Of a stretch of DNA of 64,000 nucleotides, positions 1 to 64,000 are shown one piece after another. The position numbers and the translations under genes are program-made. This stretch comes from an uncultured Poribacteria bacterium. GTDB taxonomy: Bacteria > Poribacteria > WGA-4E > WGA-3G. A model generated the notes under the pieces. It was not told the DNA's origin. It ran no database searches and saw only the letters and a list, made by a program, of their open reading frames with translations. The stretch lies in contig OX638351.1 in assembly GCA_951813565.1 (NCBI GenBank), positions 4,736,001 to 4,800,000 on the forward strand, given 5' to 3'. Numbering within the stretch: position 1 is the first letter of the stretch; every line of letters starts with the position of its first letter.

Positions 1-24
1 CCATTAAAACTTGCGTTAAAGCAG

Positions 25-867
25 ATGGTCAGGCGTTCCGATTTACAACAGAACCTTAATGCGTTTGAAGTTGGTAGATACCTTGCAGTAAATGAAAATG
101 TTGATAGTACTCTAATTCAACATATATCCGATGTTTCTAAACAGACTTATACTGAGACATTAGCGGAGAAAAGAGGTATTCTAACAGAGAAATTCCGTGG
201 TAAACGTCTTGCAGATTCATACCTCGGTTTAGTTGAAAGTATCGTCGAAAAAGTTCGTTTAGATGAGTCAACACATCGTAGTCTTGCACTCTATATCTAT
301 GATTTGATTCAGTTTGAAAATATAAATTATGCGCGGTTATATATTGAAAAAATAGAACAACTCTACGATAAAGACTTTGGCGACTACCGTGCCACAAAAT
401 CTGCTATTAAATACTTACACAAAGTGATGCTGATTAAAGACGAAGTATATGTTTCACACTTGTTGACAAGTAAAGAAAAATTCGCTCACGATAAGGTCCG
501 TTATAATGTTGATGAGAAGAACGGTGATAAAATACGTTATCTTCATCTCAACCGCCCGCATTTCACTGTGATGGGTATTGACATTGAACATGATATTGAT
601 ACTCGAAACTGGATGTTGCACTTGATGAAACGAATGAAGTTTCTAAGACGGTGGTTATCGCAGTGGCACGCAAAAGAGAAGGAATTTCGAGATTGGTATA
701 TCCAAGAAGTTATTGATACATTTTCACCAACTGATGAGAACTATGCTAAATATGTAGAAGCATTAGAATGCCCTGAAACCGTTCGGGGTTATAGGGAAAT
801 TCGTTATCCGACGATGGAAGCGGCGAAACAGAAGGTTGAAAAACTACTTGGACCAGAGGCATCGTAA
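25..867 (+). CDS. C-terminal part of an indolepyruvate:ferredoxin oxidoreductase-related protein (DUF6537-like); probably begins before the window
   Basis: Motifs KVMLIKDEVYVSHLL and PETVRGYREIR resemble the KDEYEVARL and P..IRGYG.VK motifs of this family; the frame is open to the window edge. Confidence 0.6.
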   Translation: MVRRSDLQQNLNAFEVGRYLAVNENVDSTLIQHISDVSKQTYTETLAEKRGILTEKFRGKRLADSYLGLVESIVEKVRLDESTHRSLALYIYDLIQFENINYARLYIEKIEQLYDKDFGDYRATKSAIKYLHKVMLIKDEVYVSHLLTSKEKFAHDKVRYNVDEKNGDKIRYLHLNRPHFTVMGIDIEHDIDTRNWMLHLMKRMKFLRRWLSQWHAKEKEFRDWYIQEVIDTFSPTDENYAKYVEALECPETVRGYREIRYPTMEAAKQKVEKLLGPEAS

Positions 868-895
868 CATGTAGCATCTGTTTTCTGTATAATCG

Positions 896-1103
896 CCTAT
901 AGGCGTCAATTTAAGGATAGATTTTCTTGTAGGAGTGAATCAACGCAGCATGCGCGTGTGACATGCTGCGGGTTTGTAACCCCGATTTAATTAGTTTAGG
1001 TTCACAAAATCGGGGTTATAAACCCCTCCCACAAGAGAATGGTCCGAGGCGCAATGAATTGCGCGACTACAAACGCGTTATTTCTTAAATTGACAGTTAT
1101 GGG
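896..1103. mobile_element. MITE, family C (ends CATAGGYGTCAA(T/C)TTAAG...CTTAARTT(G/T)ACA..TATGGG)
   Basis: Imperfect terminal inverted repeats; related copies at 38941-39177 and 58722-59020; interior contains REP hairpins. Confidence 0.7.
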
Positions 1104-1166
1104 TAAAGCGATGCGATACCCGACCTATGACTTAACTCTTGGTAAGAAAGTTAACATAATAGTTAG

Positions 1167-2045
1167 ATGGACAAGCTGCACACAATCACTGGTCATACAA
1201 AAATTGTTGGTGTAATAGGCGCACCGGTTGAACATAGTCGTTCCCCTCAGATGCATAACGCTGCCCTTGCTAAAGCGGGACTTGATTACATCTATGTTCC
1301 GTTTCATGTGCCTACTGACGCAGTAGCTGAGGCAATGGGCGGATTTAAGGCACTCAGCGTGGTCGGAATCAATGTCACACTTCCACATAAACAAGCGGTG
1401 ATTCCGTTTCTTACATCTATCTCGCGGGAAGCGGAACTCATTGGTGCTGTAAATACGCTTACTTTTACTGATGGAGAGATACACGGTGAGAATACAGACG
1501 CTCCGGGGTTCTTAAGAGCGTTGGAGGAAGCAGGCGCATCAGTACCTGTCGGAAAAGATGTTGTTGTGATCGGTGCAGGTGGATCAGCCCGGGCAGTTGT
1601 GGTCGCTTTGGCACTCGCAAATGCACGTTCTATCGTCATTGCCAACCGAACAGTATCAAAGGCAGTTGCTTTAGCAGAGGAACTTTCTGAAAAGATTAAT
1701 GTGCAGGAAGAAACAGGACATAAAACCATATTCAAAGGCATAGGGCTGCAGGATTCACGACTGCCGGATGCAGTGAGTGGTTGTGCATTATTGGTCAATA
1801 CCGCTTCATCAAGTATGGACACAACACACCCGCTTTTGATCAACCCGAATTGGCTCCAACCGAGCATAACTGTCTACGATATTGTATACACTCCGCCAAT
1901 GACAACGTTATTAACAGCAGCGGATGAGAAGGGATGTACAATAGTTGGTGGAATTGGTATGTTGGTACATCAGGGCGCAATCGCTTTTGAACGGTGGACA
2001 GGTGTTGAACCGTGTGTAAACACAATGCGAGAAGCCCTATCATAA
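1167..2045 (+). CDS. aroE: Shikimate dehydrogenase
   Basis: HSRSPQMHN, NVTLPHK, GAVNT, NTD, GAGGSA, YDIVY, MLVHQG motifs. Confidence 0.95.
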   Translation: MDKLHTITGHTKIVGVIGAPVEHSRSPQMHNAALAKAGLDYIYVPFHVPTDAVAEAMGGFKALSVVGINVTLPHKQAVIPFLTSISREAELIGAVNTLTFTDGEIHGENTDAPGFLRALEEAGASVPVGKDVVVIGAGGSARAVVVALALANARSIVIANRTVSKAVALAEELSEKINVQEETGHKTIFKGIGLQDSRLPDAVSGCALLVNTASSSMDTTHPLLINPNWLQPSITVYDIVYTPPMTTLLTAADEKGCTIVGGIGMLVHQGAIAFERWTGVEPCVNTMREALS

Positions 2046-2141
2046 GGAAAAAGATAAGATTTAGCCCATTTCTCTTTTTTCACCAAAGTTATTTTGTAAT
2101 CCCGACGCAACGTCATTAATTTTGAACTCTTTCTGAAAGGA

Positions 2142-2213
2142 ACAGATATGCAAGACGAACAGCGGACAGATATACAAGACGAAGAGCAGACAGATATACA
2201 AGACGAACAAGGC
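2142..2213 (+). repeat. 3 x 24-bp tandem repeat (TD(I/M)QDE(Q/E)x)
   Basis: acagatatgcaagacgaacagcgg / acagatatacaagacgaagagcag / acagatatacaagacgaacaaggc. Confidence 0.9.
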
Positions 2214-2507
2214 ACAGAGGAAAGAAAAATAATCCCTCCAGAAAATAAAGCTATCCGATTTGTTATTTTGGGTATCCCTTATTCTATTAAGCCGACAGAT
2301 GAATTAACCGGTGAGGACATCGACGTTTTGGTTAGTTATGTTAAGCAGCGGATAGAACGTTATATGCAAAAAGGTTACGATCAGACACGAATTCCGATTC
2401 TTGTAGCTTTTGATATAGCGAATGAGTTGCGGGAGTTGCAGAAGTTCTACGAATTACCGATTAACCGTGCTATTGACAAACTTAAGTTTGTCTTGGAACC
2501 GGAGTAG
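2148..2507 (+). CDS. zapA: Cell division protein ZapA-like, with a repeated acidic N-terminus
   Basis: 119 aa; I(L)G..Y.I, YV..RI, ILVAFDIANEL pattern typical of ZapA. Confidence 0.65.
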   Translation: MQDEQRTDIQDEEQTDIQDEQGTEERKIIPPENKAIRFVILGIPYSIKPTDELTGEDIDVLVSYVKQRIERYMQKGYDQTRIPILVAFDIANELRELQKFYELPINRAIDKLKFVLEPE

Positions 2508-2852
2508 ATTTATTTTTTACAAAAACATTAGCAGGACGGCTGCACAAAATATCGGGAATAAAATGATGTAATATATTTGCTTCAACCAAGGTAGTTTTGG
2601 TGCTGTTTAATCCATACATTCCCTCATGAATTGACTCACAAATTCAACGCGCTGATGAATAGAAAGGAGTGTGTTGAAAAGTTCAAATAATTTCCGAACA
2701 GTAGCGGAATGTTGTTGAATAACGCCAATCCTCCAGTGCTGATATAAACGTTTCCTGTTTGTTGGTCAAGGAAACAGCATAAGGTTGGTTTGGTGTTCAA
2801 ACCGTCGAGATACATAACGAAACTCAAAAATTAGATAAAGAAGAAAGAATAA

Positions 2853-2982
2853 TACCAATTCTAAAATACAATGTCCCATTTAACATACTGCAATTTAATG
2901 GAATATCTATGTAAGAGGCGCAATAAATTGCGCGACTACGAACAGATAATTTGAAAATGAGAAGTTATTTTTAGAAATGGTA
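2853..2982. mobile_element. MITE, family B (TACCAA...TGGTA) with TAA target duplication
   Basis: TIR taccaattctaaaa / tttagaaatggta, TAA on both sides; same ends as 58559-59200. Confidence 0.8.
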
Positions 2983-3223
2983 TAACATTGAACCGATTGA
3001 AGAAAGAATCGGAAAATTTTCATCTTTCGTAGCACGTGAAACCCAGATCTTAGATTTGGGATATAAGTGTTTTTCCCTACTTTAGCCCCGCATCGTCCTA
3101 TCGAAAACTATCGTATATCAATTTTTATTGAATTAAACGCGAAATTGTGGTAAACTATTATGACACATATAATGTGGAATCAATATTTACTCAGTTTACG
3201 CATCAATTTTTGGGAGGAATTCC

Positions 3224-4099
3224 ATGAAAACCAGAGGAACACTTTTTGTTGCTGCTCTTTTGGTCATAAGTATTGCCGTTATTGGTTGCGGCAAGTTAGA
3301 CCAAGAAGAGTTTGAAATGTGGAAAAACGAACATGTCACGCAGGTCGACCAATCTACTACAGAAATAAAAGCACAGGTTACGAAACTTGAAGGTAAGGTT
3401 GACCAAAATAATAAGGATACAATGGAGGCAATCTCTAAGGCAAAGGACGAAGCTATTGCCGTTTCACAGCAAGGGGATGCTGACACTATCGCTGTTGGAG
3501 AGCAAAAAGCCAAAGAAAATGACGCTAAACTTCGTGCAGCCTTGTCAAAAGATATTGAGATGCAAGGTAAAAAATCGATGGATTTTGCCAAAGCTGAAGA
3601 TGCTAAGGTCCAAAAACGAGTTATGGATCTTGCCAATAGTCTGAATGCACAGGGCATGGATTTGAAGAAAGTCATGTCTCAAATTGCTGCTATGTTAGAA
3701 GATATTGCCGAGCTTAAAGCGGATGCAGCATCAAAACCGACGCTTTTAGTTACCGTCAATTTCGGCAGTGGACAGACAGGTTTGTCCAGCAAGGCGAAAG
3801 AGATGCTTGATGGCATCGTTGGTCAGATTATGGAAAACCCGGAAGCTGAAATACTTGTCTCGGGACATGCAGATGGCACACCGGTATTACGGGGCGGTCA
3901 TCGAAGCAATTGGGATCTGTCTCAAGCGCGAGCAAATTCTGTCGTTAAGTATCTAAAAGGCAAAGGCATTGACGCTGCAAGGATCAAGTCTGTTGGAAAA
4001 GCACATACTGATCCGGTAGCGCCGCAGAACACCTCTGCTGGTAGAGCGATGAATCGGCGGGTAGAAGTAATTCTTAACCCTTCTGGCTCTATGATGTAA
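3224..4099 (+). CDS. OmpA/MotB-domain lipoprotein with coiled-coil stalk
   Basis: Lipobox (IGC), GHAD, NWDLSQARA and NRRVE peptidoglycan-binding motifs. Confidence 0.9.
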   Translation: MKTRGTLFVAALLVISIAVIGCGKLDQEEFEMWKNEHVTQVDQSTTEIKAQVTKLEGKVDQNNKDTMEAISKAKDEAIAVSQQGDADTIAVGEQKAKENDAKLRAALSKDIEMQGKKSMDFAKAEDAKVQKRVMDLANSLNAQGMDLKKVMSQIAAMLEDIAELKADAASKPTLLVTVNFGSGQTGLSSKAKEMLDGIVGQIMENPEAEILVSGHADGTPVLRGGHRSNWDLSQARANSVVKYLKGKGIDAARIKSVGKAHTDPVAPQNTSAGRAMNRRVEVILNPSGSMM

Positions 4100-4144
4100 T
4101 TTTTTATTCTTCGTATTCGCCCTCGATTTTCCATCCAGTGTCGT

Positions 4145-4181
4145 TAGGATGTCCTAATTTTGGGCATCCTACTCTTTTTTT
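4145..4181 (+). terminator. Intrinsic terminator
   Basis: taggatgtcc-taatttt-gggcatccta followed by a T-run. Confidence 0.7.
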
Positions 4182-4269
4182 ACGCTTTTGTACTTGTTTG
4201 TCTATGTTTATCTATTTTGCTGAAAATTTAGATATTACCTCACCTTTTATAGCGTGGATGTCTTGAATA

Positions 4270-4986
4270 ATGCGTTATCTCGCCATAATCCTATTTTCCG
4301 TTTTCATTATCTCAGGCATTTCACCTGCTGAGCCTTCCGTTGAGCAGGCATCACGACCACCTTCTATTTTAAACAGTTTTTTCAAACAACACCTACAAAC
4401 TTCATCACTGCAGTTTTCCGTCTTTTCTTACAAACCAGAATTAGGCGACCTGACTAATATTCTACAAAGTGTTGGAATACCCAAAACTCCGGTTGCTATG
4501 ATGCCGACACTTTCAATTGTTCTACAGCACATGCCTGAATTGGACTCTCGGTTGGAAATTGGCTATTGGCGAACGCAACTTGACACTCCACCGCCTACTG
4601 CAACGTCCCTCACAGCCACGCTTATGCCTATCTCCTATCAGTTAATCTATCGTCCGGTACTTTTATACCGATATCTCCCAATTTATTTTGGTGGCGGTAT
4701 CGGTTTTTTGAGGGCCAATTTTGATGGTAACATAGTTGATGTGCTTGCAGAACAAGGCATCTCACTTAATAATAGTGCTTCGGCGACAACAGGTTACGTT
4801 ATTGCCGGTATTGAGTTGTTTCAATGGGAGTCGCAACCCGGCGCTCGTGCATCTATAGGAAATAACGCATCAATCAATTTTGAGTTAAAACGAATCCTCA
4901 AAACCATTGAAACTACCGGCGATCAACCGTTTAATATTATTTTAGACGGAACTGCGATTGGAGTCGGAGTTAGAACGCAGTTTTAA
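4270..4986 (+). CDS. Secreted outer-membrane beta-barrel-like protein
   Basis: Signal peptide, P.YFGGGIG motif, alternating C-terminal strand ending in Phe. Confidence 0.6.
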   Translation: MRYLAIILFSVFIISGISPAEPSVEQASRPPSILNSFFKQHLQTSSLQFSVFSYKPELGDLTNILQSVGIPKTPVAMMPTLSIVLQHMPELDSRLEIGYWRTQLDTPPPTATSLTATLMPISYQLIYRPVLLYRYLPIYFGGGIGFLRANFDGNIVDVLAEQGISLNNSASATTGYVIAGIELFQWESQPGARASIGNNASINFELKRILKTIETTGDQPFNIILDGTAIGVGVRTQF

Positions 4987-4989
4987 TCG

Positions 4990-6393
4990 TTGTTTCGGAT
5001 GTTCCTGAAACCAGCAAAACACATCCTTCCGTTTCTAATCTGCATCGTGTTCGGGGTGATCCTCGGACGCCATTCAGAAACACCGCTTGCTGTTCTCTGC
5101 CTATTAGTTGCAACAGGATTATTTGTATTCTTCGGAATGGAATTAGCGGTGTATGTCCTGTTAATCTGCTTGCCTTTTTCCTTCCGTTATATTATTCCGC
5201 AACTCCTTGAAATTCAGACTCCAACCGAACCGCTGTTAGGCATGCTCAGTGCCGTTTATTTGTTAAAAAAGATTGTGGATTACGCGCTGGGAAAGCGGCA
5301 GCGCACTCCTACCTTCCCATTTCTACTACCACTCTGTTCTTTTATATTCGTTACGTTCCTATCCGCGATCAATACCCCTGACCTATTTGGCACTCTAAAA
5401 GGTGCTTTTCGTGCTTCTACCTACATAATGTTCAGTTTGGTTGTGTATGATATAATCCAACATCGTCAGCGTTTGAATCGGTTATTTATAGCCTCCTTTC
5501 CGAGTGCAGCAATTGCTGTTATCTGGACGGTTATTGTGCTTCTGTATAATATTGATCAATGGCAGTGGACAAGTGCTTATCAGAGTTCCCCATTCACAAA
5601 TTACTCAGTCTACGGTTCATTCACGGCGATCTTTTTCTTAATCTGTCTGAGTCGCTTGTTATTTGATAACCAACAATATGACCGTGTCATGTGGGTAGGG
5701 TGGTTTGTCTGTTTCGGATTGGGTCTAATTATGTGTTTTTCGAGGGGGGTATGGCTCTCTGTTATCGTTGCAGTTGGATTTATGTTAATACAATTGGGCA
5801 GAGGTGTTACGCACAAAAAGATTCTGTTTATTGGCGCTGCATGTCTTGTTTTATTAGTATGTTTAAGTCTGCCGGGGGTTTATAACTCGGTTATGGAACG
5901 AGTCTCATCAACAGTAGATTTAGACTATGCCTCCAACCGAGCACGTCTCTTGCGATGGGGACAAGCCATTACAATGTTCCTTGATAGCCCTATTTTGGGA
6001 AAAGGGTACGGCGCATTTGCCATGCTTTACGAGGAAGATGTTGCGCTTGTGGGTAGTTATGTAGCACAGTTTCAGTTGGGAGCACACAGTGAATACCTTC
6101 AGGTAATGGCAGAATTAGGAATTGTCGGTTTAGGTGTGTGGATATGGCTGAATTTTGCTTTCTTACGCTACGGCTTCCGTGCCCTTACACGAATTGAGGA
6201 TGGTTTTTACCGATCTGTTGTCATTGGATTGATGGCAGCTGAAATTTCGTTGATGGTGCATTTCATAGTAAATAACCTGCTGAACGGTGATGCTATCGGG
6301 GTGCCATTTTGGGGCATTTACGGTTTGTTGCCGGCTGTTGTGCAAATAGCGGAACGGGTAAAGGAAAGTACACTACGAGAAAACGAAAATTGA
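4990..6393 (+). CDS. O-antigen ligase/polymerase (Wzy_C) family membrane protein
   Basis: Many TM segments, FSRG, R...W, P..G.GYG.F, AHSEYLQ..AE.G..G. Confidence 0.9.
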   Translation: MFRMFLKPAKHILPFLICIVFGVILGRHSETPLAVLCLLVATGLFVFFGMELAVYVLLICLPFSFRYIIPQLLEIQTPTEPLLGMLSAVYLLKKIVDYALGKRQRTPTFPFLLPLCSFIFVTFLSAINTPDLFGTLKGAFRASTYIMFSLVVYDIIQHRQRLNRLFIASFPSAAIAVIWTVIVLLYNIDQWQWTSAYQSSPFTNYSVYGSFTAIFFLICLSRLLFDNQQYDRVMWVGWFVCFGLGLIMCFSRGVWLSVIVAVGFMLIQLGRGVTHKKILFIGAACLVLLVCLSLPGVYNSVMERVSSTVDLDYASNRARLLRWGQAITMFLDSPILGKGYGAFAMLYEEDVALVGSYVAQFQLGAHSEYLQVMAELGIVGLGVWIWLNFAFLRYGFRALTRIEDGFYRSVVIGLMAAEISLMVHFIVNNLLNGDAIGVPFWGIYGLLPAVVQIAERVKESTLRENEN

Positions 6394-6431
6394 GTATAAT
6401 CTATGAAGTCATATTGAGTAAAACCTATAAA

Positions 6432-7386
6432 TATAGTAAAATAAAGGTATATAAGTTAATAATGTAAGTCCTATTTTTTTGAGAGGTTCTCTTATGGCTG
6501 ACACAACTGAAAAACAACTGAATTCCAATTGTCTTCCGAAACAGGTTTCGCTTAGGGATTTTAACCGGTATATTAAACCCTTTTTGTCTAAAAGGCATAA
6601 AGGACCGAAACCTAAAATATCTTCGTATAAGATATTTAATTATATCCTTTATGTTTTGCATACTGGCATTCAATGGGAGCGGCTCCGCACCCGGCGGAAT
6701 GAACTCCATTGGTCTAATGTCTATAAATGGCATAATAGATGGTCAAAAGATGGTTCTTATCAAAAACTTTTTGAAGCATCAGTGATACATCTGCTTGATA
6801 CCGATCAACTTGACACCTCTCAACTTCATGGAGATGGGTCAAATACCGTCGTAAAAAAAGGGGCGATGGCATCGGTTATTCGGGACACAAACATCAGAAA
6901 GGTGAAAAAGAGTTGACCATCACCGACAATCACGGGTTCATCGTTAGTCCGATAACCACCAAACCGGTTAACCAACATGAGACAACGATTTTGCCCGAGG
7001 CATTGACTGAATTCATCTCCTTCAGCAATCGCATTGGACTGGAACTTGAGAGTTCCGCTCTAACGCTGGATTCTGGTTTTGATTCCAAGGTGAATCACAA
7101 GATTATCAAAGAACAAGGTCTGATCCCAGTGATCTATCCGAACAAACGGAATACTAAAGAACCTATCGTTATTGCTCGCAAGTTCCGTTGGTTTAAGAAA
7201 GATATCTACAAAGAGAGATTTAAAGTAGAACGCACATTCGGTTGGCAAGGGACTTATCGGAAACTCGCCCTTAGCTACGATAAACTTAAAGAAACCCGTT
7301 TAGGTTTTCGCTATTTAGCATATTCAATGATAAACTTTCGAGTGACTTTCAACGATTCTTAGCGCGTACTCGCTATGAGTTCTATA
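6432..7386 (+). mobile_element. IS5-family insertion sequence (two-ORF, IS427-like organisation)
   Basis: Transposase ORFs flanked by TATAG(T/A)A ends; boundaries approximate. Confidence 0.8.
6494..7362 (+). CDS. IS5-family DDE transposase, orfA+orfB joined by a -1 frameshift at A7G4 (6853-6863)
   Basis: orfA ILYVLHTGIQW...WSKDG...DGS; after -1 shift reads KKGGDGIGYSGHK..; orfB LDSGFD, RFKVERTFGW...RKL...YDK. Confidence 0.85.
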
Positions 7387-7542
7387 GTAAAACCTATAAT
7401 TAATGGGATACTTCTGTAGCGCAAACTTTTAGTTTGCGTCTCATAAGGCACAAACTAAAAGTTTGTGCTACAGCTTCTATTGTCCATTATCTTTCCAAGA
7501 TAAGTTTATCAAAGTGTCCCAATAATTTCAAAGTTCACTATA
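7383..7542. mobile_element. MITE, family A (TATAGTRAA...TT(C/T)ACTATA)
   Basis: ~29-bp imperfect TIR; near-identical copy at 34913-35351, which is interrupted by a second element. Confidence 0.8.
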
Positions 7543-7572
7543 AATGGGATTAGTAGTTTATGACTTGTTAAA

Positions 7573-7816
7573 CGCGTTGTGCCAGTTAACATTTGGTATA
7601 TTTATATTTCACATGTTCCTTTTGTTTGGGTTTGCATTCCGCAACTTTTCCGATAGCTGCTGTCCTCAAGGTAGGAGGGAACTCCGATTCCCGACTGCAA
7701 ACGTGTCGCGATTCGGAGATCGCTCCCGCCAAATGCCAAAAGCGTATTTGGCGTTGATTCCAAAATATGAACAATTGTGAAAAATAACAAAACTTTCACT
7801 TAACTGGCACAAGTCG
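7573..7816. mobile_element. MITE, family D, with 9-bp target duplication
   Basis: TIR ttgtgccagttaa / ttaactggcacaa; flanks cttgttaaa (7564-7572) and tttgttaaa (7817-7825). Confidence 0.75.
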
Positions 7817-7851
7817 TTTGTTAAATAAAAGTGCTGAAGTCAAATTTGTTT

Positions 7852-7965
7852 TATAGTAAAATCCACAATTACCTGGACATTGGCGAGGTTAGGATACCTC
7901 GCCAGCGCAAGCGTGTGGAGATTGTTGTTGATTGAAATGTGAACATATTTTCGGATTTTACAATA
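7852..7965. mobile_element. MITE, family A
   Basis: Near-identical to 30136-30249; lies between the arms of aaaagtgctgaagt / acttcagaactttt. Confidence 0.8.
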
Positions 7966-7997
7966 ACTTCAGAACTTTTTAGGTTTTGATACGGCAA

Positions 7998-8831
7998 TTA
8001 GTCGGTATTAATCGTTTCGTTTTTATTAACCTCGTTTTTATACGATGCCTCAATATCCCTGCTGACCTTTTCAAAATCTATGCTCGGATCTCTACGTGCC
8101 TCTTCCAGTATAAACTTTTCAAATTCAGCAGATCGTTTCGGGTCAAACTTTCTTAGGTTTCTGAATGCGTCCGCATGATTAGAATTACCCTCAAAAAATC
8201 TTTGCACATCTAAAAATCTTGAATCTTCCTGTGTAGGCTCATAATATCTTTGCAATGTTTCCAAATCATTATTCACAATTGCATTCAGAATTTCCATAGA
8301 CTTTTTAGTCGCGGGGTGAGGAAATATCGCATACACAGCTTTTGCGAACTCTGCCTTATACTCCACATTACCAGGATTTGAAACAACCTTTAACCACGTC
8401 TCCATATAGTTTTCAACTTCGGTTGTTTCTCCATATTGTTTCACCATTTCATTTCTAAGTGCATCATAAGACGCTGGGTCGGTTATATCCACCTGATTTG
8501 TCTCAATTTCATCTCCTGGCAGGTCATCTGTGAATTCAAAATCTTTCCGTGGATCGCTAAATTGTTTGGCTAATTCCTCAAGTGTGGGTTCTTTCAGCCA
8601 ATCTTGTTTTTCTGTATTCGATTTTTCTTGCGTAGTGTCAGCCAATTTTTCTTGTTGTGCAGTTTTATCGGGTAACTGATTATTGGGTTTATCGGTTTTC
8701 GCGGTTTCTTTTGAAACCTGTGCATTATCTGAAACAGTTTCAGGTTTAGGACTGGGTGACACAAGATAAATTATAAGACAAGCCGCAATAACAAGGCATA
8801 TCATACCTATCAGTAGTGTATTTCCTTTCAT
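7998..8831 (-). CDS. Hypothetical N-terminally membrane-anchored protein
   Basis: ATG at 8831 with upstream GGAG, single TM helix, low-complexity linker, helical C-terminal domain. Confidence 0.75.
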   Translation of the reverse strand: MKGNTLLIGMICLVIAACLIIYLVSPSPKPETVSDNAQVSKETAKTDKPNNQLPDKTAQQEKLADTTQEKSNTEKQDWLKEPTLEELAKQFSDPRKDFEFTDDLPGDEIETNQVDITDPASYDALRNEMVKQYGETTEVENYMETWLKVVSNPGNVEYKAEFAKAVYAIFPHPATKKSMEILNAIVNNDLETLQRYYEPTQEDSRFLDVQRFFEGNSNHADAFRNLRKFDPKRSAEFEKFILEEARRDPSIDFEKVSRDIEASYKNEVNKNETINTD

Positions 8832-8895
8832 TTTCTCAAATCTCCGTTTGTTTATGTGTCTGTTATTACACACCAGACGCATAAATTTGTTGCAT

Positions 8896-9184
8896 CTATT
8901 CAAAAGCTGGATTACATTGTGAGCAGCTTAAAACCCATTCATGCACAGGGTCATGATACACATATACCCATTTAGCACGGTGAGGGTGTTTACCGAACTT
9001 TCTGTGCCACCACCCTTCAACATCTGTTCTCCTAGAGATAGGCTCCAGTGTATGCATACGATATTAGTTTCAAGCTCACTGCATTTATACCAGCCCCAGT
9101 CTATTATAATCTTGGTAGGTCCCGCATCAGCATTATGCGCGATGAAAAAACAAAACCTACAGACACAAATAGAACTAATGCCAT
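8896..9184 (-). pseudogene. Frameshifted small secreted Cys/Trp/His-rich protein
   Basis: Joining frames gives MALVLFVSVGFVFFIAHNADA-GPTKIIIDWGWYKC...VCIHWS...GWWHRKFGKHPH...SCSQCNPAFE*; needs two frameshifts, one in a T-run. Confidence 0.45.
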
Positions 9185-9363
9185 AAATGCGATGGCAGAT
9201 TGATTTGACTTCCCTGCAACAACAAGTTAAGCTAATGAAATTCGTGAAACAAATTTATTCCCTCCTGCCTTGCCCAATGCGTAGGCAGGATAGGAATGCT
9301 GCGGTTACGACTTACACAAAATACTTGAAATGGACACTCCAAATTAGTGTAAATCGCTCCTTA

Positions 9364-9461
9364 TACCAAATTAACAAGATTTATCTTGTTTTATTGGAGT
9401 CAGGTGCGGTTAGGAAACCGCATCTACCAGGGAGTGTGCACATATTTTTGGATTTAACTAT
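9364..9461. mobile_element. Hybrid MITE remnant (family B left end, family A right end) with a REP hairpin
   Basis: taccaaattaac...ggtgcggttaggaaaccgcatctac...gatttaactataa. Confidence 0.5.
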
Positions 9462-9505
9462 AATTATACTTGCACGCTAATGTACTGAAGGGTTAGGTGG
9501 CAAAA

Positions 9506-11122
9506 CTACTTTTGGTCGTCTTCTGATGGTGGTTGTGGTGCATTAGTTGGAGGTTGACGACCATCTTTCGGAACAAAACGCCCATTTTTTGACGAAGGGA
9601 CAGGTCGTTTACCGAAGATGTTTTCAAGCTGTTTGGCAAGTTCGGCGTCCTTCTCAGCAAGTCTGCGGAATCCTTCCTCGGGACCATATTCTTGTAAGAG
9701 TTTCTCGGCATTTTCAAAACGTGCTGGGCTAAACTGTTCTTGGATTGTTTTTTCAATGCTTTCATCCGTAAAGATTCCCGGTAGTGAAGACATAAACCTT
9801 TTCTGGAATTCTGTCTCTAATTCAGCATCACTCATGTTTGCCAATCTTTCAAAATCCCGGAGTGCTCTATCAAAATCTTCCCATTCAGCCTCGGCTGCTG
9901 CCCGTTCTGCTTCTACCGCCTCTCGTGCCAATGTCGCGCGGTCTGGTGGCAAGGGGCCTTCAATAGTATCGGGTTGTTGTGTCCATGTGCCTTTCCATCC
10001 ACGTGAGCGGAGGTCTTCTTCAAAACCTTCTGGGAGTGTTACGCCCTCTGGCGGCATCCAATCTTTCGGTGGGAGTTCCCAGCTACGTACCATCTCGCGG
10101 GTAACATGTGGAGGCTTTTCAGAAAGTACGTTGTAATCCTCATCAAGATAGATGACTTCCCACCCTTCAGGGTGTTCGCCTCGATAGATGAGATCAAACC
10201 GTTGTTTTGTTGTCATCATCTCTCCCCACATGTCCACGCCGGGGATGCCATCCTCGAAACTTCTGTGCACGTACAAGCGGTTCCGCTTTCCTGGAAGAAA
10301 CACATCCGGGGCATCATCAAAAAATAACCCGCCACTTACATCAGGGTCCGCTGCCTCGGCATTATCTACCTGTTGACTTTCCCAGACCTTCCGCTCAATA
10401 TACGCACGCTTATAATCCTCAAAATTGTCTTGTGGTAGCACTCCCCGTCGCCCTGATGCCCACTCCTCGGGGTTGTCTTCCGCACGCACGAGGTGGTAGC
10501 GTATATCCATCATACGCGGATAATGCGCTTCTGTTGTGATAGTAACACCCATATCCAGGAGTTCTTGTATCCATTCGGCGCGTGGATATTTTGCCTCCAC
10601 GGTGGCATCACTCGGATAGAACCGGTTATACCATGTATCGTACGTCTCCATGATCGCCTCGGGTGTCTGTGGTCCTTTATGAGGTAGCGAACCTTTTCTG
10701 GTAGTCCACGGTCCATGCTTTATTTTTGACGGATCTGGAGGACCTCCAAGGTTATGCGGCATAATCCTTTCAGCAAGTGCCATCGTCTGTAAGTATAGTT
10801 GTTTACGGATTGAGGCTATTTGTGCTTCGCTAACAGGTTTAAATTCAGTCTCTGTCAAATAATCTTTTAAGAGAAATTCAGTTTCTCTCTCAATCCACTT
10901 TTCCCATCGGGAATCAAATTTCCCTTGAACTACCAGTTCTTTTTTGTCAACTTGTAATGTGCTTTCACTATCTTCACTGTAGTGCTCAGATTCGTTTACA
11001 CGGTCAACAATATTTATACGATCAGACACTATTTCTCTATTAGTGCCTTTAAAGATAAACAGAACAACGATAATTAACAAAATTAAGAACGGAATTGAGA
11101 CGTATAATTTTTTAAGTGTCAT
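9506..11122 (-). CDS. Hypothetical membrane-anchored protein, 538 aa
   Basis: Long ORF, N-terminal TM helix, acidic and Pro-rich C-terminus; no family recognised. Confidence 0.8.
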   Translation of the reverse strand: MTLKKLYVSIPFLILLIIVVLFIFKGTNREIVSDRINIVDRVNESEHYSEDSESTLQVDKKELVVQGKFDSRWEKWIERETEFLLKDYLTETEFKPVSEAQIASIRKQLYLQTMALAERIMPHNLGGPPDPSKIKHGPWTTRKGSLPHKGPQTPEAIMETYDTWYNRFYPSDATVEAKYPRAEWIQELLDMGVTITTEAHYPRMMDIRYHLVRAEDNPEEWASGRRGVLPQDNFEDYKRAYIERKVWESQQVDNAEAADPDVSGGLFFDDAPDVFLPGKRNRLYVHRSFEDGIPGVDMWGEMMTTKQRFDLIYRGEHPEGWEVIYLDEDYNVLSEKPPHVTREMVRSWELPPKDWMPPEGVTLPEGFEEDLRSRGWKGTWTQQPDTIEGPLPPDRATLAREAVEAERAAAEAEWEDFDRALRDFERLANMSDAELETEFQKRFMSSLPGIFTDESIEKTIQEQFSPARFENAEKLLQEYGPEEGFRRLAEKDAELAKQLENIFGKRPVPSSKNGRFVPKDGRQPPTNAPQPPSEDDQK

Positions 11123-11208
11123 TGTATATATCCTTGTATTTGAAAACGGAACGTGATATGTGAACTGCGTGGCAGTTTAGAACTTACCACGCAGTAATAG
11201 CACCTTGC

Positions 11209-11769
11209 TTACTGAGTATACCGATAACTTGCAGAATCAGTAAAAGATGACCAAGGCCCGAAGTTGCCGCAAACACCAGAGTCTTTTGCGTCATACATGC
11301 CGCCGCCCTTGTATTTACTTCTACCCTGTGTATCTGGTGTTCTCGTTTTCACTGTAGTCTCTTTGGTTGTAATTGTGCCATCTTCGTTTGTTATTTCTAT
11401 CTCAAAAGTTTCTACTGTAACTGTAAGTTTTGCGTAAATTGCGCCTGCGTCAGTATCTGGTGATGCATCATTGCCGCTATAGATTGTAACATACGCAGAA
11501 GCTTCACCACTTAAGTTCACTGGAATTCCACTTTCTGTGGCTGCTTCCATAATTGAAGCAGCATTGACAATACCGGGTGATGCCGAGGCGTTTGCCCCAG
11601 ATTCAGTTGCATCAGCGGAAACGCTAAAACTCCAACCTTCGTCGTAGTTTGTATCAGAAAAAGAACCAATTGATATGTTGCCATCTTGACCATGTGTTTG
11701 CAAAATAACGCCGCCAATGGCAAAAAGCGTGGTAAGGAACAGCGTGATTACAACAACTTTCTTATTCAT
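11209..11769 (-). CDS. Hypothetical secreted protein, Ser/Ala/Thr-rich
   Basis: AAGGAG SD, signal peptide. Confidence 0.8.
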   Translation of the reverse strand: MNKKVVVITLFLTTLFAIGGVILQTHGQDGNISIGSFSDTNYDEGWSFSVSADATESGANASASPGIVNAASIMEAATESGIPVNLSGEASAYVTIYSGNDASPDTDAGAIYAKLTVTVETFEIEITNEDGTITTKETTVKTRTPDTQGRSKYKGGGMYDAKDSGVCGNFGPWSSFTDSASYRYTQ

Positions 11770-11904
11770 CTGAAAATCTCCTTTAATTTTGACTTCCTTG
11801 CAATAGCAAGTGAACTATAGTAAATGGAGAAATCTAACCTGCAAACACCCATTGCTACAATCTGATGGTAGTGCAAGTTAGTATATATTCTCCTATTGTA
11901 TTCG

Positions 11905-12219
11905 TCAAACAAAATTAATCTCCTCCTGCCTCCTACAGGCGGAGGCAGGAATGCTACAGTGTAAACATAAAAAGCCCGCGACGAGATGTTCTGTCCGAAA
12001 CAAAACGCGCAGGCGCGAAAATATCGCAGATTTTAAATCCTGCGATACGACCTTGTGATATCCAATAATTAACGATTGTGAAATGGGGGGGGTAAACACT
12101 GTGAACTGAGAATAAACACCGAACCAGAGCGCAGCATCAATAGCCAAACTTTGCTCAGGTCGCTGCATCTGGCACAACTGCTTTTTGAATTGTAGTGGTG
12201 TTCGCTGTCGGTTTCTCAT
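11905..12219 (-). promoter_or_regulatory. Conserved leader with uORF, C8 tract and two hairpins (copy 1)
   Basis: DNA- and peptide-level similarity to 32191-32571; G8 at 12085-12092 on + strand. Confidence 0.7.
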
Positions 12220-12463
12220 TTCCAGTCCCTTTGTAGAAATGCAAAATAAACTAACGATGGTAGAATTTTCTCGGTTTAAGATTATGCTTACAAAAATCCA
12301 ACTTGAATAACAAACAATCCCAACTTTTTGGAATTCGTAAAATTTTTAGGGATTTATACAATCTCCAATCAATATTGGACACACATATTTAATTCTTGTC
12401 AAATTATTTTTATGATTATGCACGTAAAAACGAAATTTTTTTCAAGCTTTTCTTCAGATTTAT

Positions 12464-12623
12464 CAGGGTTATTTAGTTTTCGGATTTTCTGGCATTTTTT
12501 TATCACGAACGTTAATATGTTATAGTAGTATTATAGGTCGAGTTTCGCTTGCGAAACCCGACCTACGAAATAAACTTTTTGTGATATTGATCAACTGACA
12601 TTTCTTAAAACTAAATAGCCCTG
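12464..12623. mobile_element. MITE, family E, with perfect 9-bp target duplication
   Basis: TIR cagggttatttagtttt / aaaactaaatagccctg; cagatttat at 12455-12463 and 12624-12632; internal GTAG REP. Confidence 0.85.
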
Positions 12624-12754
12624 CAGATTTATTTTAAATTAACACAAAATTAAGGAACACAAGAGCCATGTGAGCAAAATTACGCCACACGAAAACGAAA
12701 ATACGGTATAATCTAACCATTAGATATAGGTTTTATTATAGATTGAGGAAGATT

Positions 12755-14113
12755 ATGAATATCATTCATATTATTTCAGATACATTTAGACGAGATAACT
12801 TAGAAATTTTTGGTGGCAAGGGTTATAGTCCCGCACTGAACGCCTTCGCTGAAAAATGCGTTGTTTTTGACAAAGCTTACGTTTGTAGCTACCCAACCGT
12901 GCCAATCCGTGGTGATTTGGTAACTGGCGAGGTAGGTATTTGCCGCCGCGGATGGGAACCGCTTCAACGCAATGTGCCTGTTATCGCAAACGATCTCACA
13001 AAAGCTGGTGTTGTCAGCATGATGATTGCGGATACGCCGCATCATCTCAATAACGGCTTCCTTTACAACCGAGGATTTACAGGATGGAAATGGATTCGTG
13101 GGCAGGAAAGCGATCTTTTGGAAACCCATCCTTATGACTTTGACACAGAAGAAGGACTGCGCTATCGTGAACACACACGGCCACATCCGAACAAGTTGCC
13201 AGCGGGACTCTTCAACCACCTTAAAAATAGCGACTCTCGCCAGAATGAAGGAGGGACCTTTGTTGCACAAACGGTGCAAACTGCCTGTGACTGGCTGGAA
13301 CGCAACTATCAACACGAAAATTTTTATTTAATGGTAGATACCTTTGACCCGCATGAACCGTGGGATGTGCCTGATTGGTATATTAAAAGGTTTGACCCAG
13401 ATGATTACGACGGGCCTGAACCCATCTATCCAACCTATGGCCCAAATAATATGGACGAACGCACAACGCAACGCCTCAATGCATTATACCGTGCCGAAGC
13501 GTGTCTTGTAGACAATTGGATTGGACATCTGCTGCGAAAAATTGACTATATGGGGTTGATGGAAAGGACGATGATCATTTTCATGGCAGACCACGGCTTT
13601 CTGTTGGGTGAACATGGTCTCATTGCGAAAAACCTCGGTATGTATGAGGAAATTGTGCATATACCGCTGCTTATTTATCATCCTGAGGTTAAACCTCGCC
13701 GGACAGACGCGCTTGCCAGTATTATTGACATTCCCGCGACTGTGATTGATGCTTTCGGTGCAGAACGCAGCAAACAGGTTGAAGGTAAAAGCCTGCTGCC
13801 AATCGTCATGGGAGAAACCGACACGGGTAGAGATTATGCGGTTACACACGGCGCATGGGGTGGCGGCTGGAGTCCTGATGGTGGAAGCCCACATGGAAGT
13901 GTTACGGATGGCACATGGTCACTGCTCTTAGAAAATAAGGGTGCGCCGCAACATCTGTTTCACCTTCCCTCCGATCCAGAACAGATGAAGAATCGGTTTG
14001 AATCGGATACAGACGAAGCACGCCGACTCTATCAAGCGTTTTTGGAATTTTTGGGACAACACGGTGGTCCAGAAGCGATGGTTGAACAGTTTCAGAATAG
14101 ATGGCCTATTTGA
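12755..14113 (+). CDS. Sulfatase-family hydrolase (Thr at the usual Cys/Ser position)
   Basis: ISDTFRRD, PTVPIR..L.TG, DPHEPW, ADHG, VHIPLLI. Confidence 0.9.
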   Translation: MNIIHIISDTFRRDNLEIFGGKGYSPALNAFAEKCVVFDKAYVCSYPTVPIRGDLVTGEVGICRRGWEPLQRNVPVIANDLTKAGVVSMMIADTPHHLNNGFLYNRGFTGWKWIRGQESDLLETHPYDFDTEEGLRYREHTRPHPNKLPAGLFNHLKNSDSRQNEGGTFVAQTVQTACDWLERNYQHENFYLMVDTFDPHEPWDVPDWYIKRFDPDDYDGPEPIYPTYGPNNMDERTTQRLNALYRAEACLVDNWIGHLLRKIDYMGLMERTMIIFMADHGFLLGEHGLIAKNLGMYEEIVHIPLLIYHPEVKPRRTDALASIIDIPATVIDAFGAERSKQVEGKSLLPIVMGETDTGRDYAVTHGAWGGGWSPDGGSPHGSVTDGTWSLLLENKGAPQHLFHLPSDPEQMKNRFESDTDEARRLYQAFLEFLGQHGGPEAMVEQFQNRWPI

Positions 14114-14129
14114 ATTTTTGATTTGACTT

Positions 14130-14280
14130 GAGGTTATCTCATAAATCATTTGTAGGGCGAGGTCCCCGTGCCTCGCCATCTCCCATAAACGCAAACAGCG
14201 GGCGGGCACAGGGACCCGCCCCTACGCTGAAGGGAATTCTTTGTCAGGTAACCGTGTTTAACGATTTATGAGATAGACTG
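14130..14280. mobile_element. MITE enclosing an inverted GTAG-REP pair
   Basis: TIR tatctcataaatc / gatttatgagata; gtagggcgagg...cctcgcc and gggcgggc...cccgccctac. Confidence 0.65.
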
Positions 14281-14330
14281 TAATTTCTTTACGCAAAAAC
14301 AGGATTCTGATGTAGCGTAGATAGGACCTA

Positions 14331-14996
14331 ATGAATACACGGAATTTAGTTGCTGAATTTATCGGCACGTTTGCGCTGATTTTTATCGGCGCAGGATCGG
14401 TGGTTATCAATCCAGGTAATTTAGTTGCAGTTGCTCTTGCATTTGGTTCGGTCGTTGTGGGATTTATTTATGCGTATGGACATATTTCAGGGACGCATAT
14501 CAATCCAGCTGTGACTCTGGGACTCCTGATAGCTGGAGAAATCGAATTTACTGCAGCAATCGGTTACTGGATTGTTCAATTTGCAGGTGGTATTTTGGGT
14601 GCGTATGTTCTCAAAGGTGTGCTGCCGATAAACGGTGATTTGGGGGTAACTATTTTAGCTACCAATGTGACACCGATAAATGGACTGATAGTTGAAATTG
14701 TCCTAACATTCTTCCTCGTTAATACGATTTTCAATACTGCTGTAAGTGGAAAGGCAGGAAACTTTGCTGGACTCGCCATTGGGTTAACTTTAGTGTTTTG
14801 CATCCTGATGGGCGGTCCGTTAACACGTGCGTCCCTCAATCCTGCACGGACGTTGGGACCTGCTATCGCAGCTGGTGCTGAGCATGCCCAGTGGGGTAAC
14901 ATCTGGCTTTATTTTGTCGGACCGTTTATAGGCGCAGTACTCGCAGCACTTCTGTATATTGGTGTTTTGAAAGATAAAGGAACTGGAACTGAGTAG
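14331..14996 (+). CDS. Aquaporin / MIP family channel
   Basis: AEFIGTF, SGTHINPAVT, SLNPAR. Confidence 0.95.
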   Translation: MNTRNLVAEFIGTFALIFIGAGSVVINPGNLVAVALAFGSVVVGFIYAYGHISGTHINPAVTLGLLIAGEIEFTAAIGYWIVQFAGGILGAYVLKGVLPINGDLGVTILATNVTPINGLIVEIVLTFFLVNTIFNTAVSGKAGNFAGLAIGLTLVFCILMGGPLTRASLNPARTLGPAIAAGAEHAQWGNIWLYFVGPFIGAVLAALLYIGVLKDKGTGTE

Positions 14997-15005
14997 TTGG
15001 TAATT

Positions 15006-15137
15006 TATAGTAGATTTTACAATTAACTTTTATGTTATTCAGCGCGCTGACAAAGCACCAATCCAATGCTGAATGTGCGGACGACACGCGGAGCGTGCCT
15101 ACTACCATGTGTAAATATATTTTTATATTTCACTATA
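15006..15137. mobile_element. MITE, family A
   Basis: tatagtagattttacaatta...atatttcactata. Confidence 0.6.
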
Positions 15138-15223
15138 AATAAAAACAGGCTGATGCTTTTAAGCATTAGCCTTACTTTTTTACCATTGCGAGGCACAGGG
15201 ACCTCGCACTACAATATGGCGGA

Positions 15224-15919
15224 TTAAGCCTCAACGTTGATCGGAATTTCCGTTGGTTTTGCCTCTTCCGTTTTCGGAATCTCAATTGTTAAAACACCAT
15301 CCTTGAATTCGGCTTTTATACCATCAGCTTTCGCATTTGGTGGAAGTGGGAGAACACGTTTAAAACTCCCATATCGCAGTTCCGACCGGCGTGGGTGTTG
15401 CGTTTCGTCTGTCTGCTTCCGCTCCTTTTTTCCTTTTACCTTTAATAGATTGTCAGTTACAGAAACAGTGACATCGTTTTGTGAAACGCCAGGGAGTTCA
15501 ACTAACACTTCATACCTATCTTCAGAAACAGAAAACTCAATGGGTGGCCGCCAATTGGATTTTCCTCTTTTCGTTTTTCCCTCACGATACGCGAACCTTC
15601 TGTCAAAAACGTGCCTCATCCGATTGTGATGTAGGAAAATATCTCGCATTGGATGATGTGGTCTGAAGTTTGCTTGTGCTGAACGGCGAAGATTTCTCCT
15701 CCCTCTCGGGGGTTGATGTCCCCAATTTCCGCGTGCTACGGGTGGTCGGTGTCGTCGTGGACTTCTTGCTTGTGATGGTTCTTGCCTTCCTTCTTCAGGA
15801 TGTGGCGAATGGTGGCGGCGTTGTCTCCTTCCCCGTCTGGGGCCTCTTCCTTGTGCGGACTGATGTTGACGTGGTCCTTTAGAACCACCTCTGGGACCAT
15901 GTTGCGGTCTATTTCTCAT
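15224..15919 (-). CDS. Hsp20/alpha-crystallin protein with a long Arg/His/Pro/Gly-rich N-terminus
   Basis: ELPGV, YGSFKR..LP, A.FKDGVLTI.IPK; AGGAG SD before ATG. Confidence 0.9.
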   Translation of the reverse strand: MRNRPQHGPRGGSKGPRQHQSAQGRGPRRGRRQRRHHSPHPEEGRQEPSQARSPRRHRPPVARGNWGHQPPRGRRNLRRSAQANFRPHHPMRDIFLHHNRMRHVFDRRFAYREGKTKRGKSNWRPPIEFSVSEDRYEVLVELPGVSQNDVTVSVTDNLLKVKGKKERKQTDETQHPRRSELRYGSFKRVLPLPPNAKADGIKAEFKDGVLTIEIPKTEEAKPTEIPINVEA

Positions 15920-16070
15920 TTCAATTCTCCTTTTTCTGATCTTGTATTCTAATTATTTTCTTTTTCACTGTATTTGACCACTACACTTATGAAATTGTTC
16001 GGTATAAGCGATGCAAGGTTAACAGGGCAGGCACAATTAATTGTACCTGCCCTGCTGTTTTGGAATTATT

Positions 16071-16526
16071 TTAACTCTCTTGCGGAGCATCCACAGTTGA
16101 TTCAGCAACGATCGGAATTTCTTTTGGCTTTACCTCTTCCGGTTTTGGGATGGACAACGTCAGGACACCATCTTTGAATTCTGCTTTGATGCTGTCAGCC
16201 TCAACTTTTGGTGGAAGTGTAAATCTCCGTTCGAAGCTTCCATAACACCGTTCGACTCGCCGGTAGTCTTTAGAATCGTCAGTTTTTTCCTGTCGTTTTT
16301 CTCCTTTTATTGTTAAGAGATCGTCTTTGACAGAAATATGGACATCGTCCTTTGTTACGCCAGGTAGTTCAGTCCGAACTTCAAAACTATCATCCGTTTC
16401 GGAAATATCAGCAGATGGTCTCCACTTATATTCTTGTGTCCCAGGTCTTTCAAAAAACGGCGTGAACAGAGAGTTATAGAATTTGAACGGGTTTACTGCT
16501 GGTCTGTGTAAGGTCAAATAGGTCAT
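16071..16526 (-). CDS. Hsp20/alpha-crystallin small heat-shock protein
   Basis: W.P..DI.E, ELPGV, ER.YGSF.R.F.LP, DGVL. Confidence 0.95.
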   Translation of the reverse strand: MTYLTLHRPAVNPFKFYNSLFTPFFERPGTQEYKWRPSADISETDDSFEVRTELPGVTKDDVHISVKDDLLTIKGEKRQEKTDDSKDYRRVERCYGSFERRFTLPPKVEADSIKAEFKDGVLTLSIPKPEEVKPKEIPIVAESTVDAPQES

Positions 16527-16594
16527 TTTTATTCTCCTTATAGTGTAAGGTTTATCGCCTGTGTTATATAGTAGGCATGCGTAATTATGTTGTG

Positions 16595-17047
16595 TTAAGC
16601 ATTTGCAGTAATCGGAATTTCAGTTGGTTTTGCCGCTTCCACCTTCGGTATGGTGAGGGTCAAAACCCCGTCTTTGTATCCTGCCTTTATATCAGCAGTT
16701 TCAACATTTCTCGGAAGTGTAAAACTTCTTTGGAAACTTCCGTACCGTCTTTCCACTCGGTGATAGTTTTTGTTATCTGTCTCCTTTTCCTGCCGTTTTT
16801 CACCTTTGATTGTGAGCAGGTTATCGGTTACTGAGACGTTGACATCGCTTTCCGTAACCCCAGGAAGTTCGGCACGAATTTCAAAGCCGTTTTCCATTTC
16901 AGAGATGTCTACTGTGGGCATCCAGGAAGTGGGATCACCGTTGGTTTCACTTTCCTGAGAAGCGAATAGATCTCCAAAGATTTTTCCCATTTCGTTGTGA
17001 AGGTTGAATAGATTTCCTACCGGTCTGCGTGTTGCTAAATGTCTCAT
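16595..17047 (-). CDS. Hsp20/alpha-crystallin small heat-shock protein
   Basis: Same motifs; first gene of the trio. Confidence 0.95.
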   Translation of the reverse strand: MRHLATRRPVGNLFNLHNEMGKIFGDLFASQESETNGDPTSWMPTVDISEMENGFEIRAELPGVTESDVNVSVTDNLLTIKGEKRQEKETDNKNYHRVERRYGSFQRSFTLPRNVETADIKAGYKDGVLTLTIPKVEAAKPTEIPITANA

Positions 17048-17089
17048 TTTTCTTCTCCTTTTGATTTATGTTTTCTGTAAGTATAATGA

Positions 17090-17105
17090 GCAAGTTCTGT
17101 GCCAA
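17090..17105 (-). promoter_or_regulatory. sigma54 (-24/-12) promoter of the Hsp20 cluster
   Basis: Minus strand TTGGCACAGAACTTGC matches TGGCAC-N5-TTGC, ~43 nt upstream of the ATG. Confidence 0.75.
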
Positions 17106-17589
17106 TTTTTTTAACACAAATTAATAAATATTTACCAACTATATTAACCTAAGTTCCTACGGACAAGATTTCAATCAGCCATACACTATTTTTACTGAAA
17201 AACAAGGATTTTTCGCTGATTCTGGGCGTTATAAATCGGGGTTAGAAACCCCTCCCACAAGAGCATTCGCCAAATAGGTGGCAACTTGGGTTATAATAGA
17301 TATAAGCAATTAATTGCCAAACAACAATTTATCCCATCTATAATGAGCGATTATGCCCAAATATAGCTGAACTACTTACGTAGTCCAGTAAAATTCACTA
17401 TCAAAATTCTCTGTAGGAATTGAGATAAGATTCTTATTTTTTTAGGACAACTATGGAGGTAGCTATATGGAAATCTATCTGCCATATTGACATATCCGTG
17501 CCATTTTGAAACGGTGTATATGCCAAAAAGGCGGAGTTATGATAGTAGTAGAGTTGTGGGTAGATTAGGGTAGGCAGAGAAGATAGGTT

Positions 17590-18237
17590 CTATTTATTCT
17601 GATCAGAAAGTTGCGCGCGTATCCCTGCAGTGACGGTATGCAACGCGATAGGATTATCATTCAAAAACGGGACAATTAGATCTGCGTATTTTTTACAAGG
17701 TTCTGTGTAAATTGGGAAATTAGGGAGTACATCCCGTCGGTACCAACTGATTGCGCTTTCAAGGTTTCCGCTGCGTGTGCCGACATCGCGGAGCATTCGC
17801 CGCATCACACGTTCATGTGCATCAACATCCAAGAAAAGTTTGACATCTATTAACTCACGGAGTTGCTGATTCCAATAGATAAGATGTCCCTCCACAATTA
17901 CAACATCGCTTGATTCTATAATTTTCTTTTTATCACCGCGTTGTGCTGCACGTGTTCCGGGGGCAGGCGTTTCTATAGGCTTTCGCAAGCGGAGTTTTTC
18001 AACATCTGCAATAAGCACATCCCAACACACTGCATCAGGATGATTCGCGGTTACCACTTTTTCGCGCTCTTCAGGCGAATATTCTGACCAATCCCGAAAA
18101 TAGGAGTCTTGGTGTAACGTGACAGGCGAAAATTCAGCGAGTTGGTCTGCTAAAGCAGTGGCGAACGTTGTTTTTCCAGAAGCTGAACCACCCATAATGC
18201 CAACGGTAATTGGTCTAAACATATTATTTTTTGCCAT
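17590..18237 (-). CDS. udk: Uridine kinase
   Basis: GGSASGKTT, QDSYF, HPDA, VEG, ER..RR..RD, ADL. Confidence 0.85.
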   Translation of the reverse strand: MAKNNMFRPITVGIMGGSASGKTTFATALADQLAEFSPVTLHQDSYFRDWSEYSPEEREKVVTANHPDAVCWDVLIADVEKLRLRKPIETPAPGTRAAQRGDKKKIIESSDVVIVEGHLIYWNQQLRELIDVKLFLDVDAHERVMRRMLRDVGTRSGNLESAISWYRRDVLPNFPIYTEPCKKYADLIVPFLNDNPIALHTVTAGIRAQLSDQNK

Positions 18238-18437
18238 TATTCCATGCTATCATTAAGATTTGTTTTCACCAGAAACAAAAATAGGATAACATAAATCAGG
18301 GTTATTGTCAAACTTTGAATCATTTGACTTCAGCAGGCTTTTTATGTTATCCTATTAATTAAACGAAGGATTTGTAAGGTCAGCTGAACTGTAACATGGG
18401 ACCATACCCGATATCGTAGTTATCTTGGAGAAAAAGT

Positions 18438-20288
18438 ATGTTTTGGGAAAAGATTGAATCGCAATTTAAAGTCGCCGCTGCACACCAATTTTTACTACAC
18501 TTTAATGTTAATGATTTACTACACGACGAACTCTATGGCTATTTACCGGCCTTGGACTACCTGATGGAACAACTAAACGCACTCGGGTGCCGTCTGGTTA
18601 TGGGGTACAACGCAACACGAGGAATTATGTGGGCCAATGCAGGCAAATGGTTGGAAACGCAGAAAATTTTAGGGCTTATTCCTAAAGATCAAGGACTTCC
18701 AGAATACACAGAGGTGCGAAAAAGGATTAATACCCAACTCTCTTACCATAAGCTTCATGAAGACCCATTTCTTAAGATTGATCCATTACCTACAAAAGAT
18801 CTGGCAAATAAGTTACATAATCTGCTGAATCAAGACAGAGCCAGAGTGGGCTTGATTATCAGTAATCTTGAACAGATCGCCCCAAACGATCCTATGTTTG
18901 ACACAGGGGCAAAAGACAACCTACAATTCTTCTTCCATCAACTCCAAAATTGGGCATCAGACTTGGAAATTCGTAGAAAAAAACATATTATCTTACTTCT
19001 CACACAAAATACTTACGATATTCATCCGCATTTTCTTGTGAATCAAGAAATACCTATTGTGGAGGTGCCGTTTCCAGATTATGATGAGCGTTTGAAGTTT
19101 ATTGAACATTTAAGCACAATCCCGCAAGAAATTTTACAAGATGATTCTCCAGATGCAAGAGTGCAAGTGCAATTAAAGCTTGGTAATGACCGCGAAAAGC
19201 AGACCTTAGCAAGAGACACAGCTGGCTTAAATCTATTTGCTATTCACGATTTGGTGCGGCACGCAGCCTCTTTAAAACAGAAAATAGAAGGGCCAATGCT
19301 TGCAAACTATCGGTATGAGAGCGTCAAAACATTTAGCCATGGAATTATTGAAGTAAATCAACCACTTACAAATCCGCAACAGCATTGGTCAAACCATGTA
19401 ACAAGGGTCATCCAAGATATTGTAGGTGGTTTAAAAGAACAGGATATGAGACGAGTGCCACGGGGAGTTCTTTTGCTTGGTCCCACCGGCAATGGAAACA
19501 TCTATGCAGCGCGTATGTTAGCTGGACAGACAAATATGGCATTTGTGCGACTTCGTTATGCGAGTCAGATAAGCGAAGTAACAATAAACATTAATGATAA
19601 CGGTAATAGTTATGATAGAAACTTGAATTCTGCTATCAACTTTATTCGCGGGCTTGCGCCTGTCGTTGTGTTTATGGACGAAATTGAGCAGGCTTCCCCG
19701 CATACAAGCATGAATATAGGAAACTTAGAACGCACCTTTCCTGCTCTTCTTACGAATGCTATTAGCGATGCTTCCTTGCATGGGAAGGTGATATGGGTTG
19801 GCACCTCAAACCGTCCCGATTTGATACCGCCTATTTTCCGCCGTCCTGAGATATTTAGTCATAAATTAGTGCTTCTGCCACCTATGCGGGAGAGCCGAGG
19901 GGGTATTTTGCAGTTTTTCTGCCGACTCCACACACAGGAAAAAATTAATTTCCAAGAAATTGCGAGAGATGAAAAACTACGTGGTGTAAGTGTCAACGAT
20001 CTAAATATAATTGCACAACGTAGCCACAACGTTGCAAAACGCAAGAATCGCAATACTTTCACAGAAGAAGATTTACGCGAGGTGATATCAGATTTTATGC
20101 CGGACTATTCTCCGGAGATGCGATTGTTTATGGTGTTGTTGGCGTTACAGGAGGCGAATTCCCGCGCAATGATACCAGATAGATTGCCGCCGCCATATCA
20201 AGAGTTTGTGAATGAAGATCGGATTGACAAGACAAAGATAAACGCACGTTTGATGGAACTTGGTAAAGAACTGGGATTGACTGCTTGA
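18438..20288 (+). CDS. AAA+ ATPase-like protein with degenerate Walker A
   Basis: GVLLLGPTGNGN, VVFMDEIE, GTSNRPD. Confidence 0.8.
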   Translation: MFWEKIESQFKVAAAHQFLLHFNVNDLLHDELYGYLPALDYLMEQLNALGCRLVMGYNATRGIMWANAGKWLETQKILGLIPKDQGLPEYTEVRKRINTQLSYHKLHEDPFLKIDPLPTKDLANKLHNLLNQDRARVGLIISNLEQIAPNDPMFDTGAKDNLQFFFHQLQNWASDLEIRRKKHIILLLTQNTYDIHPHFLVNQEIPIVEVPFPDYDERLKFIEHLSTIPQEILQDDSPDARVQVQLKLGNDREKQTLARDTAGLNLFAIHDLVRHAASLKQKIEGPMLANYRYESVKTFSHGIIEVNQPLTNPQQHWSNHVTRVIQDIVGGLKEQDMRRVPRGVLLLGPTGNGNIYAARMLAGQTNMAFVRLRYASQISEVTININDNGNSYDRNLNSAINFIRGLAPVVVFMDEIEQASPHTSMNIGNLERTFPALLTNAISDASLHGKVIWVGTSNRPDLIPPIFRRPEIFSHKLVLLPPMRESRGGILQFFCRLHTQEKINFQEIARDEKLRGVSVNDLNIIAQRSHNVAKRKNRNTFTEEDLREVISDFMPDYSPEMRLFMVLLALQEANSRAMIPDRLPPPYQEFVNEDRIDKTKINARLMELGKELGLTA

Positions 20289-20329
20289 AATTTAAGTAGG
20301 GTTCTGGAGAATTTAGTTCTGTTATAAAC

Positions 20330-20364
20330 ATAACGCTCCTGTTGTAAATCAACAGGAGCGTTAT
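20330..20364. terminator. Bidirectional terminator-like hairpin between convergent genes
   Basis: ataacgctcctgttg-taaat-caacaggagcgttat perfect 15-bp stem. Confidence 0.75.
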
Positions 20365-20440
20365 TCCACTTGCTTGAATAGCCCTTATTTAGTCAGATGA
20401 CTAAATTTTGTATAAATCGTAAGGCATATTCCTCACAGTG

Positions 20441-20746
20441 TTATTCTTCTTCGTAGCGGTTTTGATAGCGCTGTCCACCGCCGCCACCACCACCGGAACG
20501 TCGTTCACGTGGACGGGCGGGATTGACTTTCAACGGGCGTCCCTGGATCTCTTGACCATCAAGAGCTTCAATTGCTCGTTCACCATCTTCTTGATTTTCC
20601 ATTTCAACGAATCCATAACCTTTGGAGCGGCCATCATAACGGTCGCGTATAATTGTTACCGAACTAAGTGGTCCATGCGGTTCAAATAGTTCTTCCAAGT
20701 CAGTTTCTGTCGCTGCATAGGGCACATTGCCAACGTAGATGTTCAT
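20441..20746 (-). CDS. RRM-domain RNA-binding protein with Gly-rich tail
   Basis: IYVGN (RNP2), KGYGFVEM (RNP1). Confidence 0.95.
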   Translation of the reverse strand: MNIYVGNVPYAATETDLEELFEPHGPLSSVTIIRDRYDGRSKGYGFVEMENQEDGERAIEALDGQEIQGRPLKVNPARPRERRSGGGGGGGQRYQNRYEEE

Positions 20747-21041
20747 CTCGTTTCTCCTTTTGAAATTGAAATAAACGGGAATGTGAGAAAACTGAGTACT
20801 GTCAGCATGTTGTTCTATAGGCAGGCATTTGGCAGTGCTAAGATTGGCAAAAATGAACTCGGATTCTCATCAATCTTCTTCGGAAGCCGCTTCACAATCT
20901 AACTGAATGCTCCTGGTTCCAAACTGTAAAACTGTCAAAATACTACACATAATCTGGTTCGCAGACACCATCACATTTCCCAAACGTTAATATGATACTA
21001 CAAATTATTAAATTTGTCAAATTTGATTTTACTATTTCTAA

Positions 21042-23867
21042 TTATTTCGCGTCCATCCAATTATCCCCGATACCTGTTTCCGTGCGAAGTGGCACACGCA
21101 GTGTCAATGCGTTTTCCATTTCTTCTGATACAATTGCAGCTTGTGCTTCTGCCAATTCATTCGGTACTTCAAGAATAAGTTCATCATGGATTTGCAATAA
21201 CATCTTCAAAGGCAACTGATCTTTGTCAATTCTGTGTTGGACTTTGACCATAGCGGCTTTTATCAAATCTGCTGCAGTGCCTTGAATAACAGTGTTAATA
21301 GCTAACCGTTCCCCCAAACTTTGCCTGCTCTGGGAATGTTCAAAGATTTCAGGGATAGCACGGCGCCGACCCGTTAATGTAGCGACATAACCTTGCTCTA
21401 ATGCTTGTTGAACGCAGTTTTGGAAAAACACGTTGATACCCGGAAACCGTTCTTTGTAATTTGTAATCAATTCCCTCGCTTCATCTATATTCATCCCCTG
21501 AATTCTGCGTGCTAATCCTGAGGGTGAAACACCGTAGATGATACCAAAATTGACGATCTTTGCTTTGTCTCTGAGTTCGCGGGATACGTCTTCTGGCGGC
21601 ACCTTAAATACTTCTGATGCAACCGATGTATGAATATCTAAATCTTGTGTGAATATCTCCGTCAGTTTCGGATCTTCACTGAAATGTGCTAATACACGAA
21701 GTTCAATCTGCGAATAATCTGCACAGATTAACTTATGCCCATCCGGTGCTATAAATGCGCGTCGCAACTGACGTCCGATTTCTGATCGGACGGGAATATT
21801 CTGTAGATTTGGACTGTCAGATTTTAATCTGCCGGTGGCTGTCGTCAATTGATAGAGGTGTGTGTGTATCCGTTTTGTCTGTTCATCAACTGAATGGCGC
21901 AGCTGCCCAAGATAGGTGCTTTGTAGATTACGGCATTGACGATATTCAATAATTAGACGCGGTACACACGTTTTCGGATTATTTATGTCCTCTTGTGCAG
22001 CAAGTGCTTCAAGAACATTTACATCGGTTGAATTTTTCCCAGTTTTGGTGCGTCTGACGGGTTTGAAACCGATGTCATCAAACAATATTTCTGCCAACCT
22101 GCTTGGTGAATCTATATTAAAGGAATAACCGACTAACTCGTGTATCTCTTTTTCGCGTTCATTCACGAGTTTTTCCACCACGCTGGTCTGCCTTTTCAAT
22201 TCCTCAGTATCACATACGATACCGTTAAACTCCATCAAGGCAAGCACTGGACCCAGCGGGGATTCTATTTCTCTAACCAATTCATCGGTTTCGGTTTCCT
22301 CAAGTTTCGGTTTGAAATAGTGGTAGAGTTGAAGGACAATATCAGTATCCTCTGAAGCGTATTTTGTTACCACCTCAAAGGGAATTTTATCTATTGATGT
22401 GGAATCTTCATCACCAATCAAGTCTGAAATCGGAATCATCTTATGGTTTAAGTGCAGTAGTGCGAGATTATCCAGATTATGTGAGGGTTGCCTTGGATCT
22501 ACAAGTTGGCTTGCCAACATTGTATCAAAAACAACGCCGTTCAGTTGAACACCGTGCCGAATAAAGATACTTGCATCAAATTTCAGGTTGTGCCCACATT
22601 TTGGCAATTCCGGGTTTTCCAAAATCGGTTTGAGTTTGGAAATGACCGTTTCCTGATCCAAATGTTTTTCAGGATTAGATGAGCGGATAGGCACATAGAC
22701 CCCTTGCTTCGGTTCCCATGAAAAACTTATACCGCACAAGGCAGAATTACGATACAAGCCATCTGTTTCTGTATCTACAGCGATAATCGGTTGTGTTTCA
22801 AGCGTTTCAACAAGGGATGCCAATTGCGCTTCCGTAGTAATAGCAGTGTAGTCGCCAGATTCTGCAGTTGTGTAATTTCCTTCTTCCAAGATGGCTTCTT
22901 TTTCCTGCTCCATCGCCTCCAATCGTTCTTTTCTGGTGGTTTGAACATCAGTTTTGACTTGATCGGATGTCGTGTTTCCTGCAGCAAGATCAGCGACAGG
23001 TTTTTGATAACGTTTGAGTTCCAGTTGTTCAAACAAAGGATTGATTATGCTGAGATCGGGCGGTTTGATGCGTGCTTGTTCCAGCGAGAAATCCAGTTCT
23101 GCATCACGCTTAAGTGTTACGAGTTGTTGGGAAAGTGAAATATATTCTTGTGCTTTCTCTAAATTCTCACGCCGCTTGCCCTTAATCTGGTCTATATTCG
23201 CGTAGATATTCTCAAGTGAACCAAACTCTTGGATCAACTTAGCAGCAGTTTTCAAACCGATTCCTTCAACCCCGGGCACATTGTCGGATGTGTCTCCCAT
23301 TAAGGCGAGCGTATCAATAACCTGATCAGGCGTAATTCCTTTATCTTCCATAAGCGACGCAACATCAATTGTTTTTTCCTTGCGGATGTCAAACATTGTA
23401 ACTCGGTCGCAGAGCAATTGCTCAAGGTCTTTGTCTTTAGAGATAATGCGGACATGGACATCTTGTGTATCAGGTGAATCCAATATGAGTTGTACAACAG
23501 AGGCAATAATATCGTCTGCTTCAAGTTCCGGTTTACCCATCACAGGAATTTGAAAAGTTTCAAGTATCTGTTGAATGCGGGGGATCTGTGTAACAAGGTC
23601 GTCTGGTGGCGTCCTACGATGCCCTTTGTATTCCTCGTACATTTCGTTTCGGAAGGTGTCGCCAGGCATATCAATAGCAGCGACAACATATTGGGCTTTG
23701 TAATCGGATAATAGCTTGATAAGCGTCCCAACAAAGCCGAATATAGCATTGGTAGGTTCGCCTGTAACAGAACTCACCAATCTGGTTTGAATAGCATAAT
23801 AGGATCGAAAAATCTCAGCAAGTGTATCAATAATATAGAGCGTTTTTGGATTCTCGTTTGGTGTCAT
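21042..23867 (-). CDS. polA: DNA polymerase I
   Basis: 5'-3' exonuclease (EADD, GDTSDN), 3'-5' exonuclease (DTET), PNLQNIP, DYSQIELR, QIHDEL. Confidence 0.97.
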   Translation of the reverse strand: MTPNENPKTLYIIDTLAEIFRSYYAIQTRLVSSVTGEPTNAIFGFVGTLIKLLSDYKAQYVVAAIDMPGDTFRNEMYEEYKGHRRTPPDDLVTQIPRIQQILETFQIPVMGKPELEADDIIASVVQLILDSPDTQDVHVRIISKDKDLEQLLCDRVTMFDIRKEKTIDVASLMEDKGITPDQVIDTLALMGDTSDNVPGVEGIGLKTAAKLIQEFGSLENIYANIDQIKGKRRENLEKAQEYISLSQQLVTLKRDAELDFSLEQARIKPPDLSIINPLFEQLELKRYQKPVADLAAGNTTSDQVKTDVQTTRKERLEAMEQEKEAILEEGNYTTAESGDYTAITTEAQLASLVETLETQPIIAVDTETDGLYRNSALCGISFSWEPKQGVYVPIRSSNPEKHLDQETVISKLKPILENPELPKCGHNLKFDASIFIRHGVQLNGVVFDTMLASQLVDPRQPSHNLDNLALLHLNHKMIPISDLIGDEDSTSIDKIPFEVVTKYASEDTDIVLQLYHYFKPKLEETETDELVREIESPLGPVLALMEFNGIVCDTEELKRQTSVVEKLVNEREKEIHELVGYSFNIDSPSRLAEILFDDIGFKPVRRTKTGKNSTDVNVLEALAAQEDINNPKTCVPRLIIEYRQCRNLQSTYLGQLRHSVDEQTKRIHTHLYQLTTATGRLKSDSPNLQNIPVRSEIGRQLRRAFIAPDGHKLICADYSQIELRVLAHFSEDPKLTEIFTQDLDIHTSVASEVFKVPPEDVSRELRDKAKIVNFGIIYGVSPSGLARRIQGMNIDEARELITNYKERFPGINVFFQNCVQQALEQGYVATLTGRRRAIPEIFEHSQSRQSLGERLAINTVIQGTAADLIKAAMVKVQHRIDKDQLPLKMLLQIHDELILEVPNELAEAQAAIVSEEMENALTLRVPLRTETGIGDNWMDAK

Positions 23868-23956
23868 AAAATGTTTCCTTATGATTTATAGCAAAATTAA
23901 AACAAGTGGACTTCTACACTATAAATTAAAACGAAAAAACTTGTATTCTATTTCAT

Positions 23957-24457
23957 TATAGTGGATTTTACAATTAACTGGACATTGTCACTTGGCACGG
24001 ACAAAGTGTTCTACAGTTTTATGGTGAAACCCATAATTATTTTTATACTTTGGTTCATGTGTGAACTTCAAACACACCATGAATGTCCGAGGCGACAAGT
24101 CATGGTGAATACCATACGCGTATTCGCCCAAGTGCGCTTGGCGTTGATTTGGCAATGAATTGCGCTTGGTGAATGCGCCAAATCAAGAAATCAACGGTAT
24201 GAATCATGGCGAATCATGTAGAATACCAAAAGCGTATTCTACCAAGCGCATTCGTCTTTATACCAAATTACCCTAAATCGTAGGGGCGGGTCTCTGTGCC
24301 CGCCCTTACCATCGGCAGTGAAAACAATACAATTCTCGTTAATTTGGTATTAGTCATTCAGCGGGTATGAATGCCTTATGGCATTCCCCGTATGGCATTC
24401 ACATTAAACGCAGCAAACCTATAAAGAACTGTCCAAGTAATTTTAGATTTCACTATA
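23957..24457. mobile_element. Composite family-A MITE with nested elements
   Basis: Both ends match 56725-56955; interior carries micro-hairpin arrays and a family-B MITE. Confidence 0.8.
24261..24349. mobile_element. 89-bp family-B MITE with TTA duplication
   Basis: Appears identical to 51988-52076; interrupts cattcgtcttta|gtcattca, which is intact near 52277-52295. Confidence 0.9.
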
Positions 24458-24462
24458 ATCAA

Positions 24463-24582
24463 TAGAGCCATTCAGTTTTAGATTTTTCTTAACATTTTAG
24501 CATGGTCGCGAGCTGGAGCTCGTTCCTACAGGAAGAGGTTTTCGGTAGAAGAAAGAAATTACTGGAGAATTGAATGGCTCTG
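24463..24582. mobile_element. Family-E-like MITE
   Basis: TIR agagccattca / tgaatggctct; internal REP. Confidence 0.6.
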
Positions 24583-24587
24583 ATGAG

Positions 24588-25661
24588 TCAAGATTTTGGA
24601 TAATGCCATTTTCGTAGAGAATCAGATGCAGACAATCCTGCTTCTTGACCGAGGGCGAAGGCAGTCGCAATCAGGTTTCGCTCCCCAGAGATAATGTCTC
24701 CTGCAGCAAAAAGACCGGGAATCGGTTCACCGTTACTGTCTAACATCTGCATGTCCTCGTTGGCAATAATCAAACCCTCTTCATCTTTTTGGTAGTCCCA
24801 TCCATCCAAAAACTTAGTATTGGGAATTAAGCCTTCATCGACGAGGAAACCGTGAAAATATAACTCACTCCCATCAATCATCTCAAAACCGAGGAGATCA
24901 GTTTTTTCACCGATATGCCGCTTTATCTTTGTTTCAATAATATGGATGTTTCGCTCTTTAATCTGTTTGAGAATCGGAGGTGACATCCCGTGAGGTCGTC
25001 CATTTGTGAGGATAGTGATTTTATCAGTAAAATCTTGTGCCCCTATCGCTGCTTCATAGATATAGTCACCCACGCCGAGGAGGGCAAGATGTTCATTCAC
25101 GTGCAAATGTCCATCGCAGCGGATGCAGACGTGCCAACCTTTCTTATTGCCAGCATAGCGAAACACGGTGGCGTACTGTTTATATAACCGTTCAGCATCG
25201 GGTTGAAACTCAATGTCGGGCCACTTATCGTCAAACCCCGAAGCAATAACGACGGTGCGAGATTTGAAATGTTCTATCTGCAGCGGGGAATCTTTCTTAA
25301 GAGTTGCTGTTGATGCCTCCAGTTCAAAAATACCTTTGTTTCGTGTTAGGCGGGTGAGGAGACCGTCCTTGATTTCAATGCCTGTTTTTCGGTGTTCTTC
25401 ACCGAGCATGAACTGGACGACAGGGCGACTTTCCATCCACTTCATGAGTTCTTTGGCAAAGTGCGGTCCAATAATGCCGGGAAAAACCGGGGCATCCTCA
25501 ATTTCAACCGACTTTGACCAATATGCTCTACCACGACTGAAACTTACCTTGCCGGAATGTAGCACCAACACATGCCGCATCTGGTGGCTTGCGGAAACCG
25601 CTGCTTGTGTGCCGGCAGGTCCGGCACCGATTACTGCCACATCGTAAATTGTTTCTACCAT
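24588..25661 (-). CDS. Thioredoxin-reductase-like FAD/NAD(P) oxidoreductase
   Basis: IGAGPAG, CIRCDG, PGLFAAGD. Confidence 0.85.
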   Translation of the reverse strand: MVETIYDVAVIGAGPAGTQAAVSASHQMRHVLVLHSGKVSFSRGRAYWSKSVEIEDAPVFPGIIGPHFAKELMKWMESRPVVQFMLGEEHRKTGIEIKDGLLTRLTRNKGIFELEASTATLKKDSPLQIEHFKSRTVVIASGFDDKWPDIEFQPDAERLYKQYATVFRYAGNKKGWHVCIRCDGHLHVNEHLALLGVGDYIYEAAIGAQDFTDKITILTNGRPHGMSPPILKQIKERNIHIIETKIKRHIGEKTDLLGFEMIDGSELYFHGFLVDEGLIPNTKFLDGWDYQKDEEGLIIANEDMQMLDSNGEPIPGLFAAGDIISGERNLIATAFALGQEAGLSASDSLRKWHYPKS

Positions 25662-25730
25662 TTTTTGTTTCCCCTGAAACATTGCGTGTCAAAAATATGA
25701 ATTGTCCAACTATAAAAACTACAATTTTGT

Positions 25731-27176
25731 TTACAATCCGTATTTTTTCCACCGTTCATTGACGAGTTCAATAATTTCGTCAGACATCTGAATTTCTGGG
25801 GGCCATTCTCGGTGGTAACCTTCTTCTTCCCATTTCGTTGTGGCATCAATACCCATTTTTGATCCAGCACCGATAAGGGGTGCAGCGTGGTCAAGCACAT
25901 CAACGGGACCCTCAACGATAGTAACATCACGTTTCGGGTCAACATTGCTTCCGACATAAAAAAGGACTTCCTCTACATTTTGAACATCAACGTCTTTGTC
26001 AACGACAATAATAATTTTGCTGAACATCAGTTGCCCAAGTCCCCAAAAACTGTGCATAATCTTTTTAGCTTGGAAAGGATAACGTTTGTCTATTGAAATC
26101 AGGGCGAAGTTGTGAAATACACCAAATAGAGGCAGGTTCATATCAACAAGTTCAGGAAGTTGCGTTTTAATCAACGGCATAAAGATACGTTCGGTAGCCT
26201 TGCCCATATAGCAATCTTCCATCGGCGGTTTGCCGACAATGATGGTTTGGTAGATCGGGTCTTTGCGGTGGGTAATAGCAGAGATACGGAAAACAGGATA
26301 TTCCTCGGGCATGGAATAAAAGCCTGTATGGTCCCCAAACGGCCCTTCAATACAGGTTTCATCCGGTTCAATGAAACCTTCAATGATAATATCTGCATCG
26401 GCAGGCACCATCATATCAATCGTTTTTGCTGCCACCATCTCAACATTGGATTTTCGGAGGAATCCGGCAAACAGCAATTCATCAATCCCTGATGGAAGTG
26501 GTGCTGTGCCGATATAAGACATAATAGGGTCTCCGCCAATAGCAATTGCCACGGGCATCTGTTCCCCTGCTTGTTTATATTCCCGATGATGTGCTGCGCC
26601 ATCGTGGTGAATCTGCCAATGCATGGCTAACGCATAAGGATTTAATTTCTGTAACCGATAGGTCCCAACGTTCCGTTGTCCAGTGTGTAAACTGTGCGTA
26701 AACACTTGTGGTAATGTGATATATCTGTCGGCATCCATCGGCCAACATTTTATGAGTGGCAGCCTGTCCAATGAAGCGTCTTCGCCTGTTAGGACAACCT
26801 CTTGCGATGCGCCGCGTTTGACGGTTTTTGGTGGGAAGTTGGTGAGTTGTGATAGGATTCGGAGGATTTTGACTTTATCCAGAAGTGACTCAGGCGGACC
26901 TATTTTTATCATGCCTTCAATTTCGTAGGCAATGCGTGAAAGGTCATCTACACCGAGTGCCATTGCCATTCGCGTATAAGACCCGTAGGTATTGATGAGT
27001 AGTGGCATCTCACTACCTTCGACGTTTTCAAACAGCAGTGCTGGTCCACCTGCTTTGCTAATGCGGTCAGTGATTTCACTTATTTCAAGGTCGGGTGATA
27101 CCTCTGTTTTAATACGTTTAAGTTCGCCTGCTCTATCAAGTGCCTTTACGAAATCTCTGAGACTGGAATATGCCAT
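25731..27176 (-). CDS. UbiD-family decarboxylase (menaquinone-pathway type)
   Basis: GPALLFENV, RNVG.YR, EGPFGDHTGFY, GKPPMED, SKMGIDAT. Confidence 0.9.
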   Translation of the reverse strand: MAYSSLRDFVKALDRAGELKRIKTEVSPDLEISEITDRISKAGGPALLFENVEGSEMPLLINTYGSYTRMAMALGVDDLSRIAYEIEGMIKIGPPESLLDKVKILRILSQLTNFPPKTVKRGASQEVVLTGEDASLDRLPLIKCWPMDADRYITLPQVFTHSLHTGQRNVGTYRLQKLNPYALAMHWQIHHDGAAHHREYKQAGEQMPVAIAIGGDPIMSYIGTAPLPSGIDELLFAGFLRKSNVEMVAAKTIDMMVPADADIIIEGFIEPDETCIEGPFGDHTGFYSMPEEYPVFRISAITHRKDPIYQTIIVGKPPMEDCYMGKATERIFMPLIKTQLPELVDMNLPLFGVFHNFALISIDKRYPFQAKKIMHSFWGLGQLMFSKIIIVVDKDVDVQNVEEVLFYVGSNVDPKRDVTIVEGPVDVLDHAAPLIGAGSKMGIDATTKWEEEGYHREWPPEIQMSDEIIELVNERWKKYGL

Positions 27177-27322
27177 TTTTCAACCTTATGAAAGATATTT
27201 CACGGTCTATTTTATCACAAGGCTGGGTGAAATGCAACGACTTCTAACACCATCGTTGATGAATCGGTAGCTGGCATGGGGTAGTGAAGGAAGTGGAAAA
27301 GCCTTAAATTGCATCTGTAAGG

Positions 27323-29083
27323 TTATCTCTTTAAAATCTGTTTCAACCCTTCTTGATAGTTACGATTATTGGGTTCCAGTGCAATGGCTTTTCGGATAGC
27401 CACCTCGGCTGTGTGATAATCATCTTTCTGAAAGGCAATAAGGGCGAGCGTGTTATGATAACTTGCAACGTTCGGATTTAAGCGAATGGCAGTTTGAGCA
27501 TACGATGCAGCCGTTTTTAATTTTTCTCTACGTTTACTTTGTTTTTCATAAGTACTTGCGATCTTAGCATTGAGTTGAGCAAGGGCGTTATACGCTTTCG
27601 GCAAACCCGATAAAAGATAGGCGGATTCGGCTTTATCAAAACTTTTCTGCTGTGCATGAAGTTCACCTATTAGATAGTACGTTTCGGGCAGAAACAAGGT
27701 TTTTGTAACCTGAGTCGGCCTGGAGACTTGGTAACTTTGTGCTATATCGACTGATTTTTGTAGTGTTGACAACGCATCTTCAGTTTTTTCTTGATGTGCA
27801 TAGCAAACACCCAAATTGTGATATGCTTCTGCATTCTCTGGATTTAGTGTTATAGCTTTTTGATATGCTGAAGCTGCCTCTGCATACCGTTTTTGATTTA
27901 GCAAAATTATGCCGATCTTTAGATGTGCCTCTAAAAACTGAGGATTCAACCTAACAGCCTGTCGGTAATTTTTAAGTGCGAGATCTACTCCGTTTTGCAT
28001 AAGGTATGCTAATCCGAGTCCAGCATAAGCTTCCGCGAAATCAGGTTGCAGTGCCAATGCTTTCTGTTGCGCCTCAATAGCATCTGAATACCTTTTAAGC
28101 ATTGCATAAGCAATTCCGATACCGTTATATGCCTCAATTCCTTGCAGATTGAGCGCGATTGCTTTTTCATATTCTTCAACCGCTTTTTTATACTGCTTAT
28201 TTTTTAGATATAGCCTGCCGATGTTAGCGAGAATTCCGGCTCTTTGGGTTGGTTCAAGTGTGCGTTGCAATGCGCCGCGTAACTCCTGTATCGGTTTAAC
28301 AACGACTTTTTGTTTTTGGAACAGTTGCATCTTTTCGCGCGCAGCCTGTTTATTCCCATTTCGTCTATGGACTTGCGCAAGATTGTAGAGAGCTTCAATC
28401 AGTTCTGGGTCTTCCGAATAAGCGGTTTCATAGGCAGAGATAGCTTCTGTCAATCGATTCTCTTGTGTATAAAGTAAACCTAACTGATAGTGTGCTGATG
28501 CTAAGGTGGGGTCAATCGTGATTGCGTGCTGCTGATGTTTTATTGCTTCCGGGCGTTTTCCACGTTTGTTATAAATGTTCCCTAACCGGTGATGAATCAT
28601 TGCATCGTCAGGTTTTAGGTCATGTGCGGTTTTGTAGGCATTAAGTGCCTCATCGTAACGGTGCAGGCTTGCATACCCTGCACCTAAAGCTGCATGAATA
28701 TGCGCCCACTCTGGCGCGTACTGAATAGCTTGCTGATATGCTTCAATTGCCTCATCAAACTTTTCCAATCCCGTATAAGCCAATCCTAATCCATAGTACG
28801 CTTCAGGGGACGCGGAATCCCGATTAGACATAGTGCTGACCGATGATATTACTTCACGATACTCGGCAACAGCTTGCATATAAGCCTCAACCTGAAGATA
28901 GACCTTCGCTAATTGCAACCGAATATCAACCCGTGTAGCATCTACAGCAAGTTGTTTCTGATAGGAATCAATCTGTGCTTTTAGCGTAGGGATTTCATCA
29001 CTTTGAGACCGAACAGCAAGCAAGAGACAACATACTACGAAAATAAGCGCAATATGTTTCTGGAAGAAACTATACCGTTTCAT
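27323..29083 (-). CDS. Secreted tetratricopeptide-repeat protein
   Basis: Signal peptide and many 34-aa A.Y.LG...A...Y..A...P repeats. Confidence 0.9.
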   Translation of the reverse strand: MKRYSFFQKHIALIFVVCCLLLAVRSQSDEIPTLKAQIDSYQKQLAVDATRVDIRLQLAKVYLQVEAYMQAVAEYREVISSVSTMSNRDSASPEAYYGLGLAYTGLEKFDEAIEAYQQAIQYAPEWAHIHAALGAGYASLHRYDEALNAYKTAHDLKPDDAMIHHRLGNIYNKRGKRPEAIKHQQHAITIDPTLASAHYQLGLLYTQENRLTEAISAYETAYSEDPELIEALYNLAQVHRRNGNKQAAREKMQLFQKQKVVVKPIQELRGALQRTLEPTQRAGILANIGRLYLKNKQYKKAVEEYEKAIALNLQGIEAYNGIGIAYAMLKRYSDAIEAQQKALALQPDFAEAYAGLGLAYLMQNGVDLALKNYRQAVRLNPQFLEAHLKIGIILLNQKRYAEAASAYQKAITLNPENAEAYHNLGVCYAHQEKTEDALSTLQKSVDIAQSYQVSRPTQVTKTLFLPETYYLIGELHAQQKSFDKAESAYLLSGLPKAYNALAQLNAKIASTYEKQSKRREKLKTAASYAQTAIRLNPNVASYHNTLALIAFQKDDYHTAEVAIRKAIALEPNNRNYQEGLKQILKR

Positions 29084-29243
29084 AAGGCTTTCATTTGGAC
29101 AATTTTAGTTAAAAGGGAGGCACTTCCTGATAGCTGAAAACGCCTCCCTTGGAATGAATATTTACAATGGCCGTTTATGGTGAACTTTGAAATTATTGGG
29201 ACACATTTTCTGTTCGAGCGATCTCCGAAGGCAGACTACGTGT

Positions 29244-30002
29244 TTAATTACTCTTAAGTGTTCCCCAGGTGACCGTGAGTTTTCCTTTGCTCTCAACAGG
29301 CAGTCCGTCAGCCGCAAGTTTTTTAATTTCGTCAGCACTTAGCGTCCGGTCATAAATCATGACTTCGTCAATTATACCTTTGAAATATCTGGCACCGCAG
29401 CATTCGTCCCATCCGAACTTTAAGTTCATCACTGTTTGCTCAATGTGGGGAATCTTATTTTCAGCGGAATCGAGTTTGCCATCTTCTCTGTGATAAATAT
29501 AACTCGTCGCTTTATCGGGTTCAATTGCTATCGCGACTAATGCCCATTTATCTTGTGGAATATTAGGTGCCCCTTGCCAATTCCATGTCGTTGCGGCGTT
29601 ATTATTCCAAACATACGTCAAGGTGTTATTCGCAGCAACACCCAACCAGAAAGAAGCAGGATCACTTCGCCCCACAACAATACCAGACCAGTCGATCGTT
29701 TTCCAACCATTGATTCGCGCAACCACCGTAATCGCGGTCGTAACCAACTTAAACTCGTTATCAACAACCGCATGAGCACCGGCGCCATCAAGTTCAAGAG
29801 CGCCACCCATCCAACCGTCTTTGGTCCACTTTGCGCCTTGTTCCAAGGCAGCATCATGTCCATTGCCTGATTTATCTTTTCCATTACCATCCAGCGGCCA
29901 GTATCCAACAAGTCCATCACTCAGTCCCGCCGCAAAAGCAGCCACAGCCCAAAAACTAATGGTAACGACTAAAACCGTAATAACGCTCACTCTGTATTTC
30001 AC
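29244..30002 (-). CDS. Secreted LamG/concanavalin-A-like domain protein with conserved C-terminal tail
   Basis: LVGYWPLDG, FKGIIDEV.IYDR.L; tail PVESKGKLTVTWGTLK. Confidence 0.85.
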   Translation of the reverse strand: MKYRVSVITVLVVTISFWAVAAFAAGLSDGLVGYWPLDGNGKDKSGNGHDAALEQGAKWTKDGWMGGALELDGAGAHAVVDNEFKLVTTAITVVARINGWKTIDWSGIVVGRSDPASFWLGVAANNTLTYVWNNNAATTWNWQGAPNIPQDKWALVAIAIEPDKATSYIYHREDGKLDSAENKIPHIEQTVMNLKFGWDECCGARYFKGIIDEVMIYDRTLSADEIKKLAADGLPVESKGKLTVTWGTLKSN

Positions 30003-30123
30003 CTTTAACTCCTTTTATTGCTGATTGTATCAACCTCGATCTCCAGTGTGGATATATGAGATTTGATTTTGGTAGAGAAAACAGCGACAGATACTATCAC
30101 ACAAGCATCTCTATTAGCGCGTA

Positions 30124-30368
30124 TATGGTGAACTTTATAGTAAAACCCACAATTACCTGGACATTGGCGAGGTTAGGAAACCTCGCCAGCGCGAGCGTGT
30201 AGGGATTGTTGTTGATTGAAATGTGAACATATTTTCGGATTTTACTATAAAATGGGACACATTTTCTGTCCGAGTGATCTCCGAATCGTGACCCAATCCA
30301 CTGATACTTGGGAATCGGAGTTCCCTCGGACAACTGAAAATGTCGTGTTAATTCTAAAATTTACTATG
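30124..30368. mobile_element. Family-A MITE (30136-30249) nested in the left end of another family-A element
   Basis: tatggtgaactt|...|aaatgggacacattttctg; the uninterrupted end is seen at 29177-29230. Confidence 0.75.
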
Positions 30369-30711
30369 CATGAATCAGTTAACTGAGGGGTGCGCATAAA
30401 TAATTCCGATGTTAAATATGCGCTTAAAGGTAATAGGCACACGCCGTGGGTTTCCGTCCACAAGTTCAAAGAGGCGCAGCATGCCACACGGGGAATGCCA
30501 TAAGGCATTCGGACCCGGTGAATGACTAAAGACGAATGCGCTTTTGGCATTCGCCATGATTCATACCGTTGATTTCTTGATTTGGCGCATGCTGCGTTGA
30601 TTTGGCAATGAATTGCGCGACTACAAACGCATTTCTATAAATCAAGCGGTGCCTGGCGTCTGTCCCTGTCTGTGTTGATGCGCCAAATATTTATGCACAC
30701 CCCTCAGGTAA

Positions 30712-31374
30712 CTAACGATCCCTTTTGATACCTCCCCAGGTTGTTGCTAATTTATTCAGCGGTTCTACTGGGGTGCCATCTCCTTCAATATCATCACCAG
30801 AAACCGTGAAGTCATCAAAACTTACCCCAGTTTCCCATCCCCAGACACCGACTTGGCCAGCACCATATACAGCATCAGCAAATTCACCTTGTTCTTCGCC
30901 ATCAATTGAGAGTGCCATGATATCACTCCCAACGCTAACTTTCATGTCATGCCATTTGCCTCTTTCAATTGTGATGTTTTTTCCTGGCAGTTGACCGATA
31001 TTGTCGCGGGCGGTCCAACCACCTGTTTTGTGCCGCCAGAGTTCTGTTTTGTTATCCGGCACATTAAAATAAAAGACATAGTATTCCATTTCGCTTTTTG
31101 CGCGGAATGCAATGCCTGCCCAATTACCTTCATCAATGCGAACTTTCGCTTCAATTGTGTAGTCTGTCCAAGCGACATCACCAACGAGGGAATGTTCCGC
31201 TGCGGCACCCTTATTAAGCTTATAGATGCCGTCTTCTACGCTCCAGTTTCCATTAGCAACCTTCCAGTCGTCTGCACCAGAGTCAAAAGTCCATAATTGT
31301 GCACCTGCGAAACTGTTAGAGACAGACACTGCTATGAAGCAAAATCCGATCATAATCAAAAATAAACGTTTCAT
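30712..31374 (-). CDS. Secreted DUF1080 (3-keto-disaccharide hydrolase-like) protein with conserved C-terminal tail
   Basis: W.DYT..AK, GIAFR, FDDF.V; tail PVEPLNKLATTWGGIK. Confidence 0.75.
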   Translation of the reverse strand: MKRLFLIMIGFCFIAVSVSNSFAGAQLWTFDSGADDWKVANGNWSVEDGIYKLNKGAAAEHSLVGDVAWTDYTIEAKVRIDEGNWAGIAFRAKSEMEYYVFYFNVPDNKTELWRHKTGGWTARDNIGQLPGKNITIERGKWHDMKVSVGSDIMALSIDGEEQGEFADAVYGAGQVGVWGWETGVSFDDFTVSGDDIEGDGTPVEPLNKLATTWGGIKRDR

Positions 31375-31472
31375 TAATTCTCCTTTTTATCCATATAAAC
31401 CCAGACTCGCGTTGGGTTATTTCAATGTGAAAAGCGCGCTGTCAAAGCGCGCCTCCAGTAATAAAGGGTTTC

Positions 31473-32156
31473 TCAACGAACCTGTTTGAGACGTCCCCAT
31501 GTTGTTGTAAGTTTGTGGCTTGGGTCAACAGCGAGCGTATCCTCTATGTTATCACCGGAAACGGTGAAATCATCAAAACTTGCTCCAGTTTCCCATCCCC
31601 AAACCCCAACTTTGCCTTTATCATAAACATTATCCGTATCTTCGATCTGTTTTTCATCATTGATATACAGCGTAAATTTGTTGTCCTCAACGACTACCTT
31701 CACATCAAGCCATTCATCGTTTGCAATTTTGACGCCTCCAATTGCAGGTGGCTGAGAAATGTTGTCACGTGCAGCCCAACCCCCGGCTTTGTGTCGCCAC
31801 AGTTCAGATATATTGCTGGGAACATTCAAATAATAGACATAATATTCCATTTCGCTTTTGGCTCGGAATACAATACCTGCCCAATTTCCCTCATCAAGTC
31901 GGATTTTCGCCTGAATGGTATAGTCGTCCCAATCTTCTTCACCAATAAGCGAATGTTCAGCTTGACCACCCTTGCTAAGCTGGTAGACACCATCTTTGAT
32001 TTGCCAATTGCCGTTAGCAACTTTCCAGTCCCCGTAATCTTTCTCAAAATCCCACAGTTGTGTCCCTGCGGATGCTGGAAAAGAAATCAGCACACTACAA
32101 AGAATGAAAAGACCCAAAACGGCTAATTTCGTCAATACGCTATAATTTTTTAACAT
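31473..32156 (-). CDS. Secreted DUF1080-like protein, paralogue of the downstream gene
   Basis: Shares FRAKSEMEYY and GVWGWETG; AAGGAG SD before ATG 32156; tail AVDPSHKLTTTWGRLK. Confidence 0.75.
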   Translation of the reverse strand: MLKNYSVLTKLAVLGLFILCSVLISFPASAGTQLWDFEKDYGDWKVANGNWQIKDGVYQLSKGGQAEHSLIGEEDWDDYTIQAKIRLDEGNWAGIVFRAKSEMEYYVYYLNVPSNISELWRHKAGGWAARDNISQPPAIGGVKIANDEWLDVKVVVEDNKFTLYINDEKQIEDTDNVYDKGKVGVWGWETGASFDDFTVSGDNIEDTLAVDPSHKLTTTWGRLKQVR

Positions 32157-32190
32157 TTTAACTCCTTTCTTTTTGTCAAATTCTACGATC

Positions 32191-32571
32191 TTAATATACA
32201 TAAGATATGAATTGAGTTTCACTTGGTGCGTCCTGTTCAATTATATCCTGTTGTAGTGCATGGTCCGCTTGCACAACGAGGAGACAAACATTGAAGTATT
32301 CTCCAATGCAACAACAAAAACCCGCGACGATATGCCTCGTTTGATAACGAAGCACGTGCGGGCACAAAAATATCGCAGCATATAAATCCTGCAATAAGAC
32401 CTTGTGATATATATGAAAAATTAACGAATTTTCGGGGGGGGGGGGGGGGGGGTATAATGAAGCTCTGGTTAAAACAAATCCAGCGGGTATTGTGCAAAAA
32501 CAATCCTGTTCAGAAAGTAGGAACCCTACGAACTTATTTCCGATTGACGATTTCGCATATCTATACTTCAT
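32191..32571 (-). promoter_or_regulatory. Conserved leader with uORF, C19 tract and two hairpins (copy 2)
   Basis: G19 at 32434-32452 on + strand; similar to 11905-12219. Confidence 0.7.
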
Positions 32572-32646
32572 TTTATCCTCAGGTATCCAGTACTAAACTG
32601 CGTGGCATTATAATATTCTATTCGCGTCATGCGATTTGTAAAATTC

Positions 32647-32675
32647 ATTATACTTAACATCTTGTAGAATGTCAA
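32647..32675 (-). promoter_or_regulatory. Consensus sigma70 promoter driving the leader
   Basis: TTGACA-17-TATAAT on the minus strand. Confidence 0.8.
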
Positions 32676-33018
32676 CTTTTCTTGAAAATGGGTGTGTAAA
32701 TATTTTGGCATTAACCATGTCATTTTCTTGTTGGAGGGCTTCGTCCGCCCGATAAATCCAAATCAACGCCTCATGCGCGTATGGCATTCACATTAAACAC
32801 CGCTAACCTTAAGAAAATGTCCAGGTGTTTTTAGATTTTACTGTAATCTGAAAGTATAGAGCTGGACACCTGTTCTTACAGAAGATAGGCATTTAACAAA
32901 CGATTGAAAATATGGAGAACTAAATGACCTGTGAAATTGAGTATGTAAAATTGCCATGAAGAATTACGGAGACTGTGTGTCGGACATGAATGTGCGGATT
33001 CGAGGTCATACTCATTAT

Positions 33019-34677
33019 TTATCTTCTTTCCTCTATGACAAGCACTTGATTCGGCTTAACGTTTTTAAAGGTTTCAATATGTCCACAAACCCAGTGAACT
33101 GTAACTGAGCCAACCTGCTTGATATCTCCTAATCCGAAGTGTAGGCGTAAGTCGTTCTGACTAAGATAACCCGATCCGCTTTTGACCTCTCTTATTTGTG
33201 ACGATTTACCTGCCGTAACAGTCACACGTGCCCCAATCGCATCACGCGTACAATGTGTGCCAACCAACTTTAGACTTAACCAATTCCCAAAATTACCGCC
33301 ATCATTCCGTAAAACGGTAGGACTATCTTTCAAATTAGCGACAACTATATCTATGTCGCCATCATTATCAATATCTCCGAACGCTGCACCGCGACTTACC
33401 TTTGGTGGCACATTGACTTCAGCTATTTCAAAGATGGTACCCCGATTGTTCCAAAAAAGTTGATTTACTTGGGCATACTTGCCAACTGGATCAATCTCCG
33501 CGATATTGTCATCAAGGTGACCGTTAGCGACGAACAGATCAAGCCAACCATCATTGTTAAAATCCACAAAATCGACACCCCATGCCAAATAGGGCAAACT
33601 CTTTTCACCTATTCCTGTGGCGAAGCTAAGATCGTTGAAAAACCCGTTTTGTGAGTTATGATACATGTTATTCACTTGGTCTTGAAAGTTAGTTATAACG
33701 ATATCCAAAAAACCATCGTTGTCAAAATCACCGAGGTTAGCACCCATGCCGCTAAAGGCGCGTCCATCTTCACTCAAGGCAACCCCTGCGAAAAGTGCAT
33801 CTTCAGTAAATGTTCCGTTGCCATTGTTTAGATAGAGAAGATTGGGAGTGGTATCATTTGCAACAAAGATGTCAATGGCACCATCATTATCAACGTCACC
33901 GCAAACAACACCCAATCCTTTGCCAGGTAATGCAGTAATCCCTGCTTTTTTTGTCACATCAGTAAATGTTCCGTTGCCGTTGTTATGGTAAAGTCTATCT
34001 GATTCACCTTCAAGGGCTTCAGGGGTACAATAAGTTCGAATACCATTTCGCGAGCATATCGGATTCGCATCCAGGTCAAATTTGACATAGTTGACAACAT
34101 AGAGGTCCAAATGCCCATCTGCATCATAATCAAGAAACGCACACCCGCTGCTGAGTTGATTGCCGCCAATGCCTGTGTGACCAGTTACATTTGAGAACGT
34201 ACCGTCTCCATTATTTTCATAAAGCACATTCGGGCCGTAGTTTGTTACATAGATATCCATGTAGCCATCGTTGTTGTAATCACCTACGCAACATCCTAAA
34301 CCGTAACCTGTGTCACCTACAGACGCTGCAGATGTCACATCAACATATTTACCATTATCATTGCGATAAAGCGTATTTTTAGAGGCAGTTGGAGAGGCTG
34401 TACTGGTTAAATCTCGCCCATTCACGAGATAAAGATCTAAATCGCCATCGTTATCAAAGTCGATGAGTGCGATTCCTCTTCCGAGTGGTTCAATGAAGTA
34501 TTTTTTCCCACTTTCGCCATTTACATCATAAAATTGGATACCGATTTCTGTTGTAACATCAGTAAACCGTACTTTTTCATTTTTATAAGTAGCTTCCTGT
34601 GCCTTGCAACTGTTTCCTTCGGATATCAATAACGCGATAGACAATATCGTGAGAAATATTAAATGTTTATACTGCAT
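33019..34677 (-). CDS. CRTAC1-like FG-GAP repeat + ASPIC/UnbV protein
   Basis: Repeated D.DNDG..D motifs, AIGARV, SG.GYLSQ...LHFGLG. Confidence 0.9.
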   Translation of the reverse strand: MQYKHLIFLTILSIALLISEGNSCKAQEATYKNEKVRFTDVTTEIGIQFYDVNGESGKKYFIEPLGRGIALIDFDNDGDLDLYLVNGRDLTSTASPTASKNTLYRNDNGKYVDVTSAASVGDTGYGLGCCVGDYNNDGYMDIYVTNYGPNVLYENNGDGTFSNVTGHTGIGGNQLSSGCAFLDYDADGHLDLYVVNYVKFDLDANPICSRNGIRTYCTPEALEGESDRLYHNNGNGTFTDVTKKAGITALPGKGLGVVCGDVDNDGAIDIFVANDTTPNLLYLNNGNGTFTEDALFAGVALSEDGRAFSGMGANLGDFDNDGFLDIVITNFQDQVNNMYHNSQNGFFNDLSFATGIGEKSLPYLAWGVDFVDFNNDGWLDLFVANGHLDDNIAEIDPVGKYAQVNQLFWNNRGTIFEIAEVNVPPKVSRGAAFGDIDNDGDIDIVVANLKDSPTVLRNDGGNFGNWLSLKLVGTHCTRDAIGARVTVTAGKSSQIREVKSGSGYLSQNDLRLHFGLGDIKQVGSVTVHWVCGHIETFKNVKPNQVLVIEERR

Positions 34678-34912
34678 AAGATGTATATGTGTAATGGAAA
34701 AAAGAGGATAATTGTATAAAGGAGATAGGACCCACTTTTTGTGAGACAACTTTTTGAATATAGAGGTACTTTGAAATTTGGGAAAATCCTGAAATTGATT
34801 AAAAATTTTAATGTTCACGTTAGCGTACAACGCATTTTTTTATAGAATCTGATATAATATACAGAAAAATATTTTTATGGGCAAATTTGTATAGCGGTGT
34901 TCGGATTGAATA

Positions 34913-35351
34913 TATAGTAAAACCTATAATTAATGGGACACTTCTGTAGTGCAAACTTTATGAAGATTAATTTATTAATTCGGTCCTTCTGATCTCTTTT
35001 CTGTCTGAATCACGGATTATCGCGGAGAACGCAGAGGACGCGGAATTAAGAGTTTCTTTGTTACCGACCCGTCTCTTGCGAAAGGAAATGTAGCAGACAC
35101 AAAAGCATTTTCCGCGTCCTCTGTGTTCTCTGTGCCTTCCGCGATTCAGACAACCAGATAATGCACCTCATACAAGAAAAACATAAAACAAGATGTCTAT
35201 CGTTAGAAAATTACCGAAATATATTCTTAATCTTCATTTAGTTTGCGTCTCATAAGGCACAAACTAAAAGTTTGTGCTACAACTTCTATTGTCCATTATC
35301 TTTCCAAGACAAGTTTATCAAAGTGTCCCAATAATTTCAAAGTTCACTATA
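34913..35351. mobile_element. Family-A MITE interrupted by a family-F MITE (34961-35236, TTTA duplication)
   Basis: Flanks match 7383-7542; inner TIR tgaagattaa / ttaatcttca. Confidence 0.85.
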
Positions 35352-35353
35352 AT

Positions 35354-35977
35354 TTAGTCTTGTGCATCCCTACTGAACGCAGTTTCAAAGCGTTGCCGCA
35401 ATATATCTGGGCTGGTATGCATATAGATAAGCGTTGCGTCTAAACTTGTGTGTCCTAATGCAATGCGTACCGATTCTAAATCGTGCGTAGCGCGATAGAG
35501 TTCTGTGCCGAAGGTATGGCGTAAATCGTGGGGGGTGAATCTTAGCCCTAACATTGCTGATGCTGCTTCCATGATTCGCTGAAAGTCTCGGGGTGCGAGG
35601 CGGTTTTTTGTGCGGAGCGTGCAAAACAGGGGACTGTCCACATCGTCTTTTTCGCCTTGTTCAGTTTTCCACATTAAGAAATCGTGGAGTGCGTCTCGGA
35701 CATCGTTGACGAGAGGAAGTCTCCTTGAAACCTTATTTTTTGCGATTTCTGACCGGACTTCTAACGTAGTAACAATGTTTCCAAATTTGAGCACATCCCC
35801 GATATTCATGCCGCATGCCTCAGCGTTTCGGAGTCCTGTTCGGAGGCAAAAGAGTACGAGCATTCTATCGCGTTCTCTATTTTTGAGTGTTTCTAAAAGG
35901 ATTCTCTGTTGTAATTCGTCGAGTACTCGGGGTTGTTGTACTTTTTTTCTTTTTGATTTCGCCATTTGGCTCTCCAT
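35354..35977 (-). CDS. Tyrosine recombinase, catalytic domain only
   Basis: GLR..E, K, HDLRH, LGH, Y catalytic set in 207 aa. Confidence 0.9.
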   Translation of the reverse strand: MESQMAKSKRKKVQQPRVLDELQQRILLETLKNRERDRMLVLFCLRTGLRNAEACGMNIGDVLKFGNIVTTLEVRSEIAKNKVSRRLPLVNDVRDALHDFLMWKTEQGEKDDVDSPLFCTLRTKNRLAPRDFQRIMEAASAMLGLRFTPHDLRHTFGTELYRATHDLESVRIALGHTSLDATLIYMHTSPDILRQRFETAFSRDAQD

Positions 35978-36488
35978 AAAAATTTGACGATTTTGATTGT
36001 ATCATTTTTCGTTTTCAGGGTCAACATTTTAATGACGTTTTGCACGTACAATACGTCATTAAATGCCTGTACAGTTACATTTCGTATTCTGTTATTTCTA
36101 TTTTCCAACCGTTACCTGTTACAAATTTTTTTGATCTAACCCGCCGACAAAAATGTTGCATTTGCACTCGCAATGGTGTATGCTAATTAAAAATAATTTT
36201 TTCACCCGTTTGTTCCATTTTTTAATTTCATATAACCTCGTCAAAAATTTGGTGTGTTTTCTTATCCCGCACATTTTCATGTCTATCTTATTTCTGTACA
36301 GGTAACACCTTAAATATATTTGTGCCAATTCGTTCCATTTAACAGTTTATGTTTCCCATGTGGGATATACGTTTAATTAAGGTCCGTCTGTCAATGTTAA
36401 TTTTTCAGATTGTATTTCACAAACCATTTATACTTTATAAATCTAATTCACTTCTTCAATCCAATATTTTCGAACAGGAGGAATCGTC

Positions 36489-37502
36489 TTGAAAAAAAAG
36501 TGGCGTCTTCTTATCCCTATTTTTCTTACATGCCTAATAATTATAGAAACCACCCCCGCAGCAATTAAGGTCGGTTTAATTTACGATGTGCGCGGTCGAG
36601 GTGATCTCTCTTTTTGTGACGCTGCATACACAGGTGCTAAAAAAGCTGCTGATAAATGGGATATTAAACTTACCGAGGTTAATCCCGGACAAAGCACCGA
36701 TACGGAAATAACATTGCGCCGTCTCGCAAAATTGAAATACGATCTCATCATCGGTGTCGGTTTCCTTTTTAGAGAACCGATGAACCGTGTTGCAGTTGAT
36801 TATCCAAATGTCAACTTCGCACTGATTGATGCTGAAGCTGAACCTGACAATGTGGCATCACTTATTTATAAGGCGCATGAGGGGACGTTCCTCGCTGGTG
36901 TCATCGCAGCATTAAAAACAGATACAAAAAAGGTGGGGTTTGTCGGCGGTATGAAGATTCCACTCGTTGAAGCATTTGAAATCGGATTTGCGGCTGGCAT
37001 AAAAGCAACTAACCCAGAGATTGAACTTCTTGTCAATTATGTTGGCGTTACCCCGCAAGCTTTTGATGACCCGGCAAAAGGAAAAGAATTAGCACTCGCA
37101 CAATATAATAAAGGGGTAGATATTATTATTGCAGCTGCTGGGGCAAGCGGATTAGGTGCGCTTGAAGCAGCGAAACAGACAAACAAATATATTATTTGGG
37201 TGGATTCAAATGGGAACGGTTTAATTCCGGGTCAGGTACTCACAAGTATTATTAAAGGTGTAGAATTGTCTGTTTATCAGATGATAGAAAATGTTGTGTC
37301 CGGAACTTTCACAGGTGGGCTAAAGAATTATGGTTTAAAAGAGGGTGGTATAGAATATATTGTTGATGAAGACAACAAAACGTTGTTATCTGAAGATATT
37401 TTGAAAAAGGTTGAGGAATTTAAGGCAAAGATTATTGCAGAAGAAATTGTGGTGCCGCATCTGCGTTCGCAAACCAAGTCAACCGAGAAAAAGAGGAAAT
37501 AA
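36489..37502 (+). CDS. BMP-family ABC transporter substrate-binding protein
   Basis: GDLSF, VGFVGG, F.DPAKG, AAG.SG.G, YGLKEGG. Confidence 0.9.
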   Translation: MKKKWRLLIPIFLTCLIIIETTPAAIKVGLIYDVRGRGDLSFCDAAYTGAKKAADKWDIKLTEVNPGQSTDTEITLRRLAKLKYDLIIGVGFLFREPMNRVAVDYPNVNFALIDAEAEPDNVASLIYKAHEGTFLAGVIAALKTDTKKVGFVGGMKIPLVEAFEIGFAAGIKATNPEIELLVNYVGVTPQAFDDPAKGKELALAQYNKGVDIIIAAAGASGLGALEAAKQTNKYIIWVDSNGNGLIPGQVLTSIIKGVELSVYQMIENVVSGTFTGGLKNYGLKEGGIEYIVDEDNKTLLSEDILKKVEEFKAKIIAEEIVVPHLRSQTKSTEKKRK

Positions 37503-37505
37503 TTT

Positions 37506-38465
37506 GTGGATCGACTCAAAATTGTTGTTCCCGGTGACGCACCGCCCCAAATTCAAGGATCGCCGCATCTGGAACGTTTAAAACCTTATGGCGACGTTGA
37601 AGTATATACGGATCGTCCAGAAACTGCAGAAGAAAAAGTCCGCCGTGCTGAAGATGCGGATATTCTCATTAATTCACGCGGAATGGTAAAATGGCACGCA
37701 GATGTATTACCATATCTGCCAAAACTAAAACTCATCTCACTCTGCTCAATTGGCACTGATATGATTGCACTTGATGCGGCAAAAAAGAGAGGGATCGTTG
37801 TTTGTAATCAGCCCGGCAGAACTGCCCCTATTGTTGCAGAACACAGCTTCGGTTTAATGTTTGCGCTCGCGAAACGTGCCGCTTTTATGACTACATCTAT
37901 GCAAGTGGGGAAATGGCCGCGTATGGATAACGTTTATTTGCAAGGTAAAACGCTTGGGATTGTCGGCACAGGACACATCGGTTCGGAGATGGCACGCCTC
38001 GCTAAATCAATCGGGATGAACGTTATCGCATGGACATATCATCCGTCTGCTAAACGTGCGAAACAACTCGGCATCCGATATGTTTCTTTTGAGGATCTGC
38101 TGCGGATGTCTGATGTTGTAAGTCTACACGTTAAATTGACAGATGATAGTTTTCATCTTATCGGGGAACGCGAACTTGCATTGATGAAACCGAATGCGCT
38201 TTTAATTAATGTAGCACGTGGACAAATAATTGACACAGACGCACTTGTTCATGCACTAAACAGCGGACACCTTGGCGGCGCTGCGATTGATGTTTATGAA
38301 CAGGAACCGCCTCCCGCAGATCACCCGCTTTTAACATGTGAACAGGTAATTTTAACGCCGCATTGCGCTGATATGACGCCCGAAGGTGTTGACCTGCTTA
38401 ATGAAGGCGCGGTTGACAATATCATCTCTTTTTTAGAAGGCAACCCGAAAAACGTGGTTGTGTGA
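37506..38465 (+). CDS. D-2-hydroxyacid dehydrogenase family protein
   Basis: VAEH, GIVGTGHIG, INVARG, DVYEQEP, TPH. Confidence 0.9.
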   Translation: MDRLKIVVPGDAPPQIQGSPHLERLKPYGDVEVYTDRPETAEEKVRRAEDADILINSRGMVKWHADVLPYLPKLKLISLCSIGTDMIALDAAKKRGIVVCNQPGRTAPIVAEHSFGLMFALAKRAAFMTTSMQVGKWPRMDNVYLQGKTLGIVGTGHIGSEMARLAKSIGMNVIAWTYHPSAKRAKQLGIRYVSFEDLLRMSDVVSLHVKLTDDSFHLIGERELALMKPNALLINVARGQIIDTDALVHALNSGHLGGAAIDVYEQEPPPADHPLLTCEQVILTPHCADMTPEGVDLLNEGAVDNIISFLEGNPKNVVV

Positions 38466-38593
38466 CGATAAATCGGATAAACAGACTGTTACCTTAATAT
38501 ACTATAGTTTGGACAATTTTTAGAGTTCTTAGGTAATAGTCTGCCTTAAAAGAACAACTCTTGACATCAATATCGGTTTATTGATACACCTTT

Positions 38594-38811
38594 CGCCCCG
38601 CTGGGGCTAAAGAGGGTTTGTTCACGATGTTTCTATAAACATTCCGCCCCGACAAATGCCATACGGGGAATGCCAAAAGGCATTCATACCCGGTGAATGA
38701 CTAAAGACGAATGCGCTTGGTAGAATACGCTTTTGGTATTCTACATGATTCGCCATGATTCATACCGTTGATTTCTTGATTTGGCGCATTTGGCGTTGAT
38801 TTGGCTGGGGC
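38594..38811. repeat. Twin cgccccgctggggct hairpins, the second split by a 153-bp micro-hairpin array (38651-38803)
   Basis: Direct comparison of the empty and filled copies. Confidence 0.85.
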
Positions 38812-38940
38812 TGCTCTTATTTGCCATGAGGATCTTTTTCTGTGAGTTACGTCCCCGTGAAAAACTCAACGAAAAATGAGAAATACTTGAAAACAGACCA
38901 TGAAATAGTAGTTCGTCCGTCGGGTAGAGCGAATGCGAAA

Positions 38941-39177
38941 CCCATAGGTGTCAACTTAAAGAAATTTACGCGTGCTAAATACCCAACTTATGAGATGACG
39001 ATAGGTGCGCGTTGTAAGTGCGCTGTTTTATCTTCCTGTAGGAGCGACCTCCTGGTCGCGACATATTACGAACGGTCGCGAGCTGGAGATCGCTCCTACA
39101 AGAAGAAAATCGAGCGGACAAGGTTTCCCTCCCACAAGAGAAAATCCAGCATTTTTTCTTAAGTTTACACCTATGGG
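38941..39177. mobile_element. Family-C MITE flanked by a 22-bp direct repeat of a REP
   Basis: gggtagagcgaatgcgaaaccc (38922-38943) and gggtagagcgactgcgaaaccc (39175-39196). Confidence 0.8.
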
Positions 39178-39316
39178 TAGAGCGACTGCGAAACCCGACA
39201 CGTTTACTCCATGTCGGATTTCGCATTCGCTCTACCCGACCTACACCCCACCCACAGACAAAACAGATGAAACTCAATTTCACCAAGACAAAAATTGTCC
39301 AAACTATAGTTAATAT

Positions 39317-41344
39317 ATGCAGAAACAGAAAGTTATAAGAAAAATTGGCGTTGACACGGGCGGCACTTTCACCGACATCATCATGTCTGTGGAAGATTCT
39401 ATTTGGACACATAAAGTGCTTTCCACACCACGCAATCCTGCTCACGCTGTTATAAAAGGTGTGAGTGAAATATTGAATACTCACAACATAGATTCTTATG
39501 ACAATGTAGATATTGTTCACGGTTCTACTGTTGCTACAAACGCCCTACTTGAACGTAGAGGCGCACGTATTGCCCTTGTTACCACAAAGGGTTTTGAAGA
39601 TGTTTTAGAAATCGGAAGGCAGGCGCGCCCCAATCTCTACGATATATTTGTCGAACGCCCCGCACCACTTGTGTCTGCAGAACGCCGATTCGGTGTCCGA
39701 GAACGAACATTGCATACGGGTGAAATTCAAACTGAAATTTCTTCCTCCGATCTTGAGACACTCGCAACACGTCTCGCAACGTTAAATTTAGATGCGATTG
39801 CGATATGTTTCCTTTTCTCTTATGTCAATCCGAAAAATGAACAGATTGTCGCAGATTATCTCGCAAGTCTCAATATACCGATTTCATGTTCTTACGAAAT
39901 CCTGCCCGAATACCGTGAGTATGCGCGTTTTAGTACCACTGTTGCGAATGCATATATCCGTCCCACGTTGGAAAGGCATCTATCTACGCTTACCGAATCG
40001 GAGCGTTTTCCCAAGTCCTTTCGTTTGATGCTCTCAAACGGTGGTTGTATCTCTACAAGGAATTTTAAATCTGCGGGTATCCAAACGGTGCTTTCTGGAC
40101 CCGCTGGTGGCGTTATCGGTGCGTACCACGTCGCCAAAACTGCAGGATATGAAAAGATTATCACTTTTGATATGGGTGGAACTTCTACGGATGTCAGTCT
40201 GTGTGATGACGGCATCTCTATGACAACTGAAAGCACAATCAGCGGTTTGCCGATTAAAGTGCCGTTAATTGACATCCATACTGTCGGTGCTGGCGGCGGT
40301 TCTATCGCCACTGTGGATTCGGGGGGTGCGTTACGCGTCGGTCCTGAAAGTGCAGGGGCTGACCCCGGACCGATATGTTACGGTAACAACGGAAAAGAAA
40401 TTACTGTGACTGATGCTAATCTATTTTTAGGACGTATTTCACCAACGCAGTTTTTAGGCGGACAGATGTCGCTTGCTTATGATGCTACGCAACAATATAT
40501 TGAAAAGTTTGCTGATCGTATCGGACTGTCGGCACTTGAAACTGCAGATGGTATTTTAAAGATTGCCAACGCAGCAATGGAACGTGCTATCAAAGTAATA
40601 TCTGTTGAACGCGGGTTTGATACACGTGATTTTACGCTCGTGTCATTCGGTGGGGCAGGCGGGTTGCACGCCGCATTTCTTGCTGAAAACCTCGGAATAG
40701 GTACTGTACTTATTCCACCAAACGGGGGTTTGCTCTCTGCTTACGGTATGCTATTTGCCGATGTTGTCAAGGATTACTCACAGACGGTGTTATGGAAAAC
40801 TGAAGGTAGTGGCATGGATTTACACAAACAATTAGAGAACGGTTTTGACGCGCTGCTCATCCGCGCAAAGAGCGATATGGAATCGGAAGGGTTTGATTTA
40901 TCACAACTCAATATCAAACGTTCACTGGATATGCGGTATGAGGGGCAATCTTATGAGTTGAATGTGTCTTATATAGATGTGGATACGGATTTTGTGCGTC
41001 AATTTCATGCCATGCACGAACAGCGATTTAGTTATGCACGTCCTGAGGCAACGGTTGAGGTGGTAACCCTACGCCTCTCTGCCATCGGTGAAACTGAAAA
41101 ACCAGCTCGGACTTCTGAACCGCTGACAGATGCTGACCCTTCCGATGCTCGAATATCGCAAAACAGTGTTATCTTTGATGGTGATGTTTATCCAACTGAC
41201 TTTTATCAACGGGAGTCGCTGCGTCCCGGTAATCGGATACAGGGTCCGGCAATTATAACAGAATTCAGCGCGACGACTGTTGTCCCACCCAATTTTTTTG
41301 GTGCTGTTGATGTGTATGGGAATCTGATTTTGGAGCAGAGGTAG
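39317..41344 (+). CDS. Hydantoinase A / oxoprolinase family protein
   Basis: DTGGTFTD, HGSTVATNA, SGPAGG, DMGGTSTD, SAGADPGP. Confidence 0.95.
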   Translation: MQKQKVIRKIGVDTGGTFTDIIMSVEDSIWTHKVLSTPRNPAHAVIKGVSEILNTHNIDSYDNVDIVHGSTVATNALLERRGARIALVTTKGFEDVLEIGRQARPNLYDIFVERPAPLVSAERRFGVRERTLHTGEIQTEISSSDLETLATRLATLNLDAIAICFLFSYVNPKNEQIVADYLASLNIPISCSYEILPEYREYARFSTTVANAYIRPTLERHLSTLTESERFPKSFRLMLSNGGCISTRNFKSAGIQTVLSGPAGGVIGAYHVAKTAGYEKIITFDMGGTSTDVSLCDDGISMTTESTISGLPIKVPLIDIHTVGAGGGSIATVDSGGALRVGPESAGADPGPICYGNNGKEITVTDANLFLGRISPTQFLGGQMSLAYDATQQYIEKFADRIGLSALETADGILKIANAAMERAIKVISVERGFDTRDFTLVSFGGAGGLHAAFLAENLGIGTVLIPPNGGLLSAYGMLFADVVKDYSQTVLWKTEGSGMDLHKQLENGFDALLIRAKSDMESEGFDLSQLNIKRSLDMRYEGQSYELNVSYIDVDTDFVRQFHAMHEQRFSYARPEATVEVVTLRLSAIGETEKPARTSEPLTDADPSDARISQNSVIFDGDVYPTDFYQRESLRPGNRIQGPAIITEFSATTVVPPNFFGAVDVYGNLILEQR

Positions 41345-41428
41345 TTTTGTCCAAATTGATTGACTTCTAATGTAGTATTGTGGTAAACTTCAACTTGTGA
41401 ATCACAATCCTTTTAGCGGAGTTAACCT

Positions 41429-43045
41429 ATGCCTACACTTGAATTCAACGGAAAACACCATATTTATACCTACCACCTCACTGTTCCCTACCGCCCACTT
41501 GAAAAAGACGAAAGCCGCTCCTGCAACGCGACCAGTGAAAACGATAACCTAATTATTCACGGTGACAACCTGCATGCCTTAAAAGCATTGTTGCCTCGCT
41601 ATGTGAACCGAATCAAGTGTATTTATATTGATCCACCCTACAACACGGGCAACGAAGGATGGGTTTACAACGACAACGTAAACAGTCCGTTGATGCAGGA
41701 ATGGCTAAAAGAAAATGGACCAGTTGATGAAGAAGACCTTGAGAAACATGAAAAGTGGCTCTGTATGATGTGGCCAAGGTTGCACCTGCTCAAAGAACTC
41801 CTTGCCGAAGATGGCGTAATTTTTATTTCTATTGATGATAACGAACAACACCGCTTGCGGATGTTGATGGATGATATTTTCGGAGGACAAAACTTCGTCA
41901 CAAACATAATTTGGCAGAAAAAATTTAGTCCGCAAAATGACGCAAAATATTTTTCGGATAATCACGATTTTGTGGTATGTTACGCAAAGAATAAAGAGAC
42001 ATGGAGGCCGGTTTTACTGCCGCGAACCGAAAAACATAACAAGCGATATTCTAATCCCGACAATGATCCCCGAGGACCTTGGAGTTCAAGCGGATTAGAT
42101 GTTAAAACCTATCAAGAAGAATACGACTACCCAATCACTACTCCATCAGGACGAATTGTTAATCCTCCGACAAGTAGATGTTGGAGGTGTAGTAAAGAGA
42201 AATTTGATGAACTAATTAATGACAATCGGATATGGTTTGGTGAAGAAGGCAATAATGTTCCTCGCGTAAAGCGGTTTCTATCAGAAGTTAAGCAAGGTAT
42301 CACACCTCTAACTGTATGGCTACATGAAGATGTTGGACATACTCAGAGTGCAACGCAGGGACTTAACAAGATCGGTGTTGCATTTTCAAACCCTAAACCG
42401 CATACACTGATAAAACGCATCTTACAAATCGGTACTGATCCCGATTCTATTATCCTTGACTCTTTTGCAGGCAGCGGTACTACCGCCCACGCTGTACTTG
42501 CCTTAAATAAGGAAGATGGTGGCAACCGCAAATTTATCCTCATTGAGTGTGAAGATTATGCCGACACTACCACTGCAGAACGGATTCGGCGCGTTATTAA
42601 GGGTGTTCCCGATGCAAGTGATGATGGACTGCGTGAAGGTTTAGGAGGATCTTTTACCTACTGTACCTTGGGTGAATCGCTTGAAATTGAGGCGATGCTT
42701 ACCGGAAAGAAGTTACCAACATACACAACACTTGCTACTAATCTGTTGTTTACTTCTGCAGGTATTTCTATTGAGGATAATACGTTGGATCAGAAAAATG
42801 ATGACGGACTTTTTTACAGTGATGACAAAAACGATTACTATCTGATTTACAAACAAGACTTTGATTATTTACGTAGCAACGAAGCAATCCTAAATCTGGA
42901 GCATGCCAAACGTATCCAAGATTCCAGTACCGAAAACGGCAAAAAAGCGATTGTCTACGCGGCAGGAAATTATATCGGACAGCGCGAACTTACAAAGATG
43001 GGAATTGCATTTTGCCAACTACCATATTGCATACATGAAAGATAA
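41429..43045 (+). CDS. mod: Type III R-M adenine methyltransferase
   Basis: IYIDPPYNTG before DSFAGSGTT (beta class); adjacent to a helicase-nuclease. Confidence 0.9.
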   Translation: MPTLEFNGKHHIYTYHLTVPYRPLEKDESRSCNATSENDNLIIHGDNLHALKALLPRYVNRIKCIYIDPPYNTGNEGWVYNDNVNSPLMQEWLKENGPVDEEDLEKHEKWLCMMWPRLHLLKELLAEDGVIFISIDDNEQHRLRMLMDDIFGGQNFVTNIIWQKKFSPQNDAKYFSDNHDFVVCYAKNKETWRPVLLPRTEKHNKRYSNPDNDPRGPWSSSGLDVKTYQEEYDYPITTPSGRIVNPPTSRCWRCSKEKFDELINDNRIWFGEEGNNVPRVKRFLSEVKQGITPLTVWLHEDVGHTQSATQGLNKIGVAFSNPKPHTLIKRILQIGTDPDSIILDSFAGSGTTAHAVLALNKEDGGNRKFILIECEDYADTTTAERIRRVIKGVPDASDDGLREGLGGSFTYCTLGESLEIEAMLTGKKLPTYTTLATNLLFTSAGISIEDNTLDQKNDDGLFYSDDKNDYYLIYKQDFDYLRSNEAILNLEHAKRIQDSSTENGKKAIVYAAGNYIGQRELTKMGIAFCQLPYCIHER

Positions 43046-43054
43046 GGGGGAAAG

Positions 43055-45640
43055 ATGCTGGAATTAAAAACATATCAGCGCGATACACTCGACGCATTTA
43101 GCAACTGGTTAGAGGTGCTTAATGAGGAGCGGCAAGCTTCAAAAACTACAATTGAACATTTGGAACAAGCGGGGAGTAGTATTAGTGACGATGTTCTCAA
43201 TGAAATAGGTAATTATCCCAAAACTGCGTGGCGGAAATTGAAAGAAAACGATGGCGTTGCAGCAACTGCAGGTGAATACGTTGATCGTAAGGATGGCGCA
43301 AACCGACCAATTCCGCACATCTGTTTTAAAGTGCCGACAGGTGGCGGTAAAACGTTGCTTGCTGCATCTGCATTAGAACAACTGCATCGGCAGCGAGGAC
43401 TGACATTATGGGTTGTGCCAACAAAGGCTATCTTTGATCAAACAAAAGCTGCATTGTGGAACAAAGAACACCCCTATCGTAAAGTTTTGGAACGTGCAAG
43501 TGCTGGGCGCGTCAAGATGCTGGAAAGAGAACATCCATTTAACAGAGATGACATTACTAATTACCTTTGTGTCATGCTACTCATGTTGCCAGCAGCGAAT
43601 AAATCGCCTGATAAAAAACTGAAAGACAAAGCGTACTACCGCATGTATAGAAATTCGGGGCGTTACGCGAGTTTTTTCCCTGACCATGACGACAAAGAAG
43701 GCAATGCACTTATGCGAAAGAAATACTGCGATCTTGATTATAACGCTGAAAATGACTTTCCTATGCAAAGTCTCTTTAACGTAATCAAGTTACTGCGTCC
43801 TGTAGTTGTTCTTGACGAGGCACATAAGGCTTATGGCACTAAAAATGGACAGGAATTTGCAAGTTCTATTAACCGCCTTGACCCGCAAATGGTTATTGAA
43901 CTCTCTGCTACACCGAACAGCGGCATTAGCAATTTGCTTGTTGATATTGCAGGCCCCGATCTCAAAAAAGAGGAAATGATTAAGTCGCCTGTACAAGTAT
44001 CCTCATTTTCAGGTATGACGTGGCAAAATACGTTGAGCGAGGCTTCCAAGGAACTTGAAAGGCTTGATGAGGAGGCAAGTTTGCTTGAAAGCAGTACGGA
44101 TCGATATATCCGTCCGATCGCTGTTGTGCGCGTTGAGGTAACGGGTGCGAATCTGCAAGATGGCAAGCGAATCCATGCCGAAGATGTTCGAGATTACCTT
44201 ACACAAAACTTAAATGTGCAACCAGAGGCTGTCCGCGTTAAATCTGCTTATAATGATCAACTCCGTGGGGAAAACTTACTATCCAAGGAATCACAGGTAA
44301 AATGGATAATTACAAAATCTGCTTTGATGGAAGGATGGGACTGTTCGTTTGCATATCTGTTAGTGATGTTAGACAATACACGGTCGCAAAATGCAATTAC
44401 GCAACTCATAGGAAGAGTAATGCGGCAACCACATGCGCAACTTACGGGTAGAGAATCACTTGATCAATGTTATGTTTTTTGCAATGAGACCGATGTTGAT
44501 GACGCTGTCAAGCAAGTTAAGAGAGGGTTAGAATCACAAGGACTTACTGGCATGGAAGATAAAATATTTGCTAAGGGTAATACCCAGGATCAAGCAGATT
44601 TCAAAATAGAAAAGATACGCCGTCGCGAGCAATTTCGTGGGCAAGAGATTTATTTGCCAGTGGTACGCCATAAGGACGGTGACGAATGGATTCAACTCAA
44701 TTATCAGGCACATATTTTGCCACATATAGATTGGCTTAGTATTAAACCACCCGATCTGAATGCGTCATCACCCGACGGACCAAGATTGCGAACAGCAACA
44801 GTTCCTATTGACGATGTGCCGCCTGTTTTCCATGAAGATCAAGAGCCTTATGTTGAAAAACAGGTTAGTGTTGCCGATTTTGCTCTCAGTTTGATTGACA
44901 TTGTATCAAATCCATGGCAAGCTGGTCGCATTGCAGAAGAATTGGTAGAAGGTCTAAAAAGAAGTGGAGATACTGATGAAAAAATCTACGACAGACGTTC
45001 ATATCTCATTCCTATGTTACATGAACACGTGGCAAATGAATTAGAAAATCAAGCTGAGCAAATTTTCCAAAAAAAGTTGGATACTGGCGAAATTCAATTT
45101 GACTTAGCGGTAGGTGAACCGAATTATAAACTGCGTCAAAATTACAAAATTGAGGTACACGCCAATCAGAATTTACTTACAAAATATGGTAAACCTGTTC
45201 AACTCAGTCTGTTTGAACCTATGTATGAATATCCTTCAGATAACGAATTAGAAAAGAAATTTGCACATTTTCTTGATGGTGAGAAAGCACTGCAATGGTG
45301 GCATCGGGTAATAGCACGTCAACAAGGTGAATATTACGTGCAAGGTTGGAAAGATAGACGCATTTACCCAGACTTCGTTGCGATGGCGAAGGAAGTTGAT
45401 GACATGACGCGTGTTCTGATTTTTGAGACAAAAGGAACACATTTGGAAGGTAACCGTGACACAGAGTACAAGGAAAAGGTATTGAAAGTCCTTGAAGAAG
45501 TGTTTAATAGCTCAGGTACTACAGGAATGTGTGAAAAAAGGACACATTCAGGGATCTTTCAATTAGTTTTTGATAATGATCCGCAGTTTTCAGCAATACG
45601 TGCTCGATTGAATGAAGGTGCATATTCTACGGAAAATTAG
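43055..45640 (+). CDS. res: Type III R-M restriction subunit
   Basis: VPTGGGKT, DEAH, SAT, EGWD, QLIGR..R, YPDF...ETKG. Confidence 0.9.
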   Translation: MLELKTYQRDTLDAFSNWLEVLNEERQASKTTIEHLEQAGSSISDDVLNEIGNYPKTAWRKLKENDGVAATAGEYVDRKDGANRPIPHICFKVPTGGGKTLLAASALEQLHRQRGLTLWVVPTKAIFDQTKAALWNKEHPYRKVLERASAGRVKMLEREHPFNRDDITNYLCVMLLMLPAANKSPDKKLKDKAYYRMYRNSGRYASFFPDHDDKEGNALMRKKYCDLDYNAENDFPMQSLFNVIKLLRPVVVLDEAHKAYGTKNGQEFASSINRLDPQMVIELSATPNSGISNLLVDIAGPDLKKEEMIKSPVQVSSFSGMTWQNTLSEASKELERLDEEASLLESSTDRYIRPIAVVRVEVTGANLQDGKRIHAEDVRDYLTQNLNVQPEAVRVKSAYNDQLRGENLLSKESQVKWIITKSALMEGWDCSFAYLLVMLDNTRSQNAITQLIGRVMRQPHAQLTGRESLDQCYVFCNETDVDDAVKQVKRGLESQGLTGMEDKIFAKGNTQDQADFKIEKIRRREQFRGQEIYLPVVRHKDGDEWIQLNYQAHILPHIDWLSIKPPDLNASSPDGPRLRTATVPIDDVPPVFHEDQEPYVEKQVSVADFALSLIDIVSNPWQAGRIAEELVEGLKRSGDTDEKIYDRRSYLIPMLHEHVANELENQAEQIFQKKLDTGEIQFDLAVGEPNYKLRQNYKIEVHANQNLLTKYGKPVQLSLFEPMYEYPSDNELEKKFAHFLDGEKALQWWHRVIARQQGEYYVQGWKDRRIYPDFVAMAKEVDDMTRVLIFETKGTHLEGNRDTEYKEKVLKVLEEVFNSSGTTGMCEKRTHSGIFQLVFDNDPQFSAIRARLNEGAYSTEN

Positions 45641-45818
45641 CATCGTAAGGCACGAAATCAACGAGTCGATTCACACCTACCAATATCCTCCCAAAATTGA
45701 CATTTTTTATCGGGTATGTTAGTATTCTGTTTATTAGGCGTGAAAGCTGGAGCCAATCACCTAACGACTCATAATTGAACAAAATTATCAGATTTGATAG
45801 AGAATTATATTATAAGGA

Positions 45819-46592
45819 GTGATTACGATGAAAGTATTGATATTCGTTATGTCATTTACCTTTCTCTTGGCGTGGATGACTATAGGTGTTACCGCTGAAG
45901 AAGCTGCATTAGTGGCTTACTATTCGTTTGACGGTAATTCTGATGATACTTCTGGAAATGGAAACAACGGTGTAATTAAAGGTGATTCTAAGTGGGATAA
46001 AGGTAAATTTGGAGACGCAATCCATCTGAATGTAGGGGCGCACGTTGAGATGCAGGCATCCGATACACTACATGGTGACCTCTTTAAAAGTGATCCTTTT
46101 ACAATCTCTGTCTGGATCAATCCAACCTTTGAAGGCGGTGCATGGCAACAGATTTGGCGGAGTTTACCCGGTGCTTCCGGACATAACACCTTCTTTGTCA
46201 ATAAAGATCAAGGCTTACTGTCTTGGCGAGGACAGGTCGGCGGATGGACAATCCTGTGTCAAACAGATGGAGGTGTGGTCAAAAAGAGTGAGTGGACTCA
46301 TGTGGTTGTTCAAAGCGATGGTAAGAATTTCAGAATTTATGTAAATGGTGAGATGGCTAAAGAAACGGAATTCCAAGAAACCAGAGGTGCTAATGCAATT
46401 TATCGGCTTGGTGGAGAAGGTGGTGAAGGTTATGGCGGTGCAATAGATGATGCCGCTGTCTATTCCCGTGCTTTAGACGAAGATGAGATCACCGCTTTGG
46501 GTAAAGGACTTGATGAGTTTTTACCTGTTGAACCTCAAGGCAAGCTTACTACGAAATGGGCATACATTAAACGTTCAGGGTTTTCGCGATAG
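45819..46592 (+). CDS. Secreted LamG-like domain protein with conserved C-terminal tail
   Basis: LVAYYSFDG, WTHV, G.IDD..VY.RAL; tail PVEPQGKLTTKWAYIK. Confidence 0.85.
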   Translation: MITMKVLIFVMSFTFLLAWMTIGVTAEEAALVAYYSFDGNSDDTSGNGNNGVIKGDSKWDKGKFGDAIHLNVGAHVEMQASDTLHGDLFKSDPFTISVWINPTFEGGAWQQIWRSLPGASGHNTFFVNKDQGLLSWRGQVGGWTILCQTDGGVVKKSEWTHVVVQSDGKNFRIYVNGEMAKETEFQETRGANAIYRLGGEGGEGYGGAIDDAAVYSRALDEDEITALGKGLDEFLPVEPQGKLTTKWAYIKRSGFSR

Positions 46593-46755
46593 AAACGTTT
46601 ATCCTTACGTTATAACGTATTGCGCGGTAGAAATCGATGGATGTCGTCCTTCCCTCTGTTAAAGTAAGTAAAACGCAATTAAAGTTGACAAATCATGTCT
46701 TGAATAGTATCATTTAAAGGGTATAAGTTGCGATTTACATCAGTAGAGGAATAGA

Positions 46756-47529
46756 ATGGACGACACTCCAAAAACCGTTGTCTGCAGAAATTGCAACGCA
46801 GACATCAAAATAAAAGCATTAATTGATAACCTCAAGGTTTGCCCCGCTTGCAATGTGCATTATCCGATGAGTGCTCAGGAACGGCTTGATCTGCTTGTGG
46901 ATGCCGACAGTTTTCAAGAAACCGATACGAATCTTTACTCAATTGATGCACTGGAATTTCCAGAGTATCCAGACAAACTTGAACGCGACATCGCAAAAAC
47001 AGGACTCCGCTCGGAGATGCTCTCTGGGACAGCAGAAATCGGTGGTTATCCGGTAGCAATCGCAATCGGAGATGTTGGGTTTATCGGTGGCACGTGCGGT
47101 GCTGTCATTGGTGAGAAGGTCACTCGATGTATTGAACGTGCTGGTCAAAACCAATTGCCACTCGTCATCGTATCTGTGAGCGGTGGGATGCGGATGCAGG
47201 AAGGCACTTTAGCGTTAATGCAGATGGCAAAAACCGCCGCCGCTTGCACTCAATATGCCCAAAAAGGTGGGTTCTATATATCAGTTGTCACGGATCCAAC
47301 GTTTGGTGGTGCGACAGCGAGTTATACCTCTCTTGGTGATGTAATTATTGCCGAACCCGGTGCGCGTATCGGCTTTGCTGGTCCCCTTGCTGTTGCGAGT
47401 TTACAGGAAGAACTGCCCGAAAATTTCCAGAAAGCAGAATCCTTGGTTGCGCATGGGTTCATTGACCATATTGTTCATCGTACAGGCATGCGGCAGTTAC
47501 TGACCGATCTCATCTCATTCGTCTACTAA
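46756..47529 (+). CDS. accD: Acetyl-CoA carboxylase carboxyltransferase beta subunit
   Basis: C4 zinc finger, GEK, SGG.RMQEG, PT.GG..AS, GFAGP. Confidence 0.93.
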   Translation: MDDTPKTVVCRNCNADIKIKALIDNLKVCPACNVHYPMSAQERLDLLVDADSFQETDTNLYSIDALEFPEYPDKLERDIAKTGLRSEMLSGTAEIGGYPVAIAIGDVGFIGGTCGAVIGEKVTRCIERAGQNQLPLVIVSVSGGMRMQEGTLALMQMAKTAAACTQYAQKGGFYISVVTDPTFGGATASYTSLGDVIIAEPGARIGFAGPLAVASLQEELPENFQKAESLVAHGFIDHIVHRTGMRQLLTDLISFVY

Positions 47530-47551
47530 TACACTTCGCATCTCTTACTAA

Positions 47552-47775
47552 TACCAAATTAACCGGATTTATGTTATTTTATAAGTACTTAGGTGCGCTT
47601 AGATAAAGTTTAAGAAAATGAATCGGTAATTTTGCGAGGTTAGGAAACCTCGCCAGCAGAGGTGGACACATGGCTTGTGCAGACAGGAAATTACCGAATT
47701 AAAAAATTAATCTTCATGAAAGCGCGCCTACCGAGTGAGATTAAGTTAACACCGACACAATGCAAAACAGGTATG
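47552..47775. mobile_element. Family-B-like element whose internal hairpin is split by a family-F-like MITE (47604-47716)
   Basis: aggtgcgctt|...aaattaccgaa...ttaatcttca|aagcgcgcct. Confidence 0.55.
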
Positions 47776-47960
47776 AATTGGCGAATCTCACCTTTTTCTG
47801 TCACTTTATCGGATTTTAGACGTTTTAAATAAAAGCAATCATAATGCATAGACCTTTGCAGAATAGTGAAATATGCATAACATTTTAGGTAGTGTCCGAC
47901 TGTCTACTCACTTTCACATCCAAAACGCATTTATAATATAAAGAACACTCGGAGTAGAAA

Positions 47961-50243
47961 ATGCCGAAATCATTAGTTGTTGTTGAATCACCAGCGAAAG
48001 CGAAAACTATCGAAAAAATATTGGGAAAAGACTATATCGTCGACTCGTCTGTTGGACATATCCGCGACCTGCCGAAAAACGGACTTGGGGTTGATGTTGA
48101 GAACAATTTTAAGCCGAAATATGTGTTGATTCGTGGAAAAGGTCCCGTTGTTAAAGCAATTCAAGAAAAGGCAAAAAAAGTCGATTGTATCTATCTTGCC
48201 GCAGACCCTGATAGGGAAGGTGAAGCGATCTGCTGGCATCTTGCGACCGAATTAAAGAAGACAAAGAAACCTATCTATCGCATTATTTACAACGAAGTGA
48301 CACAAACTGCGATTTTAGAAGCAATTCAAAATCCTGGCACGATTGACCAAGCACTTGTTGATGCACAACAGGCGCGGCGTGTTTTAGACAGACTGATCGG
48401 ATATAAGATTAGTCCGATTTTGTGGAGCAGTGTTAAACCCCGTCTGAGTGCAGGTAGAGTGCAATCCGTTGCTGTACGGCTTATTTGTGAACGTGAAGCA
48501 GAGATTGAGGCATTTAAACCGGAAGAGTATTGGACGCTTACTGCTACACTAACACCAACAGAAAAGGAAAATCTCTTTCTCGCCAAATTACATAAGGTTG
48601 GCACAAAAAAGGGTGAGATTAATAATTACGGATTCCGTATTGATCAAGCACGCGCAAAAGAATTAGAAGCAGACGCAAAGGAACAGACCTACGTTGTTGA
48701 GAAGGTACAAAAACGGGAACGAAAACAGAGACCTGTTCCACCATTTATCACAAGCACGTTACAACAGGAAGCATCTCGGAAACTTCGGTTTACTGCTAAA
48801 CGGACAATGATGATTGCGCAGCAGCTTTACGAGGGACTGACAATTGGAAATGAAGGGTCTGTTGGTCTCATTACCTACATGCGTACCGATTCAACCCGTG
48901 TTGCGCAGGATGCTCTTAGTGCAGTACGAAAATATATTGATACAATCTACGGTGCCGAATACCTCCCTGGCCGTGCTGTTAATTATAGAAGTAAAAGTGG
49001 GGCACAAGACGCACACGAGGCGATTCGACCAACATTGCAACTGCGCCCCCCTGAATCTTTGAAACCACATTTGAGCAATGACCAATATCGTCTTTATGAA
49101 CTGATTTGGAAGCGGTTTATCGCGAGTCAGATGAATCCCACTATCCTTGACTCTACGACAATTGACATCAAAGCAGGACGTTATCTTTTCCGTGCCACCG
49201 GTTCCGTTATTAAGTTTGATGGCTTCAGGCGTATTTATATGGAAGGTCAAGACGATGTTACTTCTGATGAAAACAGTGCAGGCGAAGAAAACATTATTTT
49301 ACCGGACGTTAAAGAAGGCGAAACGCTTGATTTACGTAAGTTAGAACCCAAACAACACTTTACACAACCACCACCCCGTTATAACGAAGCAACGCTTGTC
49401 AAGGCGTTGGAGGCGAAAGAGATTGGCAGACCGAGCACCTACGCTACAATTCTTTCTACAATCCAAGACCCAGACCGCGGGTATGTAATAAAGGAACAGC
49501 GCAGACTTCTCCCCACAGATGTAGGGAGACTCGTTAATGAACTTCTAATTCACGGATTTCCGGATATTGTTGACGTTGAATTTACGAAGGAGATGGAGCA
49601 AAAACTTGATACTATCGCCGAAGGAGAGGTAGATTGGGTTGACACTCTCGGTGAATTTTATCCATCGTTCCAAGAAGCATTGGAAGAGGCACCTGATAAG
49701 ATGTATGAGGCGCGAAAAGCGATGGAAACCGAATCGGGTGAGCAGTGCGACAAGTGCGGCGGAAATATGATTATCAAATGGGGTAGATATGGACGTTTTC
49801 TCGGATGTTCCAACTATCCTGAATGCGAAAATATCAAGGCTTTGAATGGCGATGAAACCGCCGCTGCTGAACCGGAAGAAACCGATACGCTCTGCGAAAA
49901 GTGTGGTGAACCGATGGTTATTAAACAGAGTCGTGCAGGTGCGCGTTTCTTGGCATGTAGCGGTTATCCGAAGTGTAAGAATGCAAAACCTGTCCCGATG
50001 GGGGTTGATTGTCCAGAGGCTGAGTGTGACGGTTACTTAGGTGAACGTCGTAGTAAGCGTGGAAAAGTATTTTACGGGTGTAGCAACTATCCAACATGCG
50101 GATTTGCAAGTTGGAACAAACCGATCGCTGAGTCGTGTCCAAAATGTGACGCTTCCTATATCGTAGAGAAAGTGCAAAAAACAGGTGAAACTCTGCACGC
50201 CTGCGCTGCAAAAGAGTGTGACTATACCAAAACACTTGAGTAG
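47961..50243 (+). CDS. topA: DNA topoisomerase I with C-terminal zinc ribbons
   Basis: ESPAKAK, DPDREGE, SAGRVQS, ITYMRTDS, AHEAIRP, IGRPSTY. Confidence 0.97.
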   Translation: MPKSLVVVESPAKAKTIEKILGKDYIVDSSVGHIRDLPKNGLGVDVENNFKPKYVLIRGKGPVVKAIQEKAKKVDCIYLAADPDREGEAICWHLATELKKTKKPIYRIIYNEVTQTAILEAIQNPGTIDQALVDAQQARRVLDRLIGYKISPILWSSVKPRLSAGRVQSVAVRLICEREAEIEAFKPEEYWTLTATLTPTEKENLFLAKLHKVGTKKGEINNYGFRIDQARAKELEADAKEQTYVVEKVQKRERKQRPVPPFITSTLQQEASRKLRFTAKRTMMIAQQLYEGLTIGNEGSVGLITYMRTDSTRVAQDALSAVRKYIDTIYGAEYLPGRAVNYRSKSGAQDAHEAIRPTLQLRPPESLKPHLSNDQYRLYELIWKRFIASQMNPTILDSTTIDIKAGRYLFRATGSVIKFDGFRRIYMEGQDDVTSDENSAGEENIILPDVKEGETLDLRKLEPKQHFTQPPPRYNEATLVKALEAKEIGRPSTYATILSTIQDPDRGYVIKEQRRLLPTDVGRLVNELLIHGFPDIVDVEFTKEMEQKLDTIAEGEVDWVDTLGEFYPSFQEALEEAPDKMYEARKAMETESGEQCDKCGGNMIIKWGRYGRFLGCSNYPECENIKALNGDETAAAEPEETDTLCEKCGEPMVIKQSRAGARFLACSGYPKCKNAKPVPMGVDCPEAECDGYLGERRSKRGKVFYGCSNYPTCGFASWNKPIAESCPKCDASYIVEKVQKTGETLHACAAKECDYTKTLE

Positions 50244-50309
50244 CCTAATGCGTGCTGAATACGTCTCCAAGCAATGAACGATTAGCAATTGTGTAGAATG
50301 TGAGCAATT

Positions 50310-50981
50310 ATGATTCAACTGCATCAAGTCAGTTTCGCTTACCAGGACCTAAGCGTTCTTGAGAGGGCAAGTTTCCGTCTTGAACGCGGCGAATTCGGCT
50401 TCCTCGTTGGCGAAAGCGGTGCTGGTAAGACAACGCTGTTAAAACTACTCTATCGCGAATTAACGCCTACTGAGGGTTCCTTAAGTGTGCTGGGACAATC
50501 CCTTGCTGATCTTACGCCTTCAACGTTGCCATTTTTTAGACGGAAAATCGGTGTAGTCTTTCAAGACTGGAAGTTAGTTAACACTAAAACAGTTGAGCAA
50601 AATCTTGCCATTCCTCAGAAGTTAATTGGCACGAAACATAGAATATTGCATGAAAACGTAAACAACCTTTTGCACCAAATGGGGTTGGTCCACCATAAAA
50701 ATGCGTTACCTACCCAAATATCAAGTAATGAAAAACAACGGCTTGCTATTGCAAGAGCGATTATCAATAGCCCGTTGTTACTTCTCGCAGATCAATCTAC
50801 AGAGACGCTTGACCCAAAACTCGCGCTTGAAATGCTTTCGCTTTTTGACACACTCAATTTTCAAGGTGTTACAGTTTTAGTCGCTACGGCAGATCCTGAA
50901 CTTCCTGAAAGATATGTCAGCACCAAAAATGCGGCGCCAAAGCGAGTTTTTAAACTCAAGGATGGCTGTATTACAACATGA
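50310..50981 (+). CDS. ftsE: FtsE-like ABC ATPase with degenerate catalytic motifs
   Basis: GESGAGKT, RRKIGVVFQD; upstream of ftsX. Confidence 0.8.
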   Translation: MIQLHQVSFAYQDLSVLERASFRLERGEFGFLVGESGAGKTTLLKLLYRELTPTEGSLSVLGQSLADLTPSTLPFFRRKIGVVFQDWKLVNTKTVEQNLAIPQKLIGTKHRILHENVNNLLHQMGLVHHKNALPTQISSNEKQRLAIARAIINSPLLLLADQSTETLDPKLALEMLSLFDTLNFQGVTVLVATADPELPERYVSTKNAAPKRVFKLKDGCITT

Positions 50982-51041
50982 CGCTTTTGTCTGTATGAAA
51001 CTGTATCTACAAGACCAAGATAGAATAAGTTCTAATTAGAA

Positions 51042-51911
51042 ATGCGATATAAAATACAAAATGTCTTTACCCATATTGGTCGCACCGGCTTAAACAATCT
51101 CTTAAGTCTCATAGCGCTCGCTTTTTTCACGGTGTTACTGAATACGTTTCTATTTATTCATAGTTCTGTCTACAAGGAACTTGATCTTAAGGAAACGGTG
51201 CCGTCACTTATCGCTTTTGCAAACGATACAGTTGTTGAAGAAGATGCCCAAGTTTTTGCAAACCAGATTCAAAAGAAAGATCACATCCTTTACATTGACT
51301 ATATCTCTAAGGAAGAAAACTTTAACAGAGCAGAAAAACAGTTTGGTAGCTTAGGCGGCTTGATTAAAAACGGAGTTTCAGACAGCAACCCCTTCCCCGC
51401 ATCCTTAGAAATATATGTTAATCCTATAGATGGTTCACGGAAAAAGTTGGAAGAGATCGCTTTTGATATAGAATCCTATGATGAAATTGATGATGTAATA
51501 TTTACAAGGCAAGGTATACTTACGGATCTATTTCGCCAGACAAACCGGACGACAATTGCAAGTATCGCCATCGCAATTCTGATCACTCTCTTTATTATCC
51601 GCGCTGCCGTTCTTAAAACTGCTCAATCTCGTCACGAAGAAATTCAACTCTTAGACCTTATCGGTGCCACACGGGTACACCTTAGAATTCCTTTCTTTAT
51701 ACACGGTATTTTCCTCGGTCTCAGCGGCACTATCTTGGGGCTAACCTGTTTCTACCTCCTCTATTGTCTCCTTACTTTCCAACTCGGTGTGCTTGAATTC
51801 CTCCCATATTATCAACTCATCAGTATTGTTGTAGCCGGTATAATAATTGGTCTGTTCGCGGGCATATTTGCCCAACGAAAGTATTTTAAATCGTATAGAA
51901 CAAATCTGTAG
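51042..51911 (+). CDS. ftsX: FtsX-like permease
   Basis: TM1, periplasmic YISKE/NP.P.S, R..EI....L.GAT...PF. Confidence 0.85.
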   Translation: MRYKIQNVFTHIGRTGLNNLLSLIALAFFTVLLNTFLFIHSSVYKELDLKETVPSLIAFANDTVVEEDAQVFANQIQKKDHILYIDYISKEENFNRAEKQFGSLGGLIKNGVSDSNPFPASLEIYVNPIDGSRKKLEEIAFDIESYDEIDDVIFTRQGILTDLFRQTNRTTIASIAIAILITLFIIRAAVLKTAQSRHEEIQLLDLIGATRVHLRIPFFIHGIFLGLSGTILGLTCFYLLYCLLTFQLGVLEFLPYYQLISIVVAGIIIGLFAGIFAQRKYFKSYRTNL

Positions 51912-51987
51912 TATGGGTAGTAAATTTGTGAAACCTCCAATGTAGGAAGACAAATAGGTATCCACCGTATAAAAATCAGTTGTTTTA

Positions 51988-52076
51988 TACCAAATTACCC
52001 TAAATCGTAGGGGCGGGTCTCTGTGCCCGCCCTTACCATCGGCAGTGAAAACAATACAATTCTCGTTAATTTGGTA
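51988..52076. mobile_element. 89-bp family-B MITE with TTA duplication
   Basis: Twin of 24261-24349. Confidence 0.9.
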
Positions 52077-52154
52077 TTAGTTCTCGGTTATCAGTAAAAC
52101 AGTCTCTTCTGAAAGATAACCGTCTTTTAATGTACTTATGTGGTAGCACACATT

Positions 52155-52467
52155 TATAGTAAAATCCATAATTGTTTGGACACTACGAATCAACGCCTCA
52201 TGCGCCAAATCAAGAAATCAACGGTATGAATCATGGCGAATCATGTAGAATACCAAAAGCGTATTCTACCAAGCGCATTCGTCTTTAGTCATTCACCGGG
52301 TATGAATGCCCTTTGGCATTCCCCGTCCGGCATTCGTCCAAATCAACGCTGAATACACCTATGGCATTTGTCGGGTCGCTCCTATAGGAAGAGGCGCAAT
52401 GAATTGCGCGACTACAAACGCCTCTAACCTTAAGAAAATGTAGAAGGTATTTTTAGACTTTACTATA
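52155..52467. mobile_element. Family-A MITE with micro-hairpin array, flanked by 25-bp direct repeats
   Basis: atgtacttatgtggtag(c/a)acacatt at 52130-52154 and 52468-52492. Confidence 0.8.
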
Positions 52468-52529
52468 ATGTACTTATGTGGTAGAACACATTTAAATCAC
52501 ACCGAATCTATACAATTTAATTATAGGGC

Positions 52530-54311
52530 ATGACTTATACCATGAAAAACATAGAAATTAGCAATATATTCAGCAATATCGGAGAACTTTTACAAATCCG
52601 AGGAGACGCTTCGTTTCGAATTAGATCTTACGAAAAAGCTGCTGATATAATTGAGGGATTAACTGTTGATGTTGGTGAACTAATTGAGGCAGGAAAATTC
52701 CAAAATATCTCTGGAATCGGCAAAACAATTGAGGAAAAGACACGAGAGATCATTGAAACTGGCACCTGCCAAGCTTATGAAAAACTCATCGCGGAGATGG
52801 GATTGGAGGTCCTGGATCTTTTGGATATCCAAGGGATTGGGAGCAAAACAGCAAGCCGACTCTATAACGAACTTGGCATTAAAAATCTAAATCAACTCGC
52901 TGAAGCACTTGAAGATGGAAAACTGCAAGGCATGAAAGGATTAGGAAAAAAGACGCTTGAAACCATCTCAGAAAGTCTCAAATTCCTAAACACTTATCGT
53001 GGTACACGTCTGATTTCACAAACCATAAACCTTGCTGGAAAACTCTCTGAAGTTTTCAAAAGTTGTGAAGCGTTAGCGCGGCACGAATTTACTGGTAATT
53101 TACGCAGACGCGAAGAGGTATGTCGTAGTCTTGAAGTTGTGGTTGAATGTACCGAGGACATTGGTACAACACAAAACACACTCATTGAACACCTTGCTAC
53201 GCATCAGGAACAACTTACAGTTCAAATGGTAGATACCCCCCAAGATACACCTATTGGAACACTGCAATTACAACCTTTACAGAAAATTCACCTCCTTATT
53301 AACAACGATTTTCCAGGAACGATTTACCTGTGTTCAGCTGCTCATTACGAGGCAACACTGTTCCTAACAACAGCAACGGACGAACATCTCGCAGCGCTCC
53401 CCACTGATACACCTTTAAAAATTAGTGATCTAAGCAAAGCACCAGATTTTTGGCAAGAGACTCAGAATAACACCGAAACAGAAATATATAGCAAATTGGG
53501 TATGTCTTATATCCCTCCAGAACTTCGCCAATTTCCCGACTCGGTTGCGTTAGCAGTGGAAAACAAGCTGCCATCGCTTGTTGAATTCAATGACATACGA
53601 GGTGATTTACATACCCATACTGATTGGAGTGATGGCGCACATACTATGAATGAGATGGTGGCGGCAGCCATAAAACGCGGTCTTGAATACTACGCTATCA
53701 CGGATCATTCTGTCTCCTCTTCAGTTGCCAACGGCTTGGATCAGGGACGTTTGTTGGCACAGATGAAGCAGGTACGTGAATTAGATGCTGCAACCGAAGG
53801 TATCACAATTTTAGCAGGTTCTGAAGTGGATATTCGCAGAGATGGCACACTTGATTTTACTGACGAGATTCTCGCGCAACTTGATATTGTTGTAGCGAGT
53901 GTTCATAGCCATTTTACGTTATCCGAAGCAGAGATGACAAAACGGATGATCCGCGCGATTGAAAATCCGTATGTCAAAATCATTGGACATCCGACAGGAC
54001 GATTGCTCGGTAGAAGACCGATGTATCCGATTAATCTCAATGAGATTATCAGTGCTGCAGCAGAAAACAACACCATTCTGGAGATTAATGGTTCACCGAG
54101 TCGTTTAGATTTGGGACCAGAATATGTCCGTAAGGCAAAAGAGGCGGGTGTTCTCATTGCTATTAACACAGACGCACACTCTGTCCCAGAATTTGAACGT
54201 TATCAATATGGTGTAAACGTAGCACGTCGTAGTGGATTAACGCAGGATGATGTCATCAATACATATTCTTTAGAAAAGTTGCGCGGGACTTTACACAACA
54301 ATGTAAGCTGA
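52530..54311 (+). CDS. polX: PolX/PHP family protein (non-canonical polymerase site)
   Basis: N-terminal lyase and HhH motifs, YIPPELR, PHP motifs HTHT, TDH, HPTGR, NTDAH. Confidence 0.9.
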   Translation: MTYTMKNIEISNIFSNIGELLQIRGDASFRIRSYEKAADIIEGLTVDVGELIEAGKFQNISGIGKTIEEKTREIIETGTCQAYEKLIAEMGLEVLDLLDIQGIGSKTASRLYNELGIKNLNQLAEALEDGKLQGMKGLGKKTLETISESLKFLNTYRGTRLISQTINLAGKLSEVFKSCEALARHEFTGNLRRREEVCRSLEVVVECTEDIGTTQNTLIEHLATHQEQLTVQMVDTPQDTPIGTLQLQPLQKIHLLINNDFPGTIYLCSAAHYEATLFLTTATDEHLAALPTDTPLKISDLSKAPDFWQETQNNTETEIYSKLGMSYIPPELRQFPDSVALAVENKLPSLVEFNDIRGDLHTHTDWSDGAHTMNEMVAAAIKRGLEYYAITDHSVSSSVANGLDQGRLLAQMKQVRELDAATEGITILAGSEVDIRRDGTLDFTDEILAQLDIVVASVHSHFTLSEAEMTKRMIRAIENPYVKIIGHPTGRLLGRRPMYPINLNEIISAAAENNTILEINGSPSRLDLGPEYVRKAKEAGVLIAINTDAHSVPEFERYQYGVNVARRSGLTQDDVINTYSLEKLRGTLHNNVS

Positions 54312-54324
54312 AAGGAGTTTTATC

Positions 54325-56256
54325 GTGAAACGAACGAGACTTGCACCTGCAAAACGCGCTATCATTATCGGTATGGATGGGGCAAGCATGGAACTGGTCA
54401 ACAACATGATTGCGTGGGGACACGCCCCGAATATGGCAAAATTACGTGATGCAGGTGTCTACCGTGCGATGATTGGCGTATTTCCTACATTGACTCCACC
54501 CGGATGGACCGCGCTCTCCACGGGTTCTTGGCCCGGCACGCATCGGGTAATGGATTTTAACATTCGTGCCATCGGGGAACAACTGAATAAAACGGTCTGG
54601 GGTATTAACACTGGATTGTGCCAATCCGAATATCTCTGGAATCTTGTTGAGCGGGCAGGTGGAAAACCGATTCTGGTGAAATGGGAAATGTCTTGGCCTC
54701 CCACTGTCCAAACAGGCATTCAGGTGGAGGGAACTGGCCCTGGCGTTTCAAACCATCATCAAATTGCGGGCTATCATCTTTTTGTTGCGGGCAAGTGGGC
54801 ACCCCGTCCTATCGGTGGGCAGCGCGATCCAGAAACACTTGACCCCAGCGCATTACAGAAAGTTAAACACATTGATCCGGTAACGATCAGACCGGTTGAT
54901 ACAAGCAAATGGGAAGGGATGCTGCCTGATTCTAACAAACCTGTGCAGGAGGTAGAGCTCACTATCCAACCTTTAGCACGCGGTAGAGAGAATATGAATC
55001 GCGGCAAATCGGGCACTCCTAAATCTTTTTATGGAATAATTTATGCTTCCGGTCAAGACGGTTACGATAGAATACGCGTATGTAGCAGTCGTTCTATAGA
55101 TAATGTTATCGCGGACCTTGGTATTGGTGATTGGAGTGATTGGTGGTTGGATACGTTTGAAATTGATGGCAGTGATGTTGAAGGCTATGTTCGCATGAAA
55201 CTGGTCACGTTGACGGCAACGGCAGATGCCTTTGAGCTCTTTGTGCCACAGATTTGGCCCAGAACAGACTACACTGTGCCTTCAGAGGTGGCGGCTTCAA
55301 TTGACCAAAATGTCGGTTCATTTCTCCAAAATCCTGCCCGTGACGCACTCGGACAGGTGGACGATGGGACCTATTTTGAGCTATTAGATTACCACCACCA
55401 ACGTTTGGCAGATGTTGCGACACATCTTGCATCCGAAAACGATTGGGATGTTCTTATGGTAGAGACACATGCGCCGGACTACGCGAGTCACTTCTTTCTC
55501 AGCCAAGCGGATGAAATCAGTGGTGCCGCGCCCGAAACTATCCATCGCTGTCGAGAGGGATTGCGCCGCACTTATGAGTCTGTTGATCAGATGATTGGAC
55601 AAATTGCAGAACTTGCGGATGACGAGACAGTTGTCCTCATCTGCGCTGATCACGGCGGCACACCAAATCAATTCCGTGCTATAGATATTGAAAAAGTATT
55701 GGAAGAGACAGGGTTCATTGTTAAAGGGACAGATGGTGCAATAGATTGGACGAAGACACGGGCACTCAACGTTGGATTGGTGCATATTTTTATCAACCTT
55801 GCTGGTCGTGAACCGAACGGTATTGTTTCACAGGAGGATTACGAAGCAACACAACGTGAGATTATTGCAGCGCTACATGCCTACCGTGATGCGGAAACAG
55901 GGAGACATCCGTTTTCATTGGCGGTGACCCGAGCAGATGCAGAGATGTTAAACCTACAAGGTGACCTCGTTGGTGATGTTGTTTATGCACTGCTTCCAGA
56001 ATTTGATGGTGCACACGGCAAGCAGTTGCCATCGGTTAGCTTCGGCATCGGGGGTCAGCATTCAACGTTTATTCTCTCTGGTGCGGGTGTTCGGAAAGGT
56101 GACGCCTTAGACAGGCAGGTACGCGTGGTGGATGTTGCACCAACAATCTGCTATCTGTTAGGATTGCCGATGCCTACAAATGTTGAAGGTGGCGTAGTTT
56201 ATGAAGCGTTAGTGGACCCAAATTGGCATCTCACGCGACTTGCGGAATTAGAATAG
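54325..56256 (+). CDS. Alkaline-phosphatase superfamily, nucleotide pyrophosphatase/phosphodiesterase-like
   Basis: IGMDG, PTLTPPGW...TG, D...H, ADHG, DVAPT. Confidence 0.85.
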   Translation: MKRTRLAPAKRAIIIGMDGASMELVNNMIAWGHAPNMAKLRDAGVYRAMIGVFPTLTPPGWTALSTGSWPGTHRVMDFNIRAIGEQLNKTVWGINTGLCQSEYLWNLVERAGGKPILVKWEMSWPPTVQTGIQVEGTGPGVSNHHQIAGYHLFVAGKWAPRPIGGQRDPETLDPSALQKVKHIDPVTIRPVDTSKWEGMLPDSNKPVQEVELTIQPLARGRENMNRGKSGTPKSFYGIIYASGQDGYDRIRVCSSRSIDNVIADLGIGDWSDWWLDTFEIDGSDVEGYVRMKLVTLTATADAFELFVPQIWPRTDYTVPSEVAASIDQNVGSFLQNPARDALGQVDDGTYFELLDYHHQRLADVATHLASENDWDVLMVETHAPDYASHFFLSQADEISGAAPETIHRCREGLRRTYESVDQMIGQIAELADDETVVLICADHGGTPNQFRAIDIEKVLEETGFIVKGTDGAIDWTKTRALNVGLVHIFINLAGREPNGIVSQEDYEATQREIIAALHAYRDAETGRHPFSLAVTRADAEMLNLQGDLVGDVVYALLPEFDGAHGKQLPSVSFGIGGQHSTFILSGAGVRKGDALDRQVRVVDVAPTICYLLGLPMPTNVEGGVVYEALVDPNWHLTRLAELE

Positions 56257-56558
56257 TAATAGATATTGATCGGGTACAACTCTGGACTATAAGAGGGAGA
56301 AAAAGCAAGCAGGACCGAAACAAATACTTTGCTCCATGAATCAACGCCAAATGCGCTTTTGGGTATTTGGCGGCATGTGCGGACTACCTTTAAGCACATA
56401 TTTAACATCGGAATTATTTATACACACACCCTCATACATAATTGGAAAGTGTAGCAGAGATTGAAATTATTAAAAGTGTAAATATATACAAGAAATGGTA
56501 TCATTCCTTAAAACTATTCCAGTAAAATGTTTATTTTAATTTGACAAATGATTATATT

Positions 56559-56599
56559 GATAATGACATTCATTTTCATTGATATTGAGTATCATTATT
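56559..56599. promoter_or_regulatory. Two tandem Fur-box-like operators
   Basis: gataatgacattcattttc and gatattgagtatcattatt versus consensus GATAATGATAATCATTATC. Confidence 0.65.
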
Positions 56600-56724
56600 A
56601 TATATACACATAATGGAAAAAACAATATTTCAGTATAGCATTGCGTGGAATGATCGTATAATTTCCTAATTGCAGATAATTATCTACCATTTTGAGCAAT
56701 GTAAAAAAATGAGAAAATTGCAGA

Positions 56725-56955
56725 TATAGTGGATTTTACAATTAAACGGACATTGTCACTCGGCACGGACAAGGTGTTCTACAGTTTTAAAGTCGCGACC
56801 TGCGAATCAACGCCAAATGCGCCAAATCAAGAAATCAAAGGTATGAATCATGGCATTTGTCGGGTCGCTCTACAGGAAGAGGCGCAATGAATTGCGCGAC
56901 TACGAACGCATCAAACCTATAAAGAACTGTCCAAGTAATTTTAGATTTCACTATA
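56725..56955. mobile_element. Family-A MITE
   Basis: Ends shared with 23957-24457. Confidence 0.8.
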
Positions 56956-57049
56956 ATTTAAAAATAATTAGGTAAAACTCTTAAGTTGTTACATTTTTGG
57001 GGATATAGGCGAGCATGACACACCCGCCCGACAACCAAGAATCCTGTAA

Positions 57050-57163
57050 TTAACGGTTCTGTAAGAGTTCTTTCAATGCTGCTTTTTTCTTTTTTAAACG
57101 GCGTAACTGACGTTGGCGAATTTGTGTGCGCCGTCTGATCTGTCCACTTTTACTCCGTGCCAT
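57050..57163 (-). CDS. 37-aa highly basic peptide
   Basis: GGAGGT SD, ATG overlapping the upstream gene end; MARSKSGQIRRRTQIRQRQLRRLKRKKAALKELLQNR. Confidence 0.65.
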   Translation of the reverse strand: MARSKSGQIRRRTQIRQRQLRRLKKKKAALKELLQNR

Positions 57164-58274
57164 CAGTGTCACCTCCTTCTTCGTAAGTTTTAGCGAGAAA
57201 CATCAAAGCCGATTGGCAATGGGTTTCCAGTTCTTTCATTGCTACATTCAATTCAGTTTCAGAATGCGCGTGGAGTTGTATCCGACTTTCGGTTACTGTG
57301 ATATAAAGTTCATGGTCCTCGTTGAAAAAATCAAGTTGTGCCGCTGTCTCTTTTTTAAGGGTTTGTCCCTCCCATGTTTCCAAAACTTCCTTGATTGCTA
57401 AACCGTCAAAATTTTTGTAAAGTGCTTTCGCAGGCAGTGAATCGGGTGAAGGTGCAGGTTGTGACACAGACGGTTCTGGTAAGGTTGGAACAGGCAATGT
57501 GTCTGTGCTATCAATTGGTTGTGATTCAACATTTGCAGAAGATGGATCTTTTGCGATAGCATCTGATAACATATTTGACAGTGTTTTGTCCGGTTGGGAT
57601 CCGGAATCTTCGTTTTCAAGAACTTCCGAAAGGATGTTTCTTACAACAGGATGTTCCTCATTTAAAGGGGGCGGATCTTCAACCATCAGGCAGAGCGTTT
57701 GCATGACAACACCTTGGATTAACGGATGTTCCACGAAAATGTCACGCGGTGCTACTTCAAATAGGGATTGTGTAACAAATGCGACATCTGCAAGATCACG
57801 ATTTCCTATCCGTCTGAGGCGGTTTTCACACGCAGTTAGGGCAGAAAATAAAGTCCGCGTAAATTTAGGTGTGATCAGACGAGGGAGAACTTCTGTGCGG
57901 AATCTTTCACAAATTTCGTCTGAATCTTGTATCTCATGATCTTTGAGAAGTTGTGTATCCTCAGCTACTTCTAAGGTTTCAAGTTCAGCATTAACTGGAA
58001 ATTTAGGTTTTAATTCAACTTTTTCGTCTTTAAGAAATATCACTACCTCATCGTACATCAAGTCAAGATCAAAGTGTAGTCTTTCAAGTTCTGGCTCTTC
58101 AAGCAAATCACGGCTTTTTATAAGATACGTGAATAGACGCTCCTCGTCCATCTTTTCATAAGGAAGTCTTCGTTGCTTTTCAATTGCCAATTGTTTATGT
58201 CTGGATTTTCGGTCACGATTCCGTTTTTCCCGCTTTCGGGCAACGTTCGCCGACCTACCTTTTTTCTTTGCCAT
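57150..58274 (-). CDS. Hypothetical protein with basic N-terminus
   Basis: 374-aa ORF; no family recognised. Confidence 0.75.
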   Translation of the reverse strand: MAKKKGRSANVARKREKRNRDRKSRHKQLAIEKQRRLPYEKMDEERLFTYLIKSRDLLEEPELERLHFDLDLMYDEVVIFLKDEKVELKPKFPVNAELETLEVAEDTQLLKDHEIQDSDEICERFRTEVLPRLITPKFTRTLFSALTACENRLRRIGNRDLADVAFVTQSLFEVAPRDIFVEHPLIQGVVMQTLCLMVEDPPPLNEEHPVVRNILSEVLENEDSGSQPDKTLSNMLSDAIAKDPSSANVESQPIDSTDTLPVPTLPEPSVSQPAPSPDSLPAKALYKNFDGLAIKEVLETWEGQTLKKETAAQLDFFNEDHELYITVTESRIQLHAHSETELNVAMKELETHCQSALMFLAKTYEEGGDTDGTE

Positions 58275-58440
58275 GATAATATAATTGTACTTGATTGAAT
58301 TGTCACATTTTACATTCCACGAAACATGTAATCCGATCTGAATTTTGTATCTATTAAGTATACATAAACACTACCTTACTGTCAATATAAATTTTTGTGA
58401 AGATCGTTGGCGTAGAGAAATATAAACCGTATAGATGGCT

Positions 58441-59248
58441 TATAGTGAAACCTAAAATAATTAGACACTTTCCTCCCACGGTAGGCGAGGAATGCTTAAA
58501 TGGCATTCCCTGTATAACATTCGCCATGATTTGTAGCATTGATTTGGAGGTTTACTAATACCAATTCTAAAATACAATGTCCCATTTACCATACTGTAAT
58601 TTAATGGAATATCAACAGAAGAAAGAATGTCCGAGGCGACAAGTCATGGCGAATACCATACGGGGAGTGCCTAATACCACATTAACTTGATTCATATTTA
58701 TGGAGCAGTTAGGAAAACGTACCTTATGCGTCAATTTAAGGATATACCCTCTTGTGGGAGGGAATCAACGCAGCATGCGCGTTTGGCATGCTGCCAAATC
58801 AACGCCAAATGCGCTTTTTGGCATTTGGCGGGTTTTCAACCCCGATTTTCTTCTGTAGGAGCGACCTCCCGGTCGCGAGCTGGAGCTCGCTCCTACAGAA
58901 TGTCCGAGGCAACAAGTCATGGCGAATACCACGCGTATTCGCCCAAGTGCGCTTGGCGTTGATTTGGCAATGAATTGCGCGACTACAAACGCTTTTTTTC
59001 TTAAATTGACAGTTATGGAGCGGTTAGGAAACCGCTCCTACCGTCCGGAAAATGCGATAAATCCCGTTAATTTGGTATAAATGGCATTCATACCGTTGAT
59101 TTGGCGTATTCGCCCAAGTGCGCTTGGCGTTGATTTGGCAATGAATTGCGCGACTACGAACGCGTTTTTGTTAATGAGAAGTTATTATTTAGAAATGGTA
59201 TAACCTCGCTGGTGCGGCGTGTCCGATTAATTTCTAAAGCCTACTATA
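58441..59248. mobile_element. Multi-level nested MITE stack
   Basis: Family A > family B (58559-59200) > family B (58675-59077) > family C (58722-59020) > REPs with micro-hairpins. Confidence 0.8.
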
Positions 59249-59316
59249 AATAGGTATTGATAAAAAGAAAAGGCAGATACCCAAAATGGATACCTGCCTG
59301 TAGAAGTTGTCGGTAT

Positions 59317-60689
59317 TTAGTCACAAAGATCACACGTATGTGAAGGTTCACTACATTTGTGGTGGGCGGTCGTCCATGTTGGACAATAAGGTGTGACGTC
59401 CCCGCAATCTTTCCACGTCCCACCACACCATTTGCATGTCTTAGTTCGGTGAAAATCCACCTGCGATTGCACAGTGGTATCATAGGTATGCCCATACGCA
59501 CACGTCATATACTGCGACTGAGGTTCGGGATACTGGTGCATATGAGACTGACACGCATAGTAGCCCCCAACGGTACAAGTATTTCCGTTCGCATCGGTTA
59601 CATAGCAGTAAGTGTAAGAATGATCTGAACCATCACACACATAGTGACCAGAGTAGCCACAACCCGCAGCAGAATGATCCCCCGATTGCCACGTCTCATG
59701 AGAACCGCACATGTGGTAGGACGGCGCAGGCGTTGGTTCGGACGTTGGTTCTTGGAATTCATTTTGTGTCGTCTCTTCCGTGCTGTCATCATCGTCATCA
59801 GAATGCTTCGTTTCCCAGTTTATCCAGTCAGACCAATTATGATCTTTCTTGGGTCCAACACACCGCCTAAAACCATCTCCGCAAGTGTTGGTCACACCCG
59901 ATCCGTTTGTAAAGTCTCTGGTGCAGCTGCGCACTCTATGCCTATCATTTGCCGCTGTATCACAGGTGTAGTAGGCAATCCCATCCCCCGAAATAAGCGT
60001 TCTTATAGCCGTAAGCGTCGACTTCTTCGCCACAGACCTCGCGATGCGTATAGAAAGCCTCATGCGGTGTGCCATAAGACACGTTACACACAGTCTTACC
60101 CGCAGCGTGGTTACTCCGACACAAAAATGATGGCAAACTATCACGACACGTCTTCGTGTCTTTAGAAGGCACGAAATGATTGGTGTTAGATGGGGACGCA
60201 GCATCATGGTGCTGGGCATAATGCTTATTGACAGTCTTTTCAGCATACGCATGTGCACTATAATACACAGAAACCATCCGATAAAATAGGTCTATCGCTC
60301 TTCACATTAGATAACTCATCACTATACAAATCCATTAGACTCTTATTCGCATAGTAGGACCTCATTTCTGATTCAAGTCTACCGTCTAATCCACCCGTTA
60401 AAGCCCAAAAACCTGTACCCATCGCTTCTATAAGAAAGTTGGGAGCCGTTTTTCGACGGTTCTCATCTAACATCGTTGCCCATTTGGCACTTGCCCTGTC
60501 TACAAGATCCCACGCTGAATTCACATCAACTTCTTGCTGAATGACTTGACCTTCCGTTGCGATCAAATCGAGCACAGCATTAATGGGGATTATGTCATCA
60601 ATGGGCGTCGCAAAGGACGAAACGGTGCAGAAACTGAAAATAGATAGACAAATAACGTAAAATCCGATCATTAAAATATTTTTTCGCAT
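59317..60689 (-). pseudogene. Secreted Cys/His-rich protein split by two frameshifts
   Basis: Three consecutive overlapping frames (60258-60689, 59960-60277, C-terminal part of 59317-60258) join near T4 (~60283) and C5 (~59985). Confidence 0.6.
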
Positions 60690-60698
60690 AATATCCTC

Positions 60699-61439
60699 CT
60701 ATTTAGGTAAAAGCGTTTTTGAGGCAAATCCTTCGGGATCTATGATGAGCCCTTCCGTGACTCGCGTCCATAATAACCTGCTTAAATCATTTATCCGCGC
60801 TAACTTCCACCTGAACTGTTTGTATTCCTCACTCGGAGGCACCCTATCTTTATATGTGAACGCATCACTTCGCTTTGATAACTCACGACCCTTCTCATGA
60901 ATTGCCTTGTACCACGCCTCACTATCCCGAAATGCTTTTTGGCAGATCGGGTTGGTCGTGTCGTCAATGCTGTCATAGTATGTTATCAGATATGTGAAGC
61001 GTGCAATTGCTGCTGCCTCTGTGTCGTCCGGTGGGAATGGCGGTATCCATTTCGCGCTCCAGTGTCCACGTTCTTTGGCTTGCAAACGGAGTGCTTCCAC
61101 AGGATGTTTCTCTAAAAGTTCCTTGTGGTAGGTTAACGGACCAGTATATGTTTGCGGCACTAGCGCAGGTTGCGTTGTAGGCGCCTCTTGCCACTCATCA
61201 GGTGCGTCAATCGGCACTTCATGGAAATGGTCATCATGCGGCACCCACTTTTTGCCCGGTTCGGCAGGCCGTAGGTTATTTTCTGCAAGGGGGTTACGCT
61301 TTTCTTCAAGCATTTTCTCGTCCTGTGCAAGCTGTTCTTTGAGCTGCGCGACTTGTGACCACTGATAGTAGATAAAGCCACCAGCAGCAATCAGGATTAT
61401 AATGAGGGCTGCGATGCCCCAATACATTTTGCGGTTCAT
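60699..61439 (-). CDS. Membrane-anchored hypothetical protein with His-triad-like motif
   Basis: GGAGG SD, TM helix, coiled coil, VPHDDHFHEVP. Confidence 0.8.
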   Translation of the reverse strand: MNRKMYWGIAALIIILIAAGGFIYYQWSQVAQLKEQLAQDEKMLEEKRNPLAENNLRPAEPGKKWVPHDDHFHEVPIDAPDEWQEAPTTQPALVPQTYTGPLTYHKELLEKHPVEALRLQAKERGHWSAKWIPPFPPDDTEAAAIARFTYLITYYDSIDDTTNPICQKAFRDSEAWYKAIHEKGRELSKRSDAFTYKDRVPPSEEYKQFRWKLARINDLSRLLWTRVTEGLIIDPEGFASKTLLPK

Positions 61440-61697
61440 CTAACGATCCTCCTGTCTAAGATTCTTGTTATCCCTGCTGTTCGTTGTGTCCAGTGTGCAG
61501 GGCTGTCTCGGATTTGGACAAATCAAGTTCGGTTTCAGGACCCCTTGTCTCGATGTACATTCGCGTTTGAATTGTTCATCGCAAGCAGACGTATTTATCT
61601 GTGTGGCATCTATTGTGCCAAACAGCAAGAAACCGCTTCCGATGATGAATGCGAAAGTAAGAATGGAGAGAAGAAGGACTTTGTAGTCTCGTCTCAT
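61440..61697 (-). CDS. Small secreted Cys-containing peptide
   Basis: AGGAGG SD, signal peptide, 4 Cys in the mature part. Confidence 0.65.
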   Translation of the reverse strand: MRRDYKVLLLSILTFAFIIGSGFLLFGTIDATQINTSACDEQFKRECTSRQGVLKPNLICPNPRQPCTLDTTNSRDNKNLRQEDR

Positions 61698-61939
61698 CTT
61701 GTGCCTCCTCTTTATATAGAGTAGGTTAATTGTTTTGACAGACTACAGAAATAGGTGGGGAATGCCTAAAGGCGAATGCGCCAAATCAACGATCCGAATG
61801 CCCTTTGGCATTCCCCGTCCAGCATTCGCCATGATTCATACCGTTGGTTAGGTATTTGTACAGTTTTAACTATCCCTGTAGAGGCCGCTGGTCTCTAAAG
61901 TGCATTGACACTTCAGAAGGTCTCTGTTAAAATAGACAC

Positions 61940-62048
61940 CAGCGCTGTCAGACTATTCCTGGCAGTGCTTCGCATCGGCAGTGATCGGTTCACTGTCGGT
62001 GCATCTAAAAAGCACCTCCGACGTAATCCACGCAAGGCGGATTTTTTT
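61940..62048 (+). ncRNA. Candidate structured small RNA
   Basis: TTGACA-17-TAAAAT promoter at 61905-61933, two long stems with G.U pairs on this strand, terminator plus T7. Confidence 0.6.
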
Positions 62049-62062
62049 AACGTCTACAAGGT

Positions 62063-62090
62063 ATTATAGGACTTTTGCATTTTTTGTCAA
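62063..62090 (-). promoter_or_regulatory. sigma70 promoter for the 61697-59317 operon
   Basis: TTGACA-16-TATAAT on the minus strand. Confidence 0.7.
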
Positions 62091-62328
62091 CAACTTTTTT
62101 GAATTTTATCAAAAAATATAATTTACAGAGCGGACGCACAGTGGGTAAATGTCCAAAAACGCCAAATGTCAAATGCGCATGCTGCGTTGATTCCCTCCAA
62201 CAAGAGAAAAGAGTATTCATGTCAAAAACTTTACACACTCTTCCAATCGCAATCATTGCTGAATCTCTGACTTTGTGTTATAATTAAACCGAGATGACAG
62301 AAAAGATTATAGACATCAGGAGAAAGGG

Positions 62329-63489
62329 ATGACAGATAAAAAAGAAAACGGACATCGCGGCTTACCTATTTGCACGCTCGGTGCAACAGGACACGGGAAA
62401 ACGACATTGACAGCGGCGATAGCAAAGGTCGTTGCAAGAATAGGGTCAATCCGTTCAAACATCGGAAATCAATTTGAACAACAAGTGCCTTTTCACCATC
62501 CTATCCGCGAAGGGGTTAGTATTACCTATCGTGCAATTGATTACGAAACCAGCGGCAAGTTCTATTCACAGGTGGACTGTGAAACACAGTTGGATATTGT
62601 CAAATTGTTGGTTAGTCGTTCATTTGCTATCCAAGGAGCAATTTGGGTGGTGGATGCTGTTGATGGTGTTACGCAAGCGTCTGAGGAACATCTTCGCATA
62701 GCGAATCAAATAAATATGCCTACAGTAATTTCCTTTCTCAATACACGAAATATAGCAAAAGACGATGAATTGATAGATATCTGTCGCCAAGAGATGCGTG
62801 ATTTACTCACTAAATATGAATGGGAAGAACAAACCAGTCCGATAATTGTCGGTGATGCCAATAAGGCTTTGAACTATAAAGGCGATCGGATCGGTTCTGA
62901 TCAGTGGAAACCAATTGTTGATCTCATATTTGCGATGAATCGGTGTATGCCAGCACCTATCAATCCTGAAAGTTTGCCGCCGATTATGCCGATCTATGAA
63001 ATTGTTGAGGAGTTGAAGGAACGTGTAACGGTGCGTGGTGAAATTGTACAAGGACATCTTGCTGTTGGACAAGCGGTAGATATTGTTGGTAAAGGCGATC
63101 GGATAAAGACAAAGTGTCTTAGCATTAAAGAGAACGAGGTGAGTGTTGAGTCTGAACCGGATTGGTTGTCTGTTGGACAGGTGCTGTGTCCACCGAAGAC
63201 TATAAAGGCGCATTCTGAATTTACTGCTCTCATCTATCTGCTTACACAAGAAGAGAGCGGCACACATATCCCACTTATTGAGAATGATAAACCTGAAATA
63301 CACTTATGGGGTATTGATATACCATCGCGTTTACAACTTCCACCAGATTTATCAATTGTTACACCCGGCGCGAATGCCCATGTTTCATTTGTTCTTGAAT
63401 TACCGCTTGCAATGGAAGTCGGCACAACATTTGAGGTGAAGAAAATGGGATCACGGATAGGACTCGGTGTTGTGACTGCGGTTGTATAA
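62329..63489 (+). CDS. Divergent EF-Tu-like protein
   Basis: EF-Tu length and order of motifs (GHGKTTLTAAI, VDC, F.A..Y.LT.EE.G.H.P, P.A.E.G..F, G.GVV) with altered G-boxes. Confidence 0.8.
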   Translation: MTDKKENGHRGLPICTLGATGHGKTTLTAAIAKVVARIGSIRSNIGNQFEQQVPFHHPIREGVSITYRAIDYETSGKFYSQVDCETQLDIVKLLVSRSFAIQGAIWVVDAVDGVTQASEEHLRIANQINMPTVISFLNTRNIAKDDELIDICRQEMRDLLTKYEWEEQTSPIIVGDANKALNYKGDRIGSDQWKPIVDLIFAMNRCMPAPINPESLPPIMPIYEIVEELKERVTVRGEIVQGHLAVGQAVDIVGKGDRIKTKCLSIKENEVSVESEPDWLSVGQVLCPPKTIKAHSEFTALIYLLTQEESGTHIPLIENDKPEIHLWGIDIPSRLQLPPDLSIVTPGANAHVSFVLELPLAMEVGTTFEVKKMGSRIGLGVVTAVV

Positions 63490-63506
63490 TTTGCCTTTGA
63501 ATCGTA

Positions 63507-64000
63507 CTATCGCGCAGTGGTAATTGCATCACATAATGTGAGGTCACCAGTATACAAAGCACGCCCTATAATCGCGCCACTCGCACCGATTTCCTTCAAT
63601 GCTTCAACATCAGAAAGTGACGTCACCCCTCCTGAAGCGATAACATTTGCGGACACTGCTTTAATAATATCTGCAGTAGCGTCAACGTTAGGTCCTTTGA
63701 GCATACCGTCGCTTTTGATGTCGGTGTAAATAAGTGTTTGGACTTCAGCCATCTCCACAGCAAATTCAACTGCAGATTTTTGAGATACTTCTAACCATCC
63801 GTGTGTTGCGACCATACCGTCTCTCGCGTCAATACCTACAGCAATACGTTCCCCATATTTTTCACAGGCTTGTTTCACTAAACTCGGTTGCTTAAGTGCT
63901 GCAGTGCCTAAAATCACGCGGTGCACACCTAACGCCAAAACGGCTTCCAACTGCTCCATATCTCTTATACCGCCTCCAAGTTGAATAGGGATGTCAAGTA
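63507..64000 (-). CDS. hisA: Phosphoribosylformimino-5-aminoimidazole carboxamide ribotide isomerase (partial, 5' end outside the window)
   Basis: QLGGGIR, GTAA, GIDAR, GW, TDI..DG.L.GPN, IASGGV, GRALY. Confidence 0.95.
   Translation of the reverse strand, partial: LDIPIQLGGGIRDMEQLEAVLALGVHRVILGTAALKQPSLVKQACEKYGERIAVGIDARDGMVATHGWLEVSQKSAVEFAVEMAEVQTLIYTDIKSDGMLKGPNVDATADIIKAVSANVIASGGVTSLSDVEALKEIGASGAIIGRALYTGDLTLCDAITTAR

Follow-up and report, generated by a model that had tools for sequence, protein, structure and literature searches.

Several bacterial systems make gene expression depend on a translated leader or on a repeat of variable length. In the E. coli systems pyrBI and rph-pyrE, translation of a leader or upstream ORF extends to or across an intrinsic terminator, and a ribosome that follows closely blocks the hairpin, with no antiterminator hairpin needed; polymerase pausing at pyrBI is UTP-sensitive, and in strain K-12 translation ends prematurely because of the rph-1 frameshift, which reduces pyrE expression. 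Homopolymer phase variation is familiar from the contingency loci of Neisseria, Haemophilus, Campylobacter and Bordetella, and the known sites of simple-repeat phase variation are coding frames and promoter spacers. In Helicobacter pylori, the G-repeat of tlpB, which is targeted by the sRNA RepG, exemplifies a variable homopolymer in a 5' leader that modulates expression after transcription has started. The blocking of intrinsic terminator hairpins by a coupled ribosome, and the influence of poly-proline and EF-P on it, are covered in the accessible part of PMC5021804, and the pyrE attenuator is mentioned in PMC3203608, which cites Jensen 1993. For cwpV of Clostridioides difficile, the portion of PMC2784873 at hand describes phase variation of a surface protein by a switch located between promoter and ORF, with a proposed mechanism in which an intrinsic terminator forms in the OFF transcript. 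A literature search found no simple-repeat phase variation via translation-coupled attenuation in print.

The stretch of DNA analyzed here (the window, 64,000 nucleotides from the genome of an uncultured Poribacteria bacterium) carries two copies, A and B, of an element that combines features of these systems. The available data are compatible with a model in which this element is a portable regulatory leader, specifically a translation-coupled attenuator set by the length of a poly-C tract and placed ahead of exported-protein genes, a reading to which we assign a probability of roughly 0.58. From the two copies in the window, the earlier note had proposed a leader that is reusable and whose tract length governs the passage of ribosomes over the terminator; all comparative tests described below support it, in that the element recurs in many copies, differs in tract length between close relatives, keeps a distinctive pattern of open frames and precedes genes enriched for signal-like N-termini.

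Both copies lie on the minus strand, and all coordinates are window positions. Copy A begins with a promoter, TTGACA-17-TATAAT (32647..32675), which matches the sigma-70 consensus at 12 of 12 positions and is followed by a Shine-Dalgarno sequence, GAGGA (32576..32580), and by a leader ORF (uORF) that, as assembled, comprises 126 codons from an ATG at 32571 (32191..32571). The frame-setting element within it would be a tract of 19 cytosines (32434..32452), reading LYPPPPPPENS. Shortly after the tract, a conserved box, TTCGTTAA, contains a TAA (32421..32423), the majority-frame stop of the leader ORF. The distance from ATG to TAA is 148 nt, and C19 is therefore out of frame with this stop, at which C18 or C21 would end the ORF. 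As assembled, the ORF instead continues past the TAA, a pair of hairpins and a U-tract, ending 35 nt short of the ATG of the first gene. Hairpin 1 (TATTGCAG..CTGCGATA, 32371..32396) is possibly a pause hairpin and is followed by a 7-nt U-rich spacer. Hairpin 2 together with its U-tract resembles an intrinsic terminator (32311..32363), with a long interrupted G+C stem at 32363-32321 and the U-tract TTTTTGTTGT at 32320-32311. A third hairpin, GCATTGGAG..CTTCAATG (32289..32309), is supported, like hairpin 2, by folding and covariation. The 141-nt stretch folds at -48.5 kcal/mol in RNAfold (z = -5.74), a value that none of 200 shuffles equaled. A simple terminator scan did not list hairpin 2, which RNAfold and covariation support, because its stem is interrupted. 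The genes downstream (29244..32156, the first starting at 32156) encode two DUF1080/3-keto-disaccharide-hydrolase-like proteins (31473-32156 and 30712-31374) and a LamG-like protein (29244-30002), all three with hydrophobic N-termini and, like the leader, on the minus strand.

Copy B repeats this layout with an ATG-to-TAA distance of 148 nt, as in copy A, and is alignable with it across a core of about 110 nt. Its leader ORF as assembled, in the read-through frame, has 104 codons (11905..12219), its tract is C8 (12085..12092), and the conserved TAA (12069..12071), hairpin 1 (12022..12047) and the terminator-like hairpin 2 with U-tract (11963..12014) follow in the same order. Two genes lie downstream (9506..11769), for proteins of 186 and 538 aa with hydrophobic N-termini, neither of which matched a Pfam family. 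The earlier note had thus read the promoter, the SD-led uORF, the C19 tract, the hairpins and the U-tract of copy A correctly and had rightly recognized copy B as its C8 homologue. Its claim that the frame SLI..YHKV.. shared by both copies is a conserved coding frame did not hold, because most members close early, at the TAA ahead of the hairpins; what is conserved there is the nucleotide sequence of the RNA hairpins.

The genome from which the window derives (5.4 Mb) contains 9 full and 2 degenerate copies of the element, as the notion of a reusable leader had led the note to expect, and a co-directional ORF follows in 11 of 11. The features of the element go far beyond what chance would produce. 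The high copy number had raised the question of a mobile element or MITE, which was set aside given that the orientation to the downstream gene is fixed in all 11 of these copies. Within the family to which this genome belongs, a covariance model matched 76 of 99 genomes, spanning 5 genera; it matched none of 51 genomes from 8 other families of the phylum. Scanning 185,579 species genomes with a sequence pattern returned 46 matches, all of them in records of Candidatus Poribacteria (39) or in MAG records labeled 'uncultured bacterium' (7), and a scan of JGI metagenomes yielded 5 further loci (L108-L112), which were left out of the analysis. Rfam gave no match at the gathering threshold within the 64-kb window and, from 32900 down to 31900, only two chance-level matches (E 3.6 and 5). 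Signal-like N-termini occur in 41 of 49 first downstream genes, compared with 44 of 172 background genes chosen by the same rule, although such counts across copies overstate independence because the copies are related. A promoter upstream of the uORF with at most 2 mismatches to sigma-70 is present in 29 of 60 copies versus 3 of 60 shuffled ones. Since a clear upstream promoter is absent in 31 of 60 copies and a sigma-70-like site (again at most 2 mismatches) lies between terminator and gene in 20 of 59, the operon may own a promoter in part of the family.

The poly-C tract is a maintained feature of the element. It ranges from C6 to C34 in the window's own genome and from C3 to C16 in relatives, with some tracts interrupted, and a C-run precedes the box in 46 of 46 stretches from the pattern scan, the pattern of which contained no C-run requirement, and is present in 30 of 30 loci of sister genera. 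Runs of at least 8 C or G bases number 8 in the genome, all of them inside elements, where about 40 would be expected under iid composition. Downstream of the tract, as far as the U-tract's end, the three frames hold 64, 14 and 5 stops across 27 copies, and among 89 copies one frame is open through the terminator in 40 and two in 49, with no copy in which either none or all three are open. Every one of the 89 thereby has at least one frame that closes early and at least one that runs through the terminator. Among representatives of 16 clusters (75% identity), one frame is open in 5 and two in 11, and the mean of 1.69 open frames per representative compares with 0.56 in shuffles. In sister genera, likewise, a frame stops within 30 nt after the tract in 30 of 30 copies and a frame is open past the U-tract in 29 of 30. 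In silico, tract length modulo 3 decides between the early TAA and an ORF across the terminator.

C-block length is unequal in 20 of the 23 pairs of copies whose flanks are at least 88% identical, and by this comparison of relatives the tract is hypermutable on an evolutionary scale. For copy A itself, the short-read contigs of run X1 each carry C19 and break on either side of the tract, and a low-depth contig with 2 extra bases in the tract is a weak hint of heterogeneity within the population, which sequencing or PCR slippage could also produce; the Logan contigs of X4, X8 and X9 leave this tract uncovered. Homopolymer lengths in long-read MAGs can, in general, be wrong. Loss of mismatch repair was considered as a source of the instability and ruled out: MutS and MutL are intact, so that slippage is not left unrepaired.

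The same observations bear on whether the frame might instead be changed during expression, with the architecture otherwise identical, by ribosomes shifting +1 on CCC-C or by RNA polymerase slipping along the C/G tract. In that case the leader would serve as a readout of translation status (EF-P, m1G37, Pro-tRNA), replacing or supplementing a heritable switch. Such a mechanism would fit the finding that both alternative frames are open (50 and 47 of 60 copies) and that the C run amounts to a chain of CCC-C sites, at which tRNAPro is described, in the portions of PMC7577736 and PMC4519876 available to us, as prone to +1 shifting and restrained by m1G37. The early-stop frame in 36 of 60 assembled copies would likewise suit a fixed ground state. 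However, the length differences in 20 of 23 close pairs, together with copies in all three frames, indicate that change at the DNA level does occur. Furthermore, a stimulator typical of programmed shifting (prfB, dnaX type), such as an SD-like element upstream or a structure 5-9 nt downstream, was not seen next to CCC-C: the nearest conserved structure, hairpin 1, is some 30-45 nt away, and inspection by eye showed no conserved SD-like element directly 5' of the tract. Interrupted tracts (CCCTCCC) persist as well. A frame set during expression seems unlikely.

The hairpins themselves covary. In the predicted helices, 88.7% of cells are paired, versus at most 51% when the partners are slid, and two-sided changes occur in 17 of 37 pairs, whereas shuffles gave 9.9 +/- 1.8 and none of 500 reached 17. 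These changes affect 3 of 8 pairs in hairpin 1, 6 of 16 in hairpin 2 (helices 3 and 4, with 89-94% of cells paired) and 8 of 8 in hairpin 3, which in one subfamily forms a second terminator with a T6 run. The U-rich spacer after hairpin 1 is precisely 7 nt long in 26 of the 27 copies, and hairpin 1 with this fixed spacer is suggestive, but only that, of a polymerase pause that would let the ribosome catch up. In a rough test for an antiterminator, the pairing probability of the terminator's 5' arm, before the 3' arm is present, had a mean of 0.33 and exceeded 0.5 in 7 of 60 copies; with no competing antiterminator found, the arrangement fits direct occlusion by the ribosome.

This result also weighs on the idea of a fixed-frame leader of the mgtP/mgtL type that senses proline or EF-P, in which stalling at proline codons would alter RNA folding and the differences in tract length would be incidental. 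The element does place 2-11 consecutive proline codons near the end of a short ORF that is followed by hairpins, and precedents exist in the attenuation under mgtP, an ORF rich in proline codons, as covered by the consulted section of PMC3641672, and in the coupling at poly-proline that EF-P maintains, according to the excerpt of PMC5021804. Nevertheless, a conserved alternative pairing of the terminator's 5' arm was not found, a ribosome that stalls on the tract would be over 40 nt away from hairpin 1, nothing connects the downstream genes with proline, and both the two stop-free frames across the terminator and the fast change of the tract would be left unexplained. Proline sensing in a fixed frame is thus quite improbable. 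Poly-proline slows ribosomes in all frames, and this could uncouple even an 'ON' frame.

Upstream of the hairpins, the uORF looks translated and frame-constrained, as judged from its conservation. Most copies carry GGGG or GGGA 8-10 nt upstream of an ATG or GTG, and a canonical start is absent at the conserved place in some, for example in 3 of 9 copies of the window's own genome. The uORF ends at the conserved TAA in 36 of 60 copies, where 20 would be expected, at tract lengths from 4 to 16; this TAA lies about 21 nt upstream of hairpin 1 (17-27 nt in 25 of 27 copies), and near-identical paralogues, one carrying C13 and the other C10, share its frame. In sister genera, the uORF closes at an early stop in 23 of 29 copies. 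Assembled copies with a properly started uORF that crosses the terminator make up about a fifth (13 of 60 by our own tally and 5 of 29 in sister genera). The dN/dS analysis that the note had called for gave a median of 0.64, with values below 1 in 80% of 56 pairs, and the peptide retains an N-terminal motif, R.(I/L/V)NT.I.K, and a C-terminal one, NYKL.PPP.HIR. Comparison of the leader peptide with Pfam and NCBIfam returned nothing meaningful, the best E values being 0.035 and 0.047, each for 1 of 27 members. The srp RiPP precursors of sponge symbionts were also considered and are unrelated, being 84-aa NHLP-type peptides in the part of bioRxiv 10.1101/2023.06.09.544420 that was available.

The retention of these peptide motifs across genera raises the question of whether the element might be a stand-alone small gene, for a 45-aa protein or for a small RNA with a dual function, whose own terminator closes it and which leaves the operons to promoters of their own. 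The C-run of such a gene would offer a surface for RNA pairing, for example with G-rich Shine-Dalgarno sequences including its own. The element does possess its own promoter and terminator, the promoter-like sites past the terminator in 20 of 59 copies would suit separately driven operons, and pairing between the uORF's SD G-run and the tract is predicted at P > 0.5 in 21 of 34 copies. Yet this pairing does not exceed that of interior-shuffled controls (0.60 vs 0.52), and the peptide is without a Pfam or NCBIfam match. Action in trans would not explain why the element is strictly co-oriented with, and close to, an exported-protein gene, nor would it account for alternative frames that are stop-free across the terminator. 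A self-contained gene therefore appears distinctly unlikely.

The earlier note had also raised, as an alternative, that the plus-strand G-run tunes an antisense promoter whose -10 element is the adjoining TATAAT. In copy A, a TATAAT does adjoin G19 on the plus strand, but among the copies read it follows the tract in copy A only, and other copies have TATTAAC, TAGTAAC, TAACT and similar sequences in its place, which leaves the proposal unsupported. In addition, no -35 element is apparent apart from the G's, no gene lies in that direction, and the simple scan lists no plus-strand promoter at this position. Tuning of an antisense promoter is, accordingly, highly implausible.

Under the preferred reading, a tract-length-set, translation-coupled attenuator, transcription would start at the promoter and yield an RNA that opens with a leader ORF of 42-52 codons, which near its end would enter the poly-C tract and encode proline in every frame. 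In one frame, the ribosome would stop at the TAA about 21 nt before hairpin 1 and be released short of the hairpins, such that hairpin 2 and its U-tract could form and transcription would cease ahead of the operon, the presumed OFF state. A change of the tract by 1 or 2 bases (modulo 3) would cause the ribosome to miss the TAA and to translate hairpin 1, hairpin 2 and the U-tract; in this presumed ON state, the translating ribosome would block folding of the terminator and thereby allow RNA polymerase to reach the genes that encode exported or envelope proteins. Through slipped-strand mispairing within the C tract, the state would be both heritable and reversible, and switching within a population would follow.

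Extended to the whole family, this model would turn the element into a contingency leader that gives each Poribacteria cell some 5-15 independent heritable ON/OFF switches while the exported proteins themselves stay unaltered, a proposition for which we consider the odds evenly balanced. The C-run may in addition allow ribosomal +1 slippage, depending on EF-P or m1G37 status, to open the gate physiologically. If true, a leader ORF controlling transcription termination would be a third site for simple-repeat phase variation, and a regulatory cassette could be copied ahead of unrelated operons. Such a design would enable combinatorial variation of surface and secreted proteins in uncultured sponge symbionts, with a bearing on host recognition, phagocytosis and phage pressure. 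It is, moreover, compact and testable in a heterologous host, with a possible use as a tunable stochastic switch, and the genome-wide avoidance of C/G runs of at least 8 bases outside the element family provides a clean signature for metagenome searches.

Compared with the systems described at the outset, the Poribacteria leader shares with RepG/tlpB a variable homopolymer in the 5' leader; there, however, a trans-acting sRNA targets the repeat, while here the tract lies inside a predicted translated ORF, and we know of no trans-acting sRNA partner for it. With contingency loci it has in common a C/G homopolymer of 7-34 bases (about 7 or more being long enough to slip) that varies in length between close copies, envelope or secreted targets, and avoidance of such runs elsewhere in the genome. 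Unlike those loci, in which the tract resides in the regulated gene or in a promoter spacer, the Poribacteria tract occupies a leader ORF distinct from the regulated gene and would work via transcription termination on proteins that remain unaltered. Similar to mgtP/mgtL of Salmonella, as presented in the accessible text of PMC3641672, a short ORF with consecutive proline codons precedes stem-loops, yet that system relies on alternative stem-loops and the sensing of Pro-tRNA, and in Poribacteria the variable would be the reading frame. The likeness to cwpV, as far as the available part of PMC2784873 describes it, consists in a switch between promoter and ORF and an OFF state, here proposed, that arises from an intrinsic terminator; in contrast to the site-specific, recombinase-driven and translation-independent DNA inversion of cwpV, the Poribacteria leader features a repeat tract and a leader ORF and contains neither inverted repeats nor a recombinase. 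Resembling pyrBI and rph-pyrE, it has, upstream of a terminator-like stem, a leader ORF with a ribosome binding site that can extend over that stem, and it echoes rph-1/pyrE of K-12 in the logic that the frame decides coupling. It differs from them in that no link to nucleotide pools is evident, in that a maintained hypermutable C-run sets the frame, and not an accident, as in rph-1, and in that each genome holds roughly 5-15 repeats of the module in front of exported-protein operons that are unrelated.

The poly-C leader element is best read, from its sequence, as a translation-coupled attenuator whose coupling would be set by reading frame. Its leader ORF (uORF) crosses the poly-C tract, which is followed by a conserved box carrying the majority-frame stop TAA, by hairpin 1, by hairpin 2 with its U-tract and by hairpin 3. 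In the TAA frame, a ribosome would be released short of hairpin 1, leaving the terminator free to form; in the other frame or frames, it would translate through both hairpins and the U-tract and thus prevent termination. Poly-Pro slows ribosomes in all frames, which is a caveat to this coupling reading. According to PMC5021804, a coupled ribosome keeps intrinsic hairpins from forming, and poly-Pro and EF-P matter for this.

The window holds two copies, both on the minus strand, and copy A bears out every leader feature that the earlier note had listed: promoter, SD, uORF, C19 run, hairpins and U-tract. Its sigma-70-type promoter (32675-32647, minus strand) is perfect, with 12/12 matches, and is directly followed by a second promoter-like site, TTTACA-16-TAGAAT (32615-32642, minus strand; 10/12 matches). 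The uORF starts at an ATG (32571) behind the SD GAGGA (32580-32576) and reads the C19 run (32452-32434) as LYPPPPPPENS; next come hairpin 1 (32396-32371) and a U-rich spacer of 7 nt, a long G+C stem with interruptions (32363-32321) that leads into TTTTTGTTGT, a third hairpin (32309-32289) and the first gene (start 32156), all on the minus strand. For the 141-nt stretch, RNAfold returns exactly these three hairpins at -48.5 kcal/mol (z = -5.74; 0/200 shuffles as good), and Rfam gave no match at the element in the window. Copy B, with its uORF at 12219-11905 and a C8 run at 12092-12085 (both minus strand), aligns with copy A in the core of the element. Just upstream of the copy A promoter, on the plus strand at 32685-32860, lie two adjacent short repeats (query positions ~5-105 and ~94-163) that look like a REP/MITE-like family, with at least 40 matches in the same genome and a summed contig depth above 1000 in sponge-associated runs. 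In the copy A operon, an ORF-like stretch located between the second and third genes (30245-30550, minus strand) is probably another dispersed repeat, because its motif ..CLLPLSAYLTSEL is found again near a degenerate element copy at genome 248 kb.

Genome-wide (5.43 Mb), nhmmer seeded with BLAST hits finds nine full copies (E <= 1e-59) and two weak ones (E 1e-4 and 9e-4), and all 11 have on their 3' side an ORF in the same orientation whose N-terminus, by visual inspection, is hydrophobic. Within the genus, BLAST places the element in nine of the 12 further genomes examined; of eight genomes from three further families of the same order, none has a BLAST hit. Within the family, a covariance model built on the 166-position core has hits in 76 of 99 genomes (28/37, 44/57, 1/2, 1/1 and 2/2 by genus); in the 51 genomes sampled from eight other families of the phylum the element was not found, which for sampled genomes does not mean absent. 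A pattern of stop box and terminator end picked out 46 stretches across 185,579 species genomes, 39 of them titled Candidatus Poribacteria and seven "uncultured bacterium" MAG, and a scan of JGI metagenomes yielded five loci.

The leader ORF was analyzed in a first set of 27 copies, namely those of 35 sequences that match the tract-plus-box pattern (the other eight, diverged or partial, were excluded), and in a set enlarged by new loci, 60 copies in all once a 61st with insufficient upstream DNA is left aside. It opens with an SD, mostly GGGG or GGGA, and ATG or GTG, spans 42-52 codons and crosses the tract, a canonical start being missing from the conserved place in some copies, for instance three of nine in the window's genome. 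The invariant box TTCGTTAA supplies its stop, TAA, in 17/27 copies and, in the enlarged set, in 36/60 (20 expected), at tract lengths anywhere between 4 and 16; nearly identical paralogues, one with C13 and one with C10, both reach this TAA in frame. Despite divergence of the box in the sister genera, an early stop still terminates the uORF of 23/29 copies there. The peptide, which matches no Pfam or NCBIfam family, keeps the motifs R.(I/L/V)NT.I.K at its N-terminus and NYKL.PPP.HIR at its C-terminus. Pairwise dN/dS, calculated from 29 in-frame ORFs and only for pairs of 70-97% identity, has a median of 0.64 and lies below 1 in 80% of 56 pairs, which indicates weak purifying selection, as is usual in leader peptides. 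In most copies (loci L056 and L059, for example) the SD is a G-run followed by TTTAAC, and GTTAA precedes the tract; TTAAC and GTTAA each occur twice in the uORF start and tract regions. Long-range SD:tract pairing is predicted in 21/34 copies, but not above shuffled controls.

The strongest result is the design of the frames themselves. Counted from the tract through the whole U-tract, stops in the 27 copies number 64 in the TAA frame, 27 of them the TAA itself, and only 14 and 5 in the other two frames, which are wholly open in 20 and 23 copies (shuffles ~5.8, maximum 13 in 1000). Across the 60 copies, these two frames stay open past the U-tract in 50 and 47. In the sister genera, 30/30 copies have a frame closed by a stop no more than 30 nt from the tract, and 29 have one open far past the U-tract (the remaining copy has no U-tract by the pattern used), with two early-stop frames in 17. 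Pooled over 89 copies, which are kin and not independent counts, one frame is open in 40 and two in 49, and none has zero or three; 16 cluster representatives (75% identity) have one open frame in 5 cases and two in 11, a mean of 1.69 versus 0.56 in shuffles. The early stop lies 17-27 nt 5' of hairpin 1 in 25/27 copies, a distance at which a ribosome that terminates there could not melt the hairpin. As assembled, copy A, copy B and a C34 copy at genome 133,492 are in read-through frames; the ATG-to-TAA distance in copy A is 148 nt, so that C18 or C21 would bring back the early stop.

The RNA structure is conserved as well. In the 27-sequence alignment, 88.7% of cells are paired versus at most 51% with slid partners, and both sides change in 17 of 37 pairs (9.9 ± 1.8 in shuffles; 0/500 reach 17), covariation being strongest in hairpin 3 and distally in hairpin 2. 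Exactly seven U-rich bases follow hairpin 1 in 26/27 copies, which suggests a pause-like arrangement. A rough pairing-probability test on the 60 copies revealed no conserved antiterminator: with its partner not yet transcribed, the terminator 5' arm pairs with a probability that averages 0.33 and is above 0.5 in 7/60. In one subfamily (copies at 3971418 and 3024362 of the same genome, and loci L048, L042 and L027), hairpin 3 is a second terminator with a long stem and T6, followed 3' by a promoter-like TTGAnA-17-TATTAT whose spacer holds the palindrome CACG..CGTG, possibly an operator.

Comparison of close copies indicates that tract length moves fast. C-block length, which as a homopolymer can be wrong in long-read MAGs (the C19 of copy A agrees with short-read contigs), differs in 20 of 23 copy pairs with at least 88% flank identity, and only four of these differences are multiples of 3. 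Loci L087 and L088, ~4 kb apart on one chromosome with 96.7% flank identity, have tracts of C6 and C10 and differ in frame; in another genome, a third closely related copy has C11 and the early-stop frame, and a further close pair has C13 and C15. Direct evidence of heterogeneity within a population, as seen in assembled contigs of public runs, is weak: in run X1, contigs break off at either edge of the 19-base run of copy A and one contig (depth 5.45) has two extra bases, which would make C21 and the early-stop frame, but X1 may be the source sample and sequencing slippage could yield the same picture, and in run X4 the C-run is uncovered by contigs. The tract is kept: the 46 stretches, found by a pattern without any C-run requirement, all have a C-rich tract 8-13 nt 5' of the box (pure runs 3-16), and a C-run is present in 30/30 loci from two sister genera. 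Only eight C/G runs of at least 8 bases exist in the window's genome versus ~40 expected from composition, and all eight sit in the element family (10 of 28 at 7 bases or more); the genome thus avoids long C/G runs elsewhere, a pattern characteristic of contingency tracts. Both MutS and MutL are intact. The frame would most likely be set by DNA slippage, and ribosomal +1 shifting at CCC-C, described in PMC7577736 and PMC4519876, or polymerase slippage could add to or replace it.

In 41 of 49 copies (the 60 minus 11 without a gene in the DNA examined), the N-terminus of the first SD-led ORF 3' of the terminator is hydrophobic and signal-like, and the same-rule background of the window's genome is 44/172; several of the eight misses, copy A included, are start-codon miscalls. 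Pfam assigns PD40 propellers, DUF1080/LamG lectin-like domains (copy A), WD40 repeats and one methyltransferase, and gives most downstream genes no family. Three loci of this genome (L051, L052 and L059) precede paralogous two-gene units encoding a 175-195-aa exported protein without a Pfam family and a ~350-aa PD40 beta-propeller protein, and other copies precede unrelated genes. A good promoter lies 5' of the uORF in only 29/60 copies (3/60 shuffled), and a promoter-like site between terminator and gene in 20/59, so some members of the family may drive their operon independently. Taken together, frame design, a fast-moving tract and exported targets support in silico the main proposal of the earlier note, namely that tract length decides whether ribosomes pass over the terminator.

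Full-text searches of literature outside subscription journals turned up neither an account of a leader ORF that is switched by a repeat and gates a terminator nor one of the element in Poribacteria. Pro-rich leader ORFs do occur in attenuation, as PMC3641672 describes for mgtP. As an analogy, the element would work like pyrBI/rph-pyrE attenuation combined with simple-repeat phase variation. In E. coli K-12, the rph-1 frameshift reportedly results in low pyrE expression, which is explained by the same logic of frame-set coupling. That phase variation can act via a leader terminator is illustrated by the cwpV switch (PMC2784873), although cwpV acts there by DNA inversion, unlike the repeat tract of the element.

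Follow-up and report, generated by a model that had tools for sequence, protein, structure and literature searches.

A REP-like family of tagged hairpins, without an enzyme of its own, that nests in host repeats and in itself in a Poribacteria genome

Introduction

How can a short hairpin come to hold a nested palindromic array of 153 nt in its loop, when a sister hairpin 51 bases away is empty and the junction shows no duplication longer than a possible single base? The question is raised by positions 38594-38811 of a stretch of 64,000 nt, here called the window, which corresponds to genome positions 4736001-4800000 of an uncultured Candidatus Poribacteria bacterium, with a genome that is a single contig of 5.43 Mb and 43% G+C. 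An earlier note, made from the letters of the window, had proposed an ultra-short non-autonomous element moved by an HUH enzyme, which inserts without target duplication into REPs and into its own copies and builds self-nested palindromes in this way. The flanking gene for a 2-hydroxyacid dehydrogenase has relatives in Candidatus Poribacteria MAGs, with up to 91% amino-acid identity. A cyanobacterial reading, with repeats of the Nostoc SDR type, was rejected because GCGATCGC is found in just 50 copies in the genome and because the relatives are Poribacteria.

Results

The focal locus is made up of the features below, given with window positions and strand; a caret marks the point of insertion here and in the rest of the text.

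38584..38612 (+): empty REP copy, tag ACACCTTTC and hairpin GCCCC-GCT-GGGGC (38595-38607), folding at -6.1 kcal/mol
38635..38651 (+): left half (ATAAACATTCCGCCCCG) of the filled twin REP, a direct repeat with 82% identity to 38584-38600
38652..38804 (-): 153-nt nested insert in the REP loop at CG, reading forward on the minus strand
38652..38665 (-): outer unit, 3' part, with the remaining loop CGTATG and stem arm GCATTTGT
38666..38784 (-): inner 119-nt block, placed at the loop CG of the outer unit, context CAAATGCG^CGTATGGC
38706..38757 (-): innermost 52-nt segment, two +24-nt hairpin steps tagged CATG; 4 nt in the paralogue
38785..38804 (-): outer 34-nt unit, 5' part, with tag CCAAATCAACG, stem arm CCAAATGC and a G
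38805..38811 (+): right half (CTGGGGC) of the filled twin REP

Exactly 153 nt separate the two parts of the twin, GCCCCG at 38646-38651 and CTGGGGC at 38805-38811. The junction slides by 1 nt only, and the insertion bar of the earlier note and ours are two equivalent placements within that slide, so that its description of an empty hairpin beside a filled twin without duplication holds. When folded, the insert forms a single long nested hairpin (-29.3 kcal/mol, z -3.15), and its 119-nt block is the grown form of a 35-nt unit, CCAAATCAACGGTATGAATGCC..GGCATTCCC. Inner blocks of 35, 71, 95 and 119 nt share contexts in the genome; CAAATGCG^CGTATGGC holds the 35-, 71- and 119-nt forms, and the 95-nt form is found in the sister context AGCATGCG^CGTGTGGC.

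The empty hairpin GCCCCAGCGGGGC has 72 copies in the genome, and only two GCCCCAG sites are filled by a unit. These two are paralogues within a segment of ~440 bp that is present twice with 97-98% identity, the second copy near genome position 674,776, and the focal array has exactly 52 nt in its innermost part where its one paralogue has 4 nt. Since the filled sites are duplicated paralogues that differ inside, the outer insertion predates the segmental duplication, and the array was changed later at the level of units. The duplication also means that amplification of whole composites contributes to the copy counts, and much of the copy number is due to composites multiplied in this way. The arrays vary in length from 35 to 71, 95 and 119 nt, and between the two paralogues, and do not travel as a single fixed block, a possibility that the earlier note had wanted checked. 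Public contigs that skip from 38705 to 38758 with 4 letters between derive from other copies.

De novo repeat mining across the genome, which had been proposed as a check, gave CCAAATCAACGC as the commonest 12-mer, with 357 copies. The basic unit is 34-35 nt long and consists of the tag CCAAATCAACG, 11 nt that are predicted to be unpaired 5' of the hairpin foot, followed by an 8-bp stem and a loop of 7-8 nt. Before the foot stands ..ATCAACG, and pairing of the tag's last CG with the CG 3' of the unit lengthens the stem to 9-10 bp. There are 1270 sites with AATCAACG in the genome, and a hairpin (8-bp stem with at most one mismatch, loop of 3-11 nt) follows directly at 379 of them, compared to 28 of 3968 sites for scrambled tags, which were 20 permutations of the same eight letters. 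In the window AATCAWSG is found 34 times, with 13.6 expected, and none of 100 shuffles reaches that number.

Among simple units the tag has the form CCAAATCAACG in 58% and G[N]GAATCAACG in 41%, and of the 411 simple units found 252 have a loop of 7 nt and 114 one of 8 nt, the typical loops being GCGTTTG, GCGTATG, GCGTCCG, GCGTGTG and GCTTTTTG. The largest stem families are CAGCATGC/GCATGCTG with 113 units and CCAAATGC/GCATTTGG with 72, and further families are CTGAATGC/GCATTCAG, CCAAATAC/GTATTTGG and CTGAATAC/GTATTCAG, which means that one invariant 11-nt tag is joined to at least five different stems. Because the families differ on both arms, stem pairs 2, 3, 4 and 7 covary, with compensatory changes. 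The two ends of the unit are asymmetric, with the tag on one side and the stem on the other; the 3' end is just the stem plus a C, and inverted core sites are missing from both ends.

The units are mostly intergenic, with 277 of the 1270 AATCAACG sites (22%) inside open frames of at least 600 nt, to be compared with 2367 of 3000 random points (79%). Genome-wide they form 848 islands of ~50 kb in total, or 0.9% of the genome; 616 of the islands have a single tag, and orientation is mixed in 92 of the 232 islands with several. The two orientations are found 659 and 611 times. The markers for the origin disagree (the minimum of cumulative GC skew is at 0.49 Mb, that of gene orientation at 1.2 Mb, and dnaA at 1.96 Mb), and no origin was fixed. 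A search of the focal region against Rfam gave no family match, just two microRNA models far below threshold, and of 10 matches to the tag pattern in viral contigs none was followed by a hairpin.

All 16 positions that the earlier note had listed for AATCA-type units do hold one, that near 58490 in a degenerate form. There are 15 AATCAACG islands in the window, and those at 26169 and 45656 were discarded as chance matches, having no hairpin after AATCAACG. The following sites illustrate the simple, tandem and nested forms.

938..968 (+): simple unit, stem CAGCATGC, tag variant GTGAATCAACG, within a GTAG/GTGG-type repeat
7729..7759 (-): simple unit, stem CCAAATAC, beside a GTAG REP
24095..24152 (-): 58-nt insert in the REP ..ATTCATTG^CGCCTCGG
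30477..30605 (-): 129-nt nested insert at the same REP position, outer stem CAGCATGC, inner 95-nt block at 30491-30585
56339..56370 (+): simple unit, present in the contigs of all four public runs that reach it
58763..58828 (+): tandem pair of units; second unit, 35 nt (58794-58828), inserted cleanly at GCATGCTG^CGGGTTTT
58912..58967 (-): 56-nt insert in the REP, left junction base mutated, coordinates read by eye

The REP GAGGCGCAATGAATTGCGCGACTAC is empty at 1046, 2915 (with one mismatch), 52391 and 56879, and holds an insert, always at one base and in one orientation, at 24095-24152, 30477-30605 and ~58912-58967, just as had been described. A fourth filled copy has its right junction at 59130, where the earlier note had only a unit site.

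Filled and empty sites were collected from the whole genome as pairs of repeated 12-mers that are adjacent somewhere and elsewhere 12-300 nt apart, and an event was counted if the insert could be written as beginning with the tag, contexts being defined as 8+8 nt. This gave 382 events, of which 309 have CG as the 3' flank, 50 are tandem, with the next unit following, and 23 are of other kinds, mostly partial matches. The 309 CG events are spread over 35 contexts, which together with the outer stem make 71 combinations, and the junction is ambiguous by 0-3 nt, at most sites by 1 nt. The claim of insertion without duplication, into REPs and into other units, is thereby supported in the form of 34-35-nt modules that are present or absent at a constant junction, and such modules with exact ends are also found in unrelated flanks. 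Filled and empty copies are paralogues rather than alleles, and it is from their comparison that we infer movement as such.

In a strict set of single units (n=144), 85 sites in 16 contexts read as CCA+core before CG, which is equivalent to CA+core+C placed at C^G. A further 25 read as TG+core+C at GTGGGAG^GGGTT and 3 as CG+core+C at the same place, and 4 are core+CG at CCCATA^GGTG; the contexts GTGGGAG^GGGTT and CCCATA^GGTG are parts of one larger repeat. The first base past the hairpin is C in 98% of the 379 units and the second is G in 68% and C in 31%, and 109 of the 379 continue as CCA straight into the next tag. In five low-copy species of the genus, 10 simple units were read by eye, and C follows in 10 of 10 and CG in 7 of 10.

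The polarity was read from the REP ..ATTCATTG^CGCCTCTT, with 35 filled and 87 empty copies and 23 different inserts from several stem families. Its junctions are forward in 96 cases and reverse in none, although CG is palindromic. Some composites recur, and one 69-nt REP insert is found nine times and one 35-nt insert, at GCATGCTG^CGGGTTTT, 20 times.

The loop of the unit itself contains the CG target, which explains the self-nesting. For stem CAGCATGC the loop is 7 nt long in 118 units, 42 nt (equal to 7+35) in 19, 78 nt in 5, 102 nt in 6 and 126 nt in 17, and what remains of the original loop (GTGTG, GTATG or GTCCG) is retained 3' of the nested insert. At 10 sites a unit on the opposite strand sits in the single CG of GCTTTTTG loops. 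The inner steps are different. Those of +24 and +28 nt are replacements or tandem duplications rather than clean insertions, and our attempt to peel the 119-nt block into clean insertions failed at them. One inner step is a tandem copy of a 27-28-nt hairpin module, with 8 nt of junction ambiguity, and in two others 4 nt of the loop are replaced by 28 nt starting with CATG; one array has three tandem modules, and loops are seen in both orientations relative to the tag. Of the proposal that self-nested palindromes are built by insertion, the outer nesting at the loop CG is thus supported, and the inner +24 and +28 nt steps and the amplified composites depart from it.

The tag 12-mer is above background in all 39 other genomes of the genus, with 1 to 212 copies compared to 357 here, numbers that are undercounts as the exact 12-mer misses variants of the tag. 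In most other genera of the phylum it is at background (0-6 per genome, and one genome with 11), and the reversed 12-mer, read backwards as a control, has 0-4 copies. High counts are found in the nearest species (88% identity) as well as in distant ones (73-79%). The focal spacer is 850 bp long here and ~65-70 bp in the nearest relatives read (L001-L005). In 80 kb from each of two genomes with 88% identity (G104 and G098) the gene order is conserved, and three spacers hold quite different repeats, which makes a comparison at the level of units impossible there; neither these spacers nor the contigs of public runs gave an empty site at the level of alleles. The species is present in four public runs from four studies, the contigs of which stop at the clusters 38527-39156, 52012-52393 and 56421-56928, and the joints listed at those breaks come from other copies. 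The only unit that they bridge is the one at 56339-56370, present in all four runs. The repeat family explains why regions of this kind break short-read assemblies, and it shows the fast pace at which the DNA between genes is reshaped in an uncultured symbiont of sponges.

The genome has 10 loci with the Y1/HUH domain PF01797, all outside the window, and the statement that no HUH gene lies within it was thus correct. Five are TnpA genes with strong IS200/IS605 scores; one IS605-like copy has an adjacent TnpB gene, and three more copies align with it throughout. Two proteins exceed the cut-off of NF047646 (REP-associated tyrosine transposase), with 132.5 and 116 bits against 80, and the remaining loci are one broken RAYT, one IS200-like solo gene and one broken copy of that solo gene. 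Intact solo Y1 genes number three, the two RAYTs at genome positions 242008-242493 and 5070803-5071252 and the IS200-like gene at ~3097971-3098471. RAYT or TnpA genes flanked by units had been suggested as a check, and with a limit of 900 bp none of the 10 Y1 loci is bracketed by units. Two RAYT genes have a single unit ~60-100 bp upstream. Among the 20 strongest of the 30 RAYT loci listed for the genus a unit is nearby (260 bp) in only 2, and their flanks hold other repeat hairpins, mostly GTAG-type REPs; nine loci of a weaker Y1 class have 1 tag among them. With no Y1 locus bracketed by units and other hairpins around the RAYT genes, this is an orphan family.

The ends of the resident IS605-like elements, as seen from an alignment of five Y1 loci, of which the four IS605-like ones are mutually alignable, have the right end ..CCTACCTTTAGGTAGTGGGTACCTATGAC and are unlike the units. 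There are 234 gaps between islands, 139 of them mostly filled by one open frame, and the first 80 of these 139, read by eye, are ordinary unrelated genes of which none recurs. Of the ultra-short nesting element moved by HUH that had been proposed, the discrete modules, the constant scarless junctions and the nesting have stood up, and what speaks against the HUH mover is the lack of a bracketed Y1 locus and the dissimilar IS605-like ends. One genome (G110) has 206 tag copies and RAYT matches that are all weaker than 1e-12. A RAYT match with E <=1e-40 is found in 7 of the 8 genomes with more than 100 copies (one of them broken) and in 13 of the 32 with fewer, an association to which we give no weight because the groups were set after the counts had been seen and the genomes are kin. 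The focal REP family flanks, as inverted copies, the solo IS200-like Y1 gene at genome position 3098010. A hairpin family of this genome that is distinct from the units flanks a Y1 gene and nests in its own loops, with three classes of 51-53-nt inserts and 7, 7 and 3 events.

Discussion

The account that we favour, and which in our judgement is about evenly balanced between being right and wrong, is that the units are genus-specific, non-autonomous tagged REPs that are inserted at CpG and for which a Y1 HUH enzyme of the IS200/IS605-RAYT kind, acting in trans, is the likely mover. Copies would be placed at a CpG that can be read as N^CG or as C^G, in or beside hairpin repeats and in the loops of earlier units, with an orientation fixed for each target strand and with no target duplicated. 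Nested palindromes would then arise from repeated hits, because every unit carries a fresh CG in its loop, and the composites would spread further through movement of the host repeats and through segmental duplication. The enzyme would act in trans on single-stranded hairpin DNA, and the two tag bases at the hairpin foot (CG) would guide cleavage at C^G.

The case for a Y1 enzyme in trans is indirect, and is built on the asymmetry and shortness of the units, the polarity, the lack of duplication, the unpaired tag at the 5' foot, the guide rule and the second nested family. The elements of the IS200/IS605 group move as single-stranded circles, and 35 bp is too short for a double-stranded circle or synapsis. 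Size, polarity and stem covariation together suggest a single-stranded route for the units as well. According to the structural work on the TnpA-REP of E. coli (PMC3479197), the T and the C of its cleavage site C^T are set by GTAG bases 3 and 4, respectively. Carried over to the tag, whose last two bases are CG, this rule would predict cleavage at C^G, and the junction can be read in that way, with N^CG as the equivalent alternative. Binding of GTAG by the RAYT is base-specific in that published account (PMC3479197), and a RAYT of the GTAG kind may for this reason not accept the tag of the units.

More tentatively, and with failure the likelier outcome, the 34-35-nt unit could be a complete substrate for single-stranded transposition and among the smallest known, with both its ends, its guide and its own loop target, and driven in trans. 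The driver may then be a Y1 enzyme that is not flanked by units, or come from a family of enzymes so far without a connection to REPs. If this is true, the unit colonises its own copies and builds fractal palindromes, and it would give junctions at the level of single bases for the movement of a single REP, which is still unresolved for classical REPs.

It is unlikely, although with clear points in its favour, that the units are immobile and stem from a few ancient insertions that were later amplified by host repeats with RAYTs of their own, by segmental duplication and by gene conversion. Identical composites do recur, such as the 69-nt and 35-nt inserts, the focal filled hairpin lies in the duplicated ~440-bp segment, and the TG+core+C and core+CG junctions are each found in essentially one context, in the same larger repeat. 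Amplification surely contributes. One junction rule is however common to the 35 contexts and the 71 combinations of context and stem, the exact-ended module is found in unrelated flanks, a single REP position has 23 different inserts, and the tag 12-mer ranges from 1 to 357 copies within the genus, where it is the tag and not the host REP families that was counted.

Replication errors without any enzyme, by fold-back priming and template switching between stalled forks over 1-2 nt of microhomology, are a rather improbable source of the family as a whole. The inner steps fit such errors well, with the 28-nt tandem duplication, the three tandem modules and the replacement of 4 nt by 28, as do the loops in both orientations relative to the tag, and template switching may account for them. 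It does not agree with an invariant unpaired tag of 11 nt on five or more stems, with a junction that is constant despite only 1 nt of shared sequence, or with the strict polarity of the REP inserts. Neither amplification nor template switching explains one exact module in 35 contexts with strict polarity.

We think it more doubtful still that another recombinase, of the IS110 type, a Xer-like tyrosine recombinase or one of an unrecognised family, acts on the folded hairpins much as an integron integrase does on attC sites. The searches for a dedicated Y1 gene were negative, which leaves room for it, and IS110-family elements target REPs and leave no long duplication. The units, on the other hand, have a 3' end of stem plus C and no inverted core sites, they are too short for a double-stranded synapsis or circle, and no gene recurs between pairs of islands in the first 80 of the 139 intervals; a reading as integron attC sites was dropped by eye because the 3' end has no inverse core. 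That the hairpins are kept by selection as signals in RNA or DNA, for instance as transcript stabilisers or protein-binding sites, with their spread being secondary, would suit the intergenic placement and the compensatory stem changes, but is very improbable when no Rfam family matches the focal region, species of a single genus vary from 1 to 357 in copy number, orthologous spacers lack conservation and the units interrupt each other.

In comparison with known systems, the units differ from the MITEs of DDE transposons in that they have no terminal inverted repeats, with a tag at one end and a stem at the other, and no target-site duplication. They resemble IS200/IS605 elements and their miniature derivatives in part, with asymmetric ends, presumably recognition by way of a hairpin, strict polarity in the REP and no target duplication. 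They have, however, one hairpin where those elements have two subterminal ones, the resident IS605-like ends do not resemble them, and the fixed flank is two bases (CG) 3' of the insert instead of a tetra- or pentanucleotide on the 5' side. The cyanobacterial SDR1-8 of Elhai et al. 2008 are reportedly imperfect palindromes of 21-27 nt that are found inside one another without a known enzyme, in which they would resemble the units; phylum and sequences are different.

The GTAG-23 REP of Thermomicrobium roseum sits within the palindrome CCGSSCC(n3,4)GGSSCGG (PMC3733652), and resembles the units in being placed in the middle of a short GC-rich palindrome of which many empty copies exist as well, as at 38594-38811. 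The inserted element there is a GTAG REP, and the passages on it contain neither nesting of unit in unit nor a CG rule (PMC3733652). The CGTC-tagged REPs of Di Nocera et al. (2013) have stems of 8-9 bp and "apparently lack a dedicated transposase" (PMC3733652). Like the units, they are tagged hairpins that seem to have no enzyme of their own, and as described there their CCA tail is the same as the first three bases of the unit tag (PMC3733652). In the units, however, CCA is on the same side of the hairpin as the ..AACG of the tag, whereas CGTC REPs have it at the other end, and the loops are 7-8 nt compared to 4-5 nt (PMC3733652). The families published there, with the tag CGTC or TGTC/CCTC, are mostly head-to-head dimers (PMC3733652).

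Closest are the REP, BIME and REPIN repeats and their RAYTs in E. coli and Pseudomonas (PMC3479197, PMC3733652, PMC3116915). As far as these accounts describe them, they are likewise short, extragenic high-copy hairpins with an unpaired tag at the 5' foot, several stem subfamilies, a patchy copy number among relatives and RAYT genes in the genome, and have a dinucleotide cleavage or target site next to a guide rule. The tag of the units is the 11-nt CCAAATCAACG and not GTAG, their site is CG and not CT, and they insert systematically into their own loops. Single units and direct tandems outnumber inverted doublets, unlike in REPINs, and clean inserts of single units are common; no RAYT gene flanked by units was found among the 10 loci here. 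The family thus fails three features that define REP/RAYT systems, namely the GTAG tag, the flanking RAYT and the inverted doublet as the replicating unit. No literature on such repeats in Poribacteria was found within the limited library that was searched, and our verdict is that this is a new tagged REP-like family without an enzyme of its own.

The propagation mechanism of REPs "remains unclear" according to the structural paper on TnpA-REP from 2012 (PMC3479197), and the CGTC REPs are described as a whole super-family without a known enzyme (PMC3733652). The family presented here offers hundreds of paralogous filled and empty pairs, a junction that is exact to the base, a simple CG target and a long tag that can be mutated. 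It also carries a prediction that can be tested, that the CG of the tag directs cleavage at C^G, in a genome with only a handful of candidate Y1 genes, and is an unusually clean view of how tiny hairpin repeats may spread.

Insertions into hairpin loops

The loops of ACACCTTTC-GCCCCGCTGGGGC hairpin copies hold doublets of 51-53 nt that belong to the same hairpin family, and these inserts fall into three classes (n=7, 7 and 3 events). Since the doublets are nested in loops of their own family, loop-targeted nesting is not restricted to the AATCAACG units. Places where the family is found include:

Window 38584-38612, ACACCTTTC-GCCCCGCTGGGGC hairpin
Genome ~3097971-3098471, flanks of a solo Y1 gene

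This IS200-like gene lies outside the window, encodes 166 aa and has no adjoining TnpB, and the hairpin copies on its two flanks are inverted.

A second type of micro-hairpin, with the tag (AAT)CATG, is present at window 38706-38757 and 30533-30561 and at many other loci, and it has one and the same context at every locus. The hairpin stands as 28 nt in place of 4 loop nucleotides, a net gain of 24, and in the focal array (the 153-nt nested insert at 38652-38804) this replacement step occurs twice, one after the other. No simple insertion rule accounts for the replacement steps of this micro-hairpin.

In a low-copy species, a locus of a genome of the same genus (L093, G097:C2:545024-548035, positions ~1500-1540) has a single short hairpin that is common to two inverted tags, in the order tag, stem, loop, stem and reversed tag. 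This palindromic form with two tags and one hairpin was not seen in the window.

Surroundings of the focal array

The focal hairpin pair lies in a segment of ~440 bp with two copies in the genome, at window ~38500-38940 and near genome position 674,776, with 97-98% identity. The surrounding spacer (window 38466-39316), which separates the dehydrogenase gene from the caprolactamase/hydantoinase-like one, is repeat-rich and 850 bp long. It measures ~65-70 bp in the nearest relatives examined (loci L001-L005); other relatives have an unrelated insert of ~100 bp here, with the hairpin GGTAGGCGAGGTTTCCTAACCTCGCC.

The segment at window 41344-46750 is strain-variable over ~4.4-5.4 kb, and is skipped by contig joints in three of the four public sequencing runs compared:

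X1 and X2, joint from 41343 to 46751
X9, joint from 41339 to 45690

The fourth run has no letter differences from the window across its listed pieces. Genome-wide, the estimates of the origin conflict (GC skew 0.49 Mb, gene orientation 1.2 Mb, dnaA 1.96 Mb); either the two strands of the chromosome differ very little in composition and gene content, a very weak asymmetry, or the chromosome has undergone rearrangement.

GTAG REPs

Outside the window, a GTAG REP (GTAGGAGCGAGC..) related to the GTAGGAGCGACC.. family forms a tandem array after a RAYT gene (genome 242008-242493). At window 39037-39100 two GTAG REPs form an inverted pair, with arms of 26 nt that are 88% complementary and 12 nt between them, and this pair is a REPIN-like form of the GTAGGAGCGACC.. 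family.
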